This document shows, one piece after another, positions 1 through 64,000 of a stretch of 64,000 nucleotides of DNA. How positions within the stretch are numbered: position 1 is the stretch's first letter; the number at the start of each line of letters is the position of its first letter. Origin of the DNA: Thraustochytrium aureum (Eukaryota). The notes beneath the pieces were generated by a model. The model saw only the letters and a program-made list of their open reading frames with translations. It was not told where the DNA came from and did no database searches. The DNA is taken from contig BLSG01000402.1 of the NCBI GenBank assembly GCA_012862495.1, forward strand, positions 50,146 through 114,145, in the 5' to 3' direction. Made by a program: the position numbers and the translations under genes.

Positions 1-266
1 GCGCAGACTCGGAACGCGCGGCGCGCTGCTCATCAGCGAGCGTGCTGGCAGGGACTCGCTTGCGTACTCTACTACTAGTAGGCGCTCTCCTCGGCGCCCG
101 GCCCCCTGGCTGCTCGTTGACCGCGAGCCACTGGCCGTGGCATCGCTGCCGCAGCGCGTTGCCCGTCGGCTCGACAGTGACCAGCTCCGCAAAGCCGCAC
201 TGACGAACGCGAGCGCGAAGAGTGCAGGCAGAGCCGCTTGGAAAGGCAGGGCTGCGCGAGGGCAAG

Positions 267-2664
267 ATGGGTGGCAGGGGCGCCGCAAAGTCGTGCTTGC
301 GTGCCTCGACAGGCAGGAGAGTGTTGCCGCGCAGGCTCGTGATGTGACTGCTGCGCTTGGTGATGGGTCCGCCGTGGCGAACGGCGCCTTCGGCAAGGAC
401 GGCCGCCTCCTGCAGTGCTCGATCGTGGTCGCAGAGGGGCCCGCTGAGGACCTAGCGCTCGAGCCGCTCGTGGTTCACGCGCTCTGGCGCGGCGTTCCCG
501 TGGTCAAGCCCGAGTGGATTTCCGTCAGCATCGAGGCAGGCGGATGGGCGCTCGAGCCAGGCGCCACAGAGGAGCACGCGCATTTTGACGCAAAGACGGT
601 GGAGCGCGCGCGCGGGAGGAATGCGCTCGATGCGAAGCGGGTCGCAATTGAACAGGGTGTGGACGCCAGGACTGCCGCGGCCGCCCGCGTTCTCGTGCGC
701 GCTTGCGGGGCATCCATCACGAAGAAGAAAGACGCTGCGGCCTGCGACATCGTGATTGTCCCAGGCGGCAGCGAAGAGAGCGACTGTGGCGAGCTCCCAG
801 CGCGCGCCACGCTATCAAGCGTTATGCGAATGCTTTGGGCGGAAGGCCCTCTCGCCGACTCGGTCGCCACGCCGGCCGCCTCGCTGGCCACCTCGGCGCC
901 GCCCGTTGTTGGCAAAGAGAACGACGCGAGCACCTCCAACCTGGCGAGTACTGCGCCGGAGGCTGAGGCGGCATGTGCGGTGGAGAAGCGCCCGAGCCAC
1001 GCTGTGAAGCCGCGCAAGTCTGGCAAGAGCACAGCGCCCAACCAGAGCAAGGCTTCCGAGCCGCAAAGGCCCGGCAAGCGCGTGGTGGACTCTTTAAACC
1101 CCGCCGAGGACCAATCCGAGGGCGAGGAGGTGCTGACGCAATCGGAGGTCGGCGATCACTCTGGGCTGCCCGGAGCAGGCGAGCCCGATTCTGAAATGCC
1201 GAGACCCTCAAAGTTCCGCAGCATTGTAGTGGCCACATCCGGCCTGCCAGTCGCAGAAAAGGAAGTGGTATTGCAGACTGTCGGGCGTATCGGCTCGGGC
1301 AAGCAAAAGGCCAGGCTCGTGGAGACGCCCCTGGGTGAATCTGCCACGCACGTGCTTGTCCCAACAATGGATCGCGAGAAGCGCACCCTCAAGGTGCTCA
1401 GCGCCATAGCCCGTGGCGCGTGGGTGGTCAAGGCAAGCTGGCTGTACGAGTCGCTCGAGCAAGGGTTTTGGGTCGCAGAGGAAGCGCACGAGGCCGCCGA
1501 TCGATTCCCTGGTGCGCGCGTCTTGCGCGTGCACAAGGCAGCTGGAACGCTGCCAAGCGCGCTCTTGGCCGGGCGCAGCGTCTTCCTCGAAGGCAAGACT
1601 TCTCCGCCCCAAGGGCAGCTCAAGCAAATTGTGGCCAGCGCCAACGGCGTCCTCGTCGCCGAGGCGAGCGCTGCAGATCTCATCATTGCCAGCGATGCCA
1701 AGCTGGCCCAAGGCGTTGCGGCGNNNNNNNNNNNNNNNNNNNNNNNNNNNNNNNNNNNNNNNNNNNNNNNNNNNNNNNNNNNNNNNNNNNNNNNNNNNNN
1801 NNNNNNNNNNNNNNNNNNNNNNNNNNNNNNNNNNNNNNNNNNNNNNNNNNNNNNNNNNNNNNNNNNNNNNNNNNNNNNNNNNNNNNNNNNNNNNNNNNNN
1901 NNNNNNNNNNNNNNNNNNNNNNNNNNNNNNNNNNNNNNNNNNNNNNNNNNNNNNNNNNNNNNNNNNNNNNNNNNNNNNNNTTTTCTGCTCGCTGGCTCTT
2001 TGACGGCATTGAAAAGGGCGCCCTGGACTTTGCTGGTGGCTCTTTGCCGGCTCGCGCAAAGGCGGCTGGCGCGATCGCCCGCAAGTCGGGCAAGGCTGCG
2101 CAGCAAGGCGCGTCAGCGACGCCCGCCGCAAAGTCGGCGCGCAAGCGCAGCAGCAAGGAGCCCAAGGCGCAGTCCGCCAAAACGCCCAGCAAGACGGCGC
2201 GGCCTGGCGCAGGCGCGAGCAGCGCGGCCAAGGGGAGCAAGTCCGCCAACAAGCAAGCGCGAGCTGGAGCTGCGTCGAAGCCCGCGCCAGAGGACGCCGT
2301 CGAGCAGAGGGCCCCAAGCCCGGCGGGGATCCAGAGCGCGACGGAGCCTCCAGGCGGGGGGCGGCCGTGCGGAACGCGCACCTCGCCGGCAAGGTCTGCC
2401 AAACGCGACAGCGCGCCACCTAGGTCGGCGCAGCAAGCGCTCATGTCGATCGACGATGTGTTCGCTTCGCCGAAAGACCTCACTCCCGCGACGCCCCCCT
2501 CCAAGCGCAAGCCCCAGCGCCCGGCCTCGCGCAAGTCTTCCTCCAGGAAGTCTGCCAAGGGGCGCGCTGGTGCGACTCCGCGTAGTGCGAGGCGCTCTGC
2601 GAGTAGCGACGAAGACGACGACGAGAGCGGGGACGACGCGGCGTTGGGGAGCCCGAGCTTTTGA
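267..2664 (+). CDS. Multi-BRCT protein, microcephalin (MCPH1)-like; interrupted by gap 1724-1980
   Basis: BRCT signatures HALWRGVPVVKPEWISVSIEAG and ATHVLV...RTLKVLSAIARGAWVVKASWLYESLEQG, then LLAGRSVFL...PP...LKQIV. After the gap, SARWLFDGIEKG (end of a BRCT) and a low-complexity K/S/A tail run to TGA 2664. The best-context ATG (caagATGg, 267) needs a 1-nt correction near 280. Confidence 0.75.
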
Positions 2665-2784
2665 GCACCTTGCGGGCAAGGCGGATGAGCCGAGGAGAAC
2701 AGTGGATTTTACAGTAAGCAGTTTCAAATTCCGTCTGGGTCCGCGGGGTTGCGCGGCACCCAGCCTCAAAGGCGGGGCTCAACT

Positions 2785-3450
2785 TCAAACCGACTGCTCA
2801 GGTGAAGTCTCATGCTCTTCTGCAAGCGATTTCGACGCCGAGGTGCTGGAGCCGCGCTTGCCCTGCTCAACGCAGACTGTGCGAGCGAGACGATCTACGT
2901 TCCAGAGCCGGGGGCAATCCAAGGCAAGCTCCCGCAAATGGACCAGCTTGGTGAGGCAAGTCAGGTCCAAGCCGAGGTCATCTGCTGGGCCCATTTCCAG
3001 GACGAGCCGCTGGCAAGTGCTTGCCGCGCTGGACCGCACGAATTGAATCATGATAAAGTTCGTGACGCGTCGCAAATGCGCCGACTCGATGGCGAAGCGG
3101 CCACCTCCCATTCGAGAGAAGAGCTCTGCCGGCGCTCGGGATGACGCTTGCTGTCCAACCGTAAAGCTCTTTTGCCAATGCAGCGGCCAGCCCCGGATCG
3201 CAAAGTGCCTTCTCGAAAGGCAGCTCCAGGAACGAACCACGTCGCGCCAGGGCAGGCATCTTGCAATGATTCGCAGCACGTCGTCAGGCAGCGACTCTGG
3301 CCCCGTTCGCTTTGCGCGTACAGCTTCATCCTGCCGGCCGCGCCCTTGCCCCCGGGTTTCCAACAGCCCGAGTCGTCCAAGCGCCTCCGCAACACTATCA
3401 ACGATGCCCTGCATTCTGGCCACGCAGCGCACGCAGCCAGTTCGAGGCAA
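2785..3450 (-). CDS. F-box domain protein
   Basis: ESLPDDVLRIIARCLPWRDVVRSWSCLSRR fits the F-box consensus and is followed by LRR-like segments (LTCLTKLVHLRELALDC). Exact start uncertain. Confidence 0.6.
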   Translation of the reverse strand: MPRTGCVRCVARMQGIVDSVAEALGRLGLLETRGQGRGRQDEAVRAKRTGPESLPDDVLRIIARCLPWRDVVRSWSCLSRRHFAIRGWPLHWQKSFTVGQQASSRAPAELFSRMGGGRFAIESAHLRRVTNFIMIQFVRSSAASTCQRLVLEMGPADDLGLDLTCLTKLVHLRELALDCPRLWNVDRLARTVCVEQGKRGSSTSASKSLAEEHETSPEQSV

Positions 3451-3577
3451 CGCCCGTGAAGAAACTCGATACCCTGGACGTCGCGCACGCCCAGTGTCCT
3501 AAAGATGTTTCCCTAGGCTCAACGCGCTCGATGATGCTTGCCAGCCGCGCGCGCCCAAACACGACGAGCCGACCTTG

Positions 3578-3945
3578 GTAGCCCGAGCAATCGCGCACCC
3601 ACAGCACAGTGCCCGAGGGCTGTTCATTCATGCCCAAGCAAGCGACGCCAGCGTGTCCAGGCCGGCGCCAGCACGCTCGAGCGGTTCGAGCATCATCCAT
3701 TCTCGCGCGCCAACGGCCATTTCCTCGACGAGCAAAAACAACCACCAAAAAACCCAACAAAAAGTCTCCAGTCCCCATTCAGCTGTTCCTCCAAGGACCT
3801 GCGTAGCCCGAGCAATCGCGCATCCACAGGACGCCAGCGACGTTCGAGCCCCAACCAAGCGACGGCGCCAGCGAGCTCGAGCGGTTCGAGCTCCATCCAC
3901 TCTCGCGCCAACGGCCATTTCCTCGAGGAGCAAAAACACGAAAAA
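3578..3945. repeat. Degenerate direct duplication (~200-225 bp period), intergenic
   Basis: GTAGCCCGAGCAATCGCGCA at 3578 and 3803; CTCGAGCGGTTCGAGC...CCAACGGCCATTTCCTCGA.GAGCAAAAAC at ~3676 and ~3876. Runs into an N-gap. Confidence 0.85.
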
Positions 3946-4314
3946 NNNNNNNNNNNNNNNNNNNNNNNNNNNNNNNNNNNNNNNNNNNNNNNNNNNNNNN
4001 NNNNNNNNNNNNNNNNNNNNNNNNNNNNNNNNNNNNNNNNNNNNNNNNNNNNNNNNNNNNNNNNNNNNNNNNNNNNNNNNNNNNNNNNNNNNNNNNNNNN
4101 NNNNNNNNNNNNNNNNNNNNNNNNNNNNNNNNNNNNNNNNNNNNNNNNNNNNNNNNNNNNNNNNNNGCTGGCTGGCCGGCGCTGTGCGGGTGGGCCGGCA
4201 GGTCGCGCCAACGACCGACCGCCAAGCGTATTTGCGCCGGCTGGGGCGGCAGGTCGCGCTCCGGGTGGGCGGAAGGGGACTTTGATTGCATGGTAGGCGG
4301 GCCGGCGCGGGGAG

Positions 4315-6781
4315 ATGCTGCACCTGGAGAGTGGAGACTATGACTCGCTGGCGCTGTCGAACGAGTCGCTCAACGCGCTGCCGCAGTTCAAGAACGACTA
4401 CTTGGACATTGAAGCGCTTCGGGACAGCGCGAACGATCTCGAGAGCGCGCACCGCGAGGGCGGGAAGGCAAGTATCAGGGTGGTCACCAACCTGCGCCTG
4501 CGCCCTGCGCTCCGCATGGCTCTTACGAGTAACGGTGACCCAGGGAGTGACACGCGGGCCGGCCTCGACCCCGAGGAGCGGTCGTCGCTGCTCGGCAATG
4601 CGACAACCAAGCTGCAGAATTACAGCGCAACAGCCGGCCCCGACGCCGAGGCCGGGCAGGCCGGCCTGGTCGACGCTGGCCCTGAGGGGGACAGCCTGGA
4701 CGACCCCGAGAGCCGGACGACATTCGAGCCTTCCGCGAACGGTTCACGTTCGAAGTGGTCCGCGTCGATCGGGTGTACGAGGCCGAACTGACCAAGCTAG
4801 AGTCCAGGTTTGCCAAGCTGGACGTGCACGTGCGGAAGATCCTGACCGCGAAAGGGCGAAGCGAGCTGGTCAGAAAGCGCGACGAGGTGACGCCCGAATT
4901 CGAGCTGCTCTTCCGCAAGGCGCACCACATCGAAAACTTTGCACTGACCAACTACTCGATGGCCACCGCCGTGCTGCGGCTGCGCAAGGTGCAAGCCCGC
5001 CGGTGGCGCGGCGGCTGGCTCGGTGACGGCCTCCGGCGCGAGGTCCTCGAGAAGCGGTCTTTTGTACACGTCAAGAGGGCGCGCGCGCTGATGAATACCG
5101 TCCGCGCCGCGTTCGCGACCCACTTTTGCGACTCCAACCAAACCGTTGCCGAATACCGGCTCCTGCGCAAGCACCGCGACAACATCGACTGGTACACGGT
5201 CCTGGTGGGCGCATGGATTGGCGCGGCTGCCATGGGGTCCATGTGGGCCCTCTTTGCTTCTGTGGCCGAGGTGGAAGCGGGCGACACGTTCAAGGGCAAG
5301 CTTGGCGGAATCCGCATCTTTCGCGCAACAGGCCTTGTGCTTCTTATGTACTGGGGATTTTGCATCCAAGTCGGCCTTTGGCGCGAGTTCCGCGTCAACT
5401 TCCCGGTCATCTTTTGCATCCCCGCGATACGATTCGCAACGGTAAGTGCGAGGTCTTGGCGGCCCTTGCGGCGGCGGGCGGGGCGGCTTCGCTTGGTCGG
5501 CTTTCGCGCGAATTGGCTTGTTGCGTCCCGGAGGCTAACCAACATGTGGCGGCCTGGCCGCGCTTGGACACGCAGACTTCGGCGTTCTTCTTGCATGCCG
5601 CCCGCCTCACCGTTCTGTATCTGGTCTGCGCGGTCCTCTATGTGCGGACGTCCGGGCCGATGGCCACGGCTCTGCCGCTCGTGGTCCTGTCCGGGCTCAT
5701 CCTCGTCGGATGGCGGGTGTGGTACGTCGTCGTGTTTCGCCCGCGCCGACAGTGCGCGCGCGACGCAGACCAACTGTGGCTAGGCACATTGTGGGAGACG
5801 GTGCGAGCCATGTGCGTGTTTGTGCTTGGCCTTGGAGGCGAGTCCTTCTTCATTGCGTATTTGACCGACTACCTCACCTCCAGCTCCAAGATCCTCGCCG
5901 ACTTTGCCCACATCACCTGCAACGCGGTCATCCCGGACCCAGCCGATGCGGGCCTAGCCGCGCGCTTCAGCTCGGAGAGCTCGAGGTGCGGGCCCGACAA
6001 CATTCTGATGAGCTTTTTCGTCGTTCCCGCCATCATGTGCTGGCCGATGTGGCTCCGCTTGGCGCAGAATCTTTCGCGGCTGTACGAGACCAGAGCGAAC
6101 TGGCCCTTCTTGTTCAATGCCGGCAAGTACGCCATGGCGCACACGATTACGATCTTCACCACATTGCACCCCGGCCTCCTCGATTTCGGGGCAAGTGGCT
6201 CCGAGCCTGGCGGCGTCTCCAGCCTCAACATTTCCATATTCGTGTTTGCGTTTGTGCTGACGACTCTCGTCACGTTTTTGTGGGACGTTGTCGTGGACTG
6301 GGGCCTGGGGGACGCCAGATCAGGCGGGCTGCGCACGACGCTCATGTTTGAGCCCCACCGCGCTGCGTATTATTGGGCTGTGGCCGCCGACTTTTTCATG
6401 CGGTTCATGTGGACGCTGCAGCTCGTGCCACAGTTCAAGGGTTCTGCTCCGCTCTTGTTTATGGGCGGCACGACGGCCATCGAGGTGGTGCGCCGGACGT
6501 TTTGGGGCGTCCTGCGGGTCGAGAACGAAATGCTCCACAACACGCGCAAGTACGGTTACACCGTTGGCGGAGCGCAAGGCCAAGTTGAAGGTCACTTCAT
6601 CCCGCTCTACTTTGACACGCCGTTCTTGGAGGACAACGAGCGGGAAGCGGGCAGTGCTTCTGCGGACGAGGACGGCGAAGGTGCGGAAGGCCGAGGCAGC
6701 GGCTTGGTCCGATGCGAGATCATAACCTTTGTTGCCACAGTGGTCGGGCTGGCGCTCCTTGCCGTCATCTGGACGCTTTAA
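4315..6781 (+). CDS. SPX-EXS phosphate exporter family (PHO1/SYG1/XPR1-like); intron 5442-5575; apparent frameshift ~4710
   Basis: SPX-like FKNDYLD, FRERFTFEVVRVDRVYE and IENFALTNY. EXS motifs FFIAYLTDYLTSS, WLRLAQNL, LFNAGKY, WDVVVDWGL, YYWAVAADFFMRFMW and EVVRRTFWGVLRVENE. GTAAGT...GCTAAC...CAG intron restores the frame. Confidence 0.9.
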
Positions 6782-6942
6782 TTTTAGAAAAGGGAGGGGC
6801 GAGCAGAACAGATTCGAATTCACTGACCGAAAAGGAATGCCCCAGGGCGCCGCGCGCAATCGCAATCGCAATCGGCCTTCTTCTTTTTTGCTAATCTTCC
6901 TCGCTGCGGACCACAGTGCAGCGCGTTTACAAATGGATTCTA

Positions 6943-7632
6943 CTACAAAGCATTCTCGACCTTGCTGCCTGGCGGGGGCTTGGCTGCGCCTTTGCAAGCG
7001 AACGCTGCTGCGGCAAAGGCGGCGTAGATCCCAAAGATCTCGGCCATGATCACGGCCCCCAGCAAGGAGGTGGTCGAGCCATCCGCGGCGCTCCACTCGA
7101 CCCACACTGCCCAAGTGAGCGTGACAACCGTTGTCACCACCAAGTGCAGGGCAGGATGCCAGGCCGACTCGAACGGGAAAACCGAGTAGAGCACGCTGGC
7201 CGGGCGGCTGCGCACTGCTGCAAGGACCCAGGCCGGGCCATGCAACAGGTCGATCAGCCAGCGCGAGACGATATAGCCCAGCGCCACGAAGTGGACAATG
7301 TAAGCGCCTTTGTACGGGTTGACCTGCTCCTCAAACAGGCACTCCCTGGACATGGTCTCGTTGCGCGCGCAGTCCAGCGCCCCGAGCTCGCGGCACCAGA
7401 TCCCCAAGCTCGCAAACAGTACAAACGCGGCCCACACGGAAGCCATATGCAGCAGCACCGTCCTGCGCGGCGCGCCGTCCCGGACAACCCACAAGTGAGC
7501 CGCGGTGGCAAACCCGAGCGCCGCCCAGGCAAACACATAGCCAACCGCCAGGCCACCTGCGCCGCATTGATGCCTCGGCCCGCCCTGCTCCGTTTTCGCT
7601 TTCAGCCGCCCTGCCGTCTCCGAGCCCATCAT
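6943..7632 (-). CDS. Hypothetical multi-pass membrane protein (~229 aa)
   Basis: Open frame with about 5 hydrophobic segments; no family recognised. The 5' end lies near a gap. Confidence 0.55.
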   Translation of the reverse strand: MMGSETAGRLKAKTEQGGPRHQCGAGGLAVGYVFAWAALGFATAAHLWVVRDGAPRRTVLLHMASVWAAFVLFASLGIWCRELGALDCARNETMSRECLFEEQVNPYKGAYIVHFVALGYIVSRWLIDLLHGPAWVLAAVRSRPASVLYSVFPFESAWHPALHLVVTTVVTLTWAVWVEWSAADGSTTSLLGAVIMAEIFGIYAAFAAAAFACKGAAKPPPGSKVENAL

Positions 7633-8190
7633 CCCGCATCGCGCCTCGACCAAATTCGGACCTGACCTGTGCAACTCCCNNNNNNNNNNNNNNNNNNNNN
7701 NNNNNNNNNNNNNNNNNNNNNNNNNNNNNNNNNNNNNNNNNNNNNNNNNNNNNNNNNNNNNNNNNNNNNNNNNNNNNNNNNNNNNNNNNNNNNNNNNNNN
7801 NNNNNNNNNNNNNNNNNNNNNNNNNNNNNNNNNNNNNNNNNNNNNNNNNNNNNNNNNNNNNNNNNNNNNNNNNNNNNNNNNNNNNNNNNNNNNNNNNNNN
7901 NNNNNNNNNNNNNNNNNNNNNNNNNNNNNNNNNNNNNNNNNNNNNNNNNNNNNNNNNNNNNNNNNNNNNNNNNNNNNNNNNNNNNNNNNNNNNNNNNNNN
8001 NNNNNNNNNNNNNNNNNNNNNNNNNNNNNNNNNNNNNNNNNNNNNNNNNNNNNNNNNNNNNNNNNNNNNNNNNNNNNNNNNNNNNNNNNNNNNNNNNNNN
8101 NNNNNNNNNNNNNNNNNNNNNNNNNNNNNNNNNNNNNNNNNNNNNNNNNNNNNNNNNNNNNNNNNNNGGGTGCGCCGGCGGATGGCGCAG

Positions 8191-8647
8191 TGTCGCCGAG
8201 GTCAGGGTCGTCGACCCCGCGGTGGTGCTCAAGGGCCCCGTCGTGAACGGGTTCGGGCGCGGCGGCAAGCTGCTCAACTGCCCCACGGCCAATATCGGCG
8301 TGGACCCTGCCCAGCTGGCCGCGATCGCGAATGGGATCTACTTTGGATGGGCCAAGTTTGACGGCGAGCGCGAAGTGTACAAGATGGTGACCTCGATTGG
8401 GTGGAATCCAACATTCGAGAACGAGAAAAAGACTGTGGAGCCGCACATCCTGCACTCTTTCCAGGAGGATTTTTACGGAAAGGGGCTCTCGATCGCGATC
8501 TGCGGATACATCCGGCCCGAGCTCAAGTTCGACTCGTTCCAGGCGCTGATTGAGGCCATCGAGAACGACAAGAAAGTCTCTCTTGAGGCGCTAGAGTCTG
8601 GCGCGTACGACGGGTTCAAGGCCGCCCTGGCGGAGGGCAAGCTGTAG
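8191..8647 (+). CDS. RFK: Riboflavin kinase (5' exon probably in the gap)
   Basis: GPVVNGFGRGGKLLNCPTANI, MVTSIGWNPTF, VEPHILH..DFYG and GYIRPE. Candidate acceptor CGCAG ends at 8190. Confidence 0.95.
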
Positions 8648-9053
8648 CGGCAGGACGCAGCGCTGGCTGGCTCGCGGGCCCGCAACTGTTGCTTACCGTC
8701 TTTAGAAGAAGTGTCATCGTGTCGTGGCCGAGCTCTAGAGCGCGCAGGGCCGGACTGGACTCCCCAGAGGGGGCTATGCCACAACAAAAGGGTAGATTGG
8801 TTTACTATTGATCGATGACCAGGCGCCCCGGCGCCCCTTCACCGTATGTTTTTTACAAAAAGCACCACCCGGCCGCGGCCCGACCGGGCACAAGCCAGCC
8901 CGCGCGCGTCTCGCGACCTCGAGACGCGTATCGCCACCCACAACCCAGGAGCAGCACCCCGCCGAACGCGGGCGAGCCAGTCCCTCTAGCCCCGCCCGCC
9001 CAAAGCGTTTTTCCGTCCACGCGTTCCTTCCGCTCCGCTTCACGTCGCGTCCG

Positions 9054-11644
9054 TCACGTCACAAAACGCGTGTGGATGAGGGAAAGCAGCATCCCCGGGT
9101 TGTTCTTGAAAAAGTCGAGCAGCATATCCCGCGGAAGCAAAAGCACAGTGGCGTCCGTCGCCGCAAAGAGGTCAAAGTCGATGGCCGAGTGTTCGAGGAT
9201 GGCGTCCACGTCCAGGATGAACGCGCCGCGGCTGAACTGGTTGCGGAAGCTGATCACCTCCCCGGTGTCGAGGTTCGACAGCACGCTCTCGATGCCCGAG
9301 CTACTCGTCCGCGTCTCGGCCTCGGACAAGTTGCTTGCGGTGGAAACCTTGACAGCGCTCGTGGACTCGGAGCAGCGGAGCGAGCCCGCTTGCACAAGCA
9401 CAGCGCACTCTGCGAGCTGGCCCGTGCGCCAAATGGCCTCGCCCTTCTTGAGGAGCTTGGTCGCAAACGCGGTCTCGAGCTGCGTCTTTTGCGACACGGA
9501 GAGTCGGGCCAAAACAGAGTTCTCCTCCATCGTGTCCCAGCTCCCGTTGTCGCGCATCTTGGCGAGGCGCGACATCTTGAGCTCCACGTCGGTGTTCTTG
9601 AGGAGCCACTTGAAGTCGTTCCGGTCGAAGCGGAGGACCTTGAGATCAACGATGGCAAAAATATCAGCCGTGCGCACCGAGTTCTCGGAAAACAGGGCCT
9701 GCTCGCCAAAGTAGTCTCCGGTCGTGTACGACTTGACGGTGAGAACCTCCGTGGCCTTTTCCTCCTCCTCCTCGCTCTCCTCAGACTTGGCCCCGCCCTG
9801 CGCAGACTCCGCGTCCGATTCCCCTGCAGTGCTGCTTCCCGCATCGCTGGCGCCCGCGGCGCGGGCGCCGCCAGTACTGCCCGACTTGGTGACCCGGACC
9901 TCCGCTTGGCCGGACATGATCGCGTAAAAGCTGGTCCCGATGTCGCCCTTGCGCACAATGCACTGGCCCGCCTTGAAGCACTCCATCTTGCTGAAGCTGA
10001 GCACCTCGGAGGCGTGCTTGATCGTGAGGCCAGAAAAAACGGGGATGGACGAGACCAGGTCGAGGACCTCGAGCGCCTTGGCGTGCGGGGGCTCCTCGAC
10101 GCCCTCGAGCACGATCGTGTTCTCCACGCCTGGCATGGCTGCGCGCAGCCCAGACCCCTCCGGGATCTTGTCGAGCGCAACGTGCACGACGTGGAGGCGC
10201 TTCTTGACGTCCTCCGGGAGCGCGGAGAGGGTCTCCATGGGCGTGTGGATGGGGGGCACCCCTGCCTCGTGCAGGATGAGGTCGTGCTGCCACGGAAAGG
10301 CGAGCAGGTCGTCGCGCCGGCCGACGGAAAGCACGCCGTCATCGCACAAGTCGCGGATGCGGCCTGGGTCGTTCATGTGGTCGGCGGAGAAGACGATAGA
10401 GCGCCCCCCGAAGAAGGCCTCAAACCCAACGCACGGGATGGAATGGAGGCTGTAAAAGAACTTTAGCACCCCGCCGCGGACCTTGACGGCTTCGCCGATG
10501 CGGACCGGGCGAAACTCGAGCACCGTCTCCAGGAATGACTCGTCCAGGCCCGACAGGGCAGAGTACTTGCGCAAGAAGCAGCCGTAGATTGTGGGCGTCG
10601 TCATCAGCGTCACCTTGCCCTCCTGGAGGATCTTCTGGAAGGTCCCCGCGTCGTGGTCGGCGTGGCAGTGCGTCACGATGACGCCGTCGATCAGGGAGGG
10701 CGCGATGCTGTTCTGCTGCAGCAAGGACGACGAGTTTGGCGGCGGGTCCACCATGACGCCGCGGCGGTTCATCCACAGCACGTACCCCGAGGTCTTGCCT
10801 TTTGGGTCAAACCCGTGCGAGCTTCCCAGCACTGTGACGCCAAATAGCGGGGGCTCAAAGTCTTGGGCAGGCGGCGCAATGCAGCGTTCAGGAGGCGGGA
10901 TGCGCACGAGGGCGGCGACGCGCGCGATCTCGGCGCCGGCCGCGTCTTTGACGACATACTCTTGCGGGAGGCGGTGGATGACAACCTTTTCGCCGCTCTC
11001 GTCCCCGGACGAGAGCGTCACCGTGTTGCTCTTGTCGTCGAATATGGCAAAGGTGAGGAGCATGTCAACGCTGATCATCTTGTCTCCGAATTTCCGAAAG
11101 TATGCGAGCTCCTTGTGGAGCTCGGGGCGCCTATCGACGGGGAAAGACGGGTCGAAGTCGACAGTAGAGTCCCACTCGCGCGGCCCCAGGAGCGTCTCCT
11201 GGAAGACGTTCTGGATGCGCGTCTTGACTTCCTCGCTGTTGACGACGAGACAAACGCGCTTTCCCTTGAAGAAAAAGTTGCCTGAGCGCGATTCGGGTCG
11301 CGATTCGGGTCAGCCGAGCTCCAGGGAGCGAGAGAGCGAGCGAGCGAGCGAGCGAGCCTCCTCTGGGCAAACGGCGCGAGCAATCCGCCAGCAGGACACT
11401 TACAGTACGCCGGAAATTCAAACTCGGCCACGTTGACGCCTTGGCTCGGGCCGAAGCGCTTGACAAAGCGTTCTGTTGGCACGATGAAGAAAGAGGGGAT
11501 GCCCAGCCCCAGCACCATGCTGTCCTTGATCGTCTCCGGGGGGATGCCGAATTGGACGGGCCCCAGCTTGTCACCACGATCGTGCCGCCACGCGGCAGCT
11601 CGAAGACAACCTTGGCGTTCTTGTGAGCCTCGCTCGCTGCATCT
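9054..11644 (-). CDS. Metallo-beta-lactamase-fold cyclic nucleotide phosphodiesterase with two cNMP-binding domains (Dictyostelium GbpA/GbpB = PdeD/PdeE type); intron 11282-11403; apparent frameshift ~11565; 5' end in gap
   Basis: LPRGG...GPVQFGIPPETIKD, LGSSHGFDP, THCHADHDAG, LHSIPCVGF and HEAGVPPIHT. CNB motifs IVRKGDIGTSFYAIMSG and GDYFGEQAL...RTADI, plus a second degenerate CNB. Confidence 0.88.
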
Positions 11645-13885
11645 NNNNNNNNNNNNNNNNNNNNNNNNNNNNNNNNNNNNNNNNNNNNNNNNNNNNNNNN
11701 NNNNNNNNNNNNNNNNNNNNNNNNNNNNNNNNNNNNNNNNNNNNNNNNNNNNNNNNNNNNNNNNNNNNNNNNNNNNNNNNNNNNNNNNNNNNNNNNNNNN
11801 NNNNNNNNNNNNNNNNNNNNNNNNNNNNNNNNNNNNNNNNNNNNNNNNNNNNNNNNNNNNNNNNNNNNNNNNNNNNNNNNNNNNNNNNNNNNNNNNNNNN
11901 NNNNNNNNNNNNNNNNNNNNNNNNNNNNNNNNNNNNNNNNNNNNNNNNNNNNNNNNNNNNNNNNNNNNNNNNNNNNNNNNNNNNNNNNNNNNNNNNNNNN
12001 NNNNNNNNNNNNNNNNNNNNNNNNNNNNNNNNNNNNNNNNNNNNNNNNNNNNNNNNNNNNNNNNNNNNNNNNNNNNNNNNNNNNNNNNNNNNNNNNNNNN
12101 NNNNAGCGCCAGCTGGGAGGAGCCGCCTCACATGCACGGGCCGGTCAAGAGCTGGCTCGGCGGCTGTGCTGAGTCCGTTGGAGCGCCAGGAGGCAAACCA
12201 CTTCTTGACCGCGCGGAAAAGACCGACCAAGCGCGAGCGGCGCGTCTTCCGAGGTTCATTCTCCGCCTCGGAAGTGCATTCGCTTTCAATCAAACAAGCA
12301 AGACGGACTCGGAGGGAGGGAGGGAGGGAGGGAGGAAAGAAGGAAGGTGGACGCACCCCCGCGCAGAGGCAGCACGCAAGCTCCTCCAATCGGACGCACG
12401 CAGTGGCCAACGGATCGATCGATCGAACGATCGATCCATCGATCGAACAATCGCTCGCGCGAGAGAAAGAAAGGCACTCGGTTTGCGCGTTGATTCGCCG
12501 TTGAAGTGAAAACGATTTCCAGCTGCTGCTGGCCGAGTTGCACGCAACCAGCCTGTGCCAATCAATTGTCCGAGGGCTGCGTGCAAGCGAGCGAGCGACG
12601 GAGCCGCGCAGCCCGAGCGCCGCCGACACCTTTCCAGCCGGCCGGCCGCCCGCTGGGTGGAGGGAGTAGATCCGTTCGCTTCGCTGCGCGCAAGCTGGGA
12701 GGACACAGAGCTGCTCGGGCAGGTCGGTCGGGCACGGTAAGCAGGGTGCGACAGAGCAAGTGGAGCTCAGTGGACCCACCCGCGTGGCAGGCCATCGACG
12801 CGGTGCGCGTCCAGAGGTCGAGTCGGCCGTGACAAGGCCGTCCGAGCCGCCTCTTCCGTCAACTACTTACTACCTACGTACCAATACCAAGGAATACCAA
12901 GCACTTGTTTCCTTCAACATGCGAACGGGCGGCCCGGCGGGGCTGCCAGGGTTGGTTGAGATCGGACCGCAGCTCGCATCATCGCGCATGGCAAGGATGG
13001 AAGAACGAACGAGTGGTTGCCGCCACAGTGACGCATTCGACCGCATCTTGATTCATCAACTCAATCAAAACAAATCAAACAAAGCGGGTCACAAGAGCGC
13101 AGAGTGGAGACAGGAACAGCCGCCGCCTTCTGCGAGGTGTTGGTTCAATGGAGGGTTCAGGGTGTGTCATCTTTCTTCTTTCTTGATTGTCCTCCTCATT
13201 TCGCCCTCCTCCGCGGCAAATCCGAATTGGGAATGCAATTGACGAACAAGAAAATAGCGGGCCGGAGGTCAGGATGTCACGCGAGGCTGCACACCTTGGC
13301 TCGCGCGCGATGAGATGATGGTGCTCTGCAACTTGCTGGCTACTTTCTGCCACGGAGGCTTTCTACGACCGACGCCGCGAGCAAGCGTCGATCACGCGGG
13401 CCGGGTTCGCAGTGCGAGCTGACGGGCGCTGCGTCAGCGCGAAGTCAGAAGGCTGCGGTTGAGGCGGTCTGTTTTGCAACTTGGTGGCCGTCGTCACCTG
13501 CTGAAACATCCCTCGCTCGCCGGGCCTCGACTGGACACGGAATGTGGACTCGCGCTATTGACCGTGCACACTTGACCTGTTTGCAGGCGATCGAGTTGCT
13601 CTCTAGAGTTGCTCTGCCTCTCTGATCTTGAAGAAGCGCAGCGCAGTGCGTGCTAGACGAGCGAAGCTGGGAAATCAGCACGATCTGCACCGCCCCTCCT
13701 ACGCAGGGCCTGCACTTCGCGCTTGCCCTCCTTTCAATCAAGACGAGGTGTGTTCTGACCACGGCTCAGCCCCCTCGGGCTGGCAGGCAGACACCCAACA
13801 GCGACGCGTTGTGTGCTTTGCATCTGCGTGAGTAGGCCGAATAGGGGCGTGCGACCAGTGCTTCACCGCGGTCGGGGCGGGCGCC

Positions 13886-14167
13886 ATGTCGTTCTTGCGG
13901 CGCGACGTCTCTGGGGCCCCGCCCTCGGGAGCGTACAACAACGGGGTTGACGTCACGTACGAGCTGAAGAAGAAGAGCAAGAAGGTGATCAACACGGTCA
14001 AGCGCCGCGTTTCCTCCGCCATCTACGGCAAGAAGCGCGAAGAGCGCGAGGCGCGCGAGCTCGAGAAAGAGCGCCACCGCTTTGACGAGCAATCCGACGC
14101 CGAGTCCGCGTCGGCGTCCTCCTCGTCCATGTCGGGAGTCGCGCGTAACGAAGACTGGAACTTTTAG
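13886..14167 (+). CDS. Small hypothetical charged protein (93 aa)
   Basis: gccATG context and GC3-rich codons like the neighbouring genes; no family recognised. Confidence 0.5.
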   Translation: MSFLRRDVSGAPPSGAYNNGVDVTYELKKKSKKVINTVKRRVSSAIYGKKREEREARELEKERHRFDEQSDAESASASSSSMSGVARNEDWNF

Positions 14168-14266
14168 CGGCGCCGCTGCTATAGTCGTGCCCTGACTGGG
14201 CCGCAAGATGACCATAGAATGACTCGGAGGCGAGCCCGACCCCATGCCACATACTCGGATAACCCG

Positions 14267-14440
14267 CTTGCTAGCGCGCCTCCCTGACTCTGATCGTAAA
14301 CTCCAAATATTTGATTCCTGAAACCCGCCTCCGAGTCCATGCCGCGTAAGTACTCGAGAGAGTCCTGCTTGCTTGCTTGCTTAGCGGGCCTCCCCGGCTC
14401 TGACCGTAAACTCCAAAGCAGTTGATCCCTGAATAACCCG
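14267..14440. repeat. Degenerate ~110-bp-period direct repeat (two copies of a ~60-bp core)
   Basis: CTTGCTAGCGCGCCTCCCTGACTCTGATCGTAAACTCCAAATATTTGATTCCTGAA versus CTTGCTTAGCGGGCCTCCCCGGCTCTGACCGTAAACTCCAAAGCAGTTGATCCCTGAA. Confidence 0.75.
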
Positions 14441-15494
14441 CGCGCAAGTGTTGACGAAGTATGTCGCTCAGGATAGCAAGACAAAGCTGTCCGGGCCCTC
14501 TTCGGAAATCGTTGGTGCTCCGCGCCCCCCCCCGTGCGGGCTCTGGCGCAATCTGCCCCACCCGGGCGGACCCGCGACTCTGCAGGTCGCGACTTGATTT
14601 TTGCGACGAGACGTCCACACCAATGCGGTGAAATACCGTGCTGACGCCCAGGGAAGCCGAATCTGCCTTGACCTTCCCAGACGGGGGCGGCACTTGCTTG
14701 CTGTTGACCGCCCCCTTGGATCGCAGGAACGTCGGTGGTCCCTTGGAGAGCTTGTCTGCGACTCCGAAGAAGAAGTTTTGCACTGTAGACCGGGGCGTTA
14801 TGCTCGTCAGACCCAAAGCCAGCGTCACCATATATGGAGCCGACGAGGCCGCTTCCCACGGCAGGGCGCTCAACCCATCCAAGTACTTGACGATCAGCGA
14901 AGCCACCAACGCGGACGAGAACCAAAACTTGGGCCACAAGTACCGGCGCAGCCTGTCAACATCTGTGCCGAGCGACTCAAACAAGTACAAGCAGGTCGCC
15001 AGCACGAGGATCTCGCTGCCAAGGGCCAGCAGCAGCATCAAGCGCCATGCCCAGAGGGTCGTGTCAGCGCTCGTCACTCCGGCCAGGACCAAGACGATGC
15101 ACATGGCCAGCGGCACGCCCACAAACGCCGCCAAAACCACAGCGCGGTCGTGGTTCGAACTCTCCTTGCGCTTCCTGGCAGCTCCGCCGCCCTTGACAAT
15201 CACCTTGAGCAACCCAGTTGGCGTTACCATGGACAGCACGGTCACGTAGATTGCACCTCCACAGAACAAGGTCATTGCCACCTGATTCGGTATGACGCCT
15301 GCCCACGCGAGGGGCATTGCCACGAGCACAACGATGCCAAACATCTGGATCGACTTTGCAAACCAGAACGTCAACAGCTTGCGACCCTCCGAAAACTTGA
15401 TGTTGGGCACGGTTGCGTCCGCATATCGCTTCGCCAGCACGAGCATGATCGCTGAAAACGCCGCCTCCAGCAGGACAGTGCCGAGTGCCGCCAT
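14271..15494 (-). CDS. Hypothetical ~7-TM membrane protein with hydrophilic C-tail
   Basis: From MAALGTVLL (ATG 15494), about seven hydrophobic segments, with a basic loop (KGGGAARKRK) after TM3. The true C-terminus is uncertain. Confidence 0.6.
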   Translation of the reverse strand: MAALGTVLLEAAFSAIMLVLAKRYADATVPNIKFSEGRKLLTFWFAKSIQMFGIVVLVAMPLAWAGVIPNQVAMTLFCGGAIYVTVLSMVTPTGLLKVIVKGGGAARKRKESSNHDRAVVLAAFVGVPLAMCIVLVLAGVTSADTTLWAWRLMLLLALGSEILVLATCLYLFESLGTDVDRLRRYLWPKFWFSSALVASLIVKYLDGLSALPWEAASSAPYMVTLALGLTSITPRSTVQNFFFGVADKLSKGPPTFLRSKGAVNSKQVPPPSGKVKADSASLGVSTVFHRIGVDVSSQKSSRDLQSRGSARVGQIAPEPARGGARSTNDFRRGPGQLCLAILSDILRQHLRAGYSGINCFGVYGQSRGGPLSKQASRTLSSTYAAWTRRRVSGIKYLEFTIRVREAR

Positions 15495-16331
15495 AGCGAC
15501 TGGTGCGCGCGCATGCGTTGCTTGCAGCCGTGGCCTGGCTTCCGCCGCCACCTCGCTGTGCACGTTCCTCGCCACGGAGCGCCCCTCTACAGACCGATCG
15601 ATCGAGTGGCGATTTCGGCCGCTCGCTACCGGGTCTGGCCTGGCCTGTCCAGCACGCGTCGCGGCCAAGTACGCCGGCGAGGTGAGGCAACCACGTATGG
15701 CGGCCACGTTTGGCGGCACCGTTGCGCCGGCTGAGCCTGCTTAGCGAAGGCCAGTGACGAGAGAGAAAGGGGCTCTGCCTCCATGTCTGTGCTTGGGCAG
15801 CAGCTCAGTGGAGCGAGCGCTGCGAGTCTCTCTGGAGTGTCTGTCTTCTGAGCTGATGCAATGCGATCGATGTGGTCGTCGCCAGCCAACGGACTTTTCA
15901 CGGCTCCGTCCGTGCGTCCAACAAAAGAAGCGCTGCAAGCAAGCCGCCCGTGAGGCGCCAGCGACCAGCCCCCCCCCCAAGGGATGGGGCATGGCTGGTA
16001 ACGGGCGGCCTTGGAGAAGAAGAAAAAAACACCACAGTGCGTGCGCGCTTGTCTCAGGTGGCCACGAATGTGCGTTGGAAGCAATGAAGCTCGCACCCAC
16101 CGTCTAAGGCCCAGGAGCCGTTTGTCGATCGTTGCAAGGCGGGCTTGAAGCCCATTAAAACATGCGGGTCGCTCTGGCGGCGGCGCTGCTCCAGAGCTAG
16201 GTTTCGATCGAGGTCTATGAAGGGGGATGCCCAACACGCACATCAACGGACACTGTTCTGTTTCCAAATCTGAGCGCTGCCGATGCACTCTGCAGTTGCC
16301 GATTGGCGGTGCCAGCGGGCAGCGAGCGACG

Positions 16332-19300
16332 ATGCCTGCCGCCGCCGCAGCCGCCGCCGCACTTCGGACCGCTCTTGCTGCGGCAGTCGCGGCTGCAGCA
16401 GGGCTCGGCGCCGCGCAAGGAGCTGAGACGCAGAGCTTTGACGGATCCGGGAACAATGTCGGACACGACTCGTGGGGCGCAGCGGGTGGCACGCTAGCGT
16501 TTGCGTTCACGGCGGCAAACTTTTCGGATGGATTCGGCGAGCCAGCGGGCGCCGGCCTGGCTTCGGCAAGGGAAATCTCCAACGTCGTGTTCTCTTCTCC
16601 TTTCAAATATGCTCGCAACGGAGCAAGCGACCTCTTGCCCTACTTTGGCCAATTTCTCACGCATGAGCTAACCTCGTCGGTGTATGATTCGAACTCTGCG
16701 TTTCCGATACCTGTCCCGCGGTGCGATCCAGAATATGACAAGCAGTGCGCCGGGAACGTGTCGCTCCCCTTTTTCCGAAGCACGAGCAAGCAAGACCGGG
16801 ATGGCGTCCGGGTGCCTGTGAACAAAGCTACCGCCTGGATCGACGGCTCTGTGATCTACGGGCCCTCAAAGGAGGTATGCGACAAGCTGCGGACTTTCAA
16901 AGGCGGGCGCTTGCGCGTCTCAAAGGGCCCTCACGGAGACCTCCTGCCGCGCAACGCAGACGTCGGCCTGGATATGGTGGCAAACGAGACGGCCACTTTC
17001 GCCGCTGGCGACTACCGCGCAAATGTTGCTCCTCAGCTGCTCTTGCTCCACACGCTGTTTCACCTCGAACACAATCGACGCGCCAGAGCGCTAGAGGCTG
17101 CCAACCCGGCCTGGACGGACGACCAGATTTTTCATGCCGCGCGTCGCTTCGTGGTCGCGCTGCTGCAAAAGGAGACCTACTACCACTATGTTCCCTCGAT
17201 CATTGGGAAAAGGCTTTCAGAGTACCAGGGGTACGACCCGGGCCTGCGCCCCGACCTCGACGTCACATTTGTTACCGCTGCGTTTCGCTACGGACACAGC
17301 GCAACGTCCCCGCTTGTGTTCCGCTTGGACGAGTCTCGACAGCCAGTTGCCGGGGGGCACCTACCTCTAGAGCAAACCATGTTCACCGGCGAGCTCATCG
17401 CGCTGCACGGCATCGACGATGTCCTTCGAGGCGCAGTTGCGCAGGGCGAATCGGATGCCGATCTGAGCATGCCCGCCGCGCTTCGATTCAACAAGGTAGT
17501 CGTGGACCTCGCCGCCTTTGATGTGCAGCGCGGGCGGGAGCGCGGATTGCCGACTTTCAACGGACTCCGCCGCCAACTTGGCCTTGCTCCCGCCCAGAAC
17601 TTCACGCAACTCACCAACGATATTGAGGCGCAGGCATTGCTCGAGCGAGTGTACGCAAGCGTCGACGACGTTGAAGCGCTCGTGGGTGGGCTCGCAGAGC
17701 GACCAATGGGTCCCGGAAAGGTCCCACCAACTCTGGCACGACTCTTTCAGCTCCAGTTCCAGCGCCTGCGCGGCTCTGACCGGTTCCACTTTGAAAACCC
17801 CACAACGCTCACTGACGAAGAGCGCCAAGCCTTGGAAAACCGGACGCTGGCACAGATGGCTTTGGACTTTACCGAAATCAAGTGGCTCCCTGAAGACCTT
17901 TTCGAGCAGTCCGCAGCGGCTTCTCCTATCGCCTGCGCTGTCGCAGACGAAAATGGTGTCATCCCCACCAGCGCCTTCAACTACAAAGTCGAAGTTTTGC
18001 CGGGGTTTACCTTCAGCTGGAATATGGACCTCGACGCTGGACTGATTAACGTCCTCGTGAGTGCCACGGCGCCAGAAACGGGCTGGGTCGCCATCGGCGT
18101 CGGATCAACTGGCATGGCCGATGCTGACGTCGCCTTGGGCCGACTCGAGAGCTCTGGGGATCAACGCGTCGCAGTTGTTCTCGACATGTATATTCCGGCA
18201 ACGACTGGATCCCTGGAGCCGGTGTTGGACACGGAATTGAGCTCGCCCTGCACTTCCAGCATAGACCAAAGCGCCGTGACTGGCGGCTTCGAAGCCGGTC
18301 GCCTTTGGTTCAACTTTTCGCGCCCGCTCAGCCCCGGCTCGTGCGGAGACCACCCAATAAACGTCTTGGCCGACTCATCAGGGGCTGGTGCAACCGCACC
18401 CGTCGACATGATTTTCGCGTATGGAGACCGGTTTGGCTCCTACCACGGCCGTGCCCGTCGCGTTGGAGTCGGCGGCATCGACCTGCTCTCTCCTCTGTAT
18501 CTTCGTACCGATGGCAGCGTTGCGCCAGCCCCGGCACAAGAGCGCGAGGCAGTGATATTCTCGGTCCACGGCGTGGTGATGGCTTTTATGTGGCTTTTCG
18601 CTGTCCCGATGAGCATCGTCGTGCTCCAATGGAAGCGCGCCAAACGATTCGCCGTGCAAGTCCACCAGTCGCTTGCGCAACTTGGCTCGCTTGCAGTGAT
18701 TTCGTTTGCCGCAACAGCCTTCGTGTCCAACGACCACATCCACTGGAATCTGCACCTCGTCCTCGCGTGCGTGGTCGTCCTCTGGATGCTTGTCCAGATC
18801 GCGCTAGGTTGGCTTTTGCAGCTCGGCCTAGGCTCCGCGTCGAGCCCCTACGTTGTGCACCTCATTCGCAAGCAGCACCGGCGTAGCGGTCGCTTGCTCA
18901 TGGTGCTAGCCATCGTCAATTGCTACGTTGGCGTGGACGAGCTGTTCGAGGCCGACAACTTGGCTCCGCGCGTCGTTTTCGCCGTTTACGTCGTGTTGCT
19001 CGTAGCCCTCCTTGGCATGGGCAAGTTTAAGCAAATACTAGCCGGCGGTGCACAAGAGGCCCAGCTCGGCAAGCTCCAAGAAAAAGCCCGGCTAGCGTCT
19101 TCAATCACCATGTCGAGCGAGACGCGAGAAGGAGCACGCATCTTCGAGGGAAACATAACGGTGGACTCTACCCTTCCAGAGTGGACTCTTCAGGACTTTA
19201 CCAAGGAAGTACTGGCGGGCTCGTCCTTGGTTGTTATTGCTGGTCTCGCGTTCGACATCGGTTCGTACGCCGACATCCATCCCGGCGGGTGCAACCTACT

Positions 19301-20276
19301 GCGCTCGCACATTGGCCTAGACGTCACCCCGTTCTTCTTTGGCCGCCGCGGCATCGCCGGGACGTCCTACAAGCACACCCACACTGTGAGAGCCCTCGCT
19401 GAACTGAACGGGTTCCTGCGCGCGCGAGTCAAGCACGGCCAGCTCGAAAGTTCGCAAACGCCGACAGAGGCGCGCACGCTTTGCGCCAAGGCTGCGCTGC
19501 GCTTTGAGTCTTTCGAGGTCAAGGAGAAGAGGGCGCTGTGCGAGGGCAAGCCCACAACCTACTTGTTCCGCTTGGGGGCTCCCGAAAAGAGCGGCTCGAA
19601 GAGAAGCAGCGGCATGTTTCGCATGTTGCCTGGTCAGCACATTGTCATCATGGCGGAAATCGGGGGGCGCAGCGTCATGCGCAAGTTTACTCCTGTCGAG
19701 GTCGTCGCGGGGGACGGCACGATCTCCGTCGCTATCAAGCTGTACAGCAGCGGAATTATGTCACAGTTCCTCGCCAAGACGCAGACGGGCAGCTTGCTTC
19801 GCGTCCACGGCCCGGTTGGCGAGCCGCTGTTGAACAGGGACCCTGTGACGCGGCTTGCTGCTGGGTGCTGGCCAAAGGTAATCTTTATTGTTGGCGGCAC
19901 GGGGTTGAGCCCGGCTCTTGCGTTTATCAAGTACCAGCTTCGTTACGCGGCCAGCTCCCAGCTTTTCTTGATGGTTTGCAACCACCACCCAAGGGACGCC
20001 TACTATATTCGGCACTTGCGCGGCATCTGCGACCAGCACAGCGACCAGCTCAAGGTCACGCTCCACTTCACCAGCAAGAAGCGCACGCGGCCCCTTGCCG
20101 GATTTCCGGTCACGAGCGGCGACATAAACAGCGAGTTGCTGGTGCAACAAGAATGGCCTCGTCAGAAAGCCTTTGCGGACCTGTTGTGCGTGGTCTGCGG
20201 CCCGCTCGGCTTTTGCACAGCAATCTCCAAGTCGATGCAAAGGCTCGGCTTTACCAACATCAAGTCTCTCCATTGA
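16332..20276 (+). CDS. Heme peroxidase (peroxidase-cyclooxygenase superfamily)-DOMON-cytochrome b561-cytochrome b5-FAD/NAD reductase fusion protein
   Basis: Ala-rich signal peptide. Peroxidase: SFDGSGNN, FGQFLTHE, TAWIDGSVIYG, AGDYRAN, AAFRYGHS, QRGRERGLP. DOMON: GWVAIG..GMADAD...FSRPL...IFAYG...YHG. b561: four His in TM helices. b5: IHPGG...HT. Reductase: PGQHI, RKFTP, GIMSQFL, GGTGLSP, CGP. One uninterrupted ORF. Confidence 0.92.
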   Translation: MPAAAAAAAALRTALAAAVAAAAGLGAAQGAETQSFDGSGNNVGHDSWGAAGGTLAFAFTAANFSDGFGEPAGAGLASAREISNVVFSSPFKYARNGASDLLPYFGQFLTHELTSSVYDSNSAFPIPVPRCDPEYDKQCAGNVSLPFFRSTSKQDRDGVRVPVNKATAWIDGSVIYGPSKEVCDKLRTFKGGRLRVSKGPHGDLLPRNADVGLDMVANETATFAAGDYRANVAPQLLLLHTLFHLEHNRRARALEAANPAWTDDQIFHAARRFVVALLQKETYYHYVPSIIGKRLSEYQGYDPGLRPDLDVTFVTAAFRYGHSATSPLVFRLDESRQPVAGGHLPLEQTMFTGELIALHGIDDVLRGAVAQGESDADLSMPAALRFNKVVVDLAAFDVQRGRERGLPTFNGLRRQLGLAPAQNFTQLTNDIEAQALLERVYASVDDVEALVGGLAERPMGPGKVPPTLARLFQLQFQRLRGSDRFHFENPTTLTDEERQALENRTLAQMALDFTEIKWLPEDLFEQSAAASPIACAVADENGVIPTSAFNYKVEVLPGFTFSWNMDLDAGLINVLVSATAPETGWVAIGVGSTGMADADVALGRLESSGDQRVAVVLDMYIPATTGSLEPVLDTELSSPCTSSIDQSAVTGGFEAGRLWFNFSRPLSPGSCGDHPINVLADSSGAGATAPVDMIFAYGDRFGSYHGRARRVGVGGIDLLSPLYLRTDGSVAPAPAQEREAVIFSVHGVVMAFMWLFAVPMSIVVLQWKRAKRFAVQVHQSLAQLGSLAVISFAATAFVSNDHIHWNLHLVLACVVVLWMLVQIALGWLLQLGLGSASSPYVVHLIRKQHRRSGRLLMVLAIVNCYVGVDELFEADNLAPRVVFAVYVVLLVALLGMGKFKQILAGGAQEAQLGKLQEKARLASSITMSSETREGARIFEGNITVDSTLPEWTLQDFTKEVLAGSSLVVIAGLAFDIGSYADIHPGGCNLLRSHIGLDVTPFFFGRRGIAGTSYKHTHTVRALAELNGFLRARVKHGQLESSQTPTEARTLCAKAALRFESFEVKEKRALCEGKPTTYLFRLGAPEKSGSKRSSGMFRMLPGQHIVIMAEIGGRSVMRKFTPVEVVAGDGTISVAIKLYSSGIMSQFLAKTQTGSLLRVHGPVGEPLLNRDPVTRLAAGCWPKVIFIVGGTGLSPALAFIKYQLRYAASSQLFLMVCNHHPRDAYYIRHLRGICDQHSDQLKVTLHFTSKKRTRPLAGFPVTSGDINSELLVQQEWPRQKAFADLLCVVCGPLGFCTAISKSMQRLGFTNIKSLH

Positions 20277-20865
20277 TGAAATCGCGTGGCGATTTCAACC
20301 ATGCCGTATGCTAGCCTATCCAAGTATCGTTCGTAAATCGCGCGCGTTTGCACTCCCACTCCGCCTTGATTGCTTGCACAACCATCTCCAAGTCGATGCC
20401 CAGTTTCCGCCGCCGAGCTCGCTCCCGTTCGCGCTGGCGCCACCGGCGGCGTTTGACACGACTCGCGATCGTGATAGCGTGTGAGTTCTGAGCGCGTCTC
20501 AAACCACCACGACGTGTCCGTCGGCTCCACGCAAGACCTCTTCCAGGGCCATTCAAGGGCGCCCTGGTTTGTTGCAGCCCAGCTCCAAGCCCAGCTCGTC
20601 GAGCACTTGGCCCAAGTCGCTCTTCGTTCTGTTCGCTTTCATGCGTGCGCAATGGCTGTCACAGTGTCATCAGCGCCCTCGCGTCGAAGCTGCAGACAAA
20701 CTCTAGCTCGAAGCTCGCAAGAGTAGCTGCATCGGCGCCGCAGACTTCGCAAGCCCGGCCAACTGCACGCGCCAGGAAGGCAAAGTGGGCCGCGCGAGAG
20801 CCTCGCACCGTCGTTTTGGAGCGCTGTCCCTCGACAGGGTCCACCATCCTTCGACCTGGTCGACG

Positions 20866-21852
20866 ATGTCGGTCGCTGAGGCTCTCCAGCGCGTGAGCGG
20901 CAGCATCCAGGTGCTGTCGCAGCAGCTTGGACGCAAGTCGCCGCGACTGGTCGCCGTGAGCAAGACCAAGCCGGTTGAGGCGCTCATGGAGGCGTACGAG
21001 GCTGGGCAGAGGCACTTTGGCGAGAATTATGTAAGTCTATCGTCGCTCGCGTGTCGGTGCTCGTTGAGCGCGGCTGACCCTGGAGCCGCGCAGGTCCAAG
21101 AGCTCGTCGACAAGGCGCCAAGCATGCCAGCAGATACTCGCTGGCACTTTATCGGACACCTGCAGTCGAACAAGGCCAAGGTGATCGCTCGCATCCCCAA
21201 CCTGTACCTCGTCGAGAGCGTCGACAGTGCCAAGCTCGCGACGCTGCTCGACAAGAACCTGCCCGAGACCCGAGAAGAGAAACTCAAGGTAATGGTGCAG
21301 GTCAACACGTCAGGCGAGGAGTCGAAGAGCGGCGTGGAGCCGTCCAACTGCGTCGAGCTCGTCAAGCACGTCGTGTCGAACTGCGCGCGCCTCGAGTTTA
21401 TCGGCCTGATGACAATCGGCCGGCTTGGAGACGTCTCTCCAGAGTGCTTTGCACTGCTCTGCAAGTGCAGGGACGACGTCCTGGGTAGCGGTATCGACAG
21501 CATTCCCAGTGTAGACGAATTTGAGCTCAGCATGGGTATGTCGGGCGACTACGAGCTCGCCATACAGCATGGCTCGACCAACGTTCGAATTGGGTCGACC
21601 ATCTTCGGGACGCGAGACTACTCTGCAAGCAAGCCCGCCGAGAGCGCCGCGAGCACGCCAGCAGAAGGTGCTGCGGTTTGCGCAAGCACTTCGTCCCCAG
21701 AGTCGACGATTCAGGAGGAGCAAGGTCAAGGAGAATCTGCCCTGCCAGCGAGCCCTGCAGCAGACACTAGCGGAACGAATACGACTCTACCTACTAGTGC
21801 TGGCGTAGAGGGCGTGGGTGAGAGTGGGGCCCCAGCTGGACAGCAGCTCTAG
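20866..21852 (+). CDS. PLPBP: Pyridoxal phosphate homeostasis protein (YggS/PROSC); intron 21031-21093
   Basis: LVAVSKTKP, FGENY|VQEL, WHFIGHLQSNK, QVNTSGEESKSG, GLMTIG, LSMGMSGD and VRIGSTIFG; low-complexity C-tail. Confidence 0.96.
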   Translation: MSVAEALQRVSGSIQVLSQQLGRKSPRLVAVSKTKPVEALMEAYEAGQRHFGENYVSLSSLACRCSLSAADPGAAQVQELVDKAPSMPADTRWHFIGHLQSNKAKVIARIPNLYLVESVDSAKLATLLDKNLPETREEKLKVMVQVNTSGEESKSGVEPSNCVELVKHVVSNCARLEFIGLMTIGRLGDVSPECFALLCKCRDDVLGSGIDSIPSVDEFELSMGMSGDYELAIQHGSTNVRIGSTIFGTRDYSASKPAESAASTPAEGAAVCASTSSPESTIQEEQGQGESALPASPAADTSGTNTTLPTSAGVEGVGESGAPAGQQL

Positions 21853-21976
21853 CAACCTGTTTCCAACTGCGCACGATGCCCAAACCGAAGCCGAAGAAGG
21901 ACGAGTCGGGATCGCGAGCAATCGCCACAAGAAATATCGTTTCGCTTTCGTCATCATTGAAAAACACGGCCCAGGA

Positions 21977-24009
21977 TCAGATGTCGAGGTCTTCCCAGTT
22001 GACGGCCGACAGCTTGGAGCTGCTCTTCTTGGCCGTAGCGCGTTTTCCGGCTGTAGAGGCGCGTGTTGTTCTTGTCGCGGGCTCCTTGCCTTCCTTTGCG
22101 AGCTTGCCTCCCGCTTGCGCAGCCACGGGGGCCGCGGGAGCCTCCGGCTTGGGTAGCTCGGCCTTCTTGCCCTTTTTTGCCGACTTGGCAGGTGCGTCGA
22201 CCTTTGGTGCAGGTTTTGCAGCAGCGGGCGACACAGCGAGAGCTGCCTTTTTCACGACCTTTGAAGGAGCCTTTTCGCTCTCCCCAGCAGGAGCGCCCCC
22301 AGCGGGAGCGCCCCCAGCGGGAGCGTCTGCGGCTTCCGCCTTCTCAGCAGTGAACTGGGCTTTTCGCGCTTCCCACGCGGCCTTCTTGGCCATTTTCTTG
22401 GCAGCCTTTTTGCTCGGCCTCTGGGCCGCGGCACTCGACTCGTCGCGCTCGCGCTTCTTCCCACGACGGCGACCGCGCCGCTTCGAGTTTGGGTTGGCCT
22501 CCTGGTTGGCCACCTTGGCGCGGGCACTGTTGCCGGCAGCAAGACGCGATTTGTTGGATTTGGCATGATCGGAATCTTCAACGTCGCCGTCGCTTTCGCT
22601 CTCAGCCTCCTCGTCAATCTGATCGTCTTCCATGCTGTCCTCCTCGTCGTCCTGGTCGTTGCTCTGACCATCCTCCTTCTCTTCTTCGTCCTCGTCGTCG
22701 TCGTCCTCCTCCTCCTCCTCCTCGACGTCGCTGGCACCACCGCCGGAGCGGAAAAAGTCCTTTTGCGGCAACTTGGAAAAGTCTTGTTTGGGGATCTCGC
22801 CCAGCTCGCTGGCGTGCTTTTGGGCCTCCTCTGCAGCTTCTTTGTCTTCCGCCGAGCCAGCCGGGTCGGCGACGCTCGCGTCGGTCTGGGAGCCATCTGC
22901 AGGAGGCGGAATAAAGTACGGGATTCGACCGCGCTGAAGATCGTAGATGAGCCGCTGGGAGACGCTTCGAAAGTCGGGCTCGCCCCCGCGGAGCAGGCGG
23001 CCGCGCTTGGTGGCCAGTTTCGTGAGGAAGTCCTCTGGCGAGTCCCACTCGTCGATGCCGTAGAGACGCACGATGTACTCGCGCTGCACACGTTCCAAGA
23101 ACGAGCCGATGTAGTCCTCTGGCGAGTCGAGGCGCTCTGCGCGGACGACGCCCTTCATGACGATGTCCGCTTCAGAGTCGTTGTTGGGGTAGACGACACC
23201 AGGGCAATCGATCAGGAAGACGCGCTTGAAGAGGGTCACGTACTGCCAGATCTTGGTCTCGCCGGGGATTGGGGCCACCTTGCAGACCTTCTTCGAGCGC
23301 AGCGAGTTGATGATCGAGCTCTTGCCCGCGTTCGGGTAGCCGATGAGGCCCACACTGATCTGCTTCTTCTCCGGGTGGAGCAGCGCGAACTGGCGCAGGA
23401 GCTGAATCAAAGCGCCCTTGCCGAACGGCTTGGTGAGGTGCGCGTGGAAGGCCAGGGTCGGGTACTCTTCGGAGAGAATGCGCACCCAGCGACGGGTCAC
23501 CCACGTGGGCACAAGGTCGCACTTGTTGAGGACAAAGATCAGGTGCTTGTGCCTGGCGTTCTTCTTGAGGTGGTCCTCGACGCGCTTGGAGCGCGTGCCA
23601 AGCGGGTCGCGCGCGTCCAAGACCTGCAGGACGACGTCGCTGCAGTCGAGTACCTTGTAGAGCTCCTGCCAGATGCGGGCGCTCTGCCCCTTCTTGAACA
23701 CTTCCTCCCGCATCTCCGCCGACACGGTGGGGTCGCCGAGCGGGGTGCTCTCCACCTTTTCGTCAAAGGTCTGCGCCTTCTTGCTCGCGCTTTCCACGAG
23801 GCCGTTCAGCGAGGAGCTCGCCAGTTTGGCGCGCTTGCGCTGCTTCTTCGGCCCGAACACGTTCTCAAAGCTCTCTGCGCTCAGCAAGTTCATCTTGGCC
23901 GTCTTGATTGGGTCGCTCAGCAGTCCCATGGGCAGTTTGCGTTGGTTGATCACCACCGAGTAGGGGTCGTTCACCTTCTCGGACATTTGCTCCCTGAAGC
24001 GCTCGAGCT
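21977..24009 (-). CDS. NOG2: Nucleolar GTPase NOG2/GNL2 (5' part in gap)
   Basis: [59 protein letters not shown] and LIDCPG; acidic and Lys-rich tail. Confidence 0.96.
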
Positions 24010-24427
24010 NNNNNNNNNNNNNNNNNNNNNNNNNNNNNNNNNNNNNNNNNNNNNNNNNNNNNNNNNNNNNNNNNNNNNNNNNNNNNNNNNNNNNNNNNNN
24101 NNNNNNNNNNNNNNNNNNNNNNNNNNNNNNNNNNNNNNNNNNNNNNNNNNNNNNNNNNNNNNNNNNNNNNNNNNNNNNNNNNNNNNNNNNNNNNNNNNNN
24201 NNNNNNNNNNNNNNNNNNNNNNNNNNNNNNNNNNNNNNNNNNNNNNNNNNNNNNNNNNNNNNNNNNNNNNNNNNNNNNNNNNNNNNNNNNNNNNNNNNNN
24301 NNNNNNNNNNNNNNNNNNNNNNNNNNNNNNNNNNNNNNNNNNNNNNNNNNNNNNNNNNNNNNNNNNNNNNNNNNNNNNNNNNNNNNNNNNNNNNNNNNNN
24401 NNNNNNNNNNNNNNNNNNNNNNNNNNN

Positions 24428-24459
<32 letters not shown>

Positions 24460-25085
24460 GCCCCTGTGGCCTACGTGTCTGCTGCTGCTGCTGCTCCTGC
24501 TTCTCCTGCGTCGAGCCAAAAGCGTTCCGCGCCGCATGCAGACGTGAACGCCGGGGAATCGCGTCACGCGCGCAGTCTTTGTGACGAGCCCTGAGTGGGT
24601 ACGCCGCTGCGACCGGCAGCCGACGCGACGCCACGTCGCGTAGGGTGGTGCAGTGACGCGCGGCCTCGTGGCTCCCTCCGCGCTCGGCGCGTGCGCGGTC
24701 TCGTGCGCCACAGGTGTACCGTCTGTCACGTGGCTGGCGCGGCGACGTGCGTCGTGAGGAACAAACGAGGGAAGCTGGGCTCTGGCAACGGTGGGGGTTT
24801 GGGTGGTGGGTGGGTGGCTGAGGAGAGGAACGCGAGAGGGTTTTTCGAGGCGCAGCGGAGACTGGCGGAGGCGGAGGAGGCGGAGAAGGAGAAGGAGCAG
24901 CAGCAGGAGCAGCGCGGCAACGGAGCGGAGGAAGGAGCAGTGCGGAGCTTGAGAGCGCGCGGGAGACGACAGCAGCAGAGTGCTCGCGAGTGCAAAGCGC
25001 GTGGAGAGGGCTTCGCGGGAAGGCGGGCGCCGGAGGGAGCCAGGGTTTTTTTGCGCGTGGGACTTGTTGGACGGGAGGAGCAAGG

Positions 25086-25439
25086 ATGGCGACCGAGGAG
25101 CTGACCGGGTTTGACATCTCCAACCTCGACAGGAAGGATGCGTTTGCGGACGCGTACTCTGGCGCGGCTGGGCAGCAGGTGGAGAAGGTGCACATTCGCC
25201 TGCAGCAGCGCAACAGGCGCAAGTGCATTCTGACGATTACCGGTCTCGCCGACGACCTGGATCTGAAGAAGATCTGCAAGGCGCTCAAGAAGAACTTCAA
25301 GTGCAACGGCGCCGTCGTCAAGGACGAAAAGTGGGGTGAAGTTATCCAGCTCCAGGGTGACCACCGTTCGGGTGTGGTCCAGTTTCTCACTGAAAACGAG
25401 ATTTGCCCGCGCGAGATTATCGTGGTGCACGGTCACTAG
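25086..25439 (+). CDS. EIF1: Translation initiation factor eIF1/SUI1
   Basis: VHIRLQQRNRRKCILTITGL, KKICKALKKNFKCNG, VIQLQGDHR and terminal IVVHGH. Confidence 0.96.
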   Translation: MATEELTGFDISNLDRKDAFADAYSGAAGQQVEKVHIRLQQRNRRKCILTITGLADDLDLKKICKALKKNFKCNGAVVKDEKWGEVIQLQGDHRSGVVQFLTENEICPREIIVVHGH

Positions 25440-26245
25440 GCTCCAGCGCTGCGGATCGCGCGTCGGGACGGGCCTAGCCTGGCCAGCAAGAGAAAGAAAA
25501 GGCATGCGATGTATTTTGGCCGCTTTTCCGTTCCCTTTGCGTGCCGACTTGTTCCATCTTCTTTAGCGATGTCCTCCTCCAAAACGGCCCACGCCGCGCG
25601 AGGCCTGCCTGACGTTGCTCCCTTCAGAAGCGAGGCACGTAGAGGCGCTCTCTAGAGGGCTCCGCTCACTCGAGAGCCTCGCGGCGCAGAGTCTGGATGC
25701 GAGCCCCTCAACAGCGGCAGCCCTGTTTCGGTCAGCGAAGCAACAGCGAGCGCAGAAACGAAGCTGCCGGGAAATCCCACGCCCAAACTCGCTGCAAGAG
25801 AAGTACTCACTCGAGCAGTTGAGCCCGGACGCCCGGGGGTGGGGGTTTTATATACTCACTCGTGCCAGACTTTGTGTTCAACCGGGCTGCTTCTCGTGCA
25901 GCGGTGCCCAAGCTCATAAAGTGTCCCTTGAAAAACACGTCACGCACTTTGCGTCGGTGTGGCGCCCAGGGACGATTGCGGAGCGGGGACTTCGGAGGTC
26001 GAGCATGTCGCGCGGCTCGCCAGCCGGTCTCCGACCAAGGAGATGAGCACGTGTCTTTGAGACGACCTGACCTTTCCTGTAAGCAGATCGTAGTGGAGTT
26101 GCCGTTCTTCTTTGCCGTCCTTCTCCACAGGCGATTGCTGAGGGACGTTCTGGAGGCCGGGGTGATAGGTACAGGTCATTTGATTGGGCGTCAACTACGC
26201 AAGGTTCCGAGTTCCCAGATGCACAACTTGTAAGTCGAGGTGGGC

Positions 26246-28045
26246 CTAAGAGCGGCGCCTCCTGTCGAGGTAAAAGGGCTTTTGCGTCTCGCCTGCCTCC
26301 TCCAAGGCCACAAGTCGGCTCTCAAACTCGTCCAACTCCATGATGACCACTGCGGGGGTCGACAGCGACGCCCCAGGGCGCAGCGTTTCCTCCGACGCAA
26401 ACTCTGACAGGCCCTCACTCGAGGCAGCGGCCTCGGGAGCGTGCTTGCACCGGCCGGAGCTCGACCAGCTGCTCGCCTCGCCCAGCTCGCTCGCGCCCAC
26501 CGGACCAGGCATCGCCGCGGCACGAGAGGACATTGCAGAGAACGGCGAGGCGAGCCCGCCCGGACCAGCGCCCAGGCCCTCGGCGTCTAGGTCGCGCGCA
26601 CTGTCTTGCGGGCCTCGCGGCCTGAGCGTGAAAGACTCGGCAAGGAAAGCTCGCGACTCGGGCTGGCCGGGATAGAGCTTCCCCGGCCCCTTGATCGCCC
26701 GAAGCGTCTCTGCTCGGCGACCGCATGCGCTACTCGGGCGCGGGCACGTCNNNNNNNNNNNNNNNNNNNNNNNNNNNNNNNNNNNNNNNNNNNNNNNNNN
26801 NNNNNNNNNNNNNNNNNNNNNNNNNNNNNNNNNNNNNNNNNNNNNNNNNNNNNNNNNNNNNNNNNNNNNNNNNNNNNNNNNNNNNNNNNNNNNNNNNNNN
26901 NNNNNNNNNNNNNNNNNNNNNNNNNNNNNNNNNNNNNNNNNNNNNNNNNNNNNNNNNNNNNNNNNNNNNNNNNNNNNNNNNNNNNNNNNNNNNNNNNNNN
27001 NNNNNNNNNNNNNNNNNNNNNNNNNNNNNNNNNNNNNNNNNNNNNNNNNNNNNNNNNNNNNNNNNNNNNNNNNNNNNNNNNNNNNNNNNNNNNNNNNNCC
27101 TCGTCAAAGTGGAGCAAGCCCGAGTGGTCCACCGTCTGGGTGAGCCCAGGAACAGCAGATTTGGGCCGCCGCTGAAACCCACCGGCGCCCTGCCGGGAGT
27201 CCATCGCGCGGGAGCTTTGAGCCACCTTGAGCTCGCGCCGAGCAATAGCGCTTGCAGGACGCGCAGAGGCCGGGTCGCTGGCTGCTCGCCCCCCTAGCGA
27301 GGCCGTCGCAGGACGGCCTGCGGCGTGTTTCCTCCCAGAGGGCAAGCCGATGGCCTTCCACTTGGCCTTGTTGCGTTCTTGCTGCTCGAGAAACTCGCCT
27401 CGGATCACATCCGCCCGGTCCTGCACTTGCTGCTTGAGCCTCTGCTCTTCGCTAATTTCCTGGTCGATGCGGCGCTGGATTTCGCACGCCGCCCACCTGT
27501 CCTTTTGGACGATCTTGTCGTTGACGACCAAGTGGAACCGATCCTTTGGCACCAGCTTGAGGTCTGACCACAAGTACCCAGTTCGCCGGAAGAAGAACCT
27601 GTCTTTTATAGCGTGGTCGTTATCGACGCCGAAGGCGGGCTGCATGTACCTTGGCTTGGATCTTCGCGGCCTTGTTGCAGTCGACCGGCGCGGGTGCGCC
27701 GTGCGGGTCCCTGTCCGCGTTGGAAATCTGCCGAGCGTGAAGGCGGGACCGCGTCTTCTTCATCTCGTGCCGCTTCTGCTGCCTTTCGGCACGCTCGGCC
27801 GCGCGCTCCTCGGCTTCGCGCCTTCGCAAGTGCGCCTCATGTTGCGCGTCCAAGTCCGGGCGCTCCACCAGCCTCCTCTGGTGCTCCGGCGTGTGGTACG
27901 GGTCGCTCCACAGAAAGCCCCTTCGCCGGTAAAACTCCCAGGACTTGGGAATCGGTTTCTGGCGCTGTGCTCCACCCCGCCGCGCTCGCCGTGGGGCGGC
28001 GCCCTCCATCGCGCGCGCAGTGCACGCGTCCGCCGCACCTTCCAA
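26246..28045 (-). CDS. Hypothetical coiled-coil protein spanning gap 26751-27098; possible frameshift ~27658
   Basis: Coding-like ORF segments 28045-27660, 27645-27099 and 26533-26246. An internal RRxG(F/Y)LWSD motif occurs twice. No family recognised. Confidence 0.45.
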
Positions 28046-28889
28046 GGCCAGCGTCAGCCTGCCAAGACAGGGCCAGCGTCAGCGACCAGCCGCCCAGCCG
28101 ACCAGCCGCGCAGCCGGTGCCTCCGCAGGCAGCGCACTCTCCCGCGCTCTTCGCTCGCCCCGACTGCGGCCTGCTGCCTGGCCTCCCTCTGCCTTGACCG
28201 TGCGCGACCTGCTCGAGTACCACCTACTCCTGCCGCACTCTCCTCTCCGTTGCACTCCAGGTATCCGTTGCCGCGGAAAGCTTCCTTGTTCACCCGCGCG
28301 CTGGATAACGACATCCCCTCAACCCCCATTTTGTGTAGGTCCTACAGTTGCGCTCGAGGGTACTCTACCCCCCAACCTAACCCCCCCCTTCTGTTCTGCT
28401 GATGAGGTTGGGGATGTTATCCGCAGGGCGACTAAAAGCCAACGTTATCCCGCCACGCGCCGTCTCGGGCATTCACCGGTATAACTCTCCCCCATCCGTT
28501 AATAGCAACGTCATATACCGGTCTAAAGTTAATATGCCGCGCGTACCGGAACACTTGCTCAGCCCCGCAGCACGAGGGTGCATTCAGGCAGTCCTGCACC
28601 ATACACTTAATACTCGGTCTATCTTTTGTAGTCATAACTTCGGTTATAGTTTTGCCGATGGGGGTAGGGGTAGACGGGACTTGCTGAGTGGGCGTGTGTG
28701 TTTGGTGTGTGTTTGGTGCTGGTGTGGGGAGGAGGANNNNNNNNNNNNNNNNNNNNNNNNNNNNNNNNNNNNNNNNNNNNNNNNNNNNNNNNNNNNNNNN
28801 NNNNNNNNNNNNNNNNNNNNNNNNNNNNNNNNNNNNNNNNNNNNNNNNNNNNNNNNNNNNNNNNNNNNNNNNNNNNNNNNNNNNNNNNN

Positions 28890-31367
28890 AAATTGACCGG
28901 ATTTGAGGAATTTGGCGCTGGAGTGCTCGATGCTCAGGAAGCTCTCGCTGCTGCTCCGCGGCGGCGCCAAGGAGGCGGCGGCGGAGCGGGGCGCGGCGAG
29001 GAGACGGGTGAGGCGGGGAAGAGGGACAGCAAGAGAGGGTCGGCTGCGGTCAAGCGCGGCTCCAGCAGACGCAAGGCCGCCACGGCCGCGAGCAAGCGCG
29101 TCGCGGACTTTCGCGGCGTATCGCTGGCTTGGCTTGCGGCGTTTCAAGAGCGGATCGAACGAGGCGAGCTCGCCAATGAGGTCGACCTCGTCGTGGTGAC
29201 CGGCGAGTCCGTCACGTGCGAAGGAGGCCAAGTCTTGGCCGCCGGCCGGCGCGCCCGCTTGCTCCCAGCAGAAAGCGGCCAAGACGACGACACGGTCAGC
29301 CTAGACGTGCCGTTCCTGGGACAGGTTCGAGCGCCTGCCGCCGCCGTACGGACACTGGAACGAGACGAGTGGAGCACCGAAGACGTTGTCGAGTGGGTCG
29401 TTATCCGCGGCCACCGCGAACCCGTGATGCAAGAATGCCTCTGCTTCACCGGCGTGCTCGAACGCACCGACCCAGGCGCCGTTGGGAAGGAGTCCCAAGG
29501 CGCGTTCGTGAGCCAGGCGCGGCGGTGCCGCTTCTCCGACATGGTCGCGGCCCTCGCAGCTCACTTCGCGGATGTGCCTGCCACAGACGTCTTTGTGTGG
29601 CTCGACATCTTTGGGGCCAACCAAGGCAAGCTCATGGGGGAAAGCGAGCCCGCGGTCCAGGCCGAGATCTACAGCAACTTTAGCAGCGGCCTTCACGAGG
29701 CAATCGCGAGCTTCGACGAGGTCGTCGTGTTTTGGGACAGCTGGACGGCGCCAGCGCACCTAACGCGCGCGTGGTGCATCTGGGAGCTGTACGGCACAGT
29801 CTCTGCGGAGAAGGCATTCACCGTTATTCTGCCCCCGGCGCAGACCAGCGACTTTGTTGACGCCCTAGTGTCCGGCGACGGGCCAGTGGCGGCGATTCAG
29901 GCCATCGCGAACGTCGACGTCAAGTCCGCAGAGTGCTTCAGCCAAGCTGACAGCGAGATGATCAACACCGAAATCGAAACGAACGTGCCGGGCGGCCACC
30001 GCTCCATCAATGCCAAGGTCACCGCCGCGCTCTCAACCTGGTTCGTGAGCACTGTGCAGCGAGGCGTGGACGCCGTTCGCGCTCGACCCGATGGCGAAAA
30101 GGAGCCGCTCACACTAACCTACGCGCTGACCAACGCAGGCGAGGTCCTGCGACGATTCGACCGCCTCGAGGAAGCTGAGGCAAGTTTCAAGGCCGCTGTC
30201 GAGGAGCTCGATCGCGCCTCCAAGGAGCACCAATTGGACCCGGATACGGTGGAGCTGCTGCGCGCGGGCATCCTCAACTCGATCATCATCATCTTGGACG
30301 ACAGGGGCGAGCACCACGAAGCCATCAGGAGGTACGGCGAGGTAATCGCTGCGAAGCGGCACGTGTTCGGCAGAGCCACGGACGAGAGCACCAAGAGCAG
30401 CGCAGGGCTCTCCCTGGCTGTCTCTCTGCACAACCTCGCCGTGGCCAACGCAGGGCTCAACGAGTGGGAGAGCGCCGAGGTGGCGATATCTGAGGCGATT
30501 GAGCTCAAGAAGAGCGTCGACGGAGAGGGCGGAGCCAGCGACCCTTCCACGGCCATGAGCCTCGGCGTGCTTGCTCGCGTGCGAATGGAGCTCGGCGACT
30601 TGGACGGCGCGGAAGAGGCGTGCGCAGAGTCGCTCAAGATCAAGCGCAATGCCCTTGGGGAGACCCACCCGAGCACGCAGTTTGCGCTGTCCACCTTGGC
30701 GCGCATCCTCAAGGTGAGGGGCAAGGTTGACGAGTCGCTCGCCCTGTACAAGCAAGTAGCGGAAAACACGGCCGAGCGGCTCGGCAAGCAGTCCTCGCAG
30801 TATGCCGCCGCCCTCAAACAGGTCGGCGTGGTACTCTATGGCCTCGGGCGCCTCGAGGATGCCGCCTCCGTTTGGCTGGAGGCTTCGGCCGTTTTTGCGC
30901 AGAGTCTCGGGGACATGTCCTTTGAGGTCGCGCACGTCGAGCTCAACGTCGGCATTGCACTGAGAGACGCAGGCAACCCCGCCGAAGCGCTTCCTCACCT
31001 CGACAAAGCGATCGAGATTTACCGACGGACTTCCGGTCCGGTGGGCGGGACGCTCATTACGGCAACGATGATGCTCGTCGACGAGGAAATGTTTGAGCTC
31101 GCTTTGCCTCGCGCCCGGGCGCTCGTCAGCGTGCTCGTTTCGGAGCAGGGTGGCAGTGTCATCGACACACCAGTCTTCGCCCGCTGCTACGAACTGCTCG
31201 GACGCTCGCTTTTCGGCGTCGGCCAGCTCGCGGAAGCGATTCAATGCCTCGAGCGCTCCAGCGCGATGTGCGAGCGGCTCGGGGTGGAAGACGAGAACGT
31301 CGCGCCGGTCTTCCAAGCCGTTGTAGCGTGCCTCGCCAAGGCGCGCGACGAGCGCCCAGTAGAGTAA
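28890..31367 (+). CDS. TIR/HET-like domain plus kinesin-light-chain-type TPR repeats (5' end in gap)
   Basis: GVSLAWL..F, FVSQA, VFVWLDIFGANQ, LTRAWCIWEL and VDVKSAECF..AD. From ~30110 there are TPR repeats (AVSLHNLA, TAMSLGVLA, LGETHPSTQFALSTLA). Confidence 0.8.
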   Translation, partial: KLTGFEEFGAGVLDAQEALAAAPRRRQGGGGGAGRGEETGEAGKRDSKRGSAAVKRGSSRRKAATAASKRVADFRGVSLAWLAAFQERIERGELANEVDLVVVTGESVTCEGGQVLAAGRRARLLPAESGQDDDTVSLDVPFLGQVRAPAAAVRTLERDEWSTEDVVEWVVIRGHREPVMQECLCFTGVLERTDPGAVGKESQGAFVSQARRCRFSDMVAALAAHFADVPATDVFVWLDIFGANQGKLMGESEPAVQAEIYSNFSSGLHEAIASFDEVVVFWDSWTAPAHLTRAWCIWELYGTVSAEKAFTVILPPAQTSDFVDALVSGDGPVAAIQAIANVDVKSAECFSQADSEMINTEIETNVPGGHRSINAKVTAALSTWFVSTVQRGVDAVRARPDGEKEPLTLTYALTNAGEVLRRFDRLEEAEASFKAAVEELDRASKEHQLDPDTVELLRAGILNSIIIILDDRGEHHEAIRRYGEVIAAKRHVFGRATDESTKSSAGLSLAVSLHNLAVANAGLNEWESAEVAISEAIELKKSVDGEGGASDPSTAMSLGVLARVRMELGDLDGAEEACAESLKIKRNALGETHPSTQFALSTLARILKVRGKVDESLALYKQVAENTAERLGKQSSQYAAALKQVGVVLYGLGRLEDAASVWLEASAVFAQSLGDMSFEVAHVELNVGIALRDAGNPAEALPHLDKAIEIYRRTSGPVGGTLITATMMLVDEEMFELALPRARALVSVLVSEQGGSVIDTPVFARCYELLGRSLFGVGQLAEAIQCLERSSAMCERLGVEDENVAPVFQAVVACLAKARDERPVE

Positions 31368-31615
31368 CATGGAAAGGGATCCTCACACCCTGAACAACTT
31401 GCCGTCTGCAGGGATCAACATCAACATGGCAAGCCGACCGCTGTCGCCCATGGCCCTCCAGCTGTCGCTCCATCCTCATCCTCGCGCCCATCCAGCGCTG
31501 CTTGCTGTCCGCGATAGGCCGAAGCAGGGTTGAGCACACGCAGCTCAAAACCCCGTCTGAAGTTGGTCGCGCCGGAGTCGCGCGTGCCGGACGAGAGCGC
31601 GAGGGCCTATCGGGG

Positions 31616-32397
31616 ATGGCCGCGGGGCGTCCGGCTGGCGCGCCTCGCTTTGCTCTGGAGCTGGCGGAGGAGGCCGCTGCGTTGCTGAAGCTGCCAGACG
31701 TCTGCACGGCGACGGCGATGCGGATGCTCCATCACGTTGCGGCCTCCGCTCGCGACGCCCAACGCGCTGCCGCCACCGCTGCTGCCGCTGCTGCTGCTGC
31801 NNNNNNNNNNNNNNNNNNNNNNNNNNNNNNNNNNNNNNNNNNNNNNNNNNNNNNNNNNNNNNNNNNNNNNNNNNNNNNNNNNNNNNNNNNNNNNNNNNNN
31901 NNNNNNNNNNNNNNNNNNNNNNNNNNNNNNNNNNNNNNNNNNNNNNNNNNNNNNNNNNNNNNNNNNNNNNNNNNNNNNNNNNNNNNNNNNNNNNNNNNNN
32001 NNNNNNNNNNNNNNNNNNNNNNNNNNNNNNNNNNNNNNNNNNNNNNNNNNNNNNNNNNNNNNNNNNNNNNNNNNNNNNNNNNNNNNNNNNNNNNNNNNNN
32101 NNNNNNNNNNNNNNNNNNNNNNNNNNNNNNNNNNNNNNNNNNNNNNNNNNNNNNNNNNNNNNNNNNNNNNNGGCTGCCGCCGCTGTTTACATTTCATCGC
32201 GCGAGCTGGGACAGTACCTTCCGGTCCCGCCCCGCACTCGAGAACCGTGGTGGGCGCTTTTTGAGGTTGCGGACACTGACCTTTACCTTGCCGCTGCGGA
32301 CATGGTCCAGGCAAGCCGTCTCGCGCGCATTTCTACCTGGACGCTGGAGGACGACGCCCTTGTGGTCACCCGTAGCGAAACTGTGGGCGCACCATGA
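31616..32397 (+). CDS. Cyclin L-like transcriptional cyclin, middle in gap 31801-32171
   Basis: ELAEEAAALLKLPDVCTATAMRMLH resembles cyclin box 1. After the gap, the frame from 32173 reads AAAAVYISSRELGQYLP...EPWWALFEV (cyclin box 2) to TGA 32397. Confidence 0.65.
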
Positions 32398-32622
32398 GGG
32401 CAAGAGCGAAGGTGCCCTCGACCGCTCATCGGCGAGCTTGTAGCTCCTTATGAGCAGAAGAGCTCGAGCGCGAGCAGAGAGCTGCCAAGTAAGGTACAAG
32501 CCATGGTTTTATTTCGATTTTGTTCCGAAACTTGCACGATTTCCCATCCCAGGCACGGACCGAGGAGCCTTCCTCTGCTTGCCCGCGCGCGCCGTGGAAA
32601 ACTGCCTGCCGCCGAGGGCAAC

Positions 32623-35600
32623 TCAGATCCGCGCCAGCATGGGAAAGTCCGCAACTGAGGCCGACACGCCCGACCGCGGCCGGGACAATATCGGACCACG
32701 CAGAAAGCCGATGCGATCTATCAGCGCCTGCAGGTTCGCTCGCTCAGAGTACGGGTGCTTGACCGCAACGACCGTCTCGCTCTCCTTTGGCTTTCCAATA
32801 ACCTTGGGCAACGCGCGGGTTGTTATCGAGACGACGCCCCAGTCCGCAAATGTCGCGAGGGCGTTTTGCAGCGTACCTGCAGAGCAGCTCTCGTAGTGAA
32901 CGATAATGCGGTCGTGGTATAGGTTCTCTGCAAGCAACGACATGCGCTGGACGAGCGTGTCCTGCTTGACGCACGCATCCGGAAGCAGCGCAATCAGGGC
33001 AGAGGCTGCAATAAAATAGCTGTCCACAAAAGGCCAGGCCATCGAGCACAGGAGGCCGAATACGCGCTCCGCCTCGATGGAGGGGTGTACACGGAGAAAC
33101 GTCGACTCCGGGTCTGGGCCACGAGCCCCAACGGACCGCCCGCGCTGCATCACCCCGCGACCAACAAGGCCGTCCAGCGCGCGGCGCAGGGCAGCTTCCG
33201 GCGCGAGCAAGCGCTCTCCAGACACGAACTCGCGACCAAGCATCGTGTCGAGGAACACCGCGTCGTGCTCCACCCCGCCCAGCGAGCCAAACGCGGCAGA
33301 AACGTCTCCCGCTGGCGAGCCAGAGTGCTGCTCTGTGCCGTCCCAGGCCGGCAAGCTGGCAGCTGCAGCCGAGGCGGCAGCAGTTGCGGCTGCGGCTGCG
33401 GTGTCGTTTCCGGCCTCTTGCGCTGCCTTTTGCGCCGCAGCGTCTCGCTTCACTTGCGCGGACTGGAGCATAGCGAGGAGCCCTGGGTTTTGGAACGTGC
33501 GAGCGTTGCGCACAGCAGAGATGTCAATGCTTGAGCCGACGCCAGAGGCTGGGTTTGCCTCTGACGAGGTCGACCGTGGTCCCAGGCCAGCGACAGTACT
33601 GCTTGCTGACGAGACGGCTGCTTGGAACGCCGCTTCAGCGAAGCGCGCGTCCGTTTGCGACTTGAGGGAGAGCGACTCTTCTCGCGCAAGTGGCTCGGCC
33701 GGCCTGGCGTGAGCCCAGTGCGCGTACAGAGCGCACGCCCAAAAGGCCTCCCTCGCAAACAGGTGGACTATCTTGTTACGGTAGTAGCCGAGAATGACCA
33801 TGTTCAGGTAGTCCTTGGGCGAGCTGTTGACCGCGACCTCGATCACGCGCGGGGAACGGCGTTCCTGGACCACAGGCCCCAAGAGGCGCAACGCCCGGCG
33901 CACAAGCTCCACCCGGTGCTCGCCCTCGCTGCAGGCAACGTGTCCCCCGCGGAGCTGCACCTCTTGGCGAAGCCAGTCCACGCTCGGCGCAAGCTGGTCG
34001 ATCGTGATCCCGTGGCGGTACATGAGGAGCAGCGTGGCGACCAAATGGATGGGCATGCAGACCGCCGCCGCCTGCATCTCGTCCATTATGCGGTACCCGA
34101 GCGGAGCGGCCAGCAAGGCCGGGTGCGCTGCGGCCACCGCCAGGCCCCGCGCAGCCGCGATGCTCTGTAGCGCCTCCTTGGCCGAGATGTGCCGGCCGAA
34201 CTGAACAGAGACATGGCCGAACGTGCTCTTCAGCACCATAGCCGAGCGCAAGAGGTTTCGCGTCGTTTCTGGCACCTTGCTTGTGCCCAGCATCTCTTGC
34301 GAGTACACTGATGCCTCCAGCGGCTTTTCGTAGTCGATGGAAATCGGCACAAAGATGACGTCCTCGACACGGCCGTCCATGACGGGCTCGATGCAGATCC
34401 TTGTGATTCCCACCTTGGGCTCGAGGCTCTTGCCGCTCCGGCTCCTCGTGCCTTCGATGTAGTACTCGACGATCTGGCGATCGACCAGGAGGCGCTGCAT
34501 GTACTGGGTGAACACGGCCGCGTAGAGCGGGTCGCTCTGGAACGCGCCTTGACGCCGCAAGAAGAACGCCCCAGAAGCGCGCAGCACCTCGGACACCCCT
34601 TTCATGCCGAGAAAGTCGGTGCTCGCAGCGATGTAGGGCACAGGCAAGTTGAGCGCGAAGAAGACAAAGCTGAGCATCAGAAAGTCGACGTAGCTCCTGT
34701 GCGTCGGCACGAGCACGATCGGGTGCTTTGCAGCAGCTGCAGCCTCTCGGAGCTGCTCTAGGCCCTCTTCGTGAATGCGAATCCCCTCGTACAGGTTGCG
34801 CCACACCTTGCGCAGCGCCCACCCAAACGCCCGGGGCGGAGCGTCCGACATGGTGCTTGCAATCTCATCCAAGAGAAGTTGCGCGCGCTCCGCCACTTGC
34901 GATCGTGGTTCTCCGTTTGCCTTGGCCTCGGCCTTGATCGCAGAGCGGACCTGCTTGGTCTTCATCACGAGCGCTTTGGCTGCCGACGCAGTGCGCTGCG
35001 TTTTGCGCGGTACGTGCTTTGCTTCGTGCGCGAGGCCCTCGCGCCAGCCCGTCAAACCCATCAAGCGGCCCAAGACGCCGGCTTTGGTGTAGCCAGGCTT
35101 GCGGCTCGACGTGTACGCCCAGGAGATGTCGGAGATAATCCCGGGGAAGCTGATGCTGTGGTGGTCCGGGTCCCAGTCGAGCAACCGACCGAGCGTGAGA
35201 CTCACGTCAGTGTGCGACACCGCGCTCTCGCTTATCGGGACGAGATCCTCCCTGAGGATAAAGCGGTTTAGGCCGTACACGTAGTTTTCAAAGTAGCGCG
35301 GCCACGCGATCTCCAGCGCGTCGACAAAGAGGCTGTTCGTCCGACCAGCCAGCTCCGTCGTTGGCAGGGGCGAGGCTGACCGCGTGGTGTCTAGGACGGC
35401 GGCGCCTGCCCACTCCTTGGCAACCGTCGTGTCAAACAGGAACTCGGTCGACGTGAAGGGCTCGAACAGGTTGACAAGGTACTCGGACCGATCCAGGAGC
35501 AGCTCGAGTTGGCCGGCCTGCCGGACGTAGCCCTTGGTGCCAACGAGGCGGGCAAATTGCGCAAAGGCATTGTGGGGAGCACGTACCTGAGCCCCCACTC

Positions 35601-36764
35601 AAAGTTGAACTGCGGTCTACTCTTCAGCATGCGAAATTTGACGGGCCCTGGAGTCAGCTTGACCGGTGGGGGCCGCTTCTTGTAGGCCCCAACCACAGAC
35701 TTGCTCACCACGCGCCAGCGGACTGGGTTGTACGTCGAGGTGCAGCTGTGGCTGATATCCAGCGCACCACGCCGCCCGAAGATGTCGGCACACGCAAGGA
35801 GTATGTGATTGACGACAAAGTCGACAGGCACGATCGCTGCAACGCCCCTCGGGTCGCCGGGGAGCATGGTGACCACTCCGAGGCAGACGCCCATGAACAC
35901 GGCGCTCGCTGCGCTCACTACGTCGACCCAGCCAGGGCAGGGTTCCCTCCAGGACGCGCCAACAATGGATGGGCGCACGATTGATAGCGGCACTTCGCCG
36001 TGCTCTCGCTCCAGCATCGCTTCCGCCATGGCCTTGGTCAAAGTGTACGTGTTGGGGAAGGCGCCCTGAATCTTCATCTGCAGTCGTTCGAACCACACCG
36101 AATCGGCGGAGCTGTGCTTGGTCCTAGCTTTGGCGATGACAGCGCCAGGGTCAAACTCCATCGGGTAGACTCGCTCGTGAATCACCTTTCCGTCTTTCCG
36201 GTTAGCATTAACGTACGCGGTGGAGACGTGGACGAGCGCGCCGACGTTGAGCGCTTTGGCGAGATCCAGAACGCGCAGCGCGCCTTCCGTGTTGAGCCGG
36301 ATCGCGTCGGCGAGCGGGTCGTCAAAGTTGACGGACGCGGCGCAGTGCAAAATAATCGCGACGCCCTCTTGCTCTAGCCGGTCTCGGTCAGCCTCCGAGA
36401 TCCCGAGCCCCGGAAGCGTTACGTCGCCACCAACGGGCACAAGTACGCGCTCGCACAGGTTTTGGAGCGATTGCGCTCCGCTCGCGCCGCCGCCCAACTG
36501 CTTTCGGAGGACGTCAAACACCTCTGACTGCACGATCTCTTTCTGCACGCGCTCCGTCGGCACGCTTCCCTTGCCGGGCCTCACGAGCAAAAAGATGCGC
36601 CTCACGCCGTTCTTGCCAGCCCTCGCGCGACGCAGAGGCCCGTGCGAGCTCCCATGACTGGAAAAGCACCTGAGCAGCTTTTCCAGCAGCACCTTGCCAA
36701 CAAACCCGGTCGCTCCCGTCACGAGCACGGCGCGATCGTCCAGCGTGTCCCACACGCGCTCCAT
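32623..36764 (-). CDS. FARAT: Bifunctional fatty acyl-CoA reductase / DHAP(G3P) acyltransferase (FARAT-type); apparent frameshift ~35572
   Basis: FAR: VTGATGFVGKVLLEK, HCAASVNFD, HVSTAYV, NTYTLTK, IVRPSIV, EPCPGW, VPVDFVVN. Acyltransferase: PTHRSYVDF, GAFFLRR, YIEGTRSRSGK, VPISIDYE. Ends in PTS1-like ARI. Confidence 0.9.
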
Positions 36765-38186
36765 CCCGCCTCGCCTTTCGCCGAGCAGCCCGACCTTCAC
36801 GGCGGCGCCGGGCGCCAAACCACGCCTCGCGCACGAGGAAGGAGTCTGCGCCCACGCGGCCCTGGACTGCAGCCGCGCACCGACCAGCACGTACCTGGGC
36901 GCTCCACGCCCCCGAGCTCTGCGCAGAGCTGCAGCGCAAGGAGGCCAGCGCAAGGCGCGTTGCGAGTCTGCCCACGTCCGCGTCCTCAAGGCGTCGCGGC
37001 GCTCGAGGTGGCACGAAGGACGACGAACGACCAGTTCATGAACGACCGGGTTGAGGTTCATCCTCGGCGTCTTCTTGCTCATGCTCACCTGCGGCCCGCG
37101 TCCTTTGAGCGAGCGAGCGAGCGAGATGGAGGCGCCGCGACCGTGGCTGGCTTCCGGTAGCCGTCCGTGCCACGCGGTGCAATTGCTCGCACTGGTTGCA
37201 TCGTCGTTGTTTTTGTTGGTCTTTTTTTGCCCAGGACGTGGGCTTGCAACGGAAGTGTCGCACCTTGCTGCAGGTCGGCGAGTCGTGGTGCGCACGGAAG
37301 CGCTGCCGCAGGCTGGTGATGTTGATTGTTTGTTTTGTTGAAGAGTCTACGAAGACGACGGGTCGCCGGCGCGTGAAAGGAGTTGCAGCACTCGAACACG
37401 GAAACAAGCAACTGTTCCACGAGATCGTATTGGAAAGCTCTAGAGCTAGATCGAAGGTGGCAACTTNNNNNNNNNNNNNNNNNNNNNNNNNNNNNNNNNN
37501 NNNNNNNNNNNNNNNNNNNNNNNNNNNNNNNNNNNNNNNNNNNNNNNNNNNNNNNNNNNNNNNNNNNNNNNNNNNNNNNNNNNNNNNNNNNNNNNNNNNN
37601 NNNNNNNNNNNNNNNNNNNNNNNNNNNNNNNNNNNNNNNNNNNNNNNNNNNNNNNNNNNNNNNNNNNNNNNNNNNNNNNNNNNNNNNNNNNNNNNNNNNN
37701 NNNNNNNNNNNNNNNNNNNNNNNNNNNNNNNNNNNNNNNNNNNNNNNNNNNNNNNNNNNNNNNNNNNNNNNNNNNNNNNNNNNNNNNNNNNNNNNNNNNN
37801 NNNNNNNNNNNNNNNNNNNNNNNNNNNNNNNNNNNNNNNNNNNNNNNNNNNNNNNNNNNNNNNNNNNNNNNNNNNNNNNNNNNNNNNNNNNNNNNNNNNN
37901 NNNNNNNNNNNNNNNNNNNNNNNNNNNNNNNNNNNNNNNNNNNNNNNNNNNNNNNNNNNNNNNNNNNNNNNNNNNNNNNNNNNNNNNNNNNNNNNNNNNN
38001 NNNNNNNNNNNNNNNNNNNNNNNNNNNNNNNNNNNNNNNNNNNNNNNNNNNNNNNNNNNNNNNNNNNNNNNNNNNNNNNNNNNNNNNNNNNNNNNNNNNN
38101 NNNNNNNNNNNNNNNNNNNNNNNNNNNNNNNNNNNNNNNNNNNNNNNNNNNNNNNNNNNNNNNNNNNNNNNNNNNNNNNNNNNNNN

Positions 38187-39468
38187 CGTTGCCAGTGCCC
38201 ACATAGTACGTCCCCGCTTCGGCGATCTCGGCGAGGCCGCAGGCCTTGAGGTCAGTCGCCGTCGCGACAACAACCTCGCGCAGGCCTGCTGCACCCTCTA
38301 GAAAGAGGCGACCGTTTTGGTTGACAAACTCGAACTGGTCTGCCGGGCCGGCATACTCCGGGAGAACCCTAAAGTGGCTGATGAGCTTGGAGAAGAGCGG
38401 GGCCGCGATCATGGCCCCGCCTCCATAGCCAAGCACGCACATCCCGCCGGCGAGGCCCTTGCGGTCCGGGAACCACTTGACCAGAGTCGAGATCGGGGGC
38501 ACGTATGCCCAGCCGTTGCTGACACCCCAGACGGCGCCGCCAAGGTAGAGAAGCGGGAGATTCTGCGTCGCCACAGCGAGGCTCGCGAGGCTAAACCCTG
38601 TCGCGAGGCTTGCACCGCCAATCAAGCAGCTCACGCGCGGCCCGAACTCGTCCAGGTACCTACCAAAGACGGCGCCCCAAGCGAACCCGCCCATCACCAG
38701 GCTAAAGGTCACAGTGATGTCGCCCAGCATCCAGTCGGCCCCCGCTGGCGCAACCACGCCGTTGAGCCGCATCATCGGCTGGTTGAAGATCGACCACGCG
38801 AAGATCGACCCGAGGCAGAGGTGGTTCAGCGTGGCTGCTGGGACGATCTTCCACCTGTTGAAGTCTTTGTCGACGGTGAGGCTGGCTGGGTCCCAGCCGA
38901 GCCGCTCGACCCACGGGTGGCGCCGTGGCGCATCTTCGTCGTGGTCGTTCTTCGCACTCGAGGACAGCCCACGCGGCCCGCCATCGGCACGGACAGGGAA
39001 GAAAACGCCCTGCCGCTCGCTGCGAGTCNNNNNNNNNNNNNNNNNNNNNNNNNNNNNNNNNNNNNNNNNNNNNNNNNNNNNNNNNNNNNNNNNNNNNNNN
39101 NNNNNNNNNNNNNNNNNNNNNNNNNNNNNNNNNNNNNNNNNNNNNNNNNNNNNNNNNNNNNNNNNNNNNNNNNNNNNNNNNNNNNNNNNNNNNNNNNNNN
39201 NNNNNNNNNNNNNNNNNNNNNNNNNNNNNNNNNNNNNNNNNNNNNNNNNNNNNNNNNNNNNNNNNNNNNNNNNNNNNNNNNNNNNNNNNNNNNNNNNNNN
39301 NNNNNNNNNNNNNNNNNNNNNNNNNNNNNNNNNNNNNNNNNNNNNNNNNNNNNNNNNNNNNNNNNNNNNNNNNNNNNNNNNNTGCTCACGCATCACCAGC
39401 GGCACACTCGCGGCGTGCCATTTCCGAAATCCAGCAGGCCGCACCCTTGTCGTCCAAACGAGCGCCAT
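38187..39468 (-). CDS. MFS transporter, oxalate/formate antiporter (OFA)-like; partial, interrupted by gaps
   Basis: HLCLGSIFAWSIFN, GRYLDEFGPR and YVPPISTLVKWFPDRKGLAGG. The 3' half lies in gap 37467-38186; the start at 39468 is tentative. Confidence 0.85.
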
Positions 39469-39826
39469 GCCTTGGCAGCGCGCCAGCGCCTGGACGCGCA
39501 AGCGGCAGCTGCAGCGCTCGGACGGCAGCAGCCAGCCAGCCAGCCAGCCTGCCTGCCTGTCGCGCCGCGCCGGGCGGGCGCTTCCGTGTCTGTGCACGGT
39601 CGCGCGTCGGGTGTGCTTTTTCTCATTGCAAACGTGAGTCGCTTGCATTTTGTATCCTCCAGATGCTGGTGAGACTTTTGCTCGTTGTCATCCCTCGCAC
39701 GAGGGTCTTTCGAGGTAAACTGCGCTCTGAAAATAATGAATGAGATGGTGTCGTGAGAAGTGTGGTTTGCGAGTTGTGGGAACGTGGAACTCTGCGGAGG
39801 AGCGACGCGCTTGAGAACTGCGCTCG

Positions 39827-39868
39827 GTGGTGTGGGAGCGGTGGTGTGGGAACGGTGGTGTGGGAACG
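39827..39868. repeat. 14-bp tandem repeat GTGGTGTGGGA(A/G)CG x3
   Basis: Read directly; further GGGAAC/GTTCCC copies occur between 39775 and 40185. Confidence 0.75.
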
Positions 39869-40343
39869 CCGTTCCCGGACGGTGCGGTGCTGGCTGTGGG
39901 GCGCAGCGTGGCGAGCGCTTCCCTGGTGGGGACGCTGACGTGTGCGTGAGCGAGGCCGCTGGGCGATTGAGCTGGGCCAGTGCGGTTCCCAGCCTGCCTG
40001 CATCGCTCTCGTTCCGGGCTGCGGGTTGAGTTCGTTCGTCCAGAGCTGCTCGTCGGAGCACGTACTCTGCGGCTGGGTGCGGCGGCCATGGTGTCTCGAT
40101 CTGTGCGTTTTTTGCACCGTTCTCAGACCGGGATTCGCGGTTCCCTGCGGGAACGTGTGGGCGTTCCCGATGGGATCGTGGAACGCGCAGATAGACCTAT
40201 GGAGGTTTGCTGTTGGTAGGCGCAGCAGCAGCAGCAGCAGCAGCAGAGCCGCAACGGTCGGCAGGAGAACCTTGGCCTCACGCGCAAACAACGAGGGCGA
40301 AGCACGGTTCGGTTCGGGAGAGGACGGAGCGAGCGAGCGCAGA

Positions 40344-40700
40344 ATGACGAGCGCTCCGAGGGACGAGGGTGCTCAGGAGGGCGACGCGGGCGAAACGCCC
40401 ATGGACGAACGACCCGCCGAAGCTGCCGCTGAGGATATTGCGATCTGCGGCCAAGTGGAAGGCGAGGAGGACGAACTCATTACAAAGGCGCAAGTTCTGG
40501 TGTCCGAACGCAGGGCCGACAAGACGCTAAAGCGACTGCAAGATATGGAAGAACGCGTCAAGTCGCTCCGGCAGAGTACGCAACGAGCGCGGGAGGACCT
40601 TAAAAGGCGCGCTGAGCAGGAGGCTGCAAAGGCCCGAAAGCGGGTCGAAGTGCAGTCCAAACGCGACCTGGAGCGCCTCTCCAAAGAAGCTGCACTTTGA
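40344..40700 (+). CDS. Small hypothetical coiled-coil protein (118 aa)
   Basis: agaATG start, acidic N-terminus and a charged helical C-half; no family recognised. Confidence 0.5.
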   Translation: MTSAPRDEGAQEGDAGETPMDERPAEAAAEDIAICGQVEGEEDELITKAQVLVSERRADKTLKRLQDMEERVKSLRQSTQRAREDLKRRAEQEAAKARKRVEVQSKRDLERLSKEAAL

Positions 40701-40926
40701 CTTGCCTCGCCGCGAGGGATAGCAGGGTCTCAACAGTGGCCCTTGGATTCGTCGTCCAAGATTGTTGTGAGCGAAGTAGGAAGCTCCAGCGCTGTGTACT
40801 AGCGCAATGGAAACTTGTGCGATTGTGGAATAGTGCAACTGCAACGAAGCAAACGCTGAGGATACCTTTTGCTGCTGGCTTTGATTCTTTGTTTCCTACG
40901 CGACGCGCGCCACCACGCAACCACCC

Positions 40927-41709
40927 TCACTCGGCGCCGTCCTCCCCATCTGGCGACGCCTCGTCTTCCGTTGCAGGTGGCCCAGCATCCTCGGCGCTAG
41001 TCTCAGCGCTGTCGAGAGCCGCAGGACGCTCCCACTGTGTAACCCCAGTCTTCGCGTTCATGTAAAACGATTCGCCGTCTTCGGTCTGATGCTCGGACCA
41101 GCAGTTTTCCTCTTCAAAGCTCTCGTTGACAGCCTTGATCAGATCTTCAGCGACCAAGACAAATTCTTGCCAGCGCACTTTTCCATCTCGGTCGACGTCT
41201 GATTGCTCCTGGAGCATTGCAATGCGGGCGTCGTCCAAGCTGCCGCCCATGTTTTGCTTCATCATGGTCCAAAACTCTTCGGTCTCTAGCTCGCCGCTGT
41301 TGTCCGCGTCGGCGCTGGTGAACAGCTGGGTGAGGTACTCCTTCAGGCTCGGGGCCATCTTCGCTTCCTCTTCCGCGGCTTGCGCATCAAGGTTGCGTAG
41401 GTACTCCTCCGGAGGGTCCCAGCTGCTCTCAGTGGTCCGCTTGTTGTAAAAGTACGGCTTGCCCTCGCCGGTGGCGAGTTGAACCCAGTCGCGCGTCGGG
41501 TTGGGCTCGCTCTCCTCCGCGACCTGGCGAAAGTAGTTTGGAGCAGCCTTGGTGAACTCTTCAAGCGAGATGGTGCCGTCGTCATCCCCGTCTGTGAGCT
41601 TTTGCAGCTTGGCGATCTCTTTGGGGGTCAGCTTGAGCTCCAGCCCGTCAATCAGATCCCAGAACTCGGATTTCGAAAGCGCACCGTTGCTGTCCTTGTC
41701 CGCGTCCTT
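40927..41709 (-). CDS. Tandem (EF-hand pair-WW) repeat protein; 5' end in gap
   Basis: One frame: DKDSNGALSKSEF, DGDDDGTISLEEF, WW (DWVQL...KPYFYNKRTTESSWDPP), DADNSGELETEEF, DVDRDGKVRWQEF, WW (CWSEH...SFYMNAKTGVTQWERP). Confidence 0.88.
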   Translation of the reverse strand, partial: KDADKDSNGALSKSEFWDLIDGLELKLTPKEIAKLQKLTDGDDDGTISLEEFTKAAPNYFRQVAEESEPNPTRDWVQLATGEGKPYFYNKRTTESSWDPPEEYLRNLDAQAAEEEAKMAPSLKEYLTQLFTSADADNSGELETEEFWTMMKQNMGGSLDDARIAMLQEQSDVDRDGKVRWQEFVLVAEDLIKAVNESFEEENCWSEHQTEDGESFYMNAKTGVTQWERPAALDSAETSAEDAGPPATEDEASPDGEDGAE

Positions 41710-42536
41710 GNNNNNNNNNNNNNNNNNNNNNNNNNNNNNNNNNNNNNNNNNNNNNNNNNNNNNNNNNNNNNNNNNNNNNNNNNNNNNNNNNNNNNNNNNN
41801 NNNNNNNNNNNNNNNNNNNNNNNNNNNNNNNNNNNNNNNNNNNNNNNNNNNNNNNNNNNNNNNNNNNNNNNNNNNNNNNNNNNNNNNNNNNNNNNNNNNN
41901 NNNNNNNNNNNNNNNNNNNNNNNNNNNNNNNNNNNNNNNNNNNNNNNNNNNNNNNNNNNNNNNNNNNNNNNNNNNNNNNNNNNNNNNNNNNNNNNNNNNN
42001 NNNNNNNNNNNNNNNNNNNNNNNNNNNNNNNNNNNNNNNNNNNNNNNNNNNNNNNNNNNNNNNNNNNNNNNNNNNNNNNNNNNNNNNNNNNNNNNNNNNN
42101 NNNNNNNNNNNNNNNNNNNNNNNNNNNNNNNNNNNNNNNNNNNNNNNNNNNNNNNNNNNNNNNNNNNNNNNNNNCGAGCTCTTGAACGGGATTCGGTGTC
42201 AAGGACCAGAACAGCAGCAGTTCCCTTTCGAACGAACGAACGCGAGCGCGGCCGTCGCGAGCGAGGAGCGGCGCGCGCGCGGCCCGCGGCGGGAGGGGCA
42301 GGGAGGCGGAGAGGCGGGTCGCAAGGGACCGGCGACTGCCCTGCTCAAGCGGAGCCGGTAGAGCCGCCTTGCCGCGATCCTGGCAAGTCCTGGCTGAAGC
42401 TGGGCAACTCAACGAAAACCACGGTCAGGTCTTGCGGTTTGCGCAGGCTGAGGCTCCAAGGTGCCGGACGAAGCCGCGCCGCCTGCAGGCTGGCGCTAGA
42501 GGACCGGTCTCCGAGAGGATCGGCTAACGGCGGAGA

Positions 42537-44643
42537 ATGCTGGCCAGATCCCGGACCCCGGCAGCGAGGCTTCTGGCGCCGGTCTTTCCGCACGGATGGG
42601 TGTTCAAGCCGAGCAACGACAAAGCGTATCGAGTCGCGCAATTCCTGCAGCCCACAAAGGAGGCAGCAAAAGGGCCGGGGATTCGGTGCCATGGCTCTGG
42701 CGCGCTGTGGGCCGAGGCACGGCCAGGCGTTCGAAGGTTTGAGGCGTTCTCAACGACGAGCTTACTGGCCGGATGCAAAGCAAGTGTCCGAAGCTGTGCA
42801 GCGTCTTCAGAGTGGTGCGCTTACCCTGGCAGGTATGGCGCTCGGAAAATCTCCGTCGCCCCGCCGCCCAAAAGCAAATTCGCCGTCGGAATCGACCCGG
42901 ACGTGGGCAAAAGCGATTCGCTGGCCACGCACTCTCGCGCGTCGTCTTCGTTTGAGGTGATGCGGTTCTCCTCAGACGGTGAATTGGAGCGTCGGCGCAT
43001 GTCAAAGTCTCAGCTTTTGCGCGAGACGGGACTGAATGCCCGGGATCTCATCGTGCTCGACTCGGGCTACCACAGGCGGCCGCGACCCGTGCTGCTGCTT
43101 CGGCCCGGCTCCTTTGTCGTGAGTTTGTCATTCATTCGCGCGATCGTTCGGCACGACGCAGTCTACTTGTTCCATTGCAACCAGCCCAAAGTCCAGTCAT
43201 TCGCAGCGAAACTAGGCGAGTTTCTGCAGGGGCGACGCGCTCCGTTTTACCCCAACGTCTACCTCGGGGGGCCAAGACAGCCGCTGGACTTCGAGACTGA
43301 CGAGGACGGATATGACAACGAGGAGACCGACGCCTTGGGTGGTCCACCGAAGACCCTACCGTTTGAGCTGCGAGCCCTCGAAGGCATCCTTAGCCACGTT
43401 TGCCGGCGATACCACAACCGCACGCTGCTGCTTTCCCCGCTCGTGAAAAACATGCTCGACACGCTGAGCTCCCGCCCGGTGGACCCCGAGCTCCTGCATC
43501 AACTCCTGCCGATGAAGGACAGCCTCTCGCAGTTTGAAATCGAAACCACGCTCATGCGCAACGTGTTGACAGAACTCATCCACAGCGAGGACGACATGCT
43601 GGGGATGCTCCTTAGCGAGCGTCTGGCAAACGCAGGTAGAGTCCCGTCGCGCGAGCGCCACGAGACGGTCGAGCTCCTCTTGGAGAATTACTGCTCCCAG
43701 CTCGTCGACATTGCGCAGGAGGCCTACTACCTTCGCAAGCGCGTGGAGTCCACGCAGAGCATCATGGAGCTCAAGCTGGTACGTTTTTTTGCATTCCTGC
43801 GCTTTTTAATTGCTAGCAATCGTGCGAAGCTCGCTCACGCGCCGCCGCCGCCGCCGCCGCCGCCGCCGGGTTTACTCCTCCCCTCAGGACACGCACCGCA
43901 ACTACATGTAAGTGAACGGACAGGTCAAAGGGGGCGAAGCGGGAGCGCGCCGCGAAAGTGAGAACTGGCTTTGCGCTCCAGCGTCTGACTTGCCCTCGTG
44001 CGTGACCTCGGCGCAGGCTTCGCGTGAATCTTCAGATCGCCATGGGCTCGATGGCACTCGCTCTCGGCACCACGATCTCTGGACTCTTCGGCGCCAACCT
44101 GACCAACGGGTTGGAGACGCACCCCTCGGCCTTCTACATCCTCGCCACCTTCTCGACACTCTGTATTGGTGGGTTGTACAACCTACTGCGCTGGAAACTT
44201 GAGGGTTCAGTTCCCCGGACGCTCGAAGGCAAGACGATGGAGAGCGTATTCCTTCACTTGGACGAGATTCAGCAGATTCTCGTCGTTGCGCGCTCGCGGG
44301 TCAGCAACGGCAAAAGCAGTCTTTCAAGACTTGAGCTCGAGGCGATGCTACGAAAGATTGCGGTAAGTCTGCAATTACATGCCTCGCTGTGTCGCGCCCC
44401 AGAGCGCGCGTGGGATTTCTGACTTTTTGTGTGCTGTATGGCGCGACCTGCTCAACACAGGGCGTGAACGTTTCGAGCGAAGACCTGGACATCATTTTCC
44501 GCACCTTTGACCTTGACAAAGACGGGGTGCTCACGGAGAGTGAGATCGCCGAGGAGATCGGGAGGGCCTTTCGCACCGATCGCGAGCACCGCAGCAAAGA
44601 GTGGGACTGCTTGCTTCACCCGCCAGGCCCGCGGCATCGGTGA
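42537..44643 (+). CDS. MRS2: MRS2/CorA-family Mg2+ channel with C-terminal EF-hand; exons 42537-43778, 43888-43907, 44017-44362, 44461-44643
   Basis: Presequence-like N-terminus, GLNARDL, LPFELRALE and VELLLENY. Spliced product reads LDTHRNYMLRVNLQIAMG...GLFGANL. Last exon has FRTFDLDKDGVLTESE. All three introns are GT-AG and restore the frame. Confidence 0.92.
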
Positions 44644-44857
44644 GGGCGGGCGGGCGGGGTTGATGGGCGTTCGCACGAGCCGCGACTCATGGTGAACGGC
44701 CCAGGGCGCAACATCGTCCCGCTGACCGCTGAGCTGGACGCCGCGGCAAACGCGCTAGCTATCGAAGTGCATTGCGGCTGGCATGGACACGTGTGTGTGT
44801 GTGGACCGAGCGGCGCGACGAAGCTGCGAGGCTCTGGAGGGACAGCTGCGCGGCGCC

Positions 44858-44859
<2 letters not shown>

Positions 44860-44892
<33 letters not shown>

Positions 44893-44893
44893 A
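44860..44893. repeat. (CTG)n microsatellite
   Basis: About 11 CTG units. Similar simple repeats: (GATC)n ~12413-12447, (GCCT)n ~24428-24458, (GTG)n ~48292-48323, (CAG)n ~62690-62723. Confidence 0.9.
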
Positions 44894-44917
44894 GCATTGG
44901 CGCGAGGTGCGCTCTCG

Positions 44918-47581
44918 CTATCCAACGACCGCCCCACCGTGCTCGACGTCATGGAATCGGTGCCGACAATGCGCACCATTGGCGACCCAGCAGGGCGCGC
45001 ATAGCGCCGGCGTCACGAGGTGGCCGTTTGCGACGTAGCGACAGTCGAGGCACCAACGATCAGCAAAGTCCACTTGGCACTTGGAGCAGGCCACAAACCC
45101 GAATGGGAAGACGGAAACTTCAGCCCCGGTGGCCGAGTTCCGATAGCAGATGGTGTTCTCAGCCTCGTCCAAGTGTATGGCCCAGTCTCGCGGTTTTCGG
45201 AGGTGGCGGCCATTGATGCAAGCTGTTCTCTGCTTGTGCTTGAGAAGCGCGGGCTGGTCCCAAGACCATGTGCCGTCGTTCGCGTTGAGCCAGTACGTTC
45301 GCGCCGTGTACGGGTCAACCCGCTCGTAGATGGCGTCGCGCAGGAGGGTGAAAACCGCTTGCCAGCCCTTCGTCTTTCTCCACTGGCTCTGGATCTTCCG
45401 GGCAGCAACGGCCTCGCGCTCTTTGCGGGCGCTTTTGACCAAGTCGCGCGTGGCGCGCAGCCTGCGCATGCTGCGCCACGCAACTTGAAGGGCCTGCGCG
45501 GCACGTGCCTCAGTGAGAGATGTTTTATACTCTTCTGCGCGCAGGTCGATCTCCTGGATCAAGCTCAACAAGGCCTGGTCGACGAGCTGCCAGGAGACGA
45601 GGTGAGTGACCAAAAAAGCGACAGTGAGCCTTTTATCCCCGGGCTCGAATTCGATCGTGCGGTCGTCTTGGCACACGAGCTTCAGAAAGCGCGTTTGGAG
45701 GTATGCTGCCGGAACCAGAATGAGCCGAAAGTCGTTGCCGCCCTCCTGTTGGGATTCGTTGCTGACAGTCGTCGCTCCCTGGTACGCCGGGTCAGGCAGA
45801 CGCGCTCCACCGAGGTGAGACGGGGACTCTTCTTCAGGTCTGTTCGCGCTTTGACACTCGCTGGATTCCGACGGCAGTGCCCCTGGCTCGGGCTCCACCT
45901 GGTGCTGCCCACCAAGCAGCTCGAGCAGCTCTTCCTGAATTGCGGTCAATTCAAGCGCGCGAACCTTGAGCGAGCTTCGAACACTCCGCGCGATCTTGGC
46001 TGCTTTATCGCGTGCCTCCTTTGAGTTGGCTTGCCGATCCTCGAGTTTTTTCCGTTCAGCATCCAATAGTTCTTGGCGCTTGTGCTGTCGCGCTTGTTCG
46101 AGTGAGCGCTCCTGCGCCGTGATGCGCTCTCGGCGCGCTCGGGCTTGTGCAGCGAGCGCGTGCTCGTCCTTGCGCCGAAGCCGCAGGGTTTCTGAAGCGC
46201 GGCTGAAGCGCACTTTGCTGTACTTGGTCGTCCGGCGCCGTTCGCGCGCGGCCTCGGCGGCTTGCTGGTCGACCCTTGTGCGGCGTCTCGCACTTTCCTC
46301 ATAGGCGTCTCGGATCGTCTCTTGTATGTACGCTTGAGACGCTGCCCTATCGCGCTCGCGTCGGCGCACGAGGGCCTCTTCTCGAGCAACACGAAGCAAG
46401 TTGTCGAACGCGCGACGGCCGAGCTTGTTCGCCCGAAACCCGTCAGCGACGACACGCTTGGCGAGCTCCTTTCTGTACAGGTTACTCCACGTCCAGAAGG
46501 CGCGCTCAAACGCCTGGCGAAGAATGCGCTCGCTGACGCGCACGATGATGCCCTCGAGCGACGCGAAGCACTCGCGGTACCGTGGAAAGCGCGACCGAAT
46601 AGCCAACTCGCGCTTAAGTCGGTGGAACGCGTGCATGGCAGTAAAGCGTGAGAAGCTGCGCTTGAGAAGCTGGAACCGCCTGTGCAAGGCAGCCTTGATC
46701 AGTCCGTGATATGCTCGCTGGCGCGCGCAGGCCCAAGCGTCTAATCGGGCGACGGCGTCCCGCAGCGCGCGCCGTCGAAAGTGTCGCGCGCCGTCGTTTT
46801 GCGCCAGTCGCTTGGCAACTCGCTCCTTGGCGCATGCGTGCCATCGAGCAAATAGCCTTGCTTCGCTGTGGCGGCGGGCTCTGCCCACGCAAGCTCGGGC
46901 GTGCACGAGGCGGGCGCGGCACATGCTCGACTGGACAGCCGTATGCTCGACGCAGAAGGTGACTTGCAACCTTTTTTCCTCTGGGAGGCAGCTGAAGAGG
47001 GCTTCGAGCAGCACCTGTCTGCGGGCCGAGTCGCCGACGAGGTTGGCCGTGAGCTGCTCGACGGAAATCCGCGCCTGGCCTTCATAGGTGCAGCGCGCGA
47101 GTGCATAGAGGCGTTCTGCCCAGCCGGCGTCGCTCGCCAGCACAAGCAGCAAACGCATCCAGTCACTGCGGCAAAGCCACCCGCGCCCGTCTGTGTCAAA
47201 CACGCCAAACAAGTCGCGAACGAGACGCTCTGGCTCGGTCAGACCGGGGCCGTACTCTAGGACAAGCAGAGCGGCGACGAGCTCGCGTACGTCTACGCAG
47301 CCGTCGTCAATAGGCTCAAGCTCCATAGCGCGGACCAGCTGTACAAGGAGCGGTTCAACAACCCCGGTTCCACGCATAAGCGAGCCAAGGCCCAGTAGGC
47401 TCGTCGAGACGGCGCAAAACTTGTCTTTGCTCAGTCTCGGGGACGTCATCGTCACCGCCGCCTTGCTCCGCCACTTCAAGTCCCGCACCGCGCCAGGGGC
47501 AGCTGCTTGGTGAACCCGGCGCCACAGCGTCCAGCGCCGCGCAAACCCATCGTGCATTTCGCTCTCAGCCAAGGCGCACTC
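44918..47581 (-). CDS. EF-hand / Sfi1-like repeat / coiled-coil / IQ / WW / B-box-like protein (upstream exon probably in gap)
   Basis: FGVFDTDGRGWL (EF-hand); repeats such as RLFARW, LLKRSFSRF, ERAFWTW and LGRRAFDNL; IQ motifs LQVAWRS and IQSQWRK; WW TYWLNANDGTWSWDQP; C-terminal CSKC..CLDC..CAPC..H..H. Candidate acceptor at 47582-47584 with a CTGAC branch site. Confidence 0.7.
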   Translation of the reverse strand, partial: ECALAESEMHDGFARRWTLWRRVHQAAAPGAVRDLKWRSKAAVTMTSPRLSKDKFCAVSTSLLGLGSLMRGTGVVEPLLVQLVRAMELEPIDDGCVDVRELVAALLVLEYGPGLTEPERLVRDLFGVFDTDGRGWLCRSDWMRLLLVLASDAGWAERLYALARCTYEGQARISVEQLTANLVGDSARRQVLLEALFSCLPEEKRLQVTFCVEHTAVQSSMCRARLVHARACVGRARRHSEARLFARWHACAKERVAKRLAQNDGARHFRRRALRDAVARLDAWACARQRAYHGLIKAALHRRFQLLKRSFSRFTAMHAFHRLKRELAIRSRFPRYRECFASLEGIIVRVSERILRQAFERAFWTWSNLYRKELAKRVVADGFRANKLGRRAFDNLLRVAREEALVRRRERDRAASQAYIQETIRDAYEESARRRTRVDQQAAEAARERRRTTKYSKVRFSRASETLRLRRKDEHALAAQARARRERITAQERSLEQARQHKRQELLDAERKKLEDRQANSKEARDKAAKIARSVRSSLKVRALELTAIQEELLELLGGQHQVEPEPGALPSESSECQSANRPEEESPSHLGGARLPDPAYQGATTVSNESQQEGGNDFRLILVPAAYLQTRFLKLVCQDDRTIEFEPGDKRLTVAFLVTHLVSWQLVDQALLSLIQEIDLRAEEYKTSLTEARAAQALQVAWRSMRRLRATRDLVKSARKEREAVAARKIQSQWRKTKGWQAVFTLLRDAIYERVDPYTARTYWLNANDGTWSWDQPALLKHKQRTACINGRHLRKPRDWAIHLDEAENTICYRNSATGAEVSVFPFGFVACSKCQVDFADRWCLDCRYVANGHLVTPALCAPCWVANGAHCRHRFHDVEHGGAVVG

Positions 47582-48377
47582 CTGCCACGCTCCGTGCTCT
47601 CACGTCAGAAGCCCGTGGGCCATGCCAGACGAGCGCGAGCAAGTCGGCCGACCAGGCTCCATCCACGCACAACCCCAGCCCGCCGACCCCAGGCAGTNNN
47701 NNNNNNNNNNNNNNNNNNNNNNNNNNNNNNNNNNNNNNNNNNNNNNNNNNNNNNNNNNNNNNNNNNNNNNNNNNNNNNNNNNNNNNNNNNNNNNNNNNNN
47801 NNNNNNNNNNNNNNNNNNNNNNNNNNNNNNNNNNNNNNNNNNNNNNNNNNNNNNNNNNNNNNNNNNNNNNNNNNNNNNNNNNNNNNNNNNNNNNNNNNNN
47901 NNNNNNNNNNNNNNNNNNNNNNNNNNNNNNNNNNNNNNNNNCCACCGCGACAGGCTGCTGACACTGCATCCCATCGGCGCACGCACGCACAGAGACCAAC
48001 GGCGTTCGCATTCGTTACCTCTTCACAATCGCGTAACGGACAAATATTCCTCGAAAGCGTTCCGCAGTCACTGGCGCTCAGGACCAGAACCGAGCAGCGG
48101 CAGGCGGGCAGACCCGCTTCGCGCCGCGCCACGCACGCATCGCGAGAGGTGGCTAGCTAGCTGCTCGGGCCGCAGGAGCGGGAGGTGTGCCTGCGTCCGC
48201 GCCAGCCAGCCTGGCCGTGCGTCGCGAGGGCGGTTGCTTGTTCTGCGCTCTGCGCGCGCGCGAGATCGCGGTGGGCTTGCTTCTGCTGGCCGTGGTGGTG
48301 GTGGTGGTGGTGGTGGTGGTGGTGTGTTTTGCTGAATTTGGTGCTGGTGTTGGAGCTGCTTCGGTGGGCAAGTCGCC

Positions 48378-51300
48378 ATGGATGAGGAGCGGCATGGAGA
48401 TGTGCTGGCGAGGTATCGCGCCGGTGGGAATGGCATGGACGATATTGCCCGCGCGGCCACGGTGGAGGCGCTCACGGAGGTGATCGTGGAGCGAAGGGCC
48501 GACGGCGAAAAGAAAGACTCGCCGCCAACGCCGACAGAGTACTTTGCGAGTATTATGACCGCGCTTCAAGGGCAGCGGGGGCCGCAGCGTGCCACCTTGG
48601 TGTTTCTTCTGTCGGTTGTACTCGTGGCGGTGCCGCGCGCGGTCATGCGGCTCAAGGGCGACGCCTGCCTGAGCGAGCTGATCACGATCCTGCACCAGGA
48701 GAGCGACGACGAGGAGCAGGACGACTCGCGCGCCATCCGGTACTGTTTGATGGCAGTAGGTATCGTACTTGGGGCGCAAGAGCCCTCCAAGAACACGTGG
48801 GACCGGCCGAAGAACTCGCAGGCGCTGCTATTGCTCGTCAACACCGCTGCGGACCCGCGACCCAAAGTTCGCAAGGTGGCGCAGCAGGCCGTGTCCCTGG
48901 TCCTTGGGGGCCAAGCGACCTGTACAACGCCATTCCGCATCCTTGCGCAGGCGAGTGCCAAAGCTCTCGCGCAGGCGAATGTCAGCGAGTGCACTCCAGC
49001 AATGCGGCTGGTCAGCTTCGTTGACGAATCTGTTCCCTCGCTTTGCCGAGGCTGCACCGGCAAAGACCTCGCCGCGCTCATCTTCGAACTGTGCAACTTG
49101 GTGCGACTCGGACACTCTCAGCTATTTTGCAACGCGTTGCACGCCGTCGAAACCTACGCGGAGCACGTGGGCACCGGGCGCGGCAACCAGGAAGAGCGCC
49201 TCAAGCGCTTGCAGGCTGTCGTGGAGCTGCTGGCGGGTTTCTCCAACGACACGCAGAAACTGCGCTTCATTGCGAGCGACGCCAACACGTGCCGCGCGTG
49301 GGCGAGCTGTCTCCGCATCTCCGAGACCGTGCTGTACACATTGTCTCAGGAAGGAGAAGGGGAGCTCAAGACGAGTTTGCCTCTGGTCGCGGATGCTCTC
49401 GTCACGTGCACGGCGTCGGGCGTTCGGATTGCTGCCGACGCCAACAAGCCCCCCACAGCCCAGCCGCAGGTCATCGTTTGCGTCAGCGCGCTGACACTCC
49501 TGATCCAGGGCCACTCGGAGCTGCGCCAGCGCTCGGCGCTTGTGGAAGGCCTCATGGACGCCATCGATCCCGTGTTCAGGCCGCAGTTCGAAGAGTCCTG
49601 GCCGGTAACCTTCGAGATTCTGCGCGCGTTCTTCGCAAGTCGCGGGCCTCAGCCCAACGACGAGGTCGTCGAAGCTTCAGATGCGCTCACGGCTCGCGAA
49701 GACGAGTGGGTCAGAAAGCTTGTCGGGATTCGTGAAAACGTAATCAACCCGGTGACGGGCCAGGACAAGCCGCGAATGGTAACGCGGTGGCGCTCTACGC
49801 TCGAGCGCGCTGTGGGGAGCGCGATCGCCGCTCTCGGCGTCGAGCGGGTGCTGAGCGCAGCGCCCCTTCGCGGCGACGCTGCTGAGGGCAACGGCTTGGC
49901 TCCTGTCCGCGCTTGGCTACTGCCACTCTTGCGCGACAACATCGCGTCCGGGGCCGCCGAGACGCGGCTCGAGTACTTTCGCTCTAGCATTCTCAGCGTC
50001 GCCCACGAAAGTGAGCAGCTTGCGGACGCAACCAAGGTGGGTATTCACTCCGCCAAGATGCTGCAAACGCGCTCGGCGCAGCTGTGGGCCTTGCTCCCTG
50101 CTTTCTGTGCGCGCGCCTCGGATGTCGCCGTTCCCGCGGGGTTCGCCTCGCTCGCCCCTGTGCTCGGACGCGCCCTGGAGGCTGGCAAGCCCGAAGAGCT
50201 CGTGGAGGTGATTTGCACGGGCCTCAAGTGTGTAATCGCTCGCGCTGCCGAGCTCGGCGGCGAAAGCGACATTGCCGCGGTGGGCGGATTCGCACGCAAC
50301 TTTTTACCTCTGCTCTTCAACCTGTACGACCAGCTCGCGACCGACAAGCAACAAGAGCGCGCAGACATGGTGCTCTCGGTCGTCTCGCAGTACACGCCGA
50401 TCGCCCCGGCCGACCTCGTAAACTCGCTGTTCCGCAGCCTCATGCAGCAGCTGATCGAGGCCTCCTCGGCGGTGCTGAAGGCGCCAAGGTCGAAGCCGTC
50501 GCGGAGTGCTTCGATCAGCAAGGGCGACGATGGCGGCGACTCTGACAGCGAGAGCGGCTCGGGTGCGAGCGACTCGGACGAGGCCGAGAGCGCGGACGAG
50601 TCGGCGTCGGAAGACGAAATGGATGTCGAGGTCAAATCTGAAGAGCACCGCAAGACCCTGGTGCTGTCGAGCCTTGCGGTTGTCCTCGTCCCCGGGCTTG
50701 ACGACGCGAGCGTCAACATGCTGTTTCGGGTGGTGCGCCCCTTCCTCGAAGAGGAGACCGACGGCGCGCTGCAGAAGCGCGGCTACCGTGTAGTCGAGGC
50801 GCTGTGCGAGCACCAAGTGGCTTGGGTGCTCGAGAAGCGAAGCGAGCTCCTGGGGCTGATTCGCAGCTCGTTTTTCGCATCCTCGGCAAGCTCAAGACGG
50901 CGCGACTCAAAGGCATGGGCCACATCGTGCGAGCCTTGCACTCGAGCGAGTCTTCGCTAAGCCCTGAGGCGGTGACCGAGGTGGTGGCCGACCTGGTTGG
51001 CGAAGTCGTGCTCTGCACGAAGGAGACAAACAACAAAGCGCGTTCTGCTGGGTACAAGCTCGTGGGCGGGCTGGGCAAGTGCATGGAGGCTGTGTACGCG
51101 CGCGCGGCGGAAGGCCAGGCGGAGGCCGAGGCAGAGCCCGAGGGCGAGAGTGCGGCTTCGACCGCTGGTGACGCGGGCGTACGGCAGTACCTGATGATGC
51201 TCGTGGCCGCGTTGGCGGCCAAGACGCCGCACATGCGCAGCGCGGTGATCAACGCGCTTTGCCACGTGTACGGCGAGTTTGGCAAGCGCAAGGGGCTTCA

Positions 51301-52405
51301 GGAAGATTTCGTCAGCATCGCGCAAGCCACGCTTGTGCTGCTGAATGAAAAGAGCCGCGAGGTGGCAAAGTCGGGTATCGGGTTTGCCAAAGTGTGCTCG
51401 ATTCGCCTGCCAGTGCAGACAGTGGGGTTGCTCTTGGAGGACCTCCTGTCTGCTCTTTTGCCATGGGCCAACGACTCGAAGAACCGGTTCTCGATGCGGA
51501 TCCGCGTCATCCTCGAGCGGCTCACCAAGCGGCTCGGCGCGGACGCCATCTACAAGTGCAACGTTATCCCGGAAGACCACAAGCTGCTCGCGTACATCCG
51601 CAAGCAGACGGCGTACCGGAAGCGGCGCTACGAGCGGCGCGCGGCCGAGGGCAGCGAGGGCGCAAAGAGCCAGGGCAAGAAGGGGCGGTCAAGGCGCGGC
51701 CGGGCCGGGGACAACTCGGGTGAGGACGAGGACGGCAGCAGCGACGAAGAAATTGTCGACGCTGCTGCCGCCGGGCGCCGAGGCCGGGGCCGGGGCGCCA
51801 AGGGCACTGGCCGCGAGGAGGAGATTGTCATGGACGAGGGCGGCGACGCCATCGACCTTCTCGGCGCCAGCGCGCTCGGCAGAGTCAAGCGCTCGTCGCG
51901 CGGGGCGGAAAAGAGCGACAAGCCAAACAGGGGCTTCAAGTTGTCCGCGGACGGCCGCCTTGTGATCCCCGGAGCCGACGACGAGGCTGCGGGGCAGAAC
52001 GACGACGACGACAACGACGACAACGACGACGGGTTTGGCCGCGGGACGCGAAAGCGCGGTCGCCGCTACGCCTCGAGCGACGAGGAAGACGAGGGCGAGG
52101 ACATCAACAAGGGCCGCCGCGGGGGGGCAAACGCGGACGCCGGCGCCAGGCGCCAGCAGCAAGCGCTCGGCAGTGAGTACAAGTCCAAAAAGGCTGGGGG
52201 CGACATGAAGAAGAAGAAGGCCAAGTTCGAGCCCTACGCGTACATCCAGCTGGACCCGAAGATGCTCAACAAGCGGCGGCGCCACGAATCGGGTAGGCAG
52301 TTCCGCGGGATCTCTGGGAAGAACTTTGCCGAGAAGGGCACGGCGACGGAGGCCAAGAAAAACAGGAACAAGACCAAGTCTTCGCGGCGCGGGGGCCGCC
52401 GTTGA
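48378..52405 (+). CDS. RRP12: RRP12 ribosome biogenesis HEAT-repeat protein; apparent frameshift ~50893
   Basis: PTEYFA, DPRPKVRK, RAWLLPLLRD, QLWALLPAFC, FARNFLPLLFNLY, LQKRGYR, EVVLCTKE, TPHMRSA and GSEYKSKKAGGDMKK...FEPYAYIQLD. Confidence 0.93.
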
Positions 52406-52601
52406 GCGCTTTCGCGGGGAAGGCTCGGCCGCGAGAGCCTCGGGCTATCTTTTATTTGGCGCTCGCTGTTGTTGATCGGACGAAATGCGGAGCGGCGTTG
52501 ACGTCAAGTCGCAAGTAGAATACAATCTGCAACATGTTCCTCCGCTTTTTTTCCGTTTATGATGCCTTCCGCCGCGCTACAACAACGCACCACCGCGAGC
52601 C

Positions 52602-53900
52602 TCAGAGCAACGCTTCGCCTTCGTCGCTGCTGTCGCGGTCGCGCCGCACCACGAACGGGGCGCTCTCGCCACGGGCGCTCGGATCGTCGTCCTGGCTAGC
52701 GAAGAAATCGAACGGATTGTCCATCTCAATCGGGCTTGTTGCACGCGCTGCGGCGCGAGGTGGGCTGGCGTTGGCCGCTTTTGCCGGCGGCGCTGGTGGC
52801 GGCGCGCTGAACAGGTCGACCTCACCAGCGCCAGCAGGCGCAGCCGAGAGCTGCACGCTCGCATGCGCGCTAGCGGATTGAGAAGCGCCGAGGTTCGCGC
52901 GAGGCCCCTCCTTCGGTGCTCGTAGCTTTGGCACCGTCGGCGCCCCGATCGATTCAACGCGTGGCGTTGGAGCCGCGAAGCGCGGCTCGCGGCCCTCGAG
53001 CCTGTCCACGGTGGAGCAGAGCCGGTCGTTTATTTTGAGGCAGTCCGCCAAGAACGCGTCGCTCAGCAGCCCGCGCGCGCTTGCGTCTATCAGGTCCACA
53101 ATGCGGGGCTTGCACTGCAGGAGAAAGTCGAGGACATCGAGCACCTCGTCGGAAATCAGCGCGACAGACTCGTCCCCCAAGAGGTGGTCGGCGACGTCGA
53201 GCTTGCACCCGAGCATCATGAGGTCGTGTTCTAGTTTCTCGACCTCCTCCGCGCGGATCGTCCTCGGGCCGACCGACCTCGGCGCGCGGCGCGGCGCGGC
53301 AAGAAGGACAGGGTCTGCGCTCGCGCTGCCAACAATGTTCATATCGAGATCGGGCCCGCGGCCCGCGCTTGGTGGCGAGCCAGATTCCTGCACTGGAAAA
53401 ATCACGCCCTGGCGAACGAGCCGAGCGTAGGTGGTGTAGAACGCAGGGTACGCGGCGCTCTGCGCCTGAAAGTCCTGGCCGAGCTCTTGGATCAGGCGGA
53501 GCGCCTCTTGTTCGATTTTAAGCCACTCGTTGCTGCGCTGGAACAGCGTGGTGGCAGGGCTTCGCTCGCCGAGGCTAGCCAGCGCGGCCATCGGCTCCGC
53601 ATGCCCGCTCGCCAGCGCTCCGAGGAGTTGCGCGTTGCCATTCTTCGCGCAAGCCCTGAGGAGTTCGATTGCCAGGGCCGCCACCTTCGGTTTGCGTGTC
53701 CGTAGCCTGCGCTCCAAGCAGGCAGCAACCGCGGCGGCGTGGGCTTGCGACGCGTTTCCAAAGTCACAAACCTCCAAGTTGGCGCCCCAGTCGGGGGCGT
53801 TCAGCAGTTCGTGCGTCGCCCTCTCCACGATGGGCCATGCTCCGCTGCCTCGCATCAGCGCGCATTCCCCGTCAGCCCGCCCGCCGTTCCCGTGAGCCAT
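52602..53900 (-). CDS. VHS-GAT domain protein (TOM1/TOL-like)
   Basis: VERATHELLNAPDWGANLEVCD...LLRACAKN (VHS) and DVLDFLLQCKPRIVDLI...CLKINDRL (GAT); C-terminal NPF and acidic dileucine motifs. Confidence 0.85.
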   Translation of the reverse strand: MAHGNGGRADGECALMRGSGAWPIVERATHELLNAPDWGANLEVCDFGNASQAHAAAVAACLERRLRTRKPKVAALAIELLRACAKNGNAQLLGALASGHAEPMAALASLGERSPATTLFQRSNEWLKIEQEALRLIQELGQDFQAQSAAYPAFYTTYARLVRQGVIFPVQESGSPPSAGRGPDLDMNIVGSASADPVLLAAPRRAPRSVGPRTIRAEEVEKLEHDLMMLGCKLDVADHLLGDESVALISDEVLDVLDFLLQCKPRIVDLIDASARGLLSDAFLADCLKINDRLCSTVDRLEGREPRFAAPTPRVESIGAPTVPKLRAPKEGPRANLGASQSASAHASVQLSAAPAGAGEVDLFSAPPPAPPAKAANASPPRAAARATSPIEMDNPFDFFASQDDDPSARGESAPFVVRRDRDSSDEGEALL

Positions 53901-54899
53901 TTGGCAAGCAAAACATCCGCTCCGACGTCGGCCATCATCACCAGCGCACCGAAATCGCCGCAGGCAAGGACCAAAAAACAACGAGAGAAGGGAGCGCGGG
54001 CGCCGCAACCGCAGAACAACTCACCTCCGCTCTGCAGCGCCGTGCCCGCTGCTGCTGCCGCCCGACAGCCACGCGCCCAGCGCCTCCATCCCGCCCGCTC
54101 CTGCCCTTTTGCTCCATTGTCCCAGGCACAAGGTGCTCGCTTGCGACGAACCCGTTGCTTACGCGGTAGCCTACAATTTACGTGTTAATTACAGAAGCAG
54201 CAGGAAGCGCCTTGTGGGCGTGCGTGGGAGCCGAGCGAGGTGAAGGCGCTTTGTTGTTGCATGGTGGCTGCTGGGCCTGCCGGCAGGAGGGCAAGTGGCA
54301 CCCTATGCGCGCGGCTCTCTCTCTCGAGCTCCGTTTTGCGTTTGGCGACGATGAACAGCTGTCGCTATACAAATAGATGAACGAAAGGCACATGCTCGAG
54401 GCCGCTCAGGCGATCGGATCGCGGCTGCTGCTCGGCCGTAAGTGCGTCTACGTGCGGGTCTACGCGCGGCGTCCACGTGCGTAAACGCGTGCGTGCGTGG
54501 ATCATCGCGACGCGACGCGACACGCCGGCAGCAACGAAAGCAGCGCCAAGGAATTCCATGCGAAGATGGACGCTGCTGGGTCGGTAACTTTCAACGGCTC
54601 TACCGGCATGCTCAGTGTGACGGAGTCGTGTTCGCCATCCTCGCGAGCGTAGCGGCGGCGATTTGAACGGGACGAGCAAACGAGAATGCCGCTGGGGCGG
54701 CCGGCGGTCGAGCGCCTCGTGCCAGGCGCTGCGGTGGTCGTCGCGTGCCATACGTGACCCAATACCTCGCGCCAGACCTTGACTCCTGCCGTGCAGACAG
54801 GTCCAAATATAGCGCTCCCGACTTGATCACCTGCCTCGCGGCGCAAGGCGCGGTCGTCGCTTGCAGCTGCTAGTGCGAGCGCTGGGCGGCGACCGGGTC

Positions 54900-56477
54900 A
54901 TGGAGAGTAGGAACTGCGAGCAGGATGTGTTGGCAGAGGTGGCTGAGGCCACTGACGGGGCACGCGAGGTTGGCTCTGCTGGCGTGCTGCGGCTCCCGTC
55001 GCTGGAAATGTTTTACCTGTCGCCGTACTTGACGTGCGGGGAGTGCAATGGGCTCGCATTTATTGACGCAAGGGTGGTTCGCACGGCGCTGATCAAGCTC
55101 CACGACAAGGCCCTCATTGAAGCCGCCACGACGGCGCGGCCAAGCGAATCAGGCGAGTCGAGCGAGTCTGATTCTGAAGGGCCCGAACCAGAGGCTGGCT
55201 CGACAGGCGCAGAGAAGGCGGTGCAAGGGTCTGGAAGGGGCAAGGCGCGAAAGACCTCGGTCCTTCCTACAAGTACCACGCACCACCGTTTGCGCGCCGA
55301 TCGAGAGATCGACAGGGTTTTTGGACTCCGTTTGGAAGCCCTTCCACGGTGCCCCGGCTGCAGGCGGACGCACACCTGGCAAGTGGGCGCTCTTGACTTG
55401 ACCTCACAGATCGCGGGCAACAAGAAGGAGCGCCGGCGACAACGACGGCTGCAGCACCTCGCCACAATTCGCATCCAGGCCGTCGCGCGAGGTATCCGAG
55501 GCCGTCAACACGCCGCCCGAGTGCGACGCGAAAAGGAAGAGCGAGACGCATGGCTCGCCTACAACGCAAGCAAGATTGCCGCGGTGGCTCGGGGCCGGCT
55601 TGACAGGCGAGCCGCGCGCGTTGAGCGGAGCCTGAGGCGCATCCACGGCACCCACCCGACGGTGATGAGCGAGGCGCTCCGGCCCTGGAAGGGGGTGCGC
55701 GTGTTTTGGTACAAGCGGCCCGAAGAGCTGAAGATGCTGCACCGCAACTACCGCCTCCTCGTGGAGCGCACAGGAAACGACCCGCCGCTCTTGCGCGTGG
55801 AGCGCAACATCAATACAGTCGCTGAGCGCGTGCACCTCATTGAGTGCCGGCGCGCCGCCGTCGTGCAAAAGCGCGTGCGGGGCATGATCGGCCGCAAGTT
55901 TATTCGCCAGTATCGCGTCGAGCGTACGTACCAGACGGCCAAGCGCTGTAGCGCCGCGTTTCGCTTGCAGCGCGCTTATCGCGTGTGGACCGCGCGGCGG
56001 CGCGTGGCGGCACTCCGCGAGGAGCGCACCAAGGCCCAGCTTCGAGTCCAGTATTTGGCGGAGAGGAGCGAAGGGCGGCGGCAGCGCGAGGAGGCCGCAA
56101 GAAAGGCCAAGCTCTTGGCGAGCTACGTGCGCGAGGTCCAGGTCGACCGCCTTGGCCGGCGCCTCAGCAAGGCTCGACGCGACCTCCCGGCGGTCTCACG
56201 AGCCGTCCTGACGACGCGGGCTGGTCTAAAGCTCGATGAGCACCAGCGCGAGGTACTCGCATCATCCCGCTCCGAGTCGTTGGAACGCGCGGAGCGCGCC
56301 AAGTTCATTGCTGCAAAGACCAGGGAGAACCCGGTGTACAGGGCCTACTTTGCGGATCCACGCGGCGAGCGCCGTTTGAAGGCCGCGGACGAGCTGGCCG
56401 CCTTCAACAAGTTGCGCAGCCTCAAGCACCTGCCGCGCGTCGGGCCCGGGGCGCGCCACTCGGGCGTGCATCCCTAG
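54900..56477 (+). CDS. IQ calmodulin-binding protein with split CxxC...CxxC motif
   Basis: IQAVARGIRGR, IAAVARGRLDR, VQKRVRGMIGR and LQRAYRVWTAR; CGEC and CPGC pairs. Confidence 0.75.
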   Translation: MESRNCEQDVLAEVAEATDGAREVGSAGVLRLPSLEMFYLSPYLTCGECNGLAFIDARVVRTALIKLHDKALIEAATTARPSESGESSESDSEGPEPEAGSTGAEKAVQGSGRGKARKTSVLPTSTTHHRLRADREIDRVFGLRLEALPRCPGCRRTHTWQVGALDLTSQIAGNKKERRRQRRLQHLATIRIQAVARGIRGRQHAARVRREKEERDAWLAYNASKIAAVARGRLDRRAARVERSLRRIHGTHPTVMSEALRPWKGVRVFWYKRPEELKMLHRNYRLLVERTGNDPPLLRVERNINTVAERVHLIECRRAAVVQKRVRGMIGRKFIRQYRVERTYQTAKRCSAAFRLQRAYRVWTARRRVAALREERTKAQLRVQYLAERSEGRRQREEAARKAKLLASYVREVQVDRLGRRLSKARRDLPAVSRAVLTTRAGLKLDEHQREVLASSRSESLERAERAKFIAAKTRENPVYRAYFADPRGERRLKAADELAAFNKLRSLKHLPRVGPGARHSGVHP

Positions 56478-56621
56478 GCCCGGCCACCTCAGGTTGGAGC
56501 AAGCAGTGCAACAGCGACCTCTCCAGTTCTCTAGAGTAGGGTACTTTTTGCTATCGAGCGGGGGGAAACAAAGGACAAGCATGTGACAACCTACGAGGAC
56601 TCGGAGCCCCTCCTCTCTCGC

Positions 56622-57606
56622 TCATTCAGGCGCGAAAGACGGGCGCATCATCTCGAAAAGCTCGACGGGCTTCTCGACGTGGAGCCAGTGGCCCACTCCC
56701 TCGAGCGTCATTAGCTCGACGTTGTCGTTCGCCGCCTCGGCAAACTCGCGCAAGACGTCCTCCGTCCACGCGTCCGACTTGCCCGCCCGCACGAACTTGA
56801 AGGCGGTCCCGCTCGCCCGCACGACGTCGCTGTTGATGACCGGCCACAAGTTGGTCGCCTTGTGCGCTTCGAAGAGCTGCGTGATAATCCCGAGGTCGAA
56901 GCTCCAGTAGAACCCGCCCTCGCCGCGCCGAACGTTGAGCGTCATCCACTGCGCCAGCGTGTAGGAGAGGCCGCGCGCCGTAAGGAGCTCGATAACGTGC
57001 TGCTTGGAGTCCACGGGCTGCGGGAGGTCTTTCAGGGTCTCGATGACGAACTCGACGGACGGGTCGTGCGTGCGGTCGGACCGCGCGACCCAGACCCCTG
57101 GAGGGCAGTCCAGGGCCCAGACCACGCGAGGTGGCGCCACATCGTGCGCTTCGCGCTCGGCTGCGAGGATCTGCGCCAGCGAGATGGCCACTTTTGACCC
57201 GAACGAGTGGCCAATCACCACATCCGGCGCAGTGATCCCTTCGTCCTCCAGCACGCCGAGAAGGTCGATCGCGGCAGAGTGGAGGTCGTGTGGGGGCTCG
57301 CCGCGCTCCGAAGCCCCGTGCGCTCGATGCGTGACGAGGAGCATTTCGTAGTGCGGAAACGCTTGCGCGAAGCGCGTCGAGAGCTGGCGCAGATTCTTAT
57401 GATTCCCCAGCATGCCATGCAGCACCACGGCGGTGCGCTTGCCAGGCCAATCCGGCTGCTCCACGAGCCGATCGCCTCGAATATACTCAAACGCGAGCTT
57501 CGCCCGGGGCTGCCGTTCCACCCTCGCCGCGAGCGAGCTCCATCCGCGTCGCGCCGGCCGAGCGGCAGCCGCCGTCGTGCCCAGCAGCCCACCGAGCCTG
57601 CCCCAT
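56622..57606 (-). CDS. Alpha/beta hydrolase, ABHD11/YbfF-like esterase
   Basis: VVLHGMLGN, HRAHG, GHSFG nucleophile elbow and GVGHWLHVEKP. A presequence-like N-terminus results if ATG 57606 is joined by removing one G. Confidence 0.88.
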
Positions 57607-57719
57607 ATCCCCGCGAGAGTGGAGGGGTCGGCCCGCGACACGGCAAATATCGTCGCCGCCTGTATCCCCGCGAGAGTGGAGGGGTCGGCCCGCGACACGG
57701 CAAATATCGTCGCCGCCTG
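57606..57719. repeat. Exact 57-bp tandem duplication
   Basis: TATCCCCGCGAGAGTGGAGGGGTCGGCCCGCGACACGGCAAATATCGTCGCCGCCTG at 57606-57662 and 57663-57719. Confidence 0.95.
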
Positions 57720-58314
57720 CTCGCTCGCCTGCTCGCCCGCCTGCTCGCTCGCCTGCTTGCTCGCCTGCTCGCTCGCCTGCGAGGCCGCCTGCACCNNNNN
57801 NNNNNNNNNNNNNNNNNNNNNNNNNNNNNNNNNNNNNNNNNNNNNNNNNNNNNNNNNNNNNNNNNNNNNNNNNNNNNNNNNNNNNNNNNNNNNNNNNNNN
57901 NNNNNNNNNNNNNNNNNNNNNNNNNNNNNNNNNNNNNNCTCGCGCAGCAGCTCCGCGCGCGCGACCGCGGCGGGTTGGGTGGTCTGCTGGTCGTGCGGAG
58001 GAGACCTCCAACGAACGCGAGGCGCGCGGCAGGCAGGCTGGCTGGCTGGTGGGCTGGACGAGGCAGGCTGGTTGGCTGCGTGGCGCGCGCGCTGGTGGAC
58101 CCGCCAGGTCGGTGCAGAGCGGTGCTGGAGGCCGAGGAGCGCGCGCTGGCAGGCTGTGCGTGGTCTCGGCCCGATTTGGCGTGATCTTCTGGATTTTGGG
58201 GCAGTTCGCCGCCGCGAAGGGAGGAGCGCGGGTTGCTTGCTGGCCCGCGCGCGGCGCAGGTAAAGCGCGGAGGGTGCTGGGACTGGCGACGCGCGCGGCG
58301 GGCTGCGGAGGAGG

Positions 58315-58904
58315 ATGGGGGATATCGCGAGGAGCCGGCTGGCGGAGGAGCGCAAGCAGTGGCGAAAGGACCACCCGCCCGGTTTCTTCGCGCGGCCGCA
58401 GAGGAAGGACGACGGGTCGACGGACCTGATGCGGTGGGAAGCCGGCATCCCCGGCAAGGCTAGCACGATCTGGGAAGGCGGCCTGTTCAGGCTGCGGTTC
58501 ATCTACCCGGAGGACTTTCCGTCCTCGCCGCCCAAGGTCCAGTTCGTCCCGCCGCTATTTCATCCCAAGTAAGTTGCACTGCACCGCTTGCCACTGGCTG
58601 GCGCGCGCGCGCGGCTGCGAGCGCCGTCTGCTGACCCGAGGGCGGCCCCTCTCGCGCTCGGCTGCTCCTACTCCACCTCAGCGTGTACCCGAGCGGGACG
58701 ATCTGCCTTTCCATCCTCAACGCGGACGAGGACTGGAACCCAACAGTGACGCTCAAACACATCCTGCTGGGCGTCCAAGACCTCCTCGACAACCCAAACC
58801 CGAACAGCCCGGCCCAAGCGGAGCCCTTTGCGCTGTTCACGCAAGACAAGGAGGCCTACATCCGCCGCGTGCGGGAGGAAGTGCGCAAGAATCCACCTCT
58901 GTGA
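58315..58904 (+). CDS. UBC9: SUMO-conjugating enzyme E2; intron 58569-58681
   Basis: [34 protein letters not shown] and spliced [16 protein letters not shown]. Confidence 0.97.
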
Positions 58905-59143
58905 GGTGAGCGCTTGCGGCGTGGCGCTCGTGGCTCGTGGCCCCGCATTCGGCGGGCGAGCCGGAGCGGCCGGCGGCCTGAGGGCGCTCTCTGGTGGGTA
59001 GGCAGGTCTACAGATAGCGCGTGCGTCAGGCCCACGCCTGGCAACAAAACAAACTCCCCTTGCTCGTTGGCTGGCAACAGCAGCCTCCCTCCCTTGCCCG
59101 GCGAGCTCCCTTGAGGTAGGGCCTGCCCCTCCCGCCCGCGGCG

Positions 59144-59566
59144 ATGGGCGCGCGCGCGCTCGCACTGGCAGCGGGGAGCGGCGCTTTCGGCGTCTCGTAA
59201 GTCGTGCGCTCGTTGTTCGTTGGTGCGTGCGTGAGCGCTGCGCGGGGTCGTGCTGCGCCGCGTGCGCGATGCTGGCCCGGGACGGGCCGCGACCGACCGG
59301 CTGACGCGCGGCGAGCTTGCTGGCGCGGCTTTGCTCGCAGGTACGTGGCCCTCTTTGTCGCTACGGTCTTCGGCGCGAGCGCGGAGGAGCTCGAGGCGCA
59401 GTTGGCAGCTCGTGGACCTGCCTTCGCGCTGGTCGCGGCGCCTGCGCTCGTCCCCGCCGGCCTCGTGCTCGCGTACGTGGTGTGGATTGGGTTCAAAGTG
59501 TACCAGCACAGCCCCGAGGAGGCCGACGAGGACGCGGCGGCCGCCCTTGCGCGAAAGACGCGATGA
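59144..59566 (+). CDS. Small two-TM protein, PIG-Y/Eri1-like GPI-GlcNAc transferase subunit; intron 59197-59340
   Basis: The GTAAGT...CTGAC...CAG intron gives an open frame. The second TM ends ALVPAGLVLAYVVWIGFKVYQHS, resembling the PIG-Y C-terminal W.G.K.F.H motif. Confidence 0.6.
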
Positions 59567-59838
59567 ACTGCCTTTCTCGCGTCACGTCGCGCAAGAGTGA
59601 GCGCGTTGCGCGAGCTGGCTGGCGGTGGCTTGAGCTGGCTGGCTGTGGCTTGAACTGGCTGGCTGTGGGTTGATTTGTTCAGCTTCGCTCGGCTGAGCGC
59701 GATCGTTTGTTTAGCTTTGATCGATCGGCTGAGCGCGATCGCTGGATCGAGGTACGTAAATTATTCTTTCATTTCGGCCCATCCTTGCGACACCGCGGGC
59801 GGAGCTGGTCAGAGAGGCAGCCGACGTGCAGGGCGAGC

Positions 59839-61337
59839 TCACGTGACGAGCGGAAGGTGGTTCGTGGACGGCCGTTTCGAGGGCGGCACGAACGAGGTGT
59901 TGGAAAGCTGGCTCCCAAAGCTGTTGCTCCGCTGGCGCCCGGCCTCGGACTCGAGAGCCGCCGGTGGCGGAGGCGCGTCCTTGGCGGGCGCTTCAATTTG
60001 GACGTCCATGTTCTCGCGCTCCACGACTTCGGCGCTCTGTCCAAAGAGCTCGAAGACCTGGTCCGAGTTGAGACCCCTGATCTGGTTCATTTCCTCCGAG
60101 CTAAAGTTGCAGAGCCCCGAGGCGATCTCCTCGCCATCCTCGTCGAAAATGGCGACGGCCTCAAAGGCGGTAAAGTTGCCGCTGACGTCGGTGATGCCCA
60201 CGGAAAAGAGCGTCTTGCGATTGGCCACGGCGAGGCGCGCGCCGGCGTCCACGGTGAGGCGGCCGCGCTTGTGCAGGCTGCGGATCCAGCGGGTGCGCTC
60301 GCGCGGCGGCTCTGGGTTGCGCTCGAAGGTGGTGCCAAAGTCGAAGCGGTCAGGCCCGAGCTCGCCGCCGGTCCCTTCCGCGACCTCCTTGATGACATAG
60401 TCCTTGATGCGCGGCGCCGCGTCGGCGTGCATGATGATGGTGCGGACGCCGAGGGACGCGGAGAGCGACGCGGCGGAGATCTTGGCGGCCATCCCGCCGG
60501 TCCCCCAGTTGCTGTCGGCGCCGTCGCCGAGCTTGCACATCTGCTCGAGCTCGCCGATGTCGCGCACCCATTTGATGCGTTTTGCGTTTGGGTCGTTGTG
60601 CGGGTTGGCCGTGAAGACGCCGTCGACGTCGGTCATCATGAAGACGAGGTCGGCCTCGATCATGTTGCCCACCATGCCCGCCAGCTTGTCGTTGTTGGCC
60701 TTGAGGTAGTGGATGCCCACGGTGTCGTTTTCGTTTACGATGGGGATGACGTTGTCCATCTTGAACAGCTCGTTGAAGGTGTTCTTGGCGTTGAGGAACT
60801 GCACGCGGTCCACAAAGTTCTCGTAGGTGAGCAGGACCTGCGCCGACCTGTGGCCCATCGTGCTAAACATCAGGTCGTACTTGCCCATCAAGTGCACTGC
60901 CCGATCGCGGCGAGCGCCTGGCGCTTGACGATCGAGTCGGGCCGCTCTTGCAGACCCACCGCGTGGCAGCCTGCGCCGACGGCGCCACTACTCACGAGGA
61001 CGACGTGNNNNNNNNNNNNNNNNNNNNNNNNNNNNNNNNNNNNNNNNNNNNNNNNNNNNNNNNNNNNNNNNNNNNNNNNNNNNNNNNNNNNNNNNNNNNN
61101 NNNNNNNNNNNNNNNNNNNNNNNNNNNNNNNNNNNNNNNNNNNNNNNNNNNNNNNNNNNNNTGGCCCATCTGCCGCAGCTCGCACAGCACCGACACTGTG
61201 GTGGCAAGATGGACGAGCGCCAGGCTCGTCTCCCCGTCCACATTGTTCGTGTCGAGGATGCTGGACGTCCCGATCTTTACCACGATGCGCAGGCCGTCTT
61301 TATTTGCGTTCCCGCTCCGCTTCGCGCCGTCCACCAT
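59839..61337 (-). CDS. PRO1: Glutamate 5-kinase with PUA domain; gap 61008-61161; apparent frameshift ~60896
   Basis: [53 protein letters not shown] and [11 protein letters not shown]-like GRLTVDAGA...GNF...[10 protein letters not shown]. Confidence 0.95.
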
Positions 61338-62074
61338 CTTTCCTGCACGTCAGCTCGCAACTGGCTATGTCCTCGTTCGGCTATCAAGGCAGGCGAATAG
61401 CTGGGTAGGTAGGTAGGTGCTGCTCAGGTCCAGCGTCCAGTTCTGCGAGGCTGCTTCCTCCCGCGCGGCCCTCGTTCGAAGAAGGATCGCGTAGATCTGC
61501 AGGACGTGCAGCTTCGATGCCGATGCGAGTCTGCCGCGAACGCCAGCGGGACTCGTGGGTACTCTACTCGGCCTCCGTAGCCGCCGCGCCGTTCGTGTTC
61601 TGTTTGGGGTCTGCTGAGCGACGTGCGGTTCAGAGGTGTTTGTTCGCCGTGTTCGCCCCTTACAAGAACGACGGGTCAGCCGAAATCTCCGCGCCCTCAG
61701 GGCCTCGTGCAGCTCGAGAGGGGTTCCTGTGAGGTAAACAGGAGGCCCTAAGGGGAGTTGGAGAGGCTCTTGCGCAGGGTTTCGGGTCTGCCACTCGTGG
61801 TATATCTAGTTGTTCCGAGAGGCGCCGAAGTTTCGTTGTTCATGCACGCGCCACCCGATCATGACGTGCACGCTCGTCACCCGAGGGTCTTCGTGACGAG
61901 AGGTGACGCGGGCGGTTTGCGCGCCTCTTGCCATGAGAGGGGCCAGCAGGTGTTCCACGAGTTCCTCGCCTCATTTTCCACAGGGTGAAGCAACGTAGCC
62001 CCTCATGTGACGAGGGGGACGTCGGTGAAACTTCCGTCCTTGACCTCCTGATGTGTCTTGTTGCCGTTTGCAAG

Positions 62075-62154
62075 GCGCAGCGATACGAAAGCGCAGCGCT
62101 ACGACGGCGCAGCGCTACGAAAGCGCAGCGCTGCGAAGGCGCAGCGCTGCGATC
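62075..62154. repeat. 16-bp minisatellite GCGCAGCGCTRCGANN x5
   Basis: Units start at 62075, 62091, 62107, 62123 and 62139. Confidence 0.9.
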
Positions 62155-62690
62155 GCCTCGTCCGCGCGCACTCTTGCTGTGTCGTTTTCTTTCTGCCCGG
62201 AATTGCTCGAGCAGAAACCACAACATGCTCGAGCTCCTCGATGTCCTGCGAGCGGAAGGCAACTTGCCCGACCCACGCTCCTCGAGTAGGACGCGCCACT
62301 GGCTGGTTCGCTCGCGAGGAACAGACCAGCACAACGTCGATCGCAGCGTCATGGCGATTGGCTCGCGCAGTGCTCGCGCTCGCGCAGTGCTCCGTGTCTG
62401 CCTCGTCGGCCAAGGGCTTCCGTAAAGCTCCGTCTTCCATCGCTCGCGCAGCGGCAGGCCGGCGCGCTTCTCCGGCTGTCGCGCTCGCCGCCTGACGGAG
62501 TGCCCGGATTTTCAGTCAAGGTTTGGGGCAAGGGTGCGGAATGCGCTTTACTCACTTTGCGCTGGGACGCAGCAATGCAGCATCGCATGCGACACCTCCC
62601 CCCCCCAGGAGCGCACCACGAGCTGCGACAGCAGCGCCAGGTTTGAGGCGAGAGCGAGAGCGGGCGCGCACAGAGCAGCAAGAGCAGCAG

Positions 62691-62725
<35 letters not shown>

Positions 62726-62890
62726 GGCGCGGCCTGGTCTGCCTCCCAAGTGCGATCCCGCACGAAAGGCGAACAAACGCGCCGAGTCCGGCCTCCAGAG
62801 CGCACTCCAAGTGACGCCGGCCAGCTGCGGCTCTGCGGTTGTGCGAGGGAAAGCGCCGGAGCGGGCTTGCCTCGGAGCCCGCCAGGCGAA

Positions 62891-63730
62891 ATGAGCAGCA
62901 CGGAGGCCCAGAGCGATGAATACAAGCAGCAGTTGCTGTTTACAGGCGGACTTGGGTTCAAGTGCGCCCAAGAGCAAGTCCTCGGCCCTGGCGAGAGCTT
63001 CTCGGCGCTCTCCCTGGCCTCGCTGGAGCCGGAGAGCGACGCCAAGGCCAGGTCGCCGCCGCGTCACAAGAACAAACACAAGCACAAGGCGCACGGCGCC
63101 AAGCGCACGCGCACACCGGTCCTGGTCGAGTCGAAGGAACCCGAGGAGCCCATCGTGGGCGACCAGAGCCCCCGCTCTCGCAAGAGCCCCCGCGCAGCTC
63201 GAACAGCGTCGCCCGGCTCCGGGTGCTTTTCGTTCTGCGAGCCTATCGTGGCAGACAGCTCCACTGCCATGCCGCTCACTTTGACGCGGTCCACCGTGGC
63301 ACTGCTGTCCGCTATTGCCGAGAACGAGGCGACGACGCAGGACGGCATCAACAGTTCCGCGGAGTGTCGGTGTGCGCTCGGCATGCGGGAGGTTGGCAAG
63401 CAGGCGCTTCGCCACGCCTTGCTCCGGGGCTCTGGCGTCAGCGCCGCGCGGGCGCGGGCCGTCGCTGCGCATCTCGAGGGCCAGGTGTGGCAGCTCGTAA
63501 ACGATGGCGAGGTTGCGGTGGACGACCATTATGCGACCGCGTTGGCCAGCTGCGTCGAGCTTCTGCAGGGCGAGTCGCTGGTGGCCCAGGTCTTGGAAGG
63601 CGACCTCGACAGCTTGCGTCTTGTGCTTGAGCTGCATCACGAGCCCGCCGATGTGGAGGCTCGCCAAGCGCGGGACTGGGAGCGTGTCGTCTCGTCCTGC
63701 GTTGCTGACCTCGGCCAAGTGAGTTTTTGA
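62891..63730 (+). CDS. Hypothetical nuclear protein with possible degenerate TFIIS central (TFIIS_M)-like domain
   Basis: gaaATG start and a basic HKNKHKHK...KR stretch. R...KQALRHAL...A.AVAAHLE...Y...LVAQVLEGDL...LV resembles the TFIIS domain II pattern. Confidence 0.5.
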   Translation: MSSTEAQSDEYKQQLLFTGGLGFKCAQEQVLGPGESFSALSLASLEPESDAKARSPPRHKNKHKHKAHGAKRTRTPVLVESKEPEEPIVGDQSPRSRKSPRAARTASPGSGCFSFCEPIVADSSTAMPLTLTRSTVALLSAIAENEATTQDGINSSAECRCALGMREVGKQALRHALLRGSGVSAARARAVAAHLEGQVWQLVNDGEVAVDDHYATALASCVELLQGESLVAQVLEGDLDSLRLVLELHHEPADVEARQARDWERVVSSCVADLGQVSF

Positions 63731-64000
63731 TTTATGATATCTTTTATATCATTTTTTCCCGCATGCATTTTTTCTTTTCGGCGGCTGGCGCGCTTCATGT
63801 GCGGGCCCTCGAGATCAGGTTCATTAGTCGCCTGGACCCCTGTCTGCTGCTGTTGTTCCCATCCCGACGCAGGCAACGCGACTGCGTTGCCAATCTACCA
63901 TCATCACTATTGTCAGCTCTGTTCCCATGCTCAAGCTCCTGAAGAGAGAGCTGACTCGGGCTAGTGCTACGCCGGCACGCCGTTGAACTCCAACAAGGCA

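Follow-up and report, generated by a model that had tools for sequence, protein, structure and literature searches.

A putative peroxidase-tipped electron wire on a single reading frame

A single stop-free open reading frame (ORF) of Thraustochytrium aureum, located within the 64,000-nucleotide stretch of DNA analysed here (the window), encodes all six domains of a protein that we tentatively take to be an NAD(P)H-fed peroxide reductase of the cell surface, consuming hydrogen peroxide outside the cell instead of making it. This reading builds on domain order, heme ligands, folds and family-wide conservation, on a predicted membrane topology and on an electron path that we infer.

The ORF (16332–20276, plus strand) specifies 1314 amino acids plus stop and contains neither internal stops nor N. 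An upstream in-frame ATG at 16227 offers an alternative start with a 35-residue longer N-terminus; the start at 16332 lies directly ahead of an Ala-rich segment predicted from hydropathy to be a signal peptide (residues 1–30; 16332–16421, plus strand), and a hydrophobic stretch likewise opens 26 of the 33 homologues whose N-terminus is intact. A scan for donor, branch and acceptor sites returned no in-frame intron candidate within the ORF and one in the adjoining gene, and insertions specific to the query relative to its family do not exceed 9 amino acids. Three short contigs from one sequencing run (small share, 0.07, its RNA status being a guess) fall within the ORF and differ from it at four positions, all four synonymous; at a depth of at most 4 they are too thin to speak for expression or a single transcript.

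A preliminary description of this DNA had proposed one intron-free ORF with peroxidase, DOMON, b561, b5 and flavin reductase domains in this order, and both this order and the heme ligands it named stood up to analysis. Pfam matched An_peroxidase (residues 34–516, 407 bits), DOMON (559–670, 36.4 bits; cut-off 32.7), Cytochrom_B561 (746–869, 19.3 bits, below the cut-off of 23), Cyt-b5 (953–1002, 24.4 bits; cut-off 23.7), FAD_binding_6 (1094–1164, 52.5 bits) and NAD_binding_1 (1185–1299, 23.8 bits; cut-off 22), and an NCBIfam search gave sub-threshold reductase matches only. All 12 ligand positions are in frame and encode the residues named (H111, R229, H322, M595, H705, H746, H778, H808, H849, H983 and H1015/H1017).

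Signal peptide and topology were assessed from hydropathy and the structure model. The model contains five membrane helices, as had been proposed, with basic inner and neutral or acidic outer loops, and six of seven N-glycosylation sequons lie within residues 1–700. Peroxidase and DOMON are accordingly predicted to lie on one side of the membrane and cytochrome b5 and flavin reductase on the other; the former side would be the outside, or could be an organelle lumen.

The peroxidase tip

The heme peroxidase domain (16431–17879, plus strand), a member of the peroxidase-cyclooxygenase superfamily by Pfam, alignment and structure, has DdPoxA (6ERC) and CyanoPOX (8S6C) as its nearest solved relatives (~250 bits), which its predicted model matches at Z 49.2 and 50.2, respectively, as compared to 42.3 for DUOX1. 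Common to all three are the distal Gln/His/Arg and proximal His/Arg (here Q107, H111 at 16662, R229 at 17016, H322 at 17295 and R400), the catalytic residues of DdPoxA, whose ferric heme potential is given as −0.276 V (PMC5787809); a cysteine pair of DdPoxA moreover aligns with Cys131–Cys139. DdPoxA and CyanoPOX are free enzymes, however, whereas the tip is part of a membrane fusion, and the proximal Asn of the superfamily, present in DdPoxA, is replaced by Asp397 (17520). The heme ester-bond positions align with T110 and V232, neither of them acidic, where DdPoxA is described with one Glu and CyanoPOX with both acidic residues. Halide oxidation, which the preliminary description had listed among possible uses of a ROS-generating enzyme, is therefore less likely. 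A linker of ~39 residues (17880–17996, plus strand), likely flexible and partly of low model confidence (pLDDT <50 at residues 529–547), joins the tip to the DOMON; the median gap at this place is 39 residues in 63 family members.

The predicted transmembrane wire

The DOMON cytochrome-type domain (17997–18470, plus strand), supported by Pfam, conservation and fold, carries the ligands M595 (18114) and H705 (18444), each kept in 104 of 107 homologues with gaps in the remainder, and its predicted fold lies near the DBH DOMON and the CDH/PDH cytochrome domains (Z 14.3–12.6). The five-helix cytochrome b561 domain (18534–19046, plus strand) was delimited by model helices, structure match and His conservation. 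A sequence search of this part against the PDB gave no matches; its sub-cut-off Pfam call is backed by matches of the predicted model to cytochrome b561 (4O6Y; Z 14.5, 162 residues aligned, 3.2 Å) and Dcytb (5ZLG; Z 14.3, 166 aligned, 2.9 Å). H746, H778, H808 and H849 are kept in 105, 99, 107 and 107 of 107 homologues, and pairing modelled on HYP1 (PMC10784544) predicts an outer heme at H746/H808 (18567, 18753) and an inner one at H778/H849 (18663, 18876).

The cytochrome b5 domain (19176–19430, plus strand), called from Pfam, alignments and structure (Z 10.6 for the predicted model), has H983 (19278) within HPGG; its second ligand is most likely H1017 (19380), which is invariant among aligned rows (40/40 and 42/42), while H1015 is not. 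Pfam, alignment and structure likewise define an FAD-binding domain of b5-reductase type (19482–19829, plus strand), with RKFTP for the RxYTP motif (Phe for Tyr), and an NAD(P)H-binding domain (19863–20273, plus strand) with GGTG and CGP motifs. NADH-type b5 reductases select NADH by an Asp, with which T1247 (20070) aligns; across 96 rows of the family, this column holds Ser in 33, Thr in 16 and Lys in 13. In sequence as in structure, the C-terminal module best matches nitrate reductase, NCB5OR/CYB5R4 and Cbr1 (Z 22.8–22.5 for the predicted model, versus 17.0 for the NOX5 DH domain); unlike theirs, this module is fused under a b561 domain and predicted to pass electrons across the membrane. 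The fused reductase suggests an electron donor other than ascorbate. The 107 homologues partly conserve basic residues around the inner heme: position 846 is Arg/Lys, and position 766, Arg in 97 of the 107, is Gln in this copy, which also departs from conserved sites at F1119 (for Tyr) and A774 (for Trp).

Relation to known systems

DUOX1 and DUOX2 likewise join a peroxidase-superfamily ectodomain, a two-heme membrane domain and a C-terminal FNR-type flavin domain on one chain, and the An_peroxidase-like N-terminus of the query matches DUOX1 at 158 bits. As the preliminary description had held, the membrane and reductase parts are nevertheless not those of NOX/DUOX. Where DUOX has a ferric-reductase domain (PF01794; six helices, the third and fifth bearing His pairs), the query has a b561 domain with its His on four different helices (spacing 32/30/41) and a better match to b561 than to the NOX5 transmembrane domain (Z 14.5 versus 10.7); PF01794 was found neither in the query at E up to 0.1 nor among the Pfam matches of the 85 of 150 homologues scanned. 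The DOMON takes the place of the DUOX EF-hands, a family absent from the query and from the homologues scanned with Pfam, and FAD_binding_6 and NAD_binding_1 that of FAD_binding_8 plus NAD_binding_6. Weak NAD_binding_6 matches occur in some homologues. DUOX is without the extra DOMON and b5 hemes, and the human DUOX1 peroxidase domain is without the heme ligands that the query tip keeps (PMC7794343). NOX/DUOX enzymes have an Arg/His oxygen site at the outer heme (PMC7794343), whereas none of the non-ligand His or Arg near this heme reaches 70% conservation among the 107 homologues; H802 and H804 of the query, near H808 in a model without bound heme, are not conserved. An ordinary DUOX was rejected on account of the b561-like membrane part and the b5-reductase-like reductase.

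The cytochrome domain of cellobiose dehydrogenase, a DOMON-fold Met/His cytochrome like that of the query (Z 12.6), hands electrons to a partner enzyme, and cytochrome c re-reduces cytochrome c peroxidase, a type of tip found in homologue P0106 (CcP/APx type). Unlike the query, both systems are soluble, do not cross the membrane and do not draw on cytosolic NAD(P)H. Membrane-bound CYBDOM proteins, to which animal FRRS1/SDR2 belong, resemble the central part of the query. In Arabidopsis HYP1 and CRR, as in the query, a DOMON with Met/His ligands lies on the outer side of a five-helix b561 that carries two His pairs, spaced 34/33/36 in HYP1 (PMC10784544). CYBDOMs comprise DOMON(s) and b561 only and take electrons from ascorbate (PMC10784544), whereas the query has four further domains, including the N-terminal peroxidase and its own b5 and b5-reductase module. 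The eFRE ferric reductases of Naegleria and oomycetes share an outside DOMON on an NADPH-fed membrane wire but use a NOX-type ferric reductase domain, and the available text of PMC3591440 describes no b561, b5 or peroxidase in them.

A conserved wire with a variable tip

The full six-domain architecture recurs in the same order in 58 of the best 150 homologues, from early-diverging fungi, a brown alga and Rigifila, the last contributing a transcript-derived ORF of Rigifila ramosa with 6/6 Pfam matches. Overall, the design occurs, in several copies, in chytrid and mycorrhizal fungi and in algae and other protists; its ESM Atlas cluster has 179 members, and proteins of the family are named, for example, ‘heme peroxidase’ in GenBank. 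Word-indexed searches gave six stand-alone peroxidase matches only and none for residues 545–1314, and the family surfaced only via an unindexed sequence search and the ESM Atlas. The preliminary description knew of no characterised protein of this architecture; none was described in the literature searched, and older DOMON/b561 surveys may show the fusion. A lineage-specific one-off was rejected given the spread over several eukaryotic groups.

Across 107 homologues of ~20–33% identity the wire ligands are nearly invariant, and 62 of these proteins bear the peroxidase tip. Peroxidase and wire trees of 53 proteins shared 20 of 27 strong splits, with two conflicting pairs, so the two halves have mostly descended together. 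The full triad (distal His, distal Arg, proximal His) is nonetheless present in just 15 of the 46 homologues covering all three sites, and 17 of the 46 retain the proximal His alone; two of the 46 resemble N-terminal truncation artefacts. The ligands reported for this copy are intact, but the aligned distal site is incomplete in about two thirds of homologues; new here is this pairing of a nearly invariant wire with an often incomplete triad. Of 59 covered rows, 51 retain the proximal His; among the 62 peroxidase-bearing homologues, 40 have Asp in place of the proximal Asn, and the ester-bond residues are rare (Asp 0/46, Glu 8/62).

We scanned all 45 wire-bearing homologues without An_peroxidase for other tips. 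P0106 and P0067 (2/45) carry a PF00141 peroxidase of unrelated fold ahead of the DOMON; that of P0106 best matches cytochrome c and ascorbate peroxidases in the PDB and keeps distal and proximal motifs, and the class I peroxidase of P0067 is without the distal His. P0148 (1/45) has a multicopper oxidase between two DOMON–b561 units. P0033 and P0010 (2/45) share a His..Cys..His..Met blue-copper-like segment, a lead only, with Copper-bind found on 17–40% of cluster members. These swaps are few (5/45) and known from gene models; peroxidases, multicopper oxidases and blue-copper proteins are all one-electron acceptors, which makes the outer tip look like an electron acceptor that can be swapped. 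In 17 of the 45 a signal-like stretch directly precedes the DOMON, so the wire is retained without any tip in some relatives; 14 of the 17 nest in one starred clade, whose 11 peroxidase-bearing members include none with a full triad.

A possible sink for extracellular hydrogen peroxide

A path from NAD(P)H via FAD, b5 and b561 to the DOMON, put forward in the preliminary description, is the natural reading of this domain order. In a surface peroxide reductase, cytosolic NAD(P)H (probably NADPH) would reduce FAD and then b5, from where electrons would pass over the inner and outer b561 hemes to the DOMON heme, four wire hemes conducting them outward within one five-helix membrane protein. The DOMON heme would re-reduce Compounds I/II of the peroxidase, the least certain step, and the tip would reduce H2O2 to water at the cell surface. 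Ferric and cupric chelates would be a likely second outlet and the main one in relatives without a working tip.

The nearly invariant wire, the DdPoxA-type distal and proximal residues of this copy, the swappable tip slot, the shared inheritance of both halves and, unlike in NOX/DUOX, the want of a non-ligand His/Arg of at least 70% conservation by the outer heme all support this reading. So would potentials as positive as those of b561 and Met/His DOMON hemes, which are too high for superoxide formation or efficient reduction of a ferric peroxidase heme and well placed for reduction of Compounds I/II; measured values were not found in the available text of PMC8956913 and PMC6123691. Outward electron flow over three hemes, ending at external acceptors, is furthermore described for CYBDOMs (PMC10784544), on which an oocyte electron-current assay has been used. 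Tip-less wires, the small number of swaps, the superoxide link of AIR12 and the departures of the query from conserved sites count against it, and judging by the scarcity of full triads and the missing distal His of P0067, peroxide reduction cannot be the function of the whole family. If the peroxidase is the acceptor, the protein would give these cells a surface sink dedicated to H2O2, of relevance where they meet oxidative bursts of hosts or algae, and this copy, with its intron-free gene and intact peroxidase site, is a good test case.

Trans-membrane electron export in eukaryotes is usually assigned to NADPH-fed NOX/FRE or to ascorbate-fed b561/CYBDOM proteins. With somewhat greater reserve than for the peroxide reductase itself, we propose that the wires represent a widespread, old eukaryotic class of self-contained DOMON–b561–b5–b5-reductase proteins with swappable tips, and that the peroxidase-tipped form is a single-chain ‘anti-NOX’, which would spend cytosolic NADPH on extracellular H2O2 in a DUOX layout of non-homologous membrane parts. 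Such a family would be a third, unstudied export route, an NAD(P)H reductase joined to b561. The tips counted in this class comprise peroxidases of two unrelated kinds, a multicopper oxidase, a putative blue-copper domain and additional DOMONs, and some members have none.

Alternative readings

The preliminary description had proposed a DUOX-like maker and user of ROS, in which O2 picks up electrons leaking from the outer or DOMON heme, and the H2O2 so formed serves the tethered peroxidase in oxidising wall, matrix or aromatic substrates. We consider this unlikely, albeit a serious contender that would make the protein a convergent DUOX. The layout with a peroxidase-like domain outside and flavin inside is shared, and the peroxidase site has decayed repeatedly, recalling the heme-less domain of DUOX1 (PMC7794343); DOMON-only AIR12 has a published link to superoxide production (PMC10784552); the distal His/Arg are intact in this copy, and local H2O2 would benefit a tethered peroxidase of either superfamily. 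Yet the four-His, four-helix membrane part is b561-like and conserves no NOX-type O2 site, CYBDOMs reduce ferric and cupric ions, multicopper-oxidase and blue-copper tips suit electron acceptance better than H2O2 use, and with a reduced heme beside it, the peroxidase would be prone to having its oxidised states short-circuited. ROS generation is thus not the best-supported function.

It is also doubtful that the protein is chiefly a self-sufficient ferric/cupric reductase for settings where ascorbate is absent, its DOMON reducing metal chelates and its peroxidase being accessory (limiting Fenton damage, binding heme, or structural). Pairing of a multicopper oxidase with a reductase is known from reductive iron uptake and is mirrored by P0148, and tip-less wires persist mainly in the clade devoid of full triads. 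Chlamydomonas homologues have been proposed as ferric/cupric reductases, and the characterised CYBDOMs are such enzymes (PMC10784544, PMC10784552). Taken alone, however, metal reduction leaves the tip in 62/107 homologues and its replacement by a second peroxidase type unexplained; the proximal His is mostly retained, and no iron transporter or iron gene was found among 19 neighbouring ORFs examined.

A P450-like surface oxygenase or oxidase, whose wire-reduced peroxidase heme would activate O2 without H2O2, appears improbable. The distal His/Arg vary, unlike the proximal His and the heme-side arginines, which are retained, the Asp for proximal Asn could strengthen electron push, and nine of 62 homologues have a Tyr just ahead of the RYGH motif, which we take to be possibly a cyclooxygenase-type radical site. 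This copy, however, has Phe318 there, and transfer from a DOMON heme, presumed to be of high potential, to a ferric heme of about −0.28 V, as in DdPoxA, would be uphill.

An artefact, with separate genes joined by assembly error or read-through, is scarcely credible and was rejected: a full-ORF transcript was not seen, but the ORF is free of N runs, and 58 of 150 distant homologues, including the transcript-derived one of Rigifila ramosa, have these six domains in identical order.

A single reading frame encodes peroxidase, membrane and reductase domains

The ORF at 16332-20276 on the plus strand of the window encodes 1314 aa without internal stops, with an upstream ATG in the same frame at 16227. 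Pfam confirmed the six domains in the order proposed in the preliminary description (An_peroxidase, DOMON, Cytochrom_B561, Cyt-b5, FAD_binding_6, NAD_binding_1), five of them above the curated cut-offs and Cytochrom_B561, at 19.3, slightly under its cut-off of 23. All twelve residue positions named there proved correct in the translation. From the two candidates for the second b5 heme ligand, H1017 is the most likely one and is invariant in both alignments. The gene had also been called intron-free, and a scan that detects an in-frame intron candidate in the adjacent gene found none within this ORF.

The architecture is widespread

Residues 545-1314, comprising the DOMON-b561-b5-reductase part (hereafter, the wire), were searched against 1.84 billion representatives, which returned 1447 matches at E ≤ 0.001. 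All homologue counts are drawn from the best 150 of these (handles such as P0010 denote individual homologues), with domains called by profiles made from the matches themselves; on peroxidase presence, these profiles agreed with Pfam in 30 of 30 homologues checked. Unstudied database homologues had been allowed for, and they exist: all six domains were present in 58 of the best 150 matches, peroxidase plus DOMON-b561-b5-FAD in 62, and the DOMON-b561-b5-FAD wire without An_peroxidase in 45. An ESM Atlas cluster of 179 members (score 0.99) carries An_peroxidase in 100%, Cyt-b5 in 97% and DOMON in 88%. An organism name was attached to 20 of the 29 homologues looked up. The fungal ones are from Gigaspora, Dentiscutata and eleven other genera, the latter counted as chytrids; one of these fungal genera, Sorochytrium, belongs to the Blastocladiomycota. 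Non-fungal homologues come from the brown alga Discosporangium, the diatom Corethron and Rigifila (CRuMs), the last from a transcript assembly and with Pfam matches to all six domains. Source labels read ‘heme peroxidase’ or ‘hypothetical protein’.

The architecture is real, widespread and built from known parts, and its members already sit in databases. Apparently it is unstudied: as the preliminary description had supposed, no characterised protein of this kind emerged from the full-text literature searched, while subscription papers (including a 2007 DOMON survey) and supplements may mention it. The available portions of PMC13425148, PMC4824067, PMC5787809, PMC4855317, PMC3591440, PMC10784544, PMC9524095, PMC11776367, PMC7794343, PMC10784552, PMC8956913 and PMC6123691 do not describe it. 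The second-ranked ESM Atlas lead was a 54-member cluster (score 0.78), most frequent in ciliates, with b5, DOMON and FAD_binding_6 and with peroxidase unlisted.

Predicted structure and topology

Two AlphaFold2 models, of residues 31-1040 (pLDDT 83.7, pTM 0.56) and 545-1314 (pLDDT 82.3, pTM 0.66), cover the protein and were compared against 48,161 PDB representatives. The peroxidase part matched CyanoPOX (Z 50.2), DdPoxA (Z 49.2) and DUOX1 (Z 42.3), the DOMON part the DBH DOMON and PDH/CDH cytochrome domains (Z 14.3-12.6), and the b5 part cytochrome b5 (Z 10.6). In line with the anticipated non-NOX origin of the membrane and reductase parts, the former resembled cytochrome b561 (Z 14.5) and Dcytb (Z 14.3) more than the NOX5 membrane domain (Z 10.7), and the latter b5 reductases (Z 22.8-22.5) more than the NOX5 dehydrogenase (Z 17.0). 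A Z of about 14 is moderate for a helical bundle, yet the four b561 histidines lie on four successive helices, and their spacing resembles that of CYBDOM proteins in the accessible part of the HYP1 report (PMC10784544). In layout the protein resembles DUOX, but it has no ferric-reductase domain and no EF-hands, and its dehydrogenase is not of the DUOX type; together with the better b561 match, the b5-reductase type and lack of EF-hands rule out an ordinary DUOX.

The models contain five membrane helices, and this odd number would place peroxidase and DOMON on the opposite side from b5 and reductase. Such sidedness, proposed earlier, is supported by the five-helix model, by predicted loop charge (inner loops basic, outer ones neutral or acidic) and by N-glycosylation sequons, six of seven lying upstream of the membrane part. 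The far side may be the cell surface or an organelle lumen.

Residue conservation and a swappable tip

Across the 107 wire-bearing homologues, DOMON Met and His are retained in 104 each and the four b561 histidines in 105, 99, 107 and 107; no homologue lacks the b5 His-Pro. In the reductase, T1247 stands where NADH-type enzymes have Asp, the family column being mainly Ser, Thr and Lys; as Asp at this b5-reductase position goes with NADH use, the enzyme probably prefers NADPH. Lys replaces the inner b561 ligand H778 in seven of the 45 peroxidase-less homologues (P0038, P0045, P0061, P0063, P0100, P0123, P0151), which may reflect changed ligation or loss of that heme.

The peroxidase triad (distal His, distal Arg, proximal His) was counted in the 46 homologues spanning all three sites, 16 of 62 being excluded for gaps. 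It is complete in 15, a minimum because two of the 46 (P0046, P0068) appear to be truncated; 17 retain the proximal His alone. The peroxidase studied here has the full triad (H111, R229, H322) plus a distal Gln, neither ester-bond residue, and, like 40 of the 62, Asp at the proximal Asn position.

Peroxidase and wire trees of 53 proteins had 20 of 27 strong splits in common and two conflicting pairs, and the fused peroxidases clustered at 0.84 with six outgroups only; a single ancient fusion is plausible. A fast IQ-TREE run took in 64 of 108 rows: 47 that span the three peroxidase sites, and 17 that have no peroxidase but do have a signal-like stretch. In this unrooted, long-branched tree, 14 of the 17 fell within a clade (support 99) in which none of the 11 members with a peroxidase has a complete triad. 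On the starred branches, at least four changes are needed for the peroxidase-less state and seven for the degenerate state, the simplest reading of which would be peroxidase decay followed by loss.

A Pfam scan of all 45 homologues without An_peroxidase revealed other tips, all in predicted gene models. In two (P0106, P0067), a PF00141 peroxidase of another superfamily lies between a signal-like stretch and DOMON. That of P0106 is similar to cytochrome c and ascorbate peroxidases, with distal and proximal motifs intact; that of P0067 misses the distal His. Similarity between these two tips was not detectable, and the proteins fall in separate parts of the tree. P0148 contains a multicopper oxidase, while P0033 and P0010 have a blue-copper-like segment in common (blastp E 3e-8; an ESM Atlas lead). 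At 2338 aa, P0148 runs DOMON-b561, long multicopper oxidase, DOMON-b561-b5-reductase, and resembles a reductase joined to a ferroxidase within one polypeptide. An SH3 match inside the reductase region of 19 of the 45 (including P0097, P0126 and P0100) might serve regulation in the chytrid clade. P0104 has 12 DOMON domains and EGF repeats ahead of b561, and P0048 has 11 cytochrome b5 domains in tandem.

Electron acceptor

HYP1 is reported to pass electrons to the outside through three hemes (PMC10784544). By analogy, the protein would work like a CYBDOM, but with a built-in reductase, fused b5 and reductase replacing ascorbate. The wire's electrons would go to the peroxidase, reducing H2O2 to water. 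We tentatively favour the peroxidase as acceptor because the tips found in place of An_peroxidase accept electrons, one of them being of cytochrome c peroxidase type; because a NOX-like oxygen site, looked for among family-conserved residues, is not conserved; and because the potentials typical of b561 and DOMON hemes would suit reduction of Compounds I/II, not O2.

Since most homologues lack a complete peroxidase site and many any tip, the family must have another outlet, probably metal chelates; that metal reduction is the main role of this protein is a rather doubtful reading. Just as doubtful is the preliminary proposal that the wire makes ROS for use by the tethered peroxidase: AIR12 is tied to superoxide in the accessible part of PMC10784552, whereas no NOX-like oxygen site is conserved in the family; this reading ranks below peroxide consumption. 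Direct O2 activation by the enzyme is improbable, and an artefact far more so. Replacement of the tip among homologues points to a specific and readily testable function, the reverse of what NOX enzymes do.

Neighbouring genes

Divergent from the peroxidase-wire gene, a multi-membrane-like ORF of 407 aa (14271-15494, minus strand) had no Pfam match at E ≤ 0.1. The plus-strand ORF at 20866-21852, to which Pfam assigned no family, contains what we take to be the motif of a YggS/PROSC-like PLP-homeostasis protein; within it lies a 63-nt in-frame intron candidate (21031-21093, GTAAGT..CAG) with a branch motif. NOG2 (nucleolar GTP-binding protein 2; 21977-24007, minus strand) has its best named match, at 74% identity, in the thraustochytrid Hondaea fermentalgiana, which puts the host with the thraustochytrid-like stramenopiles. 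At 32623-37082 on the minus strand, a fatty acyl-CoA reductase ORF (NAD_binding_4) is directly followed by an acyltransferase/GPAT ORF; the 330 bases separating them appear coding, and the two possibly form one fused reductase-acyltransferase gene that an intron or a frameshift interrupts.
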